Below are positions 1 to 64,000 of a stretch of 64,000 nt of DNA, in pieces. Positions within the stretch are counted from its first letter, which is position 1. Every line of letters starts with the position of its first letter. Below the pieces are notes generated by a model, which did not search any database, was not told the origin of the DNA, and worked only from the letters and a program-made list of their open reading frames with translations. The position numbers and the translations under genes were made by a program. The stretch spans positions 558,001 through 622,000 of the forward strand of contig NW_026781911.1 of assembly GCF_031769215.1 (NCBI RefSeq). The letters run 5' to 3'. The DNA comes from Ylistrum balloti (taxonomy: Eukaryota).

Positions 1-154
1 TTTAATATCAACACACAATTTCACAAAATAATTTCTCACCATAAATTTACAGTGAGTATTTATATAAAAAAATACATGTTGAACAAGTAAGTTTTTTATC
101 GAGCATTCAAGAATTTAAGGTCAATACACAATTGATTAATAAATACTGTGACTT

Positions 155-3100
155 TTAATCAGAAAAATAATATTGTGATATACCTCCATATGTCAGTGGG
201 ATGTTTGTTAGTGCAGCAGCCATTTGTTTCTCCATGGCAATGTCGACTATCCTCCAATCACCCATAAGTGTCATACCACTGATGGGATCCACTTTAGAAG
301 TGCGAGTCATGGCATCAATGTTTGGAGCAGAGTAGGTGTGTTTTGGCTCACTCCCCCGAATGGAGATGGGTCGGTAGAGAGGTGAGAGTGATATGGGACA
401 CTCATACTTCTGTGCCAATTCAGGGTCTGTAAACTTGGCATATCTGGGCATAGGCTTCCTCAGTATGTCAATACTGTAGGTCTTGTGTTTGAAAAAGACA
501 CAGAAATTTGTGATATTACATGATACAGAGGCATGTTAAACCATCATAGCAACTCCCATACATAACTTGGTGTGTATGAACTGAGTGTAGTTAAGATGAC
601 TGAGTATCCTGTGTATGAAATGATTAGAATGAGTAAACTTTAAAGTATGTTATAGTCTACCAAACATTGCCATGTGTACTTGCTTGGAAAAACTCAATAC
701 AAAATATAGCTTAAAAATTTTTTTTACAGCAATATTTGATCAATGGTGAATAAATACAAATATTACCTATCAATTGTTGTTCCATTTAAAGTAAACAATA
801 GCTGCCATTGTTACCTGTTTGTTAGAACCATCAGCAGACGTCACTTCTATCTGGATGTTGGTCTCTCCCACATTTAGTGGGTAGGCTGTTCCAGGCTTCT
901 CCCCACATACCAAAACGACATTTTTGGGGTCTGGTGCAACTGGTTTAGCAGTGACACTGGCCACATTGCATGGTAATACACCTATATGGAATAGATTATT
1001 GCTGAATAATAACATAAATTTTAAAGACAAAAAATTATTTCAAAACATCTTCAGGTTGGTAATGTCAGTAGAATAAAAGGTAACAGCATGATATTTTGAT
1101 GACTACAGAAATGTCACACTCCAATCTTCTAGACCTTTCATTGTATAAAAGTTCTTATAACATAACCGGTAAAAAATTTGAGCATGATATTTTGATGACT
1201 ACAGAAATGTCACACTCCAATCTTCTACTGGTTGTGTTACAGAAATCAACTAAACTTAGCCATTGAAATCAACTAAACTTATGTGACAGTCAACAGACAA
1301 AAAACTGTCAGTACAGAAATCAATATCATGTTAGAAGACAGACACATGGATTCAATACCTACTCTGAACTAAACCAGTCCAGTCAGCAAGGGTCAACAGA
1401 AATCAACTAAACTTAGCCATGTTAGTGACAGTCAACAGAAATCAACTAAACTTAGCCATGTTAGTGACAGTCAACAGAAATCAACTAAACTTAGCCATGT
1501 TAGTGACAGTCAACAGAAATCAACTAAACTTAGCCATGTTAGTGACAGTCAACAGAAATCAACTAAACTTAGCCATGTTAGTGACAGTCAACAGAAATCA
1601 ACTAAACTTAGCCATGTTAGTGACAGTCAACAGAAATCAACTAAACTTAGCCATGTTAGTGACAGTCAACAGAAATCAACTAAACTTAGCCATGTTAGTG
1701 ACAGTCAACAGAAATCAACTAAACTTAGCCATGTTAGTGACAGTCAACAGAAATCAACTAAACTTAGCCATGTTAGTGACAGTCAACAGAAATCTGCTAA
1801 TGCTGGCCATGTCAGCAAGGGTCAACTTAAATCTTCTCATCCTCACTGTGTCTGGAGGGTTAATAGAAATCTACTAATCCTAGCCATGTCAGTGAGGACC
1901 AACAGAAATCAATCAAAACTCACCATGTCAGTGAGCATCAACAGAACTCTGCTAAGCCTAGTTATGTCAGCGAGGGTCAACAAAAATCTACTCATCCAGG
2001 CTATATCAGCAAGGGTCAACAGAAATCTATAGATTCCATTGGTTTATGTCACTTTCAACATAGCTTTATTAGTTGAAAGTGACATAATGTACAACAGCTA
2101 TGGTGAGCAAAATTTTAAGTATCCAGGCATTGTCACAGTCAACAGAACACTACAGAATCAAGTCTAATGTAAGGGTCAGCAGAGCATTAAAGATCCTACA
2201 ACCATGTTAGGATCATCAGACGATTCAAACTTACAGCCATGTCAGGGTCAAATGAACACTGCAGATCTATGTCATGTCGTCTCAACAGATTACTACAAAT
2301 GCATGTCATGGTAACCACACCATTCCAGATCCTAGTGTTCATCATGGTCACCAGACCACGACAGATCACAGTCATGTCAGGCTCAACACTACAGATCCAT
2401 GTCATGTCAGTTTCAACAGACCAATAAAGATCCTAGCTCTATAGCACTACAGACTCTATAGCAATGTCATGGTCATCAAACCACTACAGACTCTATAGCA
2501 ATGTCAGGGTCCAGTGAATACTATGGACTCTATAGCAATGTCAGGGTCCAGAGAACCCTACAGAATCTATAGCAATGTCAGGGTCATCAAACCACTACAG
2601 ATCCTAAAGCAATGACAGGGTCCAGAGAACACTATAAACTCTATAGCAATGTCAGGGTCCAGAAAACACTACAGACTCTATAGCAATGTCAGGGTCCAGA
2701 GAACACAACAGACTCTATAGCAATGTCAGAGTTCAGAGAACACTACAGACTCTATAGCAATGTCAGAATCATCAAACCACTACAGATCTTATAGCAATGT
2801 CAGAGTCCAGTGAATACTATAGACTCTATAGCAATGTCAGGGTCAAGAGAACACTTAGGACTCTTTAGCAATGTCAAGGTCATCAGATTACTACATATCC
2901 TATAACAATGTCAGGGTCGTTAGACCAATAAAGATCCTAAAGTCAAATCAGGGTCAACAGAATTCTGCAGATCCATGTCATGACAGTTCATCAGACCACC
3001 AAATCAGGGTTTGCTGAACACTACAGACCTACAACCATGTTAGGGTCAACAGAGCACTGCAGATCCATGTCATGTCAGTCACAACACACCACTAAAGATC

Positions 3101-4475
3101 TTAGAGCCATGTCAGGGTCAACAAAACAATATAGATTATATAGCTATGCCTGGATCAACAAAAAACCTAGTCATGTCATGGTCATCAGACCACTACAGAT
3201 CATAGTCATGTCAGGGTCATTTGGTTGCTAAAGATCCTAGCTATGTCAGGGTCAACACATCACTACAGATCATTGTCTTATCGGGCCCCAACAAACCACC
3301 TCAGAATCTTGTGACTGTAGCCATAGCTGAATCAACAGCTAATGATAATCTCTAATCTTAACCATGTTATAATCATGTAACAGTAATCAATAATCTTTAC
3401 ACCAGAACAATGTCAAGGTCAACTGAAATCAACAGATCCTTGCCATGACAGAGTTAATGGAAATCAGGATATTTTTGTCACTCTCAACATAACTGTATTA
3501 CTGCTGAGGCTATATATATTGCCATATGTAACTTACAAGAGTAAGTGGTAACTGCAGAATCAAACTCAGGCATGAGACATCCTTGAGAAAACTTAAGGTC
3601 ACTAAGTACAGCATCTTTAGCCGAGAGGCGTTTCACATGGAGGAAATAGTTTTTCACAGTGCCATCTTCTGAAGTGACTTCTATTTTGATATCAGTTACA
3701 ACTCCTTCTGGTAGACCAACCTCCTTCTCTCCTCCACTTCCCTACAAATTAAGTAAACACCTGAACAAGTTAGTATTAAAGCACAATCTTTTCTCCTCAG
3801 TGCCCTACAAAGTAGGCATCTCCTTCTGATTAATGACCATTCTTCAAAGATGTACTTAATAAGACACCATCTGATCACAATATACATTTTCAAATTTTCA
3901 TGTTTTTCATGATAAATAAATCATTGAAGCTTGGGGAAATCTAAAGATCTGACAACTCTGCAGTACAGCAAAAGAAAATTCTACAATAATCTTATACATA
4001 TAAGAGATCACCATCCGCCTGTTGCTATTGGCAAATTTGTCGCAAGTTTCTTGCCTTGAACATTTATGTATATATTCTATCATTGTTTGAGTGATTTTAC
4101 AGCTACATATTTGGCAGCTGAAAGTGTACATATAAGTTGGAGCTGCTTATTTTTTAATTAACAGACCTTAAAAACTTTGTTTCATGTGAGAAGAGCTTAG
4201 TTTTGTACGACAGGAATCGAAAGTATTAATTCATACATGTTCAGTGTAGGTCAGGGTCATGTTTGCTTAATTGTTCTACCGTTTGCTGACCGACGTGAGA
4301 AAAATAATCGTACAGATATAGAATAAGATGCACCGGTGTCACTTGTGAGCGGATCAATTCGGATTTTTTCCACATTGCTTGCAACGGTCACAGCATATTC
4401 TGTAGTATCCTTGTTGAATACTGGGGTCAATTTTCCAGGTTTGACAGCTAACTTTTCTAGATTGCAGTCGTCCAT
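155..4475 (-). CDS. Protein with two cadherin-like beta-sandwich repeats and a C-terminal U-box/degenerate RING domain (4 coding exons; ~286 aa if the stop at 155-157 is used)
   Basis: Exons 4475-4314, 3741-3537, 981-815 and 481-155 are joined by GT-AG introns in consistent phase (0,1,0). Repeat 1: LEKLAVKPGKLTPVFNKDTTEYAVTV...IKIEVTSEDGTVKNYFLHVKR. Repeat 2: LSDLKFSQGCLMPEFDSAVTTYSC...IQIEVTSADGSNKQTYSIDILR. Then YECPISLSPLYRP...HTYSAPNI...DPISG. A donor-like GGAG|GTATAT at 184/183 means the gene may continue left of the window. Confidence 0.75.
1235..2100. repeat. 39-bp minisatellite, about 10 near-perfect copies at ~1392-1795 with diverged flanks
   Basis: Unit GTCAACAGAAATCAACTAAACTTAGCCATGTTAGTGACA; it produces the repetitive ORF 1419-1877 (MLVTVNRNQLNLA)n. 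Confidence 0.95.
2100..3470. repeat. Related diverged ~38-39-bp minisatellite (best conserved at 2440-2930)
   Basis: Unit ~ACTACAGACTCTATAGCAATGTCAGGGTCCAGAGAAC; it shares ATGTCAGGGTCAAC-like cores with the flanks of the left array. Confidence 0.85.
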
Positions 4476-4721
4476 CTTGAAACTTAGGAAGCTTCAGTGC
4501 GGACCTATAAATTAAGAATAATAATTTCAAAAACTTCGTCCCAAAATATCTTTTTTATTGTGAAAAGAAATGTAAAATGATATAAAATGTTCTCATTTAA
4601 ATACATGAATACATTGCTTTGTTTTTAAAAGATTAACAAAACAAGCGGCAACCGGATGTATACAAAATATTACGCGGGAAAGAATAAATTTTGACAAGGC
4701 TTGTGGTATCTGTGTGAAGAA
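4476..4721. promoter_or_regulatory. Bidirectional promoter with E2F-type element
   Basis: Only 246 bp separate two divergent ATGs. CGCGGGAAA at 4673-4681 is TTTCCCGCG on the minus strand, matching the E2F consensus. CCGGATG (ETS-like) lies just upstream. Confidence 0.6.
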
Positions 4722-5456
4722 ATGGCATCAGACGAAGACTTGAAGGACGAATTTTCAATTTTTGGCGTAGATCTTGAAAATCAAGATGTGATAGACAAAT
4801 GTAAGTGAAAACGTATTTATATGAACATTATCAATGTTAGTTTGTATAAGTTGCACTTTTGGTAAGTCCGCGGTACATTGCGGTATCAATATGGTTAAAA
4901 AAGCATCTAGCATCCAATTCTGCACATTGATGCTCAATGAAACCACACGGAACTGTTGTCGAATACTTTCGATTTCCCAAAGCATACGCGATTTATTGCA
5001 AAAATCGTGTATGACAATCACGACAATACGGTATAACCATGGCATCCCGTGGCATTCAAGCATTGTTAGCTTGCATTGATGTGTTGGAATGTTACTGATG
5101 TAAAGATATCATAATTTGTCAGTAGCTTATAATCTATAGTATGACTTTAATATACATAGGTTCCTAATACCCGGCAGTTTCTATTCAATGATAATTTTCG
5201 ATATTTTATTCAGTAAAAGAGTTGTGTGTCCTGTACCGACTAGATGCATCCCAAATCAGCACAGAATGGATAGCTTTCTTTAATACAAAGAAATCCAAAG
5301 GAAACATGACTCTTAGCTGTGAAGTGTTGGATCAGTTTGACAGAGAGGTTTGTGTTGAAGGATTGCCATATATGGACAACATTGCTTATCATATACAGTC
5401 AAACTTTGTTACTTCAAACTTGAAAACCTTGTTTAACTCAAAGTACTTTGTTGGTT

Positions 5457-5493
<37 letters not shown>

Positions 5494-8400
5494 TTATTCA
5501 GGAAAGATTTGCACAAATGTATACAAAGCATGATAAATAAAATACATGTTACATAGTGCATAAGGTGAAAAATTGACATAAATAAAACATGCAACACCGG
5601 AACATTAAATCACAATAAAGACAGCTGATATATGTTGAACAAATCTATCCAAGAATAGCCCAAAAAGCGTAATAATATACGCTTATTTCCATTGGGGTCC
5701 TTTTGTTGTCTTATATAAAACTCCTGGTCAAACTCCCTATGCCCCATTACCACTTAGTTTGTGAAAAGAAAATCAGTCTGTCACAATAAAAACATGTTCA
5801 TATAAGAAACAGTGCTTACAGGAAGTCATTTATTAGCACTCAATGTAAATGTCCCTGCACAGCTGAAATCACACCCTTAGTCTGGTACTCAGACTAATGT
5901 GTTCAAAAGACTTAAATATCAATAGAGAAAGCCGAAGAACACTACATCAGTTACCATAAAGTGAAAAAATAAAAGACAAGCAAATTTCAAGTGTGACGTT
6001 TTACCGATGTTTATTGCTTTTGTATGGTCTGTAGTGCTCATTAGATTGCTACGTTGACGTTGAGAGCTTCGTGAATAATGATGAACATGTTGATCATTAT
6101 GAGAGAAATTATCCTTGCCAATTTCAATAAGAAGTGTAGTATGACAGAGCTTTTCAATATTAGCTTTTGTTAACCTTTAGTTTGCAATGACATTGTTCTG
6201 GGCCTAATACTTGTAGCTAAATAAAGTCCACCATTGTGCCAGATGTAGATTTAGCGTTATTTTCGTAAGTACATGAACAGTGAAACAAGTTATGCTATGA
6301 CTTACTTAAATGATTATTATATTGATAAATAAGTCACTTATATGTTTAAATAATTCATTGGACTAGAAATTGATCTTATTTCTTAAAGCTTAACATTTTC
6401 AGTATAACTAGTTGTGTGTAATAGTCATCATATTGAAAACATCAAGTCACTATAGGTTCCATTCTGTTCTGTATTGGCAAAACATTGTTATTGTACAGTA
6501 GACTTAGGCTGTAACGACTGCCCATTTAGAGTGAACCATGCATACCATATGGAATTAACATAAAAACAAATATTTTAATATCTAATCAGACAGATATTCA
6601 GATAGTAATTTTTATCTAATTGACATCCCTTTAAATCCCCTTCATAAACTACATATAAGTCTTGAATAAATTGCTGAATTGTTTTCCTCTTTCTGTTGCT
6701 AGAAATTGGAATGCCTGTTTAGGGCTCTCACACCATAATTTTCAATGCCCCAAATAACCTCAGAATTGGGAAAACTTTCTAAATTGGGGTTAACAAAAAA
6801 AGATACTATTTTGCATTTCCGCCCCAAATGGCAGATATATATGCCCCAAATAACCTAAAATAGCTATATATAATACAAAATCTTATAGAAAACTTTGAAA
6901 CTAGAACTCCAATATTCATTTTTCTCAAAGCCTTCACAACCCAGACAACTTGGGAGTTAATGGAGTTTGACTGTATTGCAAAGCTTTATTTACACTGGTG
7001 AATTACAATACCAATGCTTGCTTTGTATAATTATGATGCAATAATGCAAGGGACAAAATTGTAACTATTTTTTGCCTTACTGCTTCAAATATCTGTGGGT
7101 GAAAGGGACTTATTTTTGTATTAACAAATCATGCTCTCTGCAGTGGAGCAGGACCCAATATGGAAAATTTAAGGTAAGAGTTTAAGATTATGATGTTCTG
7201 TTGGTATTTGGTCAAATTTTTTACAATTCCTTATCTTTTTGAGGAAAAAATGTAACAATGTAATTGTGAACAAAATTAGTTTTAAGTTCAGAGTGGAAGT
7301 ATCCAGATGAGCAATACAGGCCCATTTGGCCTCTTGTTTCTTTCAACTAGATACTCCATTTGGGTACTAATTCTTCTGGATGTTTAATTGTCAGATGAAT
7401 GAGATCCATGGACCTCTTCAGTTTTGTATAATCTTAAAAATAAATTAAGTTTCCTCTTTTAAAATAGCGGTATAAATAACAGTGTTTCTTAATCATTATT
7501 GTTATAGGGTTGCACTTGTTGAAGGGACCTCTAATATTAAAACAGACAATGTTATCTATAAGTCTTTAAAAAGACATCTAATTTGTTTGATTCATGCTTG
7601 CAGAGACTCAACAAGAAAACTCCTCGCACACCACAAGTTAAAAAGTCTGGCCCAACTGTGTATGATGTCAACACTGTTCAAAATGGGTATCCTTTACTTT
7701 ATGTAGACATGTGAAATATTTACACACATTTGTGTTGTCAATCAAATGTACCACTGGTAAGTACATTTTACATGCTAAATCATAAGTTTTGCTGTATTCA
7801 TCCTTGATAACACCCAGCATTGATGAGAATGAGGCTGTTGAACTTTACAATGCTTACTCAGGAGCTTCCACACCATCAAATTCCAAAAAAATTGCAGCAT
7901 CACAGAAGCGCCAGCTGACTCCTGATAATCCACCAGTCAAACGATTTACAAACAGTGTCCGCAGTCCAATGGTTCCGTTCTCCCCTGCCAGCTTCTCACC
8001 AGGGTACTAACCATTTGACTTTGTTATCATATTTTAAATGATATTGAACTTGAAATTTAAGTAATGAATGTTTGAAACTGATATTTTATACTTAAATCCT
8101 TGTTTATAGTATCAAGATTTCTTACAGAACCTGAAGAAGTTTGATTAAAAATATGTTTGGTTTTAGGATAACTCCCTCAAAGAAGTTCAGCTCAAGGTCA
8201 AATGCTGGAGAAAATGTTGCTTCACTGGGGATCAATGACAACACTAACTGGAAGGGTCAAGGTCATGATGTACACATAGCATATTATGATTCTAGAAATG
8301 CAATGGAACCACATTTCAAGTACATGTTTCAAAAGTTAACTGAAAAAGCTAATGGTAGGTACTTCAAATTTATCCTCTTTTTTGTTTGTTTGAAATAACA

Positions 8401-11400
8401 AGGTTAATCTAAGTGGGCTTAAATGTTTTATATATCAGGCAGATAAGTACCTGTAGGTGTCCCTCATCCTGTTCGTTTTGAGTATAACACCTTAGTCCCC
8501 CATCAGAAACATGGGGACTATAGTTTTGGCATTGTGTATGTCCTTTCACTGTCATGTTCAGGCTCTTTCTCCTATATACTACTTGTAACTAGAACTTTCT
8601 ATTTAATATATGGGTTCACCTTAGAGCGGCAGTTTTCATGTATCAAAGGTAGGTCACTGACTTCCATTTTTATAATTGATCCTTATCAAAGAAAAAAACT
8701 GTCCAGGTGCTATCTCCTATGCTATAAGTCACTGGAACTTAATAGTTAGGATATGGGTTCATCTTAATAAGGTAGTGTGTTGTGTATCCAAAGTAAGTCA
8801 CTTTTACAAACATTTTGATCAATGGCCTACATCAGAGAAAAAAAAGTTAATCTAGGCTTTATTTCCTACACTACTAGTCACTGGTTTTTTGTTTCAGGTA
8901 TGGATTCACTTACAGTACATTCTTGGCATATAAGTTCACAATTAATGAGGGACTTTAAAGATAAAAATTAAAAGGACACTGCTCAATACTCAGAAATCTA
9001 TCTAAAATGTAGTTATGCAGGAAATCATACCTTTCAAACATAAATAACATTTTAGTCGCATCAAATTGTTTTGGAAAAAAAGGTGCAGGTCGCATTTGCC
9101 TTTAACTTGGACACAAGATCTGTTATTCATTATTGCCGGTATATGTATCTATGTCATTCACCATTCCAGTTCTCAATGATATGATTGAAGACCTTGCGGA
9201 ACAGCTCCAAGAGCAGCACAAGATAGAGGACTTGTCCCATGTAGCTTTACCTGTCCAGGAGCCTGTCACCGTTGTGGGACGGATTGGCTGTGACAGTATT
9301 GGCAAGCTGAACGCAAAGTCTGTGATATTGGAGGGCTCCCAGGAAACATCTGCTGGCAGGTGTATCCCTGTTGATCTGACTGAGCTCCAAGAGTTTTCAC
9401 TTTTCCCAGGACAGGTATGTTATCACTGCTGTCATCACTAGTGACCAAGTAGCCCTGTTGCTAATACAGCATCCAGACATTTTAACTGTGTAATTTGGAG
9501 GTCTTTTGTTATTCTCATTTCTTATTTTGGATATCACTGACATCAAGATAGCAAATTGTTTTTTATTATGAAAATGATATTTTTCAAGTATTACCTTAAA
9601 TCAATGTTCATTTCATATGAGATTTTATGAAACAAATTTTGGAAATTTTTATTTTCGTAAGTCTTGACTGGTTTCAAAGTCGAAATGTGGAAGACAAAAT
9701 CAAACAAAGGCAGTCAGTTTTCAATTTGGTATGACATTATGTCCTTATTAAGTCATCACAATTAATTTCAGAATGATGCAACTTATGACAAATGTTCCAG
9801 GTTATACTACACTTGTAACATTCGTTGATATGCAGAAATGTCACATGATTGAATTCACTGCATGACAGCATTTCCATAAAAACCCACTAAATGTGTGCAG
9901 TTTTCTTTTGAGAAAAAAACAGGTCCAAAGTTGGGTGGCGGGTGGGAGGGGCGGTATGCACATTTATTTTGGAACATTTACTTCAGGTTGGTTATGTCAA
10001 TAGAATAGGAGTTCTTATAAGACAAACAGTTTCAATTACTACACAGTCATCTTCATCAGATGACCAGTGTTGAGTTTACAAGCGCTGACATAGGTAGTGT
10101 ATGTGATAGTAAGGAATCAACCAATGTTAGTTGAACATTCTGTGATTGATTTCTTGGCTTCAGAGATTTTTTTAGACTGAATTTTTGGGTATGCACATTA
10201 TGCAAGTGGAAGCATTTTGTCGTTATTTTCAACCCCAAAAAGTACCTGCACTCATTATGAAGGGAAAGCATTTAGTCACTGCTTTGTCTGTCCATCCATC
10301 TTAATTCTGTCTGAGGCATAACCCAAAAACTATAAGAGGTATCAGCATAAACTTCATAGGTAGATAGATCAGAGCAAGAAGTACAGTGCCTAAGAACCAT
10401 TATTCACTTTTGCATAATTTAGGAGTTATTGCCCTTTATAATTTTGCATAGTTAAATTTTGTGCATTAAAAACTATAAGAGGTAATGACATGAAACTTCC
10501 TTCGGAGATAGGGGGTAGTGCACAAGAATCATAACTTTCTTATGCCCTTAATTATATTTCATTCTTGAATTTTGTCCCAATCGGGGAGCATAACCTGTCA
10601 CTGCTGGCCCTCGTACAGTATGTTTTTAATGTCACATTGATGTTTTTACTGTATTTTTTGCAAGTTTTGATATATAGGAATGATAATATGTCATTAAGTG
10701 AACACTGTCTACTTGCAGATCTACTACAATCAAAACAGCTTAAATTATATCTGTACTTCTATCAAAATGTCACTGGTCCATTTCAGATTGTTGCTTTGGA
10801 TGGAATAAACATTACTGGGCAAAAGTTTGTTGCAAAGAAGTTACATCAGGTAAATGTCTAGCACCTGTCATTGTTTTGGGACATTGAATATACAAATGCA
10901 TTATCTGTTGTTCCTCATTGATATTTCTGTAGATATATAAGTCTTCATGATTTTTTTTTAAGTATATTGTATGAAGGTTCCGATTGGTCATTTGATTAGC
11001 CAGTATCTTGTTTTACTTTTGTTCGTAGTTGTGATCAGGCATCTTAGAGTGCTTATATTAATTTCTATTCAAATCACTTTTTGTCCATAGTCCCTCTGTA
11101 AGCCATTCTTGTTATCAATATTTCTTGAGAAGAACTGAAGGATTTTTCTCAAACTTCATATGCTGGCACTTTAGTTGCACCATTTTAATTTTGAAACTGA
11201 TCAAGGAACCAATGGTTGAAGTCTGTTATTATTTCCATTTTGTATTTGACAGTTAAAAATACATTTAGGAAATTTTTTATTTAATAGGAGATTCATACGG
11301 GGAGGAGGTTAGTGGAGAAATTTAAGATATATTTTAGTATATTTGGAAAGTATATAACTCACATTGAAGGGACATAACAATAGCTTAAAGTAGGATGAAG

Positions 11401-14400
11401 GTTTGTTAATTTCTAACAGGTGACCATGTTTTAATTGATAGTTAAAGATTATTATTATTTCTTATGAGGAATTTGTAAATTCCATACAATTAAGAGCAAA
11501 TAAAAGTTAAGAAGTGAAAAGATCCAATTTTTAAAGAACATGAAGTTCAAACAATGGTGGGCGCCAAGAATCCTCTTGGATTTCAGTTGTCTGTCCAAAA
11601 CTGTGATATCTACTTGATGCTTTTTTGCTTCATTTGAAGGGTGTCAGTCTTCCTCTACCAGATGTAGCTGTGAAGTCAGAAGCAGGTAAAACTTGATTTT
11701 TTTAGATGTGAAGTTTGTGATACCTCAGCAAGGTGAAGTCATGCTTCACCTACAATAAAGTATTATACAGTTATTCACCTTATCACAGTATTTGGATCTG
11801 AACAAAGACATGGAAATATTATAACAAAACTGAAGGAATTTTGTTACAAATCACTGTAAGGAACATGATAAGTTCCTTCTACTTATAAGTTTATGATAAG
11901 TTTATTTATCATTTCACAAACAGATTGATATCCAAGTTTGTACCATTGCGAATAACTGTTTCATTCTGTGTAAAAATTAGTTTTCATTTCAGTAATAATT
12001 ACCATAACTTTAGTATGCAAATATGGTACCTACACCCATCTTTGTATCCCAAAAACAAAAGATTCAAAAATCCCGCCCTCCCTACGACCATGAGCCTTCA
12101 CGTCATGAACATAGAGTTATTTCCCTTCCTCTTATCTTTATGGCTACCAGAGCGGGCGGACGTGCTATATTCAGCTGAGTGCCTTCCTTTTCCTTTTAGC
12201 TTAAGTCTACCTTATAGCCTATTATTTATATATCGGTTTATTGCTTTAAACCCATCCTTAACTATAACAGTCTTTTGCAGACGTTTATTTAGTTAATATA
12301 TTGCTTTTAGGCCTCAATCGGCCGGCCTTTGTTCGGCCTTTGTTCGGCCATTTTGCTATACTCCACGCACCGAGCGCGTATCTACGTGTTTTGCGCTGTT
12401 CGGTTTTTTCGTGAAGTTTTTTTTTTCGCTTTTTATCGGTCGTATTATTTATTCGACCGTATATTTTGCTTTGCTTTTTTACGTTTCGTTAGCTTTTGCT
12501 TTCGTTCGTATTTGTTTGTTGGAGTTGTGTTTTTTCACTCCATTTATTTTTGTTACGTTTATTTGTATTAATAACTGTCGTTATTTGATTATTTATTTCG
12601 TAACAATTATGGATTCAGGGATGCGTCGTGGTTCAGCACATGGGTTCACTTCTACGGAGAGCACATGATGCCTGTCCCTTATGCCGGCCTTGTGTAAAAA
12701 TTCATCCTCATCTTTAGTTTACCCCCAGCCCTGAGCCGAGGGGTGAGGTTGTCACTGCTGGGGGTGTTCTCACACTGAGCTCCGCCCTCGAGCAGTTTCC
12801 ATGAATTGTCACATATTAACAGATACCTGTCAATCTTCATTATTCGAACCACCATTACTACAACTGTAACTATTACCATATTGTGTCACAAAAATAATCA
12901 TAACCTGCTACTCGTGGAGAACTAACTACAAGAGGATTTAAGAGTACTCCAGACTTACAACCGACGGATACCAATATATTTAGAGTCACAGTATATTTCA
13001 ATCAGTAATTAAGAAGTGAAAATTTACTATGATATCTAGGAATCATTTACAGGGCATATTGGCCAGCTGCCTCTGTCATCCGTACATTTAAATCTACTTC
13101 ATGGTAACAAAGCTACACAGATCTGCTATTGATTTTGTCAACATAACAAATTCATCACTTTTACACTCCTTATAAAAATTGCCGGAGTTGATTCCATGGA
13201 AGTATCTGATGTCTACTAAAGTTTATTGTTGGGAAATCTGGTGATAATTACAGATAGACCAGAAATAGAACCAACTGTTTTGAAACCATGACAACTCAGT
13301 AAGCATTAAGATATCAGTATTTTACTCATTTGAACTTCTGATGACTGAAATTTTGTTAGGAAGCTGAAATACTGAATTAAATAAAAATTTTAAAGCCTCA
13401 CATTTTTCCATATTAAAAGTGGTAAGAGATGTGTACTGCAATTGTATCAGTATTTTTCTTGAATGTAATTATGTAATTTGATCTCTTTGTCTGGAATCTG
13501 TACAGTATTTTGTTTTCAGGAAAACTAAGTGTAATAGTTGCGACAGGACCATTTACAACTTCGGATAATTTGGCTTACGAACCTCTGACAGACCTGTGTA
13601 AATACATCAACCGAGACTCCCCAGATGTCTGTATATTGGTGAGATGTACTACTCTTTCTTGCCACTGGACCAAATCAGACTGTAGCTCCAGATTGGGGAA
13701 CTCTTCATAATTGATTATTATATACAAAACACTGATCTTTGTAAATCATGTACAGTGCAACTTTCCCACCATGTAGTTTTGCATCTAAGTTATAATGTTA
13801 TTTTGACACTTACAAATATAAATATTTTTAATCAATAAAATATGCAGCATATGGAGGGCATGTAAATGCTGATAGAGAACGGAATGGTTAATGTGATATA
13901 CAGAACAGAACTGGCAAACAGAGAACAGACTGGTTGATATAAAATGGAATCGCTTTAATTATATCCAAGTCTGGACCAGTTAAGTTGGTTCACTGCTGCA
14001 AACCAAAAATTCCTCAGCTGGTCAAATATTCATGTCTCATGCATGGTCAGTTTGGAGAAGTTCCACTGTATATCATTACAACAGAAATTATTTAGAGTGT
14101 TATCGCTCAAAGTCTCAATATTTTTCTTCATGATTATACATTAAAGCATTGATCTAATCGTTCATTTTCTTTGTAGCTTGGTCCATTCGTTGATGTAAAA
14201 AACGATCAGATTGAGGTAAGATGTGATTGTTACCTTGTTTTTTAGTATCTAATAATAATCAATAGATAACTGTAGGAGTGTCAATGGATTGCCATGAAAA
14301 TTTGAAAAAGTGATAGGAAAGACAACTTAATGTCGATTTTGGAACATGATGTGAAGACTTTCTGTAAAATATTTTACAACCGAGAGCGTGCTAACAGAGA

Positions 14401-17400
14401 ACTTAAGTTTTATAATACAAAGAAAATGGGATCCAGTGTCCTTGTGGGCAGTTTCATTAATTTTCAGTAAACTTCCTAGGATGGATTCCTAATACACAAG
14501 TCCGGTTCTAGTAACATATAAACAATTAGTATAGATGACCTGGTTTTAATGTTGACATGTTTCAACATACTAGGTATACTGTGCTCAGAACAGTGCATCA
14601 ATTCAAAATACAGGACATATGGTATCTGATTGTACTTTCAGAAAGGAAATTGCACAACCTCATATGATGAACTTTTCTGGATGCAAATGAAAAGTCTCAG
14701 TGACATTGCAGACAAGTGAGTTATGATGATGTAACATTTTATCATACGTATTCTATCCCAAGACAGCTGTTAGCAGATGTAGTATGAGCTATATTTTTAT
14801 TCCACCATCATCAGATGGGGTTGGCTGTTGGAACTGCAGCCATGGTTTGTCTGTTTTTTATGGAGAAGTATTTTTTGGATCATTCTCATATTTCATAAGA
14901 AAATACTTTTTGATTTTTGGACTGATAAGAAAAACAAACTGGCTGATAGGGGGCTTTTATTTTATTTTTACAATGGAAGTTTTTTATCTTTCACAAGACC
15001 AGGGACTTGCCTGGTTATTTTGCAAATTACTGCTTGGGTCTAGATAAGAATGACATTAATTGTTTAGGCCAAGTTGCAGAATTATTGTAAAATGGTTAAT
15101 AATAAAAATGGTTCTCTAAATTTTACTCAGTAGATGTTTGTAAAAACTGCTATCCAATCAAAAACATCTTGATAATATGTGTAACTGCTCATTCATATTA
15201 CAGCTCGGGATGCAAGTTCATAGTGGTGCCTTCTTACAGAGATATCCACCATGATTATGTATATCCTCAACCTCCATTTGATCCAAAGAACCTCAAGCCA
15301 AATGTAAGTTGGTAAAAAGATGAATAAAAGGATTGCTATTCATTTGTTGGAGAGTAAATACTGTAAATTGAATTAAGGAGCATGCATTCATCATATATAT
15401 GTTGGTGCTTCCCTTTGACAGCATATTGTAGCATGCTTTGAAAGTCTTCAAAGCAAACTCCAATGTACTGAAAGAGTAAATTCTGTCTTATGAATAGGTT
15501 GGATGCAGATTTCTTTTGTCTTACAAATTTTCTTTAGAAATACTTAAATTGATAATTTGTTTTGTAAGTTCCTGTCCCGGTCTCCTGGTCTTTTAAAACA
15601 GGTAAAGCATTTCCATTGGTTTTGTAAAGACTTGTGGCATTTCACGCACATGGTGAGAGAAATGTCTACTTTGATTGGAAGATGCTATAGCAACATCTGA
15701 GTTCAGAATCACTGACCCCTAGAAGAATATGGTGAATGCTGGCAGATATCTGATAGTGAAAATTTATTTTTACTAATGTACTCTAGGTTTCTTGAAAACC
15801 TTATCATATTACATCCTTTCTACTTCACTGTCTTTCCCACCTGAATTTTCTCTCCTCTTTCTACAATCTGCCCAAAAGACATATACTTATAAATGCGTTC
15901 CTTTCTCTGCACACGTACACACAATTTTGTTTAATAAACATTTCTCTCTATTTTTAGCTTAATTGGCTGTTTTTATAGATTTTTATTGGCATCTTCTTCA
16001 AAATGCTATTGCCCTAACTTTATTATGTTGCTCATTGCAGTTGTCCAAGAACCTGCACTTCATGCCTGACCCGTGTACTGTGTGTGTTGACAATGTAGTA
16101 TTTGGAATCACTTCCACAGACATCCTTATGCAGCTAGGTGCAGAGGAAATCTCTTGGTACGTAATCTCACAGGAATGTCAGTGTCACAACAATAAGCAAA
16201 GTTAAGCAAAATTCTCATCAGTGAAAACTTAGTAGCTGCTGTGAGAAAATGGGTACAAATGAAAGTAACAAAGTAAAGGAGAAGTAGGCACACATCCTGG
16301 ATACTCTAGGGATTACAATCACTTTCACTTTCTGCACCCCTGGAACATTAAACAAAATCGAAGGTTCCCTGTGCAACACCTTGTGGACAAGACAACAAGA
16401 CTATCGTATTTTTCAGGTTATAAGCTGCAGGGCCAATTTTTACTGATTTTTTCTATTTAATCCACATGTAAGCCACACCTTTTATTGAAAACCCTTGCAT
16501 GCTGACCAAATTCTTATAGTCCCATGTTATTTCTTCTTGTAAGTTACATGAAGCCATTCCTATTGTAAACAAAACTGCAATCGTTCTAGAATATGACCTA
16601 TACCCCGATGACCTATCGATCCCAGAACACAAAGGGCTATTGTAAACTTCTGCTATGGCTTCAAAGTAACTGTTAAAAGTCCAGAAGATATTATTGTGAT
16701 TTATATTAAAAAATCCACAAGAATGTTATTTCTATTTCAATCTTCAAATCATCCTGTATACGATTGTAAATGACAGTTCTAGATGATCAATTTCAGTCAC
16801 AAACACGTGATGGGCAGGTACTCATTTAAAAAACCCCAATACTCTCTCGTACTGGTGAACTTGTACGCTTTCTGTTTTTAGGTCATGGTGACCAATAGCC
16901 ATTGTGCTTCGTCCGTTATTGTCTGCCTTGAATAAACGTTTGACATTTTAAACTTCTTCTACATAACTTCGGTGGGATTGAGCTCAAACTTGCATGAAAT
17001 GATTCCAAGATGGTCTTACCCCTGTGTTTTTATTTTGCAATTATGTCTGAAATCCAAGATGGCCACCATAGCTGCCATCTTGAAAAAAATATTTCAAACT
17101 TCCAAAGTAAAGTTTCACTGGTGCCATTGATCTAAAAAAAATATAGTAGGAATGTAAAGGAAAGGTAGCCAACAAAGTGTTAATTTTTCTACCTTGTCAA
17201 AACTTTTATACCGCAACCAGGGAGGTCATTTTATAACATGATACCACAATCATGTTTTTTGTTGATTTTTTTGTTTTGTTTGCAACACTTATTTTTTTTT
17301 GCATGAAGCTTATGATTTGGAAAAATACGGTCACATTACTAGCTTTGATGTTTGGTATAGCTTTGATGTTTGGTATCACTCCTTTGTAATTTGCATAAGA

Positions 17401-18695
17401 AGCATATCAGCCTGTGATTGGTCAGTTTTTTCTCCTTGAACCAATCAAATCTACTTAGTTTGTGCCTTCAATTTTGCCATGACAAGTTCCATGGGTGCAG
17501 TTAACAAAAGTGATCGTAATCCCAGGAGTACTGAGACAAATTACAGTGAACAGGTAACAAAAAAAGAGAAGAATGCACTAGGGCACACATTACAGTGAAC
17601 CGGTAAAAAAATAAAAGAGCTCAAATTACACTAACAATTTTGGGGAAGTAGGTACAGGGATACACATTACAGTGAATAAGTAACAAAATAAAGGGGAATT
17701 AGGGGTTTCTATTAAGGTCTGATCAATCTGGTTCATATACATTTGGCTAGTCAGTCTAACATAGATTATAGAATGTACAGCTATTTCACAATGATGGACT
17801 CTTAGGGTTCCTCATTATCTGTTGTTACAAGTTGTAATTTAGAAAATTTAGATACTATTTTATTAAGTATAAAGTTCATGTGTATGAAACGTAATATCAC
17901 AGATATTTAATATTGAATATTGCAGCAACATCCCTGGATCAACAGATCGTCTAGGACGACTAACACAACATCTTCTTACCCAGAGGAACTACTACCCACT
18001 CTGTCCTCCTGCTGATGAAGTCAACATTGACTACAAATACTTTGAGGACAAAGGGAGGATACCAGTTACTCCACATGTGCTTATTGTACCATCTGATCTG
18101 AAACAGTTTGTGAAGGTAACTGCAGTATCTTATAAAAATGTTTGAAACATTTGTCAGAGTAGCTCCATTTGTAATCTGACCATATCTTGAGCAATATATA
18201 AGAATAATGATAAGATTTCCATTTTGCTGGAACCACAACAAAATATTTCAAGACAAATGTTTCATCTTCAAGACAATTTATTCACCAGTTAACTCTGCAT
18301 AGAATAGTAGTTCATAAACCACAACTGGTATGAAATTTTATGATTTAGAATTTGAATTTCATTTATATGGTAACTGGTCCAGTAAGCCATCAACAAAAGG
18401 ATACATGGAATTACATGCAGTTTCCTGTAAATCTGACATAATTAAGAAGTATAGAAGTTAGTGGTTTGAGTTACTTGTGTCAGTGACATGCCATTATTTA
18501 ATCTGCAATATGCATGATACTCTGCTTTTATTTCAGGACATTCAAGGATGTTGTTGTATAAACCCAGGACGGCTCTCAAAAGGACAAAGTGGGGGCACAT
18601 ACTGCCGACTTGTGATACAAACAGACCAGCTGTCAAAGAATACAAACTCGTCATCAGTCTTACCACATCTGTCAGCACAGGTCCTCCGAGTCTAA
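4722..18695 (+). CDS. POLA2: DNA polymerase alpha subunit B (15 coding exons, ~606 aa)
   Basis: Exons 4722-4800, 5214-5347, 7604-7686, 7818-8003, 8167-8354, 9170-9414, 10787-10849, 11640-11685, 13520-13638, 14177-14215, 14642-14715, 15204-15303, 16041-16156, 17926-18115 and 18537-18695 splice in frame (1821 nt). Recognisable motifs: EPVTVVGRIGCDSIGKLNAKSVILEG, FSLFPGQIV, VATGPFTTSDNL, GPFVD, VVPSYRDIHHDYVYPQPPF, NYYPLCPP, PHVLIVPSDL, INPGRLSKG. Confidence 0.95.
5459..5491. repeat. (TAA)n microsatellite
   Basis: About 10-11 consecutive TAA/AAT units in POLA2 intron 2. Confidence 0.95.
8490..8850. mobile_element. Non-autonomous Helitron-like (HINE/DINE-type) element remnant
   Basis: Short subterminal inverted repeat TAGTCCCC (8493-8500) / GGGGACTA (8513-8520), followed by a T/GT-rich tract and AAGGTAGGTCAC-type internal motifs. 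The family assignment comes from general knowledge of bivalve repeats; the right boundary is approximate. Confidence 0.45.
12060..12960. mobile_element. CpG-rich insertion in a POLA2 intron, probable transposon 5' fragment
   Basis: Abrupt rise in CpG content, a strongly T-biased tract (12380-12610) and repeated CGGCCTTTGTT units; the composition differs from the flanking intron. Family not identified. Confidence 0.4.
13751..14070. mobile_element. MITE (~320 bp) with TA-flanked terminal inverted repeats, Tc1/mariner-type
   Basis: Left end TACAGTGCAACTTTCCCA (13751-13768) versus the reverse complement of the right end, TACAGTGGAACTTCTCCA (14053-14070): 15/18 identical. Confidence 0.65.
16878..17200. 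mobile_element. Interspersed repeat remnant (HINE-like)
   Basis: Begins TTTTTAGGTCATGGTGACC (short inverted repeat), then GTCCGTT..GTCTG, AAACTTCTTC and TCCAAGATGGCCACC...GCCATCTTGAAA. Similar motifs recur at 20700-21370 and 30665-30680. Confidence 0.45.
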
Positions 18696-20169
18696 TACAT
18701 ATTTATAAAGATCAACTGTCATAGAGTGTAAATTCCTCATCATGACAGGTTTTCTATGGGACCAAATATTTTGTTAGAACTAGTCCTCTGTCTGATATGT
18801 GACCAGCTGTTAACAAGTACATTCTCATCAATAGTCATACCACATCTGTCAGTGCAGGTCCTCTGTGATGCCAATTGATTCATTTGGTCTAGTCCTCGAT
18901 GCCAGATATCTGCAGACCGACTTGGGCAGTAAACGATCATCCCTAGTAAAACCTGTCCTATTGGGAAAAGTACATTAAGTCTGAAATATAAAGTACTATA
19001 CACTAAACCTTCCCCTGATATGTGTCAGAACTCCAAGGCCGATATGCACAAACCAAACTGTTTCGCAGTCATGAGCACAGCATGGATAATCTAGGCAACT
19101 CTAGAAAAGATTCTGTCTTCATAACATATAACATACTTTTTTATGCTTTTTATGAGATAGGTGTTTTGTGTGCTTTCTTTGAAGTCCATATACTCGTCTG
19201 TATGATGCCTTTTACTATTGGCAATTTGTATTTTGTTACAATTTTTTTCATTCAGACATTATTGGTTGTAGTGTATTTATGGTATGTTATATACCTTTTA
19301 TGTAAATGGATATGTATGAAATTGAACAAATAAATGTATTTAAAATGTAAGACAATGTTTGTTATTATTAAATGATTGGAATAAGTCATTAATATTTTGA
19401 CATGTTGAGATTATGACATAGTGTATATCGTCTGTTGACAAATTGACAATTTCTTCTTTCTTAATTTCAGGATGAACTTTTACCAAATTTGACTGGAAAT
19501 ATATATTAAAATGTGGTGAAGATTCAAGTTATACATTTAGAGAGAAAGGGTGTGGCCATAGGGAAGTAGGGGTAGAATTGGTTCTTATTACCTTATGCAT
19601 GATCAAATTTCACTTCTGGAAAAAAGTTCCGATTAAATAACATTTTAGTTTGCCACCAAGAAACAAAGCAGTTTTATTTGCTTAAATTTTATACATGATC
19701 ATCATTAGTTCATGCAAGTTGAACTTTCAAAAAATGCCTCAAAGAAATAACTTTTTTTAACAAATGTAATAAAAACGGCCCCACACGTCAAGAATTGTGA
19801 CTGTGAAATGTTGTTATCTGATTCTTCAGGAGTACAGAATGGGCCAGTCACAAATTATAAAAATTATTACCAATTTTCATGTGGGAATTCCTCCTTTTCT
19901 CACATTAAAATGTTAAAGCTGATTATCAAAACAAAAAAATAAATAAGTTGGTCCAATAGTGGTCATTTTGAGTGTTTACAACTCTGAAGATTGATCTTGA
20001 TATTTGTTGGAAAGTGGTTTAAATGTTTAGCTCCAATTCCTTAAAGTTTCATTTGTAAATAATGTTGGCACCTGTAAATACATGTAGAAGTGATTAGGTG
20101 CAAAGAAGAGAAAATATCCAACTTATATAGTTATTGGTAGGGAGAGTGTTATACTGGAATCAGGTTGCC

Positions 20170-21400
20170 CATCTATGTCGGAATCTTGTCCAGACAATTC
20201 CTCCTGCAGGTTTCCCCCCCCCCCCCAAACTTTGTATAACTACATACCCTGGTATGCAGTCATCATATACTGAAGTTGTAAGCTTGTCCTTACTTTAGGA
20301 CTTGACTTTAATATTGCAGTTTTGTCCCTTTTACAATGATTTTTTAAAGACAGACTTGTCTGGACAACACTTAAGTTTTTTTTTTTTTAAATGTCCTGAC
20401 ACTCTTCAGACACTATCAAACACAAGCTTTGGAACTTCAGATATTTTTTATCAAACTTCCTAAATTCAGTTTTGCCCCTGTTTTTAGGAACTGTGAAGAA
20501 TGAATCTTGTCAAAACTCCTACTACAGTTTTTGTTCAAATCTTGTGACACATCACTGATGTGGTCATCAAACACAAATGTGCACCTGACAAAGTTTTATA
20601 AGTCTACTGGTATCTATTTTTATTGCAACACTGAATCTTGTCTGGATAACTCCACCTACAATATTTATCTGAATTTTGTGTAACATCAATTTAACAAAAG
20701 TCCAATGTAGCAGCCATTTTGTAACATGGTTGCGCAGTCATGGTTTCCTTGAGCAATGCCTCTCTTCAACTTCTTATGTTCCACAGTTTGGATTCAGCTG
20801 AAATTTGTCTGAAATTATCCAGAGATCATTCTGACCAAGTTTTGTAATATTTTGGGTCAGTCAGACATCCAATGTGACCATCATGGCATGTCTGCACATT
20901 TGAAACCTCTCAATTTCCACCAATGCCACTAAGCAAATTGATAGGGATGTTAAGGAAAGAAAGCTGAGAGAGTTGTTATTTTTCAGCTTTGTCAAAAGTT
21001 CAACATGGCAATCATGAACACCCATCTTGAAATACAAAGCTTCAACTTCTTCGCAAGTTCCAATAAAGCCATTGCACGGAAATTTGATGGAATCTGATTT
21101 TGAGAAACTGAAACGAAGAGTGTTTCAAGTTTGCCTTATCTGCTGAAATATTCAAACTGTTTTAATTATTCAATAACTATTTCCACTACTACTACTGCCG
21201 TCATTGTATCATAATGACAATGAAAGATTGTTATCTTGATGTCTAGAGAAACACCAGATTTAACTTTATACAATGTAGATGTGGATTCCCATTGATCCCC
21301 AGTGGTACCTTTTGATCATGGGACTGATCAAAACATAACATGGCTGACAGGTTACCATCTTGGATTTTGACTGTTAGATATTAATTACACAATACTTAAA
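20170..21400. mobile_element. Intergenic interspersed repeat cluster with internal diverged repeats
   Basis: Recurrent CTTGTC(C/T)(A/G)GACAA / AAACTT motifs at 20185, 20355 and 20637, and (C)CATCTTG motifs at 21024 and 21355. Confidence 0.4.
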
Positions 21401-21429
21401 TTGTTTGAAGGGAGAAAATAACTCTTCCA

Positions 21430-21777
21430 AAAGAGTCACGAAATCGAACTACAAGAAGCCCACTCTAGGATGCACTATGTCATAAAGTACGGGATAAAAC
21501 ACCTTAATTTTTTTCACATCCGGCCACGGAAGATTAAGAGTTATCGTCCTTGCGTATGTTGACATTTTCTGATATTCTCGTAAACAAGAAGGAGTCCATT
21601 CAAGTTTCTACGCTCTGGAGCGATGTAAGCATTGTTTAGCATTGAACTATTTGTATTGTTTCGTATTTGATTTTATAGCCTAGCGGATCATATGTGAATA
21701 TGTCCAACACATTGCACCAGTCGTGGTGACAACGGATTCCTTGTAAACAATTGCAAGTCCTCATTTCACGTTCACAG
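21430..21777 (+). promoter_or_regulatory. Putative promoter and non-coding first exon of the Kelch gene
   Basis: Local CpG enrichment ends at the donor-like CAG|GTACTT (21777/21778); the acceptor TTTTGTAG|G at 24466/24467 lies just before the Kelch ATG. Confidence 0.35.
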
Positions 21778-22244
21778 GTACTTGTGGACTGAGTTTCAGT
21801 TTTTAAAAGGTTGTTGTGTGTTGGTTTTTTTTATCTTAAGTTCTAATGAAATTGAGTACAGAAGTACCTGTATTCACGTTAGAGTCACAATATACACGTA
21901 TAAAGGCATGGTAATGCAACTCTGTTGCAAGAGCTTTTGCGAAAAAAATATATCCAGGATGAGTAGGCATAATTACAAATGGGTCAACATCAGCGGTACA
22001 AAAAAACTTTAATATGACGTTCTGTATGTGGAATATAGATATTTCATTACTAAATAACAGGAATCATACATAGAAAATCACACGCGATGGGGGGAGGGAG
22101 GGGGTTGCTGATAATTACATTTTGAATGATTGGATGGTCAGATGTATGTATTCTGACCTTATTCTGATCTTACGTTAACAAATTCAGCCCCTTTGATAAA
22201 AAAAAATGTAGTTTAGCGTTATGTAACGAGATCATATCTCAAAC

Positions 22245-22785
22245 TAATCCAGGTAGTTTCAGTAAACTGGTAATTTACATCTCAAATTAATCCAGGTAGT
22301 TTCAGTAAGTCGGTAATTTACATCTCAAATTAATCCAGGTAGTTTCAGTAAGTCGGTAATTTACATCTCAAATTAATACAGGTAGTTTCATTAAGTCGGT
22401 AATTTACATCTCAAATTAATCCAGGTAGTTTCAATAAGTCGGTAATTAACATCTCAAATGAATCTAGGTAGTTTCAGTAAACCGGTAATTTACATCTCAA
22501 ATTAATACAGGTAGTTTCATTAAGTCGGTAATTTACATCTCAAATTAATCTAGGTAGTTTCAATAAGTCGGTAATTAACATCTCAAATGAATCCAGGTAG
22601 TTTCAGTAAACCGGTAATTTACATCTCAAATTAATCCAGGTAGTTTCAGTAAGTCGGTAATTTACATCTCAAATTAATCCAGGTAGTTTCAGTAAGTCGG
22701 TAATTTACATCTCAAATTAATCCAGGTAGTTTCAGTAAGTCGGTAATTTGCATCTCAAATTAATCCAGGTAGTTCCAGTAAGTGA
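22245..22785. repeat. 43-bp minisatellite, about 12-13 copies
   Basis: Unit GTAATTTACATCTCAAATTAATCCAGGTAGTTTCAGTAAGTCG; period 43 (22270 to 22313). Confidence 0.95.
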
Positions 22786-24480
22786 GGCCTCATCCTGATG
22801 AAGCCTTGCATATAAGCATGAAACTGGTTGGGCAATAAATAGCCCACTTACTTTTGACACTTGGGTATGTTGCAAGTGAAATTACTTGAATTAATTTTCA
22901 TATTTTATTTTATTGCCTTGCATGCCTTTCAGTATCCATACCCAATGTGTAGCACCCCACTGATTAACAAATACTCTCTGAACTGACATAGACTCTTTCT
23001 CTTTAGATTACATCTTAATGTAGTACTAAAACACGGTATTGAGTATAACCACATTACAGCTTGTAAATTTATAGTGTTTCCAACCACCAGTTCAACCAAC
23101 CAACAGTGCAACTATCAGTACTTTAAGGTCATATATATATTTCTCCTGTTAATATACAGCGCAACGAAATACTCAGAACGACTCATAACTTATGCAGAAC
23201 TACCAAAAACTCATATATATATATCCAAATACATACTTCAAAAATCTGCAATATTTATGCTGTGTTTATGTCGTTTTTATATGTAAATATGTGAATTAAG
23301 CAGAAATCTTGTGAAAATAAATGTGAAATTGATATGTATTAATCAATATATTTATTTGATTTTTATGTATTTTTTAATTTCAGCGATACATATATTGATA
23401 CTTACCTTTGTTGTTATATTAACGACTTCTTACAAATTGTTCATATAGAGTTGAGTCATATTGTAATTGATGGACATAATTTATCATATTAATTAACATA
23501 TCCTCGTTAATTGTGTCCCTAACAATGTTGATCTATTGAAATCAAGGCAGATATGCTAGTTTTTGTTCCTTCTGTGCCCTGATGTATTGGAGATAAGCAT
23601 TACACACCCAAGGCTGACATGAGAACAACGTAAACTAAACACAAATGTTATAAATTTTAGTGTCATCTGTCATCTTTAAATATATTGTAAGCATTTTGGC
23701 AGTTTTTGGTAAGTTTTGGGTATTTCGTCGCACACATTTTATACAGTATAACATTAGCATTGTTAGAATTATTCTAATATTCTAAATGATCTTGCTGTTA
23801 TATCTTCTATCATTTATCAAACATCTGCCATTTAAATGTCCTTACATGAAAATTAATGACAACATCTTTATCAGACAAGTACATGGGTTATAGATCTCAC
23901 ATCTCAGTTTTATCTGCTGATGTAGATATGATATGCTTTACTCTAGCAACCTGTATGTATACATATCTTTAAGGGCTATAAGTTGCCTCTTTAGACATCA
24001 GGTGTTTATTTATCATATTATGAGGATGTCTTAATAGAATGATGACGTCCATACTTGGTAGGTACATGGTGTTTTGTAAAAAGTCATTACCCATACATGT
24101 ATATTGATTTTACTTTTAGACTACAACTAATATTGCCAATATAATATATTATGAATTGTATAAATCTAAGATGTGAGGAATAACACTATGCTGTATGATA
24201 TAAAAGGTAAAATTTTCTTTAAAAAGCCCCAGCATAAAATGAATACCTGTCTATAAAGGCTACTGTAATACATTCATAGTACAAAATACATTTAGGAACT
24301 CTATAATAATTGTTGTTTGCCTATTGTGGCCACTTTTCTCTGCTTCATTCAGTTGTCTTTCTAAACAGGTTCAACAGCAATATGTATCGCATGCCTATAG
24401 ATGTCAGAAGATATTATATTCCATATCTTATCCTAATGTCTATTTTTTATTGTTTCCATTTTGTAGGTTAGACATGCCTA

Positions 24481-26549
24481 ATGTCTGGATGTGACAACTT
24501 CGGACCAGGCAGTCCAGACTCCTGGCTGTCTGAGCGCGACAGTGTGGATTACAATGTCTTCTACAATAGCATGGACTCCATGGTGTTCCATAATGATGTG
24601 CATAGTTCACAGTTCCTGAAGGAAATGAAGGTGCTTTATGATGACGGCCTGTTGACAGATGTGACCCTGAGTGTGGATGGACACAAACTGCCTGCTCATC
24701 GTGTGGTACTGGCAGCTGCAAGCCCCTACTTCAAAGCCATGTTTACACTGGATCTGAATGAGAGTAGGCAAGATGTAGTGGAGCTGTTTGAGGTGGACTT
24801 TGAATCAGTGAGCCAGGTTGTGACTTACGCTTACACAGGGACTCTGGAAATTTGTCAAGAGAATGTTCAGAATTTGCTGGCAGCAGCTTCATTATTTCAG
24901 ATCATTCCAGTTCAAAAGGCCTGTGCAAGATTTTTGGAAACCCAGCTTGACAATAATAATTGTGTTGGCATATACTGCTTTGCCCAGGCTCATAGCTGTC
25001 TTTCACTGCAAGTTAAAGCAAGGGAACATATCGAAAAAAACTTTATGGATGTTTACCAGTGTGAGGAATTCTTACGACTTCCTGTGGATAAAGTTAAGGA
25101 AATTGTTGGCAGTGATGAACTAAACGTTGACAAAGAGGACATTGTCTTTGAAGCTGTATTAGCTTGGGTTGGAGCACAGGATGGGCGAACTGGTTTTCTT
25201 GGACAGTTGATGACACAGGTTCGATTTGGTCTCATTTCTTTACGATTCATGCAAGAAAGGGTGATGAAAAGCAATTCAATGCTTAGTGACCAGAGTTGTG
25301 TATCTCTTCTACAAGATCTGAAGGAGTTTGAAAGTAATCCTCATTCCTATCAGGGACAGAGCACCTTTAGCTTGTCTTTGCGTTCTGGTATGATTAAACC
25401 TGAGCACTGTATGTTACTACTGGGAGGAACAGAGAACCGTCGACCTTACATTAATTGTTACAACCCTTTAACAAGAGAGGCCTTTTTTATGAATGATTTC
25501 CCTGTTTCTCGAAGATATGGTGATTTTGATGTGGAAAGTCTGGCTGGTGTTGTTACTGACAAAAACACCTTGTTTGCTGGAGGTGGAAACTATATTTATC
25601 ATTCTGACAGTGGTGAGCACTTTGACTCCGATGATTCCTTAGATGAATTTGAAGAAAGGGTTGTAAGTAAAGATTTCTATCGCTATGACAACGATCACAA
25701 CAAGTGGATGGCCTTGTCTCCAATGTTATTTCCCAAATCAAACTTTTCTCTGGCTTCTTTAGGTGGAAAAATATATTGTTTTGGGGGTCTGACAGAGAAT
25801 CAGCATCCTACTGAAATCATTGAGGTGTATGACATTGACAAGAATCGATGGAGTTATCAAGGCATGCTCCCTACCTCACTGGTAGATCTGGCCTGTGTTG
25901 TTCATGAGGAGCACATATTCCTACTAGGGGGACGTACAGGTGTTGGTGCACATAACTTAGTTGTCATGTACCACCCTGTCAAAGGCCAGTGGATCACAAG
26001 GGCTGGAATGCTCACTCCCAGGTTTAATTTCGGTGCATGCATTGTTGATGATGAGATCTATATTGCTGGCGGTCAGATCTATTCCCAAAGTTCTCACACT
26101 ATTAACAGACAAGCTCTCAAGTCTGTTGAGATATTTAGTGTGGCAAACAATCAGTGGCNNNNNNNNNNNNNNNNNNNNNNNNNNNNNNNNNNNNNNNNNN
26201 NNNNNNNNNNNNNNNNNNNNNNNNNNNNNNNNNNNNNNNNNNNNNNNNNNNNNNNNNNNNNNNNNNNNNNNNNNNNNNNNNNNNNNNNNNNNNNNNNNNN
26301 NNNNNNNNNNNNNNNNNNNNNNTGGGGCTTGCTGTTGTAAATATGGCATTGTATGCATGTGGTATGACAGAAAGTGCACGGCTTACACACCCAACATATC
26401 GCAACATTGTGTGTCGGCTCGACTTTAGCCGTGGTCAGTGGGACATTATAGAACAAACCCTTTGTGATACCAGGAACTACAATTGTATTGCAGCCAAGCT
26501 CCATACTAGGAAGCTGTCACAGGTGTTCCGTCCTGAGGTAGATACATAG
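24481..26549 (+). CDS. BTB-BACK-Kelch protein (KLHL/KBTBD family), CDS interrupted by an assembly gap
   Basis: BTB: LTDVTLSVDGHKLPAHRVVLAAASPYFKAMF. BACK: NCVGIYCFAQAH...EEFLRLP...EDIVFEAVLAWV. Kelch repeats with GG..W (IYCFGG, IFLLGG, IYIAGG). After the gap the frame resumes as GLAVVNMALYACG...W and ends at TAG 26547-26549. Confidence 0.9.
26159..26322. other. Assembly gap (164 N)
   Basis: Run of N inside the Kelch CDS; the reading frames on the two sides are offset, so the gap length is not exact or the gap hides an intron. Confidence 0.99.
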
Positions 26550-28599
26550 CCAGGTTTTAATCATCAATTACATTAGTTTGATACTAAACCTGTAGGTTAC
26601 TCCCAGGATTCTGGTGAAATTCTTTGGGTGGCAAAGAAAAAATATACCACAACAAACATCTGTAGTAACAGAAGGCTGATATAACAAGCAAAGCTCAAAA
26701 TTGAATTTTGTCTTTAAGTTTTATTTTATATGGAAATTTATATGGAAATAAATAAAATGCAAATTGTATGGACATCCTCTTTCTATGTACCAAATTCAAA
26801 ACATTTCATAACATATTAAAATTGATTCATAAACTTCTTTTTTGTTTTGTGGTGAAAAACTTTTAAGTACTAAATAGCATCAGCCAATCAGCTCTGCAAA
26901 ATAGTTAAGTTTTGACCCCACCATTTCTTTTTGAGTTAAAACTGATCGAATAAATGAAATGTTATGATCATAAATCATGACTATTCAAGAAATTTCCAGA
27001 TAATTTCTGTAACCATGTAGTACCATTGTGATTGTGTAGACATGTGGTAATCACTACATATTAAAGATGTAAGAGATATTGTAACAGTGGTCATCATTTG
27101 ATAGCAATGAAACCCATAACCTCTGGCTTATGCTCCACTGATGAAGAAACGATCTCTCTAGCTTAGAAGTATATTATGGCTAATATTTACAAGGGTTGTT
27201 CCTTTGATACAGGGTCCTGAATACTTCACTATTCCTGTGTAGATTGGACCAGAACTTAATTGTCCTCCACACTCATCAAATAACTGACAGTACTGAATTA
27301 CCTTTATATGATAAAGGTTTGTATGTAGCAGAATTTGGTTATGGTAAATCCTGTTATATTAAGATCTACACGTTTGTGTCTCCTCTAATCAGCCCGAGTC
27401 ATAAGGGACCATAATCTGAGATATGAATGCAGTGTCTCTATTGATACATTTTTGTAGGATGAAATATACTTTGTATACTGTACAACAGTTGTGTAACATT
27501 CACTTAAATTTCAATTTATGGCTGCTCTTTGCTGTAAATAAAAACAGTGCTATAAGATACTTTATTTATCATACTTCTGCACATACAGAGATCATATCCT
27601 TGAGAGATATTTTTGTTGTCATATACATGAGGAATATGAATTTCACTTTTATATATCATACAGGGTAAAGATGAGGACTAGAGACAATACTTGAAAACAA
27701 TACAGTTTTGAAACTATGCCTATCATATGAGATATTTTGTTTTTCTGTATACAAATGTATGAAATATTTTTGAGTGAACATAGATCTGGAAATGTTAAAG
27801 ATATGGATTTTCCTACATAGACCTAACTAACTACCCAAACTGAAATTTAGGACTTTAGATAATTGATCACAGAAGTGTTTATTATTTTTTTTGTATAAAC
27901 TGTCAGTGAAGTTTAGAATGATGAAGGAAAAAAAGCAATGAATATGGCCAGACAAGTTTGTGAAATGCCTGATTCACTGTTGAATAGAAAGCAGGAGATA
28001 GCTGGAAATCTTTTATCATGAAGTTAGATTGTATATATTTAAGAATTTAAGACATATTGAACACCAAAGCATGTTGAGTATGAAAGTTGTCTGTTGTCAC
28101 TAATATTTGTTTTTAATTTATGGTTAATCAACTTTTATGTATTTGTATATTTGTACCTACTTACAATATGAGTGATGTTTTTTTACAATCCTTTGTATCA
28201 CCCAGAGGCATGTAAACTAATGTTGTATAAAGTTTTATATGTAAAATTGACATGATTATGTAACAACCAAGGGATAAGATGTATTTTTTTATCAAAAATA
28301 TATATTGTGTATACTCAAAGCACTCTTGTTTTTTAAAAATATATAATGTAGAGTTATTGAATAGGTTCTCTTTTCAAAAAAAAGAACAATTATCAATGCC
28401 ATATTATGTTTTGTCCTTGGCTCTAAATATTTGTTACTGTATGTAAAACACATTCCACAAACATGTCTCATATATGAAAAAATAAAACATTTTGATTTAC
28501 ATACATTTGTTTCTTGTCAATCTTTTAAGAACTATGTTGATTTATAAATTGTTAATCATCTGTCAGTATTTACATTTCTTATGTCGGTATAGATGTTCA

Positions 28600-28965
28600 T
28601 CCTTTTGCAAGTATTGATGTTATTCTTGAGCTCCTGGCTAAAATCATTCTTGAGCTCCCTGCTACTGCTGAACTTATTCTCGAGCTCCCTGCCTGTAGTG
28701 ATGTTGTTCCTGAGGTCCCTACCTGTATTGATGTTATTCTCAAGCTCCCTACCAGTAATGAAGTTTTTCTTTAGCTCCCGACTGATGTCATTCTTGAGCT
28801 CCCTGCCAGTGCTGAACTTGTTCTCAAGCTCCCTGCCTGCAGTGATGTTATTCTTGAACTCCTTACGGTATTGATGCTACTGCTGAGCTCCCTACCAGTA
28901 TTGCTGTTGTCAAGTTCCCTGCCTGTGATATTGTTCTTGAGCCCCCTACCAGTATTGATGTCATT
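28600..28965. repeat. Diverged ~33-39-bp tandem repeat with codon-like periodicity
   Basis: Recurrent TTCTTGAGCTCCC..CCAGT/GTA; the minus strand reads TGRELENN-like peptides with a frameshift near 28865. Confidence 0.75.
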
Positions 28966-31951
28966 CACTCTCTCAGAATATATATTCTTCTCTCAGCCAG
29001 AACTTATTATTCTTTCTGTCAGTATTTATAAGCTCCAAATTGTGCAACATGTTTGAGAGAGGACAGCTAATGCTTTGATCTGTCCTCTTTCAATCCTACT
29101 GTGAAACATGGAAATCTTACACAGATGAAAAGTGTGGATATACATGTCAAGGATAAAAAAGTAATGGATGACATTTCAATCATGTTTTGATTATTCTCTC
29201 TAATGTAGATGTATTTGTTCTATTCAAAATGTTTCCCCTTTATCCTATCTACTCTAGCTAGATAGCTACTGGGTGCTTCCCAACACACAAACAAGGTAAA
29301 GGAGGTGAGAGGGACTATAGCTTCTGTCCCAATGTTAATCTGTCACTGTATCTGTGAGTCTGTCAGCCCTTGAGCTGCTTCATTCCTTCAAAATTCTCAT
29401 CAAACTTCACACACTTATTTAGCACAAAAAACATCTTGTAAAAGCTCAAGTTTCAAGGTTGTAGGGTCAAGGTCTCTGTTACTATTTTTACAAGATTTTT
29501 GTCAGCACTCTAGCGGCTTCATTCCTTATAGGATTTTGACTAGAGATCAAGGTCACTTGTAATTAAGCAAATCATTGGCAGCACTCTAATGGCTACATTC
29601 CTTGTGGTATTTTCATAAAATTTGGGTTTCAGATTTGTTGAGTCAAGGTTACTTGTCATCACTAGAAAATCATTTACTTCTTCTGGGATTGTCACCAAAC
29701 ATCTCGCACTTTTAAAAGTACTAAAATACTCAAACAAGTCTGAGTTTCATCAAACGTCTATCTTTACAAATAATTACAGTGTAATAGCTTGTAAGGGGTT
29801 GGTAAGGGACAACTGTACTGTTTTAGCAATACACAGTATGATTGTCCTATCTAAACAGCTATAGGGTATTTTACTTTTATTCTAGCTACAAAACAACAGG
29901 ATACTTTTCAAATATGGAAGTTTCCAACCTCCACAAGCAAGGGCTGTCAGAGACACCTATGTTCCTCAAATGGAATCAAATTTAAGAAGTGAAAATAACA
30001 TGGGTATTAACTCATAAATTACCCTGGTATGTAGAAAAGAGTGATGGTTCTTGTACACTACACTTCTCCTTGTTGAGATATATCTATGATATATATATAG
30101 TTTATGTTGATACTGACATCTCACATAGTTTTTATGTAATGCTCCAGACAAATTCAGATGGACAAAGCAGTGACTATGTGCTCTCCCTTCGGTAACTCTA
30201 TTACAAATTTACATCTAATGCTCATACAGTAAAAACAAGACAAAAGTATTGATGTCTGTCCCAAACTTTATACATGTACCATGTAATATTAATAGTATTG
30301 TACAAAAATAATGTCATACATAATTATGTACACATTTATTTTCATTATAATAACTGACAAAAACAATATTTGATGGCAACAAATTGTATTCATATATATG
30401 TAATACATACATTCATAATATGTACTATTTGTCCATCAGTAACTAGATGTAATACATCATTCGCATATCAATGTATGATAAATGATACATAATTATTTTC
30501 TTAAAAAAAGTTCTTGTGTACAGGTATCATATAACATCTTATACTATGTACATCATATATGTCATATAAATAACATGCCAAATTCATTTCATAGTTATTT
30601 GCAATACTAATGTATGTAATTATTTAACCACTAATCTGCGAGTCTGGAAAGACAAGAATAGCAACATCCAAGATGGCAGCTAATGAAGAAGTGGAAGGAT
30701 AAGAATGGTAACATTACATATATGTAATAGCAAAAGTTAATGACAGTATTTAAGTGATACGATCTTGTTTTTGAACTAATTAGAATAATTAAAACATTGT
30801 TTTTCATGTTTTAGTGATTTCCATAACTTAAGATGTTGTATTTTTGAATCAGTGCACCATTATTGATATTGTGTAAATATAAGGAGCCCATAGCCAACTA
30901 ACACCTGTCAGTAGAACCATTAATACACCAGAATTATTCACCCTTTTTCTGACACCAAGCCTGGGAATAAGAAGCTTTACATGTGGTTGTTTCGTACAAA
31001 ATTATTTTAAAACTACAATATGTTTGAAATTTTATAGCACACTGCCCCTGCAAGAACTGTTTTATTTATTTGACACAGGGACAATCTAGAACCAAATTTC
31101 AATTTCTAGATTAATTTACACACAGTTTGATTATTTTAAAAGCTACCTATCATTAAATACAAACGAATCTTTATACAGAAAGGCTCTTATTCTCTACACA
31201 CATCATTCACACAGTCAAACTTTAAACTACATGCACTTATATATTTGTAAGCACATCATGCAGTCGTGAATCTAAACAGTACCTATACATACAATGTAAT
31301 TTAATGTAATATGCACATCATTTATGTTTTTCTACTAAGTACGCTTGCAAACTTGATATCACAGATATTTGCAGAACTCACCACCTCCCATAAATTCAGT
31401 TATTCTGACCAGTATATTGGAACAAGAAACATTATGTTTATCTGTTAAGCAGTTGATCTGTTTAGCATTTGGAACAAGACCAAATATGTTGAATTAGTGA
31501 CAAGTTTAAATCTGGTGATCTAGTTAATCCTTCAGGAGGTGTTTGGGGAAAGTTTTTCTACACCAAAATTACTTTCATGATGTAGTACATGAACTTAGCC
31601 CTCAACATTTCCTTCTTGCATGGTTTTTTCTACATCATTAGGATCATCCCATGATATCAGGTAAAAATATTAGGTACATGTAACAATTTTAGAGTAACAC
31701 ACAGTGTGACGCGTTTGGTCAAATACATACAATGTAACCAGATAATATCAACATATTATAACTTATCACCATCATATCATTCTGACATGAGATTTTGATA
31801 GTCGTTAATAGTTTTATCACACATCTTATGGTGACCTTGGACCTGCCTCAGTGTCACACTAATTTTATGCCGGGAATCATGTTCTCCATATTTTTAGTTC
31901 CTATTTGTTTCAAACAAGGAGGAAACAACAACTCTGATCCTGATGAAAGGT

Positions 31952-40477
<8,526 letters not shown>

Positions 40478-41229
40478 TTTAGCTAGCATTCAATTGAGAG
40501 AGACACTTTCGTATAAAGTGAGGGGAGGAGGCACCAGATATGCATATTATATGTTCCTCTTAAAATTCTATTTAATTATGAATTTATATAATTTAGACAT
40601 CTTCATGTGAAAATTTCATTTTTTTCTCTGATTCGAAGATTTACCTTTTTTGGAAAAATATCTGTTAGATGACGTCTTCATTTATGGGGTTGAAGCGAAA
40701 TTATCCTTCAAAAGGCAGAGGCCGGTGCATGCAAACGCGTTGGCCTTACCCGGCGGGTATACAGCAGTCTTACCTGATAACTTTACTAAAACCTGACCAA
40801 TTGAGGAAATAGAGATTGAAGAAATGTTGATGAAAACAAGCATCCATGAACCACAGTGGGTCAGGCACCCTTCAAATCTCAACCCACAAGCAGTAGGCGG
40901 AACCATACACAACATCTTCAGATTAAGGTACGTTGACTGGCCACTCCAAGAGAAGAGGCGGATTTACCACTGCACCAGCCCCAGACTCTTTTCTGATCAT
41001 CTTGGTGAAAAACAAGAGAATAGGAAACTCCATTCCCTTGTCACTGTTTTTGGAAAATAAACGTGTTATAACTAACATGTCTGTAATGTATTTGTTCTTA
41101 TAATATTGATCGATATGTGACATTTCGTGATGTTTATGGTAAAATCTATAATTTCAGTATTGAAAACTTGTTATTGATATGGTATTCAATCTATTGTCCG
41201 ATACGATAAAACAAACACAAGTGTATGTT

Positions 41230-41550
41230 TATTACATAACACGTGTTAAAGTGTACCACAAAAATGTATTTAAGTGTATCACACTATAACATGTATTTAA
41301 GTGTATCACAAAACATATTTAAGTGTATCACAAAACATATATTTAAGTGTACCATACAACATCTCTTTAATTGTACCATATAACATGTTTAAGTGTACCA
41401 CAAAACATGTATTTAAGTGTACCACATAACATGTATTTAAGTGTATCACAAAACATGTATTTAAGTGTACCACAAAACATGTATTTAAGTGTACCACAAG
41501 ACATGTATTTAAGTGTACTACATAAGATATATTTCAGTGCATCACTTAAC
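41230..41550. repeat. 24-bp minisatellite, about 12 copies
   Basis: Unit GTACCACAAAACATGTATTTAAGT. Confidence 0.93.
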
Positions 41551-42452
41551 ATGTTAATTCATATGCTTCAACTGCAGTCTGTTTTAACGACTCTCCGGAC
41601 GAAATGGTCTTTTTCCAAATTGCTTATTTTCATGGGAAAATGACTGATAATGACAAGATCGGGTTTATATCTTGTGTGCATTCCCCGATTTATCAAACTT
41701 TGAGTTACCCAGAAAAAAGTAATAACAATCGAACGTTGTTCAAAATAGTATTTGCCTTCTCTGAGTAAACTTGTAAACTAATATATGTCCGTGTTCCGCT
41801 CCGTTAATAATGACCATCACTGCAAACAATCATCGTTTATCTATCAATATCATTAGTGATTAAATCAATACAAAGTCATATAGACAGAAAATGTACACTG
41901 CGTTTACAGAAACTACAGTACATGAACGGCATTCCATCCAGCACAACTGGCCAACAGTTAATCGGTATCACCAGACAAAAGGCTTGTGAAAATGCTGTTA
42001 AAACAACTATCGATATTGAAGAGGTCTGTGAAAAAGTGCCAATGATTTTCAGTATTGAAAAGGTCTGCGAATATAGTATCAAAATTAGCAATATTGAAAG
42101 GATCTGTTGAAATAGTATAAACAATTAACTTCAAAAACTAAAACCACTGGAGATATGAAGACTTGTCAAACTTCCAGTGACTGCATGGATATATAAAAAA
42201 TGTTGGTAAGTTTACCAATGTGTTATTGTCTACAGGAAATTATTACTAATTTCCAATAAATCTTTTTAACCTTTGGAAATGTGTGACATTTCATATTCTT
42301 CAAATATGATCGTGAATCTGGTACTTGAACGTCTTTGTTTTTATCACCATGTTATAAAAAAAAATTGCATGTTCTTTCAGATCGCTTCTTAATTTGAAAG
42401 CAGGTCTACCGTAAAAGTCTTTGAATACCTGCAGACTCTGTCTCAGGCTGTC

Positions 42453-43790
42453 ATGATGGCAAATGACACCACAAGAATCGCCGCCAGTACATTACTGTGG
42501 TTTGCCAATGAAAAAGAGGTAGAAATCTACATACCAGCGATATTCTTTGCCAGTTCCATGATGATTCTCGGGCTGGTGGGCAATGGATTTGTGTTCTATG
42601 TGTACGGATACCGATTCAAGAAGACGTGTGCCAGTGTTTACATATACTGGTTGTCTGTGTTTGACCTAGTGTGTTGTACGGTTTGCATTCCGTTCGAGAT
42701 ATTTGAGATCCGTTTTCCCTTTTTGTACGAAGATATCATCTCGTGCAAGTTCTTCAGTACGGTAGCCACGGTGGCATACGTGTCGCAGTGTCTCCTGTTG
42801 TTATGTATATCCCGAGATCGGTACTATAAAATCTGTCATCCTTTGAAGACCTTTGCTGTTCGTTCTCCACACAAAAACATCTTCTACACATTCATTCTTG
42901 CACTCTTTATCTCGTGGCCGACCTCCTTCCTCTACGGTACCAAGACGATCGAAATGGCCATACCAGGGATCGTGACAACAACCTGTTCCATCGACGACTC
43001 ACGCAATCAGTTACTTATTAAATTATATTATGGTTTTTATGCTGTTATCGTCATTGGGAGTTTCTTCTTTCTAGTGTTCGTCTATACACGCATTATCCGT
43101 GTCGTCTATAATCGATCTAGAAATAACATCGGGGAGGCCATGAAAGTTAAGTTTGCAAAGAAGAACGTAAGGTCTTACGACCTTCAGTCCAAAGCTAACC
43201 AAAATACTCGTGATGTATTTGTATTAAAGTGTTCGGAGCGGTTCTCACAACACGTTGAAAACGAGCACTTATCGGAAACCAAATATTCAAAATGCTTAGA
43301 TGATAATGAATTAAAAAGGAAAAGCAGAAATACGTTAAATATTTCAAATGATTTTATGACGCCGACCGAACAAGTTCCACAAGCGAATATCGAACAGATA
43401 AAAGAATTAGATATCAAAAGACGGTTTCAAATCTCAAAAACTGCCATTATATTCATAGCAGTGACGGTCAGTTTTATGTTCAGCTATATTCCGTATCTTG
43501 TCATTGAGATTATCCTCAAATATAGCGAAATGGACTTCCGGAAGCAGAACATCCATGTACAACAGCTGATAGAAGTGGCGTCGAAGTCTTTCTGCCTAAA
43601 CAACGCTACCAATCCTATAATATATAGCATCTTTAATAGAAACTTCCGCCGTGAATGTTGTCGTCTCTTCTCCCGCCAAGTGGGACCAGTTCGTAATATG
43701 CTTTCTTTACCAAGAGTCCCAGTAAGTAACATTGGACGTGTATCGACATCAAACGACAGTGATGTCAGAGAAGTGAAGCTTGGACAATAA
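42453..43790 (+). CDS. Intronless rhodopsin-like (class A) GPCR, cholecystokinin-receptor-like orphan, copy 1 (445 aa)
   Basis: Seven hydrophobic segments; TM1 GLVGNGFV, TM2 SVFDLVCC..PF, ECL1/TM3 Cys (ISCK), TM3 ISRDRYYKICHP, ECL2 Cys (TTCS), TM6 FSYIPY, TM7 NNATNPIIY. Confidence 0.93.
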   Translation: MMANDTTRIAASTLLWFANEKEVEIYIPAIFFASSMMILGLVGNGFVFYVYGYRFKKTCASVYIYWLSVFDLVCCTVCIPFEIFEIRFPFLYEDIISCKFFSTVATVAYVSQCLLLLCISRDRYYKICHPLKTFAVRSPHKNIFYTFILALFISWPTSFLYGTKTIEMAIPGIVTTTCSIDDSRNQLLIKLYYGFYAVIVIGSFFFLVFVYTRIIRVVYNRSRNNIGEAMKVKFAKKNVRSYDLQSKANQNTRDVFVLKCSERFSQHVENEHLSETKYSKCLDDNELKRKSRNTLNISNDFMTPTEQVPQANIEQIKELDIKRRFQISKTAIIFIAVTVSFMFSYIPYLVIEIILKYSEMDFRKQNIHVQQLIEVASKSFCLNNATNPIIYSIFNRNFRRECCRLFSRQVGPVRNMLSLPRVPVSNIGRVSTSNDSDVREVKLGQ

Positions 43791-44506
43791 AATTGCAGTG
43801 CGCTGGTTACGTTATTCAATAAGGACGTGACTTTTCAGAAGGATAACATCACTGCAAACAATCATCGTTTATCTGTCGGTATCATTAGTGATTAAACCCA
43901 TTAACTAAAACAAAGTCATATCGACAGAAAATGTACACTGTGTTTACAGAAACTACAGTACATGAACGGCATTCCATCCATCACAACTGGCCAACAGTTA
44001 ATCGGTATCACCAGAGAAAAAAGGCTTGTGAAAATGCTGTTAAAACAACTATCGGTATTGAAGAGGTCTGTGAAAAAGTGCCAATGATTTTCAGTATTGA
44101 AAAGGTCTGCGAATATAGTATCAAAATCAGCAATATTGAAAGGATCTGTTGAAATAATATAAACAATTAACATCTTCAAAAACTAAAACCACCGGAGATA
44201 TGAAGACTTGTCAAACTTCAAGTGACTTCATGGATATATAAAAAATGTTGGTTAGTTTACCAATGGTGTTATTGTCTACAGGAAATTATCACTAATTTCC
44301 AATAAATCTTTTTAACCTTGGAAAATGTGTGACATTTCGAATTCTTCAAATATGATCGTGAAACTGGTACGTGAACGTCCTGGTTTTTATCACCATGTTA
44401 TACAAAGAAACTTGCATGTTCTTTCAGATCGCTTCTTAATTTGAAAGTACGGCTACCGTAAAAGTCTCTGAATACCTGCAGACCCTGTCTCAGACTGTAA
44501 TGCTTC

Positions 44507-45853
44507 ATGATGACAAATGACACCACAAGAATCGCCACCAGTACGTTACTGTGGCTTGCCAATGAAAAAGAGGTAGAAATCTACATACCAGCGATATTCT
44601 TTGCCAGTTCCATGATGATTCTCGGGCTGGTGGGCAATGGATTTGTGTTCTATGTGTACGGATACCGATTCAAGAAGACGTGTGCCAGTGTTTACATATA
44701 CTGGTTGTCTGTGTTTGACTTAGTGTGTTGTACGGTTTGTATTCCGTTCGAGATATTTGAGATCCGTTTTCCCCTTTTGTACGAAGATATCATCTCGTGT
44801 AAGTTCTTCAGTACGGTAACCACGGTGGCATACGTGTCGCAGTGTCTCCTGTTGTTATGTATATCCCGAGATCGGTACTATAAAATCTGTCATCCTTTGA
44901 AGACCTTTGCTGTTCGTTCTCCACACAAAAACATCTTCTGCACATTCATTCTTGCACTCTTCATCTCGTGGCCGACCTCCTTCCTATACGGTACCAAGAC
45001 GATCGAAATGGCCATACCAGGGATCGTGACAACAACCTGTTCCATCGACGATTCACGCAATCAGTTACTTATTAAATTATATTATGGTTTTTATGCTGTT
45101 ATCGTCATTGGGAGTTTCTTCTTTCTAGTGTTCGTCTATACACGCATTATCCGTGTCGTCTATAATCGATCTAGAAATAACATCGGGGAGGCCATGAAAG
45201 TTAAGTTTGCAAAGAAGAACGTAAGGTCTTACGACCTTCAGTCCAAAGCTAACCAAAATACTCGTGATGTATTTGTATTAAAGTGTTCGGAGCGGTTCTC
45301 ACAACACGTTGAAAACGAGCACTTATCGGAAACCAAATATTCAAAATGCTTAGATAGCATGGATGATAATGAATTGAAAAGGAAAAGCAGAAATACGTTA
45401 AATATTGCAAATGAATGTATGACGCCGACCGAACAAGTTCCACAAGCGAATATCGAACAGATAAAAGATTTAGATATCAAAAGACGGTTCCAAATCTCAA
45501 AAACTGCCATTATATTCATAGCAGTGACGGTCAGTTTTATGTTCAGCTATATTCCGTATCTTGTCATTGAGATTATCCTCAAATATAGCGAAATGGACTT
45601 CCGGAAGCAGAACATCCATGTACAACAGCTGATAGAAGTGGCGTCGAAGTCTTTCTGCCTAAATAACGCTACCAATCCTATAATATATAGCATCTTTAAT
45701 AGAAACTTCCGCCGTGAATGTTGTCGTCTCTTCTCCCGCCAAGTGGGACCAGTTCGTAATATGCTTTCTTTACCAAGAGTCCCAGTAAGTAACATTGGAC
45801 GTGTATCGACATCAAACGACAACGATGTCAGAGAAGTGATGCTTGGACAATAA
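44507..45853 (+). CDS. Intronless rhodopsin-like (class A) GPCR, copy 2 (448 aa)
   Basis: Same motifs as copy 1; differs by 12 amino-acid substitutions and a 3-residue insertion (SMD) in ICL3. Confidence 0.93.
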   Translation: MMTNDTTRIATSTLLWLANEKEVEIYIPAIFFASSMMILGLVGNGFVFYVYGYRFKKTCASVYIYWLSVFDLVCCTVCIPFEIFEIRFPLLYEDIISCKFFSTVTTVAYVSQCLLLLCISRDRYYKICHPLKTFAVRSPHKNIFCTFILALFISWPTSFLYGTKTIEMAIPGIVTTTCSIDDSRNQLLIKLYYGFYAVIVIGSFFFLVFVYTRIIRVVYNRSRNNIGEAMKVKFAKKNVRSYDLQSKANQNTRDVFVLKCSERFSQHVENEHLSETKYSKCLDSMDDNELKRKSRNTLNIANECMTPTEQVPQANIEQIKDLDIKRRFQISKTAIIFIAVTVSFMFSYIPYLVIEIILKYSEMDFRKQNIHVQQLIEVASKSFCLNNATNPIIYSIFNRNFRRECCRLFSRQVGPVRNMLSLPRVPVSNIGRVSTSNDNDVREVMLGQ

Positions 45854-46574
45854 AATTGCAGTGCGCTGGTTATGTTATTCAATAAGGACGTGACTTTTCA
45901 GGAGGAAAACATCAAACATCGGGGGACGTGTTTCGATGACAATTTCTATTCATAGTGTTTCCATGGACGACGCGGTTACTGTATCATCCGTTTTATATTG
46001 GTAATTTTATCTAATATAGTTTGGGATAAAGTTATACATCCATTGCTGAAATTAACAGAACATAAATATTGCCAGGATCAATTTCGGCGATTGGCTTTGA
46101 TGCTTTCCCGTCAAATCACTGGCTTCCTTATAATCCCTCTCCTATTCTGGTGAAAATATTGCCAATGTACGGTATTTGTAATAAACTTTGAAGGATAAAC
46201 TGAACTGGCGTTAAATGGCGATTTCGTTTTTTTCTTTTCTCTCTCCAGCGTTAAGATCGTTTGATATCTGATTTCCTTTTCCTTTCCTTGTTGGCAACGA
46301 CTGGTTTGTTTGTACACTAGTTCTTCACTAATCTACAGCGGCAAACGAAACTTCCTCTTCATCTCCTCCTTAGCACATATACGACTATAGCCTGCAAAAG
46401 CAAAGAACAATTGGAAATCACGAGTTCGAGCGACTTTGGTCAGATGAGACCTTCAGCTATCTTTCCAGGATTTGCACCAATATCCAAGTAAAAAAATGAA
46501 TAAAATGGTATTGGAATTTCCATCACTCGCGTGAATACTCATTTTTTTCAAATGTAAACCCCATTGGATTAGAT

Positions 46575-46800
46575 ACTGTTGTACTGTGGTGCAATTTTCG
46601 TGGATTATTTATGTTCGTTGAATTCGTAAGTATTCTTAATCTACGAATTCGGACACGTCCACGATCTTATACAAATAGAAGGATCTTAAGAGAGCGATAT
46701 TTATCCACGGAATCAATTGTCCACGAATCAGTAATTTTTGTTGTAAAAGCCAGTGATAAAATTTGGACCCCTCGAAAAGATATGATTTGGAGTATTAGAA
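46575..46800. mobile_element. Degenerate MITE-like remnant
   Basis: Begins TACTGT and contains inverted TTTTCGTGGA / TCCACGAA motifs typical of short non-autonomous DNA elements; the right terminus is not clear. Confidence 0.35.
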
Positions 46801-47598
46801 GGTAGAACCACGGACATTACTATAGATCTAAGTCTGGGGAAGAACAGAATAATGTAATTGTATAGATTGTTGTGTTAAATAGCATCAGGTACAGATCTAG
46901 GTTCGATTCCTGTCGGGGAATTGTGGTACTTGATGAGGTGTAGCCAACCTGAAAGCCTCCTTATATGATATCGAAACAATATTTATCAGTAATATATATA
47001 ATATCGTAGTGCCCTTTGGTTTGTTCCATCCAGATACGTCTCTGATGTATGTAATGAATACTTAATTAAAATCGAATACAGAACAGTGAAGCTGTTCAAA
47101 TTAAACATTTTATAGAACAAGAAATCTATCGTGAAGAACTAGGTACACATATGTATCTAAACATTCAACAGACTAGACAAACATGTGTGATTGAGGTATC
47201 TCTACCTAGAACATGTAGGCCTATTTATTTAAAGAGAGAGAGAGAGCAATATCTTAAAGTGGTATCAGTGATTTTCCTGTCGTCCGAGGTCAAATTATTT
47301 TGACGCACAGTCTGGTGCCCACCGTTCATGATGACGCGGCAGTGAAATATTTTTTACCTATATAAAATGCATGCATGCCCAAGTTCCCCCACTTTCCAAT
47401 CCCCTACTTTTAACGTCAGCTATAGCAAAATTGTCAGTCCACAGTGTATGCGGACACGATTGTCAACATGGCCACGTGATCATCTCCTAGGTACCCTCAT
47501 TTGCATAAAGTTGTTTAGTAATGGCGGACAGTGTGGCTGTGAACGATTGAAAGCATATAGCGAGTTTGTAAAATCAGCAAAGGATATTATTTGTCAAA

Positions 47599-50500
47599 AT
47601 GGCTGACACTGGGGGATACAACCTGGACCTTGACAACCAGAAACGCAATGTGTTCGTCACGCAACTCAACGAAAGGTAAGATCCATTCCATGTGTAATGT
47701 CGTGATTCCACTAGTGATAACAAGTGCGTGAATTATAGATGGAGTCTATTACAGGCCATCATGTTAAAGTTACTCGTCACGCACGGGAAGGCTTAGATGT
47801 TCCCTTGACATTACTGATACAGAGAGAATAGATTAAGGTGATACACGTTTGTTAAATTACATAGAAGTAATGGATACATACATGTATCAATAAATTCCTC
47901 ATTAATCACACAGATGACATATCAAAACACGAAAAAATGGTTTAGTTGCTGATTCAGTGGTATTAAATTGTAACCATCCGATAAACACTAACAACGGTAT
48001 ACAGCTCTGCTAGAGAGATCTCTTTAATTGACTGGGTGACAAATTAACCAGAGGCTCTGGGTTCGATCCCTAGTGGAGGAATTGAAGCAAATATTTTTGA
48101 TGACATTTGATACACAGGACAATGAGTAAATAACAGGACAGACATGTATGTCTATAACCATACAAATTGAAAATCCCAGAAAAATAAAGTTTAGTGGATA
48201 ATTTGTATTAATTTGTCAAAATCATTAGGAAAATAAAGAATAATACACTGTTTTCTCAATAGCAGATGTATTAAAGTGCACTCAATCTTTTTTATTGGTA
48301 CACATTAACATATGTCTTGAAATATATACTTTACTGTATTTTACTGTGCTAGCTCATAGAACGTATTGCATGGTATTTTATATATACACCAAATATGGTA
48401 TTTTAACTGCCATGATGCTGAACAGGCATTGATTAACTGTCATTTGATAACATTTGTCTCCAGGTGATTGTCTTTGTAATCAGTTTCATTAATAAAACCA
48501 GCATGATGAATATTACTGTGACTAATATGCTTGTAACTTTTTAATTGTTAGAACTCAGTTATCGACTTGTGTTTCTTGTTTTGAATTGATATATTGATAT
48601 ATTTCATGAGTTGGATTATACATGTTCTGTTATCATTCTATAATGCTGGATATGTATTAATATATACACAGAAAAGTAAGATAAGACTTTTGATATTAGC
48701 TAGAAAATGAAATGCAGCACAACTGTGATTGCAAACTTTAGTTATTCAATTAAAGAACCGTTTTGTGTGGTTGAGTAATTTTTCAGAATTACCAGGGACT
48801 TAGATCTAGATATTACAAGCTCATGTTAGGTGTCTTATTATCATATTTCCCTTTCCTAAATGAAGTTAAGAAAATATTTAATCCAAACAGATAAGACCAG
48901 TTGCTTGTTTTAACAGAAAAAAAGAGAGAAAAAGATTCAAGAGAAACAAATGTAACTGGATTTCATTGATATTACAGAGACGATGAGGACGAAATCACAG
49001 CGTTCCCCGTTGTCAAGGAGTCTGGTGACAAGCTCATTGAAACGGGGATCAACACACTTCAGAAAACGTTATTGCTCAAGAAACAGGTGGAGGTGGAAGC
49101 AGTTGACATTGAGCTGTACAAAAAACGACAAGAGTTCAAACGTAAAATGGAGCAGTGTGCACAGCGTCAGATTGACATCCAGAAGAGGCAGCAACAGGTT
49201 CGTTGACATTTGACAATACATAGATATAGGGACACATATATAGAGCCATGCTGATTTTTGGTTTGGCAGTTATCTTTCTTAGTGCTGAAGTATGTGGTGT
49301 AGTTCATTAATTTGGTACAGCAGTGAGATACTATTCTCCTGATGCATGGATTGGATATGAGAATAAGCAGCAATATTGAACATTTCAGCTCCTGCTCCTA
49401 AAAGGTGCTAAATGAAAATCTTGTTGTTTACATGTCAGGAAAATTTTTATCTCACCAATCCAACATAATGATAAATTAATTATGGTTTTTGCTCTACTTT
49501 TTAGTTATGCTACAATAAAATATGACACTAATGTTACAAATAAGGTAGTATGATGATTTTTCTTGTTAATGTACAACGAACAATTTTGATAAAGTTGAAA
49601 TTGGTGTACTGTAAAGCATCATCTGAAGATTTATTAAATTTGGTTGTTTCTATGTCTCCAGGGACAGGTGCTTAAATGATTATCAAAATGAGTAGTTGAT
49701 GATACTTGTACTTATATCAGGCAGGTCTGTTGGAATAATGTTGAATTGATATGTTTTAGAATTTCAGTCAACATAATTTCAGCATTTTCAACTAAAATAA
49801 ATTGTATTGGTGCATTTTAAAGTTAGTGGTTTAAACAAAGTTTCTGAATTGGAAGCAGCAGGGTTTGCCTGTTAAGGATTGAGTGATTGATGTGGGGAGG
49901 GGAAACTGGAGTAGGTGGAGAAAAATCCATGAGGAAGGAGATTGTATACCTTGTCAATTTCAATCAGGTAATCGAACCCAGGACTCCTAGATGAGGGGCA
50001 AGTGTATTATCACTGCATCACCTGATCTATTATAAACATGGATTTTTGAAATGACATCCTTTGATTATCAACTCTAAAATGTGACAAGGAAATCTTGTAC
50101 CACCAGAAAAGTGTAGGTTTTCTATATCTACATTATTAAACCAGCTTACAAAATATGGGTATGTTGTCTTTATCTGTTAATTGTCTAATAAGGTCGTTTT
50201 CTATATTTTTTCTAAGGGTATTTTTGCAAATAAAGGTCCTATAAATATAGGTATCTCTTAAATTAACATTACTTCAACTCAGTTAATATTGAAGTAATAT
50301 GTCTTTAATTTTTAATTTCCTTGTAAGGTAATTGAATTAATACCTTGAAGAACAGAATACCAGGTGGTGCTCTCCACCTTACTTCTATAGCTATTGTTTG
50401 TAAGGTATTATGTGACTGTCACCCTCACAATCAACATTTAATGTGTTAAAACACTCTGGCACAGTCCCAAACTATACTGACAGAGAACAAATAGTTAATT

Positions 50501-53500
50501 GAATGTCTAGATAATATTTGGTAGAAGTTGTACTTTTGTACATTTGACAGCAGTTAGTGGTTGTGTACTACCAGGTGTTTGTATAGAATTTACTGCAGGT
50601 TTAGTTTACTATATTGATGTCCTACTGAATTACAAAAGCTTTTGAATGTAGTGTTCATTTGAAAGAACTTCTTCATTACATATTTCAGAAGGTCTGCACG
50701 TATATTATACACATATTTTTAGTAGAAAGACACTACTATCTATTTAAGATTTCTGGATGTTTGAGGTTTCAAATGAAATATCCACATTTCTGATTTTGTT
50801 CAGTCTACTAGAATTGGATTGCTTAGTTTAAAACCATTAATAAAAATATTTGGCTTGTTAATTTTTCATCCTATGAACAAAGCGCATTATTTCTTTCTTT
50901 TGACAACGCCTCCTAAATATGCACACTGATTTCTATGAAACAATACAGGAACAAACAGGATAATATCTAGATGTGAATACAATCTTTTTAAAAAAAGTTT
51001 GGTTACCTTGGTAACTATACACAGGTTTTCAAATAAAATGCAGTTCATAATAACTTCTCAGTATGTTTTTCCAATGTATCTAACTCAAGCCGAATTTTGT
51101 AACTAAAATAGCCCATGATCTAATGATGAGATAAAGGTTTTTAAAAACCGTATCATGGAAATGCAACAAATTTGTGAACCAAGTTCAATTGCAAATGTAC
51201 ACAAATATGAAGGACCATTTCAGATTTTTAAAATTCACATTTGGGTAACTACATATTGCTAGCATGCATTAGATGTCGTATGTATCTCTAATTACTTTTC
51301 ATAAATATAAGGATTGGTAGACTTCATTTATATATGCATGTATACATGGAGGTGGGCGAGGCAAGGGTAGAGACAAGATGTGTCATCTTCAGAGATGACG
51401 CCTCGTTTGCTTGCTTGAAGGTATGCATGCAGGGTGTTTAACAAACAAGATATCTAGATGAGTAGGAGTCAATACCTACTAACCTGATCATATTGTATTA
51501 CATTATGTGTAATCAGAATTTGAGTTCTTACAATTTCTACTACCAAATCCTTTGGTAATGAGTTGCTCTGCTATACTTTGTACAATCAATTTTGTTGTAT
51601 TCATTTCAGATGAAAGATGAATTTACTAATTGTGAAAAATACATCAAAGACTATGATGCCAAGAGGAGGCGAGCTATACAGAAGTACCAGACAGAACTTA
51701 AACTCAAGGAACAGAAAACGAAGGAGCTAGAAATGTTACTACAACAAATGGAAGATCTAAAGAGAAGGTAAGGATCTAAAGGGGAGGTAAAGACCTAAAG
51801 AGGTCAGGATCTATAGAATTAAGGACATGAGGAGGTGAGGATCTATAGGGGAGGTAAAGAACTAAAGAGGTCAGGATCTATAGAATTAAGGACATGAGGA
51901 GGTGAGGATCTATAGGGGAGGTAAAGAACTAAAGAGGTCAGGATCTACAGAATTAAGGACATGAGGAGGTGAAGAACTAAACAGGAAGTAAGGGTCACAT
52001 AGGAGATAACTAAATAAGAGGGAAAGATCTTTAGTGGAGGTTAAAAGAGGAGGCAAGGATATTTAATGGAGGTAAAGGTCTAAAGAGAAGGTAAGGATCT
52101 ATAGGGGAGGTAAATAACTAAAGAGGATGTATTGTTTTAAAGTAAAGAGGAAGTAAGATCTGAAAAGGAAACAGTGGTTTCAAGAGGAGGTAGGGATTTG
52201 ATCAATAGAGGAGGATCTAAAGAGGAGACAAAGAGTTAAAGAGGAAGGAAGTTTCTTAAGTGGAAGAAAGGTCACGATTTATAAAAAATCTACGACCAGT
52301 GACAAGGTGAAATTCATCATTATCACTCATTGTGATTTTGTGAAAGGAGCAGGAAGTAGCGTATGAAAAAATAAACAAAAAACATACCACCAACAAGTAT
52401 AGTTTATATATTAATGATGATTGTGTTTTGATGTGAAGCATTATTCTGGTTTCAGGCAAAAACATTTAGAAAGATCTGTGATTAGATACAAGAAGTTTTC
52501 AGATTTCCTGATGAGGGTGATAGACATAATGCCTGAAGGTAAGTATACACTTTAGTTTACAGAGAGTCAAATCTTAAAATTTACCAACTTCACAATTATA
52601 CTTGGAATTGTAAGTTATCTTCAGCTAAAGCCTCTAAATCTATATATATATATACACTCAGGTATTAATGATATGATGTGATGAGTTACTTATCATTGAT
52701 TTGTTTGTAGATTATATTCCTACCACCGATGACAAGGTGAAAGGTCTTATGATGAGGCATCGGACATTGAGCGAGTCCAGTAAAGCTCTCATAGATAAGC
52801 TGGAGTCAGCTGGTGATGAGGTAGGTCACTATGGAAATATGTTCTCACCTGTAAAACTTCCTTTGAGGGGCTGGAGTCTGCTAGGTTTCCATGGTTACAG
52901 GGTAGTAAAGATCTCATAGATAGGCTGTTTTATGTTAGGTCACAACAAATAAGGATTGAACAGTTCACGTTGATAGGCTGGAATCTGCTTGGTTACCATA
53001 GATACAGGGTAGTACAGGTCTCTCTGATAGGCTGCAGTCTACTAGCTAGGCCACAATGGATACAAAATAGTAGAGATCTCAAAGATAGATCAGGTCGCTA
53101 TGGATAGGCAGGAGTCTGCTATGTCACCATAGATACTTGGCAGTACATATCTCAATGTTGTATTCTAGGTCACCACTTTTACACATTTTCCATAGTAAAG
53201 ATTATCATAGTGAAACTGAAGTGTGAGTGTTATGGTAGAGCTCTCTATGTTTTGTACATACTCATCAATGCTTCATAAATAAGTCTGTTATTCATTTTTA
53301 CAGATGAAAGAACTAAGACATGACTTGGATGAAATAAAGGGGGAGCACACAAACATGAAAATGTCAATCAACGGTCAATTGGCTCGATTACAACATGAAC
53401 ATGAACATAAAGAAGAAAGCAACAAGCAGAGTGAGCAACACTTCGCTGCTAACAAAGGAAATATGAGGTCAAAGGTGAGGTTCTTTTTCTCATATATTTG

Positions 53501-54194
53501 GAACTCTTTGTAAAATAAATTGAGTGTTCCCTTGCTTTATCTAGGCTCTCAACAGATTTGGTTCATATTTATCCTTTAGTATCATGATCAAGTTCTACAT
53601 CACATTCTGGCTTGCACAGGAGTAGGGGATATTCAAATCTTTCTAGTTACTTTCAATTGTTACTAGTTACACTGTTTTCAGTTACATATTTTGTAGTTAC
53701 AATGATATTCTTAGTCACAAAGACTTTCTTTTACAGCGAACAGAATTTGGAGTGATCATGATGGCTATAGACAACATCACAGAGAAGTGTCTAAAGGCCC
53801 TCGACACATCGGTGGAGGGCCTCACTTTGGAACAAAAACTCAAAAAAATTGGGGTAAGGTTTATAATCAAGAAATCTACTTGATAAAACTGAGACTTATT
53901 GGTAGAATGATTAAATCACAAACATATAAATGTGATATTGACAAAATACATAGCAAGTTACTCACCATTACAGAAAAGGAACTATATATTAGGTATAATT
54001 CTCATTGCAACCAGAATGTTTATATACTTGTAACCATGATATTTACACAGGATCATGTAGTGGAGCGGGAGGATGTTGCTCGTATGGCCATGCCCAGTGA
54101 CTCGACCACAGCGAAGGAGAGCAGCAGAGGCAACAGTGCAGATCTCCAAAAGTCAAAAGCCAAGAAAAAAGTTGTTGTAACTGGTCCATCATGA
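47599..54194 (+). CDS. DUF4200-family coiled-coil protein (CCDC42/CFAP73/CCDC197-like; 8 coding exons, ~359 aa)
   Basis: Exons 47599-47675, 48978-49197, 51610-51767, 52456-52538, 52711-52820, 53304-53474, 53737-53853 and 54051-54194 splice in frame (1080 nt). Sequence includes TLLLKKQVEVEAVDIELYKKRQEFKRKME...YIKDYDAKRRRAIQKY and YKKFSDFLMRVI. The exact orthologue is not resolved. Confidence 0.82.
49885..50022 (-). mobile_element. tRNA-derived SINE with a V-domain-like core (degenerate)
   Basis: Minus strand: GGTGATGCAGTGATAATACACTTGCCCCTCATCTAGGAGTCCTGGGTTCGATTACC (A/B boxes), then TGGATTTTTCTCCACCTACTCCAGTTTCCCCTCCCCACA, resembling the V-SINE core TGGGTTTYCTCCGGGTRCTCCGGTTTCCTCCCACA. Confidence 0.55.
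51768..52260. repeat. Purine-rich composite repeat (~67-bp higher-order unit built from ~17-nt subunits) directly after exon 3 of the DUF4200 gene
   Basis: GGATCTATAGGGGAGGTAAAGAACTAAAGAGGTCAGGATCTATAGAATTAAGGACATGAGGAGGTGA occurs about 3 times, then decays. Confidence 0.85.
52860..53200. repeat. Diverged repeat after exon 5 of the DUF4200 gene
   Basis: Recurrent ATAGGCTGGA(G/A)TCTGCT..G.T.CCAT.G.TACAGGGTAGTA.AG.TCTC. Confidence 0.7.
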
Positions 54195-54874
54195 TCAAAA
54201 TCAAGACTTATCTACCCATGTTAATGTAGTAATATTCCAGTTGTTATGTTGGCCAGAAGTCTTTGAATTAATTAGCAGAACATCAACAGAAAAGAGTACA
54301 TGTTAGATATATGAATTAGGAGACTGTAGGTATAACCTGTCCAATCTGACACCTTCCATATACAGCATTACTGTTACTGCTAATATCAGCTGTGTTCATG
54401 GTAAACAAATAAGCATGTTGGAAAAGTTATCTCATGGATCATAGTAATGGATTGTAAAGCTAGTTATATAATTGTGTCCTGTCAAAATCCTTTACAAAAG
54501 ATAATAGAGTTCTTATTCAAACAACGATTAGATTGTGTGTATAAAACATGTATATGTCTTGAATGTATACTGCCAGACTTTTCTGAACAGTCTGACCACA
54601 AAATTGCAACAACAGTTACTGTTAGTATCTAAGATGGAGTAAAAGAAAGCTGAATAGGTGTGAAAGGGAGAGTTAAAGATTGTGAGAAAGGAAATTGTGT
54701 ATTGTTGTTTCATCTTAGGTGAAAGAAAATGTATGGAAACTATTGCCATGTTACTACCCAAGATTTCTGATCTCCATTTCATTAAAAGCATTCTACATAA
54801 TGATGTGACACCCTTCAAATTTATATCTACAGAATAATCATTCCCACAATACAAGCATTACAAAATCATATTTT

Positions 54875-57800
54875 TCATCTGGTGTCACTTAAAATTGGAA
54901 ACCTAATTTACAATTATTATATATATATGGATGAACACAAATTTAGCAATCAAGTACCCGGTTCATCATGGTCAGGAAATCAATATAATTTAACTATGTT
55001 GCATATATAATTTGATGTAGGTGCAAGTTGTAGATGCCATGATATATTAAATCTCTGTGATTGAAATTAATTGTTTTCATGAAAAGATTTATAGTACCCA
55101 AGGGGAGGTAACTGTCCATCTGTGTTTCCATGTGGTTTCAGTGTTGAGTGACAAAATGTTTGTAGAAAATCTTACTTGGTCTGAAAAGCACCTTACATTT
55201 TGTGTGGATTGAGCTGAATTTTAATCTGCTTAACAAACATTTATCAAAATATAAAATTTATGGTTACAAAGTTATTGTTCTACTTGACATAGTGTGCATA
55301 TGTTTTACGTTTACAATTGTACACATACGGTAACTTTTCAATCTGGACAAAGGCTATTGTCACTACAGACAACACTGTTAACATTGATAATTTCTCACCT
55401 TTTTTTGTGGATATAATACCTTGAATTTTGCCATTGGTATCAAAACTAGAATTTGTAATTCCAGCCATGTTATAATTTTACTATTGATGAGCAGGAAGTA
55501 AAATCACATGCTGCAGATTTTTCTCATTTAAAATTTGTCAATTCAACATTTGCCGTGCAATCTTATGGTCAAAATAATAAGAAATATAGACTGGCAAGAA
55601 AAGCCTGTGATATTGTTGATCAGGTATACAATAATACCTTGAAAATAGAATGACAGAAAATGACTGTTTAATACTACAAAAACAAATCCTCTTTGCCTAT
55701 TACATGTTACATTTTGAAGAGCTTTTACAATATTAATCCAGCAGAAAATCATTAATTGATGTTGTTAAGGTTGATAGTGAGCATTTACCTTGCCAAACTG
55801 CCCTCAAAGGAACATTAATAGTTACCTCACCATGTGAACGAAATAAAACATCTTGTCAAATTCCAGTCTTTGTTATAATAACCCTATTTTGTTTTTATTA
55901 CCAAAATCTTAGATTTTCACATTTACCACACAATCTCCCTCTTATCTAGTGAATTCTCCCATTTAATATCTTATGTTATTAGCGTAATATACCTTGGAAC
56001 ATTTTTTCAGTGGCTGCACCAGTCAGAAATTGATTGTTATGTCATGATATGGACAATGATGTTACATTATGAAATGAAAATGATGCAACAAAATTGATTC
56101 CTCCTTTTGATTTTATCCGCCATATTTTGACTTTAAAACCTGACAAACTTTATTTATTCTGAGTTATTCAAATTTGTTTTCATACATCATTTTATGAAAC
56201 TTGTCTTCGAGTTTTGATTTTTGCTCACCAAGGCTCATAAAAATGAAAAAATAAAACCCAAAAGGACAGGGCTATTTCATAAAATCTCACGTAAAATAGA
56301 AAACCCCTTGTAACACACTTTTATATACATCAACACAACATATGTACCAGGGTATACACATTCCAACCAGGGACTAGGATGTATTTATTGCATCAAATAC
56401 ACTAAGGTCACATCTGCACTGACCGTTTTAGACATAACTTCTATGCTGACCATCTGAAATACTAGGTCACACTATTGCTGACCATCTAGGACTAAAGACC
56501 ACACCTGTACTAACCTTCTGGGACACTAGGTCACACCTGTACTGACCTTATGGAACACTCGGCCACACCTGTACTAACCATCTGGGACACTAGGTCACAC
56601 CTGTACTAACCGTCTGGGACACTAGGTCACACCTGTACTAATTTGGGACACTAGGTCACACCTGTACTGACCTTATGGAGCACTCGGCCACACCTGTACT
56701 AACTGTCTGGGACACTAGGTCACACCTGTACTGACCCTATGGAACACTGCCACACCTGTACTAGCCGTCTGGGACAAGAGGTCACACCTGTACTGACCTT
56801 ATGGAACACTATGCCACACCTGTACTAACTGACTGGGACGCTAGGTCACACCTGTACTGACCTTATGGAACACTCGGCCACACCTGTACTAATTTGGGAC
56901 ACTAGGTCACACCTGTACTAACCATCTGGGACACTAGGTCACACCTGTACTAACCGTCTGGGACACTAGGTCACACCTGTACTGACCTTATGGAACACTA
57001 TGCCACACCTGTACTAACTGACTGGGACACTAGGTCACACCTGTACTAACCGTCTGGGACACTAGGTCACACCTGTACTAATTTGGGACACTAGGTCACA
57101 CCTGTACTGACCTTATGGAACACTCCGCCACACCTGTACTCACTGTGTGGGACAAGAGGTCACACCTGTACTGACCTTATAGAACACTCGGCCACACCTG
57201 TACTTACCGTCTGGGACACTAGGTCACACCTGTACTAACCGTCTGGGACAAGATGTCACCTATATCTGCACTGACTTTCTTGGTCACTAGGTCAAACCTG
57301 TACCGATCATCTTGGACAATATGTTACGCCTAAACCGATTATCTGGTACACAAGGTCATACCCAAATTGACCATCTTGGACTCTAAATCACACTTGTACT
57401 GACCCCCCTGAGGCACTAAGTCACACCTGTATTGACCATCTAGGACACTGGGCCTCACCTGCACTGATTATCATGGCTACATGGTCGCATCTGAACTGAT
57501 TATCTGGACACAGGGTCACACCCAAGTTGACCAACTAGGACTTAAGTCACACTTACACCGACCCCTTGGGCATTAGTTAAAACCTGTATTAAACATGTGG
57601 AAAATAAGATTAAACCTGTACTGACTACCTAAGACAGCCAAACCTGTACTGATTTTGGATGGTTTTACTATCTGGGACACTACATCATATCTGTGCTGTA
57701 CCTCTGAATTACAAGCTCACACCTATACTGACTATTTGAAAAACTTTTTACAGATGCAACGATTATCTGGAACAATATTGATTTGTGAGTGACGGGCAAA

Positions 57801-60800
57801 AATTCTGTATTTTATACAACATTGATTTGTGAGCGACAGGCAGAAATTCTGTATTTATAACTGCATTGATTTGTGAGCAACGGGCAGAAATTCTGTATTT
57901 TATACTATGTTGATTTGTGAGTGACGGGCAGAAATTCTGTATTTTATACTATATTGATTTGTGAGCGACGGACATAAATTCTGTATTTAATACTGGGTTG
58001 ATTTGTGAGTGACGGGCAAAAATTCTGTATTTTATACTACGTTGATTTGTGAGTGACGGGCAGAAATTCTGTATTTTATACTACATTGATTTGTGAGTGA
58101 CGGGCAGAAATTCTGTATTTTATACTACGTTGATTTGTGAGTGACGGGCAGAAATTCTGTATTTTATACTACATTGATTTGTGAGCGATGGGCAGAAATT
58201 CTGTATTTTTATACTACATTGAGTTGTGAATGAAGGGCAGGAATTCTGTATTTTATACTACATTGATTTGTGAGTGACGGGCAAAAATTCTGTATTTTAT
58301 ACTACATTGATTTGTGAGTGACGGGCAGAAATTCTGTATTTTATACTACATTGATTTGTGAGTGACGGGCAGAAATTCTGTATTTTAATACTATGTTGAT
58401 TTGTGAGTGACGGGCAGGAATTCTGTATTTTTATACTATATTGATTTGTGAGTGACGGGCAGGAATTCTGTATTTTTATACTATATCGATTTGTGAGTGA
58501 CGGGCAGGAATTCTGTATTTTTATACTATATCGATTTGTGAGTGACGGGCAGGAATTCTGTATTTTTATACTATATCGATTTGTGAGTGACGGGCAGAAA
58601 TTCTGTATTTTTATACTATATCGATTTGTGAGTGACGGGCAGAAATTCTGTATTTTATACATTGATTTGTGAGTGACGGGCAGAAATTCTGTATTTTATA
58701 CATTGATTTGTGAGTGACGGGCAGAAATTCTTCTTTTACTTCTTCTTTCTCACAATAAATAGATCTATAACTTTTTAGGCTGAAATCATGTACTACTAGT
58801 AGATGTTTATGTAAATTTGGGAGTTAGCGGCAAAAATACTGTTTTTTTAACTATAGATTTGTGTGTTTAAGGTATAAATCATAAACTACTGGTATAAACT
58901 GTTTTTCCATATAAGTCTGTGAGTTTGCTTCTTGTGGCAGTGACAACAGAGAGATAATGTTTGGAAGGAATGGCTTTTACTGCGTGGTATAATATACAAT
59001 GACAAAATTATGTATCAAATGTTGACCTATGTGTAATCACACATAAATATTATTTACATAATAGATTACATTGTTTGTTGATAACAAAACACTGATATAC
59101 AAGTACAAACAGGGACTAATACAGTCTTATCTACCAATTGCACTTAAATATTTGTTTTTTGTGTTTTTCATGAACACGAACTTGCATCACAAACAGTATA
59201 CAGACTTCGGACTACATTGTCAGCTAACAACTTGAACAACCTTTATGTAAACAAAACAGAAATGTCATCATGTAATAAATAAAGATAAAGGGTACATCAT
59301 AATTCTTAATGAACACCATATGACAGGATTTCCAATTGTCATTCCACACACAAAAAGTAAAAACTGAAATTTACTTCGCATAGATATCTAGTTTCTGGTA
59401 CTACTTGATCTCAAAAAGGAATACATACTATCAATAATTGTGTACCACAGAAACAGTGTACACAGATGTACACACCTGTACTGCTACTGTGATGTACCAC
59501 AGAAATAGTGTACATAGATGTGTACACCTGTACTGCTTTTGTGATGTACCACAGAAATAGTGTACACAGATGTATACACCTGTACTGCTATTGTGATGTA
59601 CCACAGAAACAGTGTACACAGATGGACTGACCTGTACTAATATTGTGATGTACCACAGAAATAATGTACACAGATGTACACACCTGTACTGCTACTGTAA
59701 TGTACCACAGAAATAGTGTACACAGCTGTGTACACCTGTACTGCTACTGTGTTGTACCACAGAAATAATGTACACAGATGGACAAACCTGTATTAGTAGT
59801 AATGGTAGCACATCTTTTTGTTTTTATTTTTTTAGTTTTATGTGCTCTAGTAATTTACATAATCAGGGAGATATAGAAGTCAGATGAACACTGAAAATAC
59901 AAGGGAACAGGCATGAATAATCTGTTAAAAACAAAAGGTTTTAGATGACTTTAAGTAAATAGATATATGACTTGACAACTACAAACACATTTGTATAAAT
60001 ATACCGTATACAAAATTTGAGACAATCGGTCTGTTTTTTGTAAGTCTATGAACACACACACCAGCCATTAAAGAGTACACCAGTAAGGTTTGATGTCTAA
60101 AAGAATGTTATTTTTTTTTACTACAAATGCAGAGTATAGATGTCAAACTCAAAGGCAGATAACTATTTGATCCAGTGTTATAAAATCTGTTAAAACCTGG
60201 AGTGTAAAAATCTATTTACCATTAATCTTGTGGTCCAAGTGAGTAAGGCAACCATTATTCCTAAGTCTGTTTACCATTTGACCTGTCCAAGAGTCTGTTT
60301 ATCTTTTGAGCAACAGTCAAAAAGGCTGTTCAATATTTGGCACATTGTCCAAAAATCTGATTACCATTGGGCAAAAGTTCAAAACTCTCTTTTCCATTTT
60401 GCCTATGGTTCAGAAATCTATTTACTGTTTTGTCTGGAGTCCAAATATTGATGATCTCAAGATTGCTGATAATAAGAGTTCACCTAAAATTTAAAAAAAT
60501 ATAGTTCATAACTCAATTTTACATTCTGTTTACCAGAAGATCAATATTCAATGCCTGAAAACCATTTATCTTGGACTAATTAATCATTTACTGACCAACC
60601 AATCAAGTACAAGGACCATTTGTATGGTATGGTAGCAAAATTGGACCCAGACTTATCAGTACAAATTTGTAAATTCACACAATACAGCTGGTAGCTACTG
60701 CTGACGACCAACACAAAATACTCACAGATTGTGCACCATGCATAGGTGATGATCACCACTGGTTTAAGAGAAGAATTAAAATAATATAATCTTCACCTGT

Positions 60801-61598
60801 AAATATCTTTGTTATAAATAAAACACATTTCATACTAAAACAAGAAATGATGAGCAGAATCACATTTCTATGGAGATCATTGAAAAACAGATGACAATCT
60901 AGGTCTGTCAAGTAATGACAATAAATAAATTACCTGTACTACAGTATGAGACATCAAGTGATAGTATCCATTATAGCTGAACCCACACCACTCGCATGTA
61001 CTTGTGGCTCCTCCTTCCCATACCACTCAGACATGTGGGTGGCTCCTCCTCCCCATAACACTCAGACATGTGGGTGGCTCCCCCTCCCCATACCACTCAG
61101 ACATGTGGGTTGCTCATTTCCCACACCACTCACACATGTGGGTGGCTCCTTCTCCCCACACCACTCACATGTGGGTTGCTCCTTCTCCCCACACCACTCA
61201 CACATGTGGGTGGCTCCTTCTCCCCACACCACTCACACGTGGGTTGCTCCTTCTCCCCACACCACTCACACGTGGGTTGCTCCTTCTCCCCACACCTCTC
61301 ACACATGTGGGTGGCTCCTTCTTCCCACACCACTCACACGTGGGTTGCTCCTTCTCCCCACACCTCTCACACATGTGGGTGGCTCCTTCTCCCCACACCT
61401 CTCACATGTATTGGTGGCTCCTTCTCCCCACACCACTCAGACATGTGGGTTGCTCTTGTTTCCCACATCACTCTCACATGTGGGTTGCTCTTGTTTCCCA
61501 CAATAATCACACATGTGGGTGGCTCTTCCTCGAACACCATTCAAATGAGTCAGTACCAGAACATGTTTCCATAAAAACCAACACCAAGCAACTCACAC
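54875..61598 (-). CDS. Candidate micro-exon gene, partial, product unknown (possibly a membrane protein)
   Basis: AG..GT-bounded short segments: 61598-61557 plus 60976-60934 give CELLGVGFYGNMFCYNGYYHLMSHTVVQ; 55673-55638, 55362-55329, 55213-55197 and 54902-54875 chain in phase to LNSHFLSFYFQVTIAFVQIEKLPSIHTKCFPILSDTR*. The two groups are not linked and no family is recognised. Confidence 0.25.
56395..57725. repeat. ~32-bp minisatellite with two alternating variants and decaying ends
   Basis: Variant A is CTGGGACACTAGGTCACACCTGTACTAACCGT; variant B is TTATGGAACACTCGGCCACACCTGTACT. Confidence 0.95.
57770..58730. repeat. 44-45-bp minisatellite, about 21 copies
   Basis: Unit ATTGATTTGTGAGTGACGGGCAGAAATTCTGTATTTTATACTAC. 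Confidence 0.97.
59435..59795. repeat. 52-bp minisatellite, about 7 copies
   Basis: Unit GTGATGTACCACAGAAATAGTGTACACAGATGTACACACCTGTACTGCTACT; period 52. Confidence 0.95.
60980..61530. repeat. 33-35-bp minisatellite, about 16 copies
   Basis: Unit CCCCACACCACTCACACATGTGGGTGGCTCCTTCT; it generates the overlapping repetitive ORFs at 60946-61675. Confidence 0.95.
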
Positions 61599-64000
61599 CT
61601 ATTTGTGGCAACTTCCCACAAGAATATATTAGAACATTTCTTCATGACAGCCATTCCCACTTCAATCACACCTAATATTTCTTACTAGAGTCTGAGAACC
61701 TGTCTTCATGACCACCAACACTACACAACTCACACCTGTCAGTGACTACTTACTCTTACAGTATCAGAGGAATCTCTGACTACTCCCTATCTATTTATAC
61801 GATTTATCTTGGGGCGCCATTCTGATGGAAACTATTTCCTGGTACTTTAATAAAGGAGTTAAATGAATGCACTTATTAAGGCACATTTGAAATTTTAGCA
61901 CATTATACAATTCTACTACATCAGTGAATGGGATCACTCACAATATTTTACCACAGAAAACATCAACAATTTGCACTTAGTGCTATCATTTTTAGCACAA
62001 TGCTTCCAATACATAAAAGAACAAAGATTACTGATAAATGTATTTTCATACTGTTATGTAGAACTGAAAACCAACTAAAATATAGATTCACATTTTTAGT
62101 TCATTCTTTCTTTGCGCCATTTTGAATTACAGGATTTGATCACAAATTTTTTTGAAAAAAAAAATATATATAAATATATGTATATCATTCAGTGTGTATA
62201 TATTGCAGTACAGTGTAAAGAACACAATGAAAAAATTTACAGTTTCCTTCAATCCTATTTGTAGAAGTTAAGGGAAAACCTACCCTAGGGTTGGTTTGTG
62301 TAGGTCTTCCTTTTCTACTCTTCTTTGATCACTGAACAGTTCTTTCATGTAAGAAGTGACCAAGACTCAAGGGTAAGATTTCCATGCACTGTCTGATATG
62401 GGGATATCCTGATCTTGTTGACAGAAAAATTGCTACATCAGATGCACAGCATGGAGGAACATTTAACATTGTTTAACACTATGAGGGCCTACAAACTTAC
62501 ACATACCAATTTAAAATCGTCATAGAAATTGAAAATCTTCACAAGCCTCAACAATCAATATAAAAATACAGTAAAAAAGTATCTCTATTACAAGTATAAA
62601 AGCATGATACTAGGTGAAATTTGATTTCCTACAAATTTGAAAAAATTAACAAAGGGAGGTAACAAATAAGTGCATGTGTGAAAATGTGGGTTAGTTGTAA
62701 ATAATATGGTATATAAATCCATATAATGGTTATTATCAACTTAACCTGTGTTATAATGAGTTGTTTAAGGAAGACAAGAGACACCATGTAACTAGGACTG
62801 TGTTGTATCATCAGAACAAGACCAATCATCAGACAAATTAACATATAAAGTTAAGCCACACATTATCCCACAGTACACAGGAGTACCACAGGTCACAGGC
62901 TCCCCTGCATGGTGGACATCACGTCGGCATCACACTAATGTGAAACTGAAAATTCTTGAATTTTAAAAAGATTTTCAAGATACTTCATCATTATCGATCT
63001 GATAAAATCATAAAAATATACTTTGACTGTAAACTTTCACTAATTTCTAGTAAAATGGTTGTATTATAAACAGCTGATCACTCCCAAACATTCCACACAT
63101 ACTGCTCCATCCCTTTACAACCTAACATAATTATTGCTAAAATGCATTAATATCACCTCACCATAGAAGTCAGTAATAAGGCCAGTGTTTCATTTTCATG
63201 TAGCTATACACCATGAGGACCAGTAGCTATTGAACACATATATAAAAGGCCAGTGTCCAACTTACAATTAAACCTTCCACCATTAGGTAGTCAACAACCT
63301 GGACTATTTAAGATCCCTTCATAAAACACCAGAGAGGTGATGACTCTAAAATAATATTTTTATGGCACATACTTAAATATATGTTCAACATATACATTTG
63401 TATGGTGGTTCCTAGGTAGTTTAAACAAACTGATCATTTGTTCACATTCCAAATACGTTTAATCACATCGGTCACAAAGTTACATATTCCATGCTGTCAC
63501 TTATCTGTTAAAAATGAAACTGATCATTAAATCATCATCTGATTTTGGGGAGAATTTACTAATATCAGTCGATGGTACCTATTTGCATTCTTTGCGGAAA
63601 GAATGGCGTTGGCTCTATACCCCTAAGGATATTTACATTTTTGGTGCAAATAAAATATCATCAATGAAACGAAAAGGTTATACTGATGGTAATATTCCAC
63701 ACAACTCACAGCAGTCGATACATAATATTATACATGATAAACAGAGCACCATATCACATTTTGTCTCATTTCTTGTCCTTTGTAGCACAAAAAAATGTAA
63801 TGTTGTGTATGAGGGCTTCCATGACAGGATGAATGAAATGATATAATGGATTGATATAATACTACATAATCTATTCAGACTGACACCATTTCACTACAAT
63901 ATACATAACATTCTGAGATAATCATCCCTTTAGTTTTACAATAAGTACCCCAGCCAGCAGTACCTAAATCACAGTAAAATCATCCATTGGACTGCAGCTC

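What the first reader, a model, noticed from the sequence alone, without database searches (positions are those of the whole stretch)
155..4475. Intron-containing gene fusing two cadherin-like beta-sandwich repeats to a U-box/Zn-less RING: candidate unusual E3 ligase
Seen: two ~90-aa repeats with L..L....G.L.P.F....T.Y...V and I.IEVTS.DG....Y...V.R, and no N-terminal signal peptide. They are followed by C-P-I-S...H-T-Y-S-A-P-N...D-P-I-S, in which only RING ligands 1 (Cys) and 4 (His) are kept and the others are S/N/D. Established: this substitution pattern is U-box-like, and the cadherin-like beta-sandwich repeat (Pfam PF12733 type) is best known from bacterial surface proteins. Inference: a cytoplasmic ubiquitin ligase that uses bacterial-type sandwich repeats for substrate binding, possibly an old horizontal acquisition that later gained introns.
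Basis: partly seen in the sequence, partly recalled or inferred. Interest (0 to 1): 0.7.

Follow-up and report, generated by a model that had tools for sequence, protein, structure and literature searches.

The report
Zinc-less TRAF-type RING in scallop gene
The four exons are real, but they are only the start of a 1,099-residue scallop protein from an uncharacterised animal family, in which two bacterial-type sandwich domains precede a TRAF6-like RING finger that has lost its zinc-binding residues and a long TPR scaffold.

Summary
Observation mostly confirmed, gene model wrong. The four minus-strand exons (4475-4314, 3741-3537, 981-815, 481-184) have canonical splice sites. They match residues 1-277 of the RefSeq protein 'uncharacterized protein LOC132558767 [Ylistrum balloti]' (1,099 aa) exactly. 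The true donor is at 184|183. Exon 5 lies 29 bases beyond the window edge, and at least 13 more exons follow.

Both ~90-aa repeats match Pfam PF12733. No Pfam U-box or RING model matches above its cut-off. A family profile nevertheless hits the TRAF6 RING plus zinc finger 1 at E = 6.5e-10. The AlphaFold model of exon 4 (pLDDT 88) matches TRAF6, RING1B, E4B and CHIP at Z 9.6-11. In the scallop only 2 of 8 zinc ligands remain.

Across 43 family members the zinc ligands have decayed, yet the TRAF6 residues that contact the E2 enzyme are kept: E, P, I and L of the E-C-P-I-x-L motif, and P244. Some relatives keep zinc site I, which points to stepwise loss.

The family spans Bilateria and every member is unnamed. 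Most likely it is a zinc-independent E3 or E2-docking scaffold, but this is inferred and untested. No RNA data were available. The horizontal-transfer idea for the sandwich domain was published in 2010.

The parts
4314..4475 (-). Exon 1. CDS starts at ATG 4475-4473. Encodes residues 1-54, the first half of cadherin-like repeat 1. Donor is TCT|GTACGA.
   Evidence: PF12733 E = 1.4e-6. Equals P0071 residues 1-54.
3537..3741 (-). Exon 2 (acceptor tttgtAG, donor T|GTAAGT, phase 1). Encodes residues 55-122 plus the first base of codon 123. Covers the end of repeat 1 (to about 3625) and the start of repeat 2 (from about 3615).
   Evidence: PF12733 E = 5.7e-5. Equals P0071 residues 55-122.
982..3536 (-). 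Intron 2, filled with related minisatellite arrays. These include a 39-bp unit x 10.3 perfect copies at 1392-1794 and a 37-bp unit x 12.8 at 2445-2918.
   Evidence: The DNA run X1 covers part of it collinearly, with no joints.
815..981 (-). Exon 3 (acceptor atatAG, donor CAG|GTAACA). Encodes residues 123-178, the body of cadherin-like repeat 2.
   Evidence: PF12733 E = 3.5e-5. Equals P0071 residues 124-178.
184..481 (-). Exon 4 (acceptor cacaAG, donor GGAG|GTATAT, phase 1). Encodes residues 179-277 plus one base: the end of repeat 2, the whole zinc-less RING, the linker helix and the start of the degenerate zinc finger 1.
   Evidence: AlphaFold model pLDDT 88.4.
254..433 (-). RING-derived core, residues 195-254. 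Ligand-equivalent residues are C206, S209, S222(?), H226, S229, N232, D243 and S246. E2-contact equivalents are E205, P207, I208, L210 and P244. W254 is invariant.
1..183 (-). The part of intron 4 inside the window. The intron is 211 nt, and exon 5 starts 29 bases left of window position 1.
   Evidence: Downstream exons were found to C54:542090.
4476..4722 (.). Stretch of about 250 bp between this gene's ATG (4475, minus strand) and the ATG of the divergent DNA polymerase alpha subunit B gene (4723, plus strand). Probably a shared bidirectional promoter (inference).
   Evidence: PF22062 hit on 9133-9441.

Best explanation
Shown. Window 4475-184 (minus strand) holds the first four exons of Ylistrum balloti LOC132558767. 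This gene spans about 20 kb, has at least 17 exons and encodes a 1,099-aa protein with no signal peptide or membrane segment.

Its architecture, in order:
- two PF12733 cadherin-like beta-sandwiches (residues 1-187);
- a module homologous to the TRAF6 RING + linker helix + zinc finger 1 (about 195-296);
- a TPR solenoid (about 323-827);
- an Ala/Pro/Arg-Gly-rich disordered stretch (827-940);
- a C-terminal TPR domain.

In the scallop 6 of the 8 RING zinc ligands and 3 of the 4 ZF1 ligands are replaced. The module is still predicted with high confidence to keep the RING/U-box fold.

Inferred (about 50%). The module works as a U-box does. It folds without zinc and docks a ubiquitin-conjugating enzyme through the conserved E-C-P-I-x-L loop and the D-P loop, possibly as a dimer as in TRAF6. 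The protein would then be an E3 ligase or E2-recruiting scaffold, with targets chosen by the TPR solenoid and/or the sandwich repeats. Identity and architecture: about 95% sure. E2-dependent ligase activity: about 50%.
For: Gene model. The exon translations equal P0071 residues 1-54, 55-122, 124-178 and 179-277. P0071's contig length, 701,920, equals that of contig C54. Downstream exons were located in the genome. The exon 4 / intron 4 / exon 5 junctions were read directly.

Domains. PF12733 scores 1.1e-27 in two stretches. TPR models match 39 of 43 members.

RING homology. The family profile A4 hits TRAF6 RING-ZF1 at E = 6.5e-10 over about 106 residues, RNF125 at 6e-5 and TRAF5 at 1.1e-3. The full-length profile A3 hits TRAF6 at 4.2e-4 as its only E3 match at E <= 0.001.

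Fold. The exon 4 model has pLDDT 88.4. Foldseek's top hit is TRAF6 (TM 0.65-0.69, 22% identity). All top hits are RING or U-box E3 domains, but no Foldseek hit reaches E <= 0.001. VIA-align gives RING1B Z 10.9 at rmsd 1.4 A over 69 residues; the higher RING1B rows, up to Z 11.2, have rmsd about 14 A. It also gives TRAF6 Z 10.0-10.4 (rmsd about 2 A over 82 residues), E4B Z 9.9 and CHIP Z 9.6.

Conserved E2 surface. TRAF6 residues Glu69, Pro71, Ile72, Leu74 and Pro106 contact Ubc13 (PMC5346735). The I72D/L74R mutant abolishes E2 binding (PMC5702613). Their equivalents here are:
- E205: 43 of 43 members;
- P207: 43 of 43;
- I208: hydrophobic in 43 of 43;
- L210: 41 of 43;
- P244: 41 of 43.
By contrast, His226 is kept in only 25 of 43 and ligand positions 2 and 5 are S/T in 41-42 of 43. 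The equivalent of TRAF6 Arg-link (R125) is K or R in 33 of 43 members.

The language-model feature search also placed exon 4 among U-box clusters at 0.92; this is a lead only.
Against: No biochemical or expression data exist for any member. No Pfam U-box or RING model passes its cut-off for the scallop protein. The equivalent of TRAF6 Arg-ZF1 (R146) is Gly or Ser in most members. The first Cys is Asp in 5 of 43 members. Conservation of the E-C-P-I-x-L loop could reflect folding or a partner other than an E2. The splice junctions rest on homology and on a RefSeq model, not on RNA reads: the only run found was DNA.
Confidence: 0.5

Rival explanations
1. Pseudo-RING. The decayed TRAF-type RING-ZF1 no longer engages an E2. 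It serves only as a structural, dimerisation or protein-binding module inside a large TPR scaffold, which would make the protein an adaptor rather than an enzyme cofactor.
For: Zinc ligands are lost in both RING sites, and in Lophotrochozoa also in ZF1. The Arg-ZF1 equivalent is not basic in most members. No Pfam E3 model matches above its cut-off. TPR plus disordered Arg-Gly-rich architecture is typical of scaffolds.
Against: The positions that stay invariant are the TRAF6 E2-contact residues rather than the former metal ligands. Zinc-free U-boxes with the same fold are active E3s, which is established knowledge of CHIP and E4B, and both are structural hits.
Confidence: 0.35
2. One reading: a stand-alone 286-aa protein (two sandwich repeats plus a U-box-like tail), made by reading through or retaining intron 4 and terminating at TAA 157-155.
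For: The frame stays open for 9 codons past the donor site. A minor retained-intron isoform cannot be excluded without RNA data.
Against: A canonical donor sits at 184|183. Exon 5 continues the frame and the homology. All full-length relatives from molluscs to fishes continue for about 800 more residues. The match to the Mizuhopecten orthologue P0001 stops near the donor, at about residue 101-103 of the 108-residue reading.
Confidence: 0.05
3. An SP-RING-like ligase for SUMO or another ubiquitin-like modifier, rather than a ubiquitin E3.
For: Weak zf-Nse (PF11789) hits: E = 0.022 for exon 4 and 0.0033 for a ray orthologue.
Against: Both hits are below the gathering score. The TRAF6 match is seven orders of magnitude better. 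SP-RINGs keep the second zinc site (my own knowledge). This family's less-decayed members keep the first site.
Confidence: 0.05
4. A secreted or surface carbohydrate-binding protein, like the bacterial proteins that carry PF12733.
For: PF12733 is mainly found in bacterial surface proteins, and a carbohydrate-binding role has been suggested for it (PMC2824669). Bacterial proteins match the repeats at 30-38% identity.
Against: There is no signal peptide or membrane segment. The domain is fused to RING-ZF1 and TPR modules, which are intracellular types.
Confidence: 0.03

Closest known systems
TRAF6 (and TRAF5) N-terminal RING + linker helix + zinc finger 1
   Same: It is the best sequence match (E = 6.5e-10 over about 106 residues) and a top structural match (Z 10.0-10.4, rmsd about 2 A over 82 residues, 22% identity). 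The pre-RING K-Y-E-C-P-I motif is shared. The last ligand position is Asp in deuterostome members, as in the TRAF C3HC3D RING. The spacing to the following C-x6-C-x11-H-x3-C finger is the same. The Ubc13-contact residues E, P, I, L and P are conserved.
   Different: Only 2 of 8 RING ligands and 1 of 4 ZF1 ligands remain in the scallop. There are no further zinc fingers, no coiled coil and no TRAF-C/MATH domain. Instead there are two N-terminal cadherin-like domains and a C-terminal TPR solenoid.
U-box E3 ligases (CHIP/STUB1, UBE4B/Ufd2, plant PUBs)
   Same: They have the RING cross-brace fold without zinc. Structural matches are Z 9.6-9.9. The D-P-x-x-x-x-P-L motif resembles CHIP's (my own knowledge of the CHIP sequence). 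CHIP also pairs a TPR domain with its U-box.
   Different: No member matches Pfam U-box PF04564. Sequence kinship is to TRAF-type RINGs, so zinc loss here would be independent of the classical U-box lineage. The domain order is reversed relative to CHIP.
RNF125-family RING + C2HC zinc finger
   Same: A RING is followed directly by a C2HC finger. The profile hit is E = 6e-5. PF18574 hits the finger in crinoid and urchin members, below cut-off.
   Different: The match is weaker than to TRAF6. There is no UIM and no C2H2 fingers, and the zinc ligands are lost.
CPED1 (C7orf58) and bacterial PF12733 cadherin-like domain proteins
   Same: They share the same beta-sandwich family. The paper that defined the domain names the urchin orthologue LOC580673 as one of the few metazoan carriers, and proposes lateral transfer from bacteria (PMC2824669).
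   Different: Those proteins are secreted or surface proteins. This family is intracellular by prediction, and its RING-like and TPR parts are not mentioned in that paper: 'RING', 'U-box' and 'TPR' each occur 0 times in its text.

Membership tests
Pfam PF12733 cadherin-like beta-sandwich domain | HMM match above the gathering score (24.2 bits) | tested here: met
   P0071 scores 96.7 bits in two stretches. Exons 1 and 3 alone score 29.1 and 24.6 bits; exon 2 scores 23.9. All 43 family members match.
Pfam PF12733 cadherin-like beta-sandwich domain | Seven-stranded beta-sandwich fold | tested here: met
   In the full-length model, residues 1-187 are all-beta with pLDDT 81-94. Foldseek aligns them to tandem cadherin EC domains.
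U-box (Pfam PF04564) | HMM match to the U-box model | tested here: not met
   There is no PF04564 hit for exon 4 at E <= 10, for P0071 at E <= 1, or for any of 43 members at E <= 0.01.
U-box (Pfam PF04564) | RING-like cross-brace fold without zinc ligands | tested here: met
   Model pLDDT is 88.4. E4B scores Z 9.9 and CHIP Z 9.6. Only 2 of 8 ligand positions are Cys or His.
U-box (Pfam PF04564) | E2 binding and E2-dependent ubiquitin transfer | not testable with these tools
   This needs biochemistry. The only evidence here is conservation of the E2-contact equivalents.
TRAF-type RING (C3HC3D) + TRAF zinc finger | Significant sequence similarity across RING, linker helix and ZF1 | tested here: met
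   TRAF6 is hit at E = 6.5e-10 and 42 bits, covering chain residues 9-114 of 5vnz_A, and at 4.2e-4 with the full-length profile.
TRAF-type RING (C3HC3D) + TRAF zinc finger | Eight zinc ligands in the RING | tested here: not met
   The scallop has C, S, S, H, S, N, D, S at the ligand positions. Class A relatives keep only site I, as C-C-C-C.
TRAF-type RING (C3HC3D) + TRAF zinc finger | Intact C2HC zinc finger 1 | tested here: not met
   The scallop has I272, T279, S291 and C295. Deuterostome members keep C...C...H...C.
TRAF family proper | C-terminal coiled coil and TRAF-C/MATH domain | tested here: not met
   No MATH hit occurs in any of 43 members. The C-terminal 800 residues are TPR plus a disordered stretch.
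SP-RING (zf-Nse / zf-MIZ) | HMM match above cut-off | tested here: not met
   PF11789 scores 15 bits against a cut-off of 27.

The most novel reading that the evidence does not exclude
This bilaterian-wide, unnamed family would be a second, independent origin of a zinc-free 'U-box-like' E3 domain. It would derive from a TRAF6-type RING-ZF1 by stepwise metal-site loss: site II lost in all members, site I then lost in most, and ZF1 lost in Lophotrochozoa. The E2-docking surface is kept throughout. The protein would be a still-active ligase whose targeting parts are a bacterial-type sandwich pair and a TPR solenoid.
Probability: 0.35. Interest if true: 0.65.

Novelty: new variant of a known kind. 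Interest (0 to 1): 0.5.

Why it matters
If the domain is active, the family would be a natural series for asking how a RING can give up its zinc ions yet keep its fold and its E2 binding. The series runs from members with both sites gone, through members with site I intact, to members with ZF1 intact or decayed. It would also add an unannotated E3 candidate that is conserved from molluscs to fishes. It corrects the database picture too: these proteins are labelled only 'cadherin-like beta-sandwich-like domain-containing' or 'uncharacterized', and the RING-ZF1 homology is not captured by Pfam. If the domain is inactive, it is an example of a RING retained purely as a structural module.

Tried and rejected
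- Pfam and NCBIfam scans on single exons gave only PF12733 and a sub-threshold zf-Nse hit.
- phmmer of exon 4 alone against PDB gave only TRAF6 at E about 1. The match became significant only with family profiles.
- Literature searches for 'cadherin-like beta sandwich' plus 'U-box', and for the UniProt-style family name, found nothing. A search on gene symbols found one paper, which mentions the urchin orthologue for its cadherin-like domain only.
- RNA evidence was not obtained. The run search returned one run, which proved to be genomic DNA: it is collinear over introns and shows no joints. The junctions are therefore unconfirmed by RNA.
A word search with the 'half-RING' relative P0048 found only itself. 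The taxa of the class A relatives therefore stay unknown.
- Foldseek with the whole 1,099-residue model gave only generic TPR solenoids (CTR9, SKI3, OGT/SPY, IFT-A) and cadherin tandems.
- The Atlas search on the C-terminal domain gave generic TPR clusters.
Full-length analyses used the database protein P0071, which equals the exon translations.
- I did not build a PF12733 phylogeny to test horizontal transfer. No non-metazoan eukaryotic carriers were in hand, so the tree could not have decided the question.
Full report
**1. What is in the sequence**

I read 1-5000 and translated the minus strand. This gives four exons with canonical signals:
- Exon 1, 4475-4314: ATG at 4475, donor TCT|GTACGA.
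- Exon 2, 3741-3537: acceptor tttgtAG, donor T|GTAAGT, phase 1.
- Exon 3, 981-815: acceptor atatAG, donor CAG|GTAACA.
- Exon 4, starting at 481: acceptor cacaAG.

The joined step was left out, and all full-length work used a database protein (section 2).

**2. The gene does not end at 155**

An exhaustive HMMER search with the exon 4 translation found 61 relatives. Several are 900-1,250 aa long, and in them the match sits at residues about 179-281. The best is a 1,095-aa Mizuhopecten yessoensis protein at 88% identity.

Searching the window's own assembly with that protein found 16 exon-sized matches on contig C54, from 562475 down to 542090. The window begins at C54:558001.

A word search returned P0071, RefSeq 'uncharacterized protein LOC132558767 [Ylistrum balloti]', 1,099 aa. 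It lies on a contig of 701,920 bases, which is exactly the length of C54. The four exon translations equal P0071 residues 1-54, 55-122, 124-178 and 179-277 letter for letter.

Reading the DNA shows that exon 4 ends GGAG|GTATAT at window 184|183. A 211-nt intron follows. Exon 5 (acceptor tttaAG) starts 29 bases beyond the window's left edge and continues the frame. The window edge hid exon 5.

No RNA run could be found. The single run that holds this DNA is genomic, collinear over introns and without joints. The junctions therefore rest on splice signals, exact agreement with the RefSeq model, and conservation of the downstream exons.

**3. The sandwich repeats**

The two halves of residues 1-190 align with score 83, against 26 +/- 4.8 for shuffles (z = 11.9). 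PF12733 matches each of exons 1-3 separately. It matches the full protein at 1.1e-27 in two stretches, and it matches all 43 family members examined.

The full-length AlphaFold model has mean pLDDT 82 and pTM 0.75. It shows two all-beta domains at residues 1-187, which Foldseek aligns to tandem cadherin domains. There is no signal peptide or hydrophobic segment (maximum Kyte-Doolittle value over 19 residues is 1.18).

**4. The RING-like part**

*Family models and profiles.* No Pfam U-box or RING model reaches its cut-off. A profile of exon 4 plus exon-sized relatives gave only marginal PDB hits. All of them were RING or U-box E3s: RNF125 at 1.1e-3, then TRIM31, TRIM21, TRIM5, PUB12, BRCA1 and TRAF6.

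Adding more divergent relatives and three N-terminal orthologues made the signal clear:
- TRAF6 RING + linker helix + zinc finger 1 at E = 6.5e-10 (42 bits, about 106 aligned residues).
- RNF125 at 6e-5.
- TRAF5 at 1.1e-3.

The full-length family profile also finds TRAF6 (4.2e-4). It is the only E3 among the hits at E <= 0.001; the rest are TPR proteins.

*Predicted fold.* The AlphaFold model of exon 4 has pLDDT 88.4. Foldseek's top hit is TRAF6 (TM 0.65-0.69, 22% identity), followed only by RING and U-box domains, although no Foldseek hit reaches E <= 0.001. VIA-align gives:
- RING1B Z 10.9 at rmsd 1.4 A over 69 residues (the rows with higher Z, up to 11.2, have rmsd about 14 A);
- TRAF6 Z 10.0-10.4 at rmsd about 2 A over 82 residues;
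- E4B Z 9.9;
- CHIP Z 9.6.

*Zinc ligands.* Using the TRAF6 alignment, the eight ligand positions in the scallop are C206, S209, S222(?), H226, S229, N232, D243 and S246. Across 43 full-length members:

| Ligand position | Residues observed |
|---|---|
| 1 | Cys in 38, Asp in 5 |
| 2 | Ser/Thr in 41 |
| 4 | His in only 25 |
| 5 | Ser/Thr in 42 |
| 7 | Asp in 39 |

So the family as a whole cannot bind two zinc ions.

*E2-contact residues.* The invariant or near-invariant positions are E205, P207, L210, Y214, P216, S222, P224, S229, P231, T237, K241, D243, P244, L250 and W254.

According to PMC5346735, which cites the TRAF6-Ubc13 structure, the contacts in TRAF6 are Glu69, Pro71, Ile72, Leu74, Met75, Ala101 and Pro106. 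I72D/L74R abolishes E2 binding (PMC5702613). Their equivalents here are E205, P207, I208, L210, S211, S240 and P244. Five of the seven are conserved and a sixth is a small residue.

The equivalent of TRAF6 Arg-link (R125) is K or R in 33 of 43 members. The equivalent of Arg-ZF1 (R146) is mostly Gly or Ser. PMC5702613 notes that TRAF5 also has Gly there and uses a neighbouring Arg.

**5. A graded series of metal-site loss**

Eight divergent relatives from unnamed ENA and Logan assemblies keep C-x2-C ... C-x2-C at positions 1, 2, 5 and 6 (site I). So does the Saccoglossus orthologue. At site II they have the same non-ligand residues as everyone else.

Deuterostome orthologues keep the C...C...H...C finger after the linker helix. 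Echinoderms and the hemichordate have an extra finger. All lophotrochozoan members, the scallop included, have lost three of those four ligands. AlphaFold still predicts the hairpin-helix unit with pLDDT 88-95.

**6. The rest of the protein and the family**

Residues about 323-827 and 945-1099 are TPR-type helical repeats. The evidence is the Pfam TPR models, PDB hits to OGT and designed TPRs, and Foldseek hits to CTR9, SKI3, SPY and IFT-A.

Residues 827-940 are disordered (pLDDT about 30) and rich in Ala, Pro, Gly, Lys and Arg, with nine RG dipeptides.

Named members come from:
- bivalves, gastropods and a chiton;
- a nemertean, an annelid, a bryozoan and a flatworm;
- echinoderms, a hemichordate, amphioxus and tunicates;
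- sharks and rays, sturgeon, bichir and teleosts.

None of the names returned was from a tetrapod, arthropod or nematode. This is an observation from capped lists, not a proof of absence. Every name is 'uncharacterized', 'hypothetical' or 'Cadherin-like beta-sandwich-like domain-containing protein'.

The only paper I found that touches the family is Anantharaman and Aravind 2010 (PMC2824669). It lists the urchin orthologue among the few metazoan carriers of the newly defined cadherin-like domain and proposes lateral transfer of that domain from bacteria. It does not mention a RING, U-box or TPR. I could not test it further.

**7. Interpretation**

Shown:
- the gene structure;
- the PF12733 repeats;
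- homology of residues about 195-296 to TRAF6 RING-ZF1;
- loss of the metal ligands;
- a confident RING/U-box-like predicted fold;
- conservation of the E2-contact equivalents;
- the TPR scaffold;
- the broad bilaterian distribution.

Inferred: the module folds without zinc, as U-boxes do, and still docks an E2. That would make the protein an E3 or an E2-recruiting scaffold, which I put at about 50%.

The main rival is a non-catalytic pseudo-RING, at about 35%. Minor rivals are a real 286-aa isoform, a SUMO-type ligase and an extracellular role.

It works like a U-box but is not a member of the Pfam U-box family. By descent it is a TRAF-type RING-ZF1, but it fails the TRAF family's defining features: the metal ligands and the MATH domain.

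**8. Verdict**

The gene model is truncated by the window edge. The 'U-box' label should be replaced by 'zinc-less TRAF6-type RING-ZF1'. This is a new variant of a known kind, in a conserved but unstudied family. Interest is moderate (0.5).

Noticed in passing
window 982-3536 (intron 2), especially 1392-1794 and 2445-2918: The intron is almost wholly made of related minisatellites sharing a ...CCATGTCAG...TCAACAGA... core. They include a perfect 39-bp x 10.3 array and a 37-bp x 12.8 array. The array's open frame gives a spurious 152-aa repetitive ORF on the plus strand.
   Followed up: partly
window about 1187-1385 (L018 2588-2786): In the DNA run X1, summed contig depth jumps to about 14,900 against about 10 on the flanks. 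Many loose ends and short pieces occur there. This indicates a very high-copy dispersed or satellite repeat just upstream of the 39-bp array. The stretch includes a duplicated ~50-bp unit at about 1087-1135 and 1180-1228.
   Followed up: no
window 4723 to about 18700, plus strand: This is a divergently transcribed DNA polymerase alpha subunit B (POLA2-type) gene. Its N-terminus begins MASDEDLKDEF, and the OB domain PF22062 matches at 3.1e-29 on 9133-9441. Its ATG lies only about 250 bp from the ATG of the gene studied, so the two probably share a bidirectional promoter.
   Followed up: partly
window 24481-26549, plus strand: This is a single long ORF for a BTB-BACK-Kelch (KLHL-type) protein: BTB 1e-29, BACK 3.7e-27, Kelch 1.9e-25.
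   Followed up: partly
relatives P0139 (sturgeon) and P0103 (urchin): The sturgeon record fuses the family's N-terminus and TPRs to a HECT fragment. It is labelled 'G2/M phase-specific E3 ubiquitin-protein ligase, partial' and is probably a gene-model fusion with a neighbouring gene. The urchin RefSeq model has an aberrant C-terminus compared with the other members.
   Followed up: no
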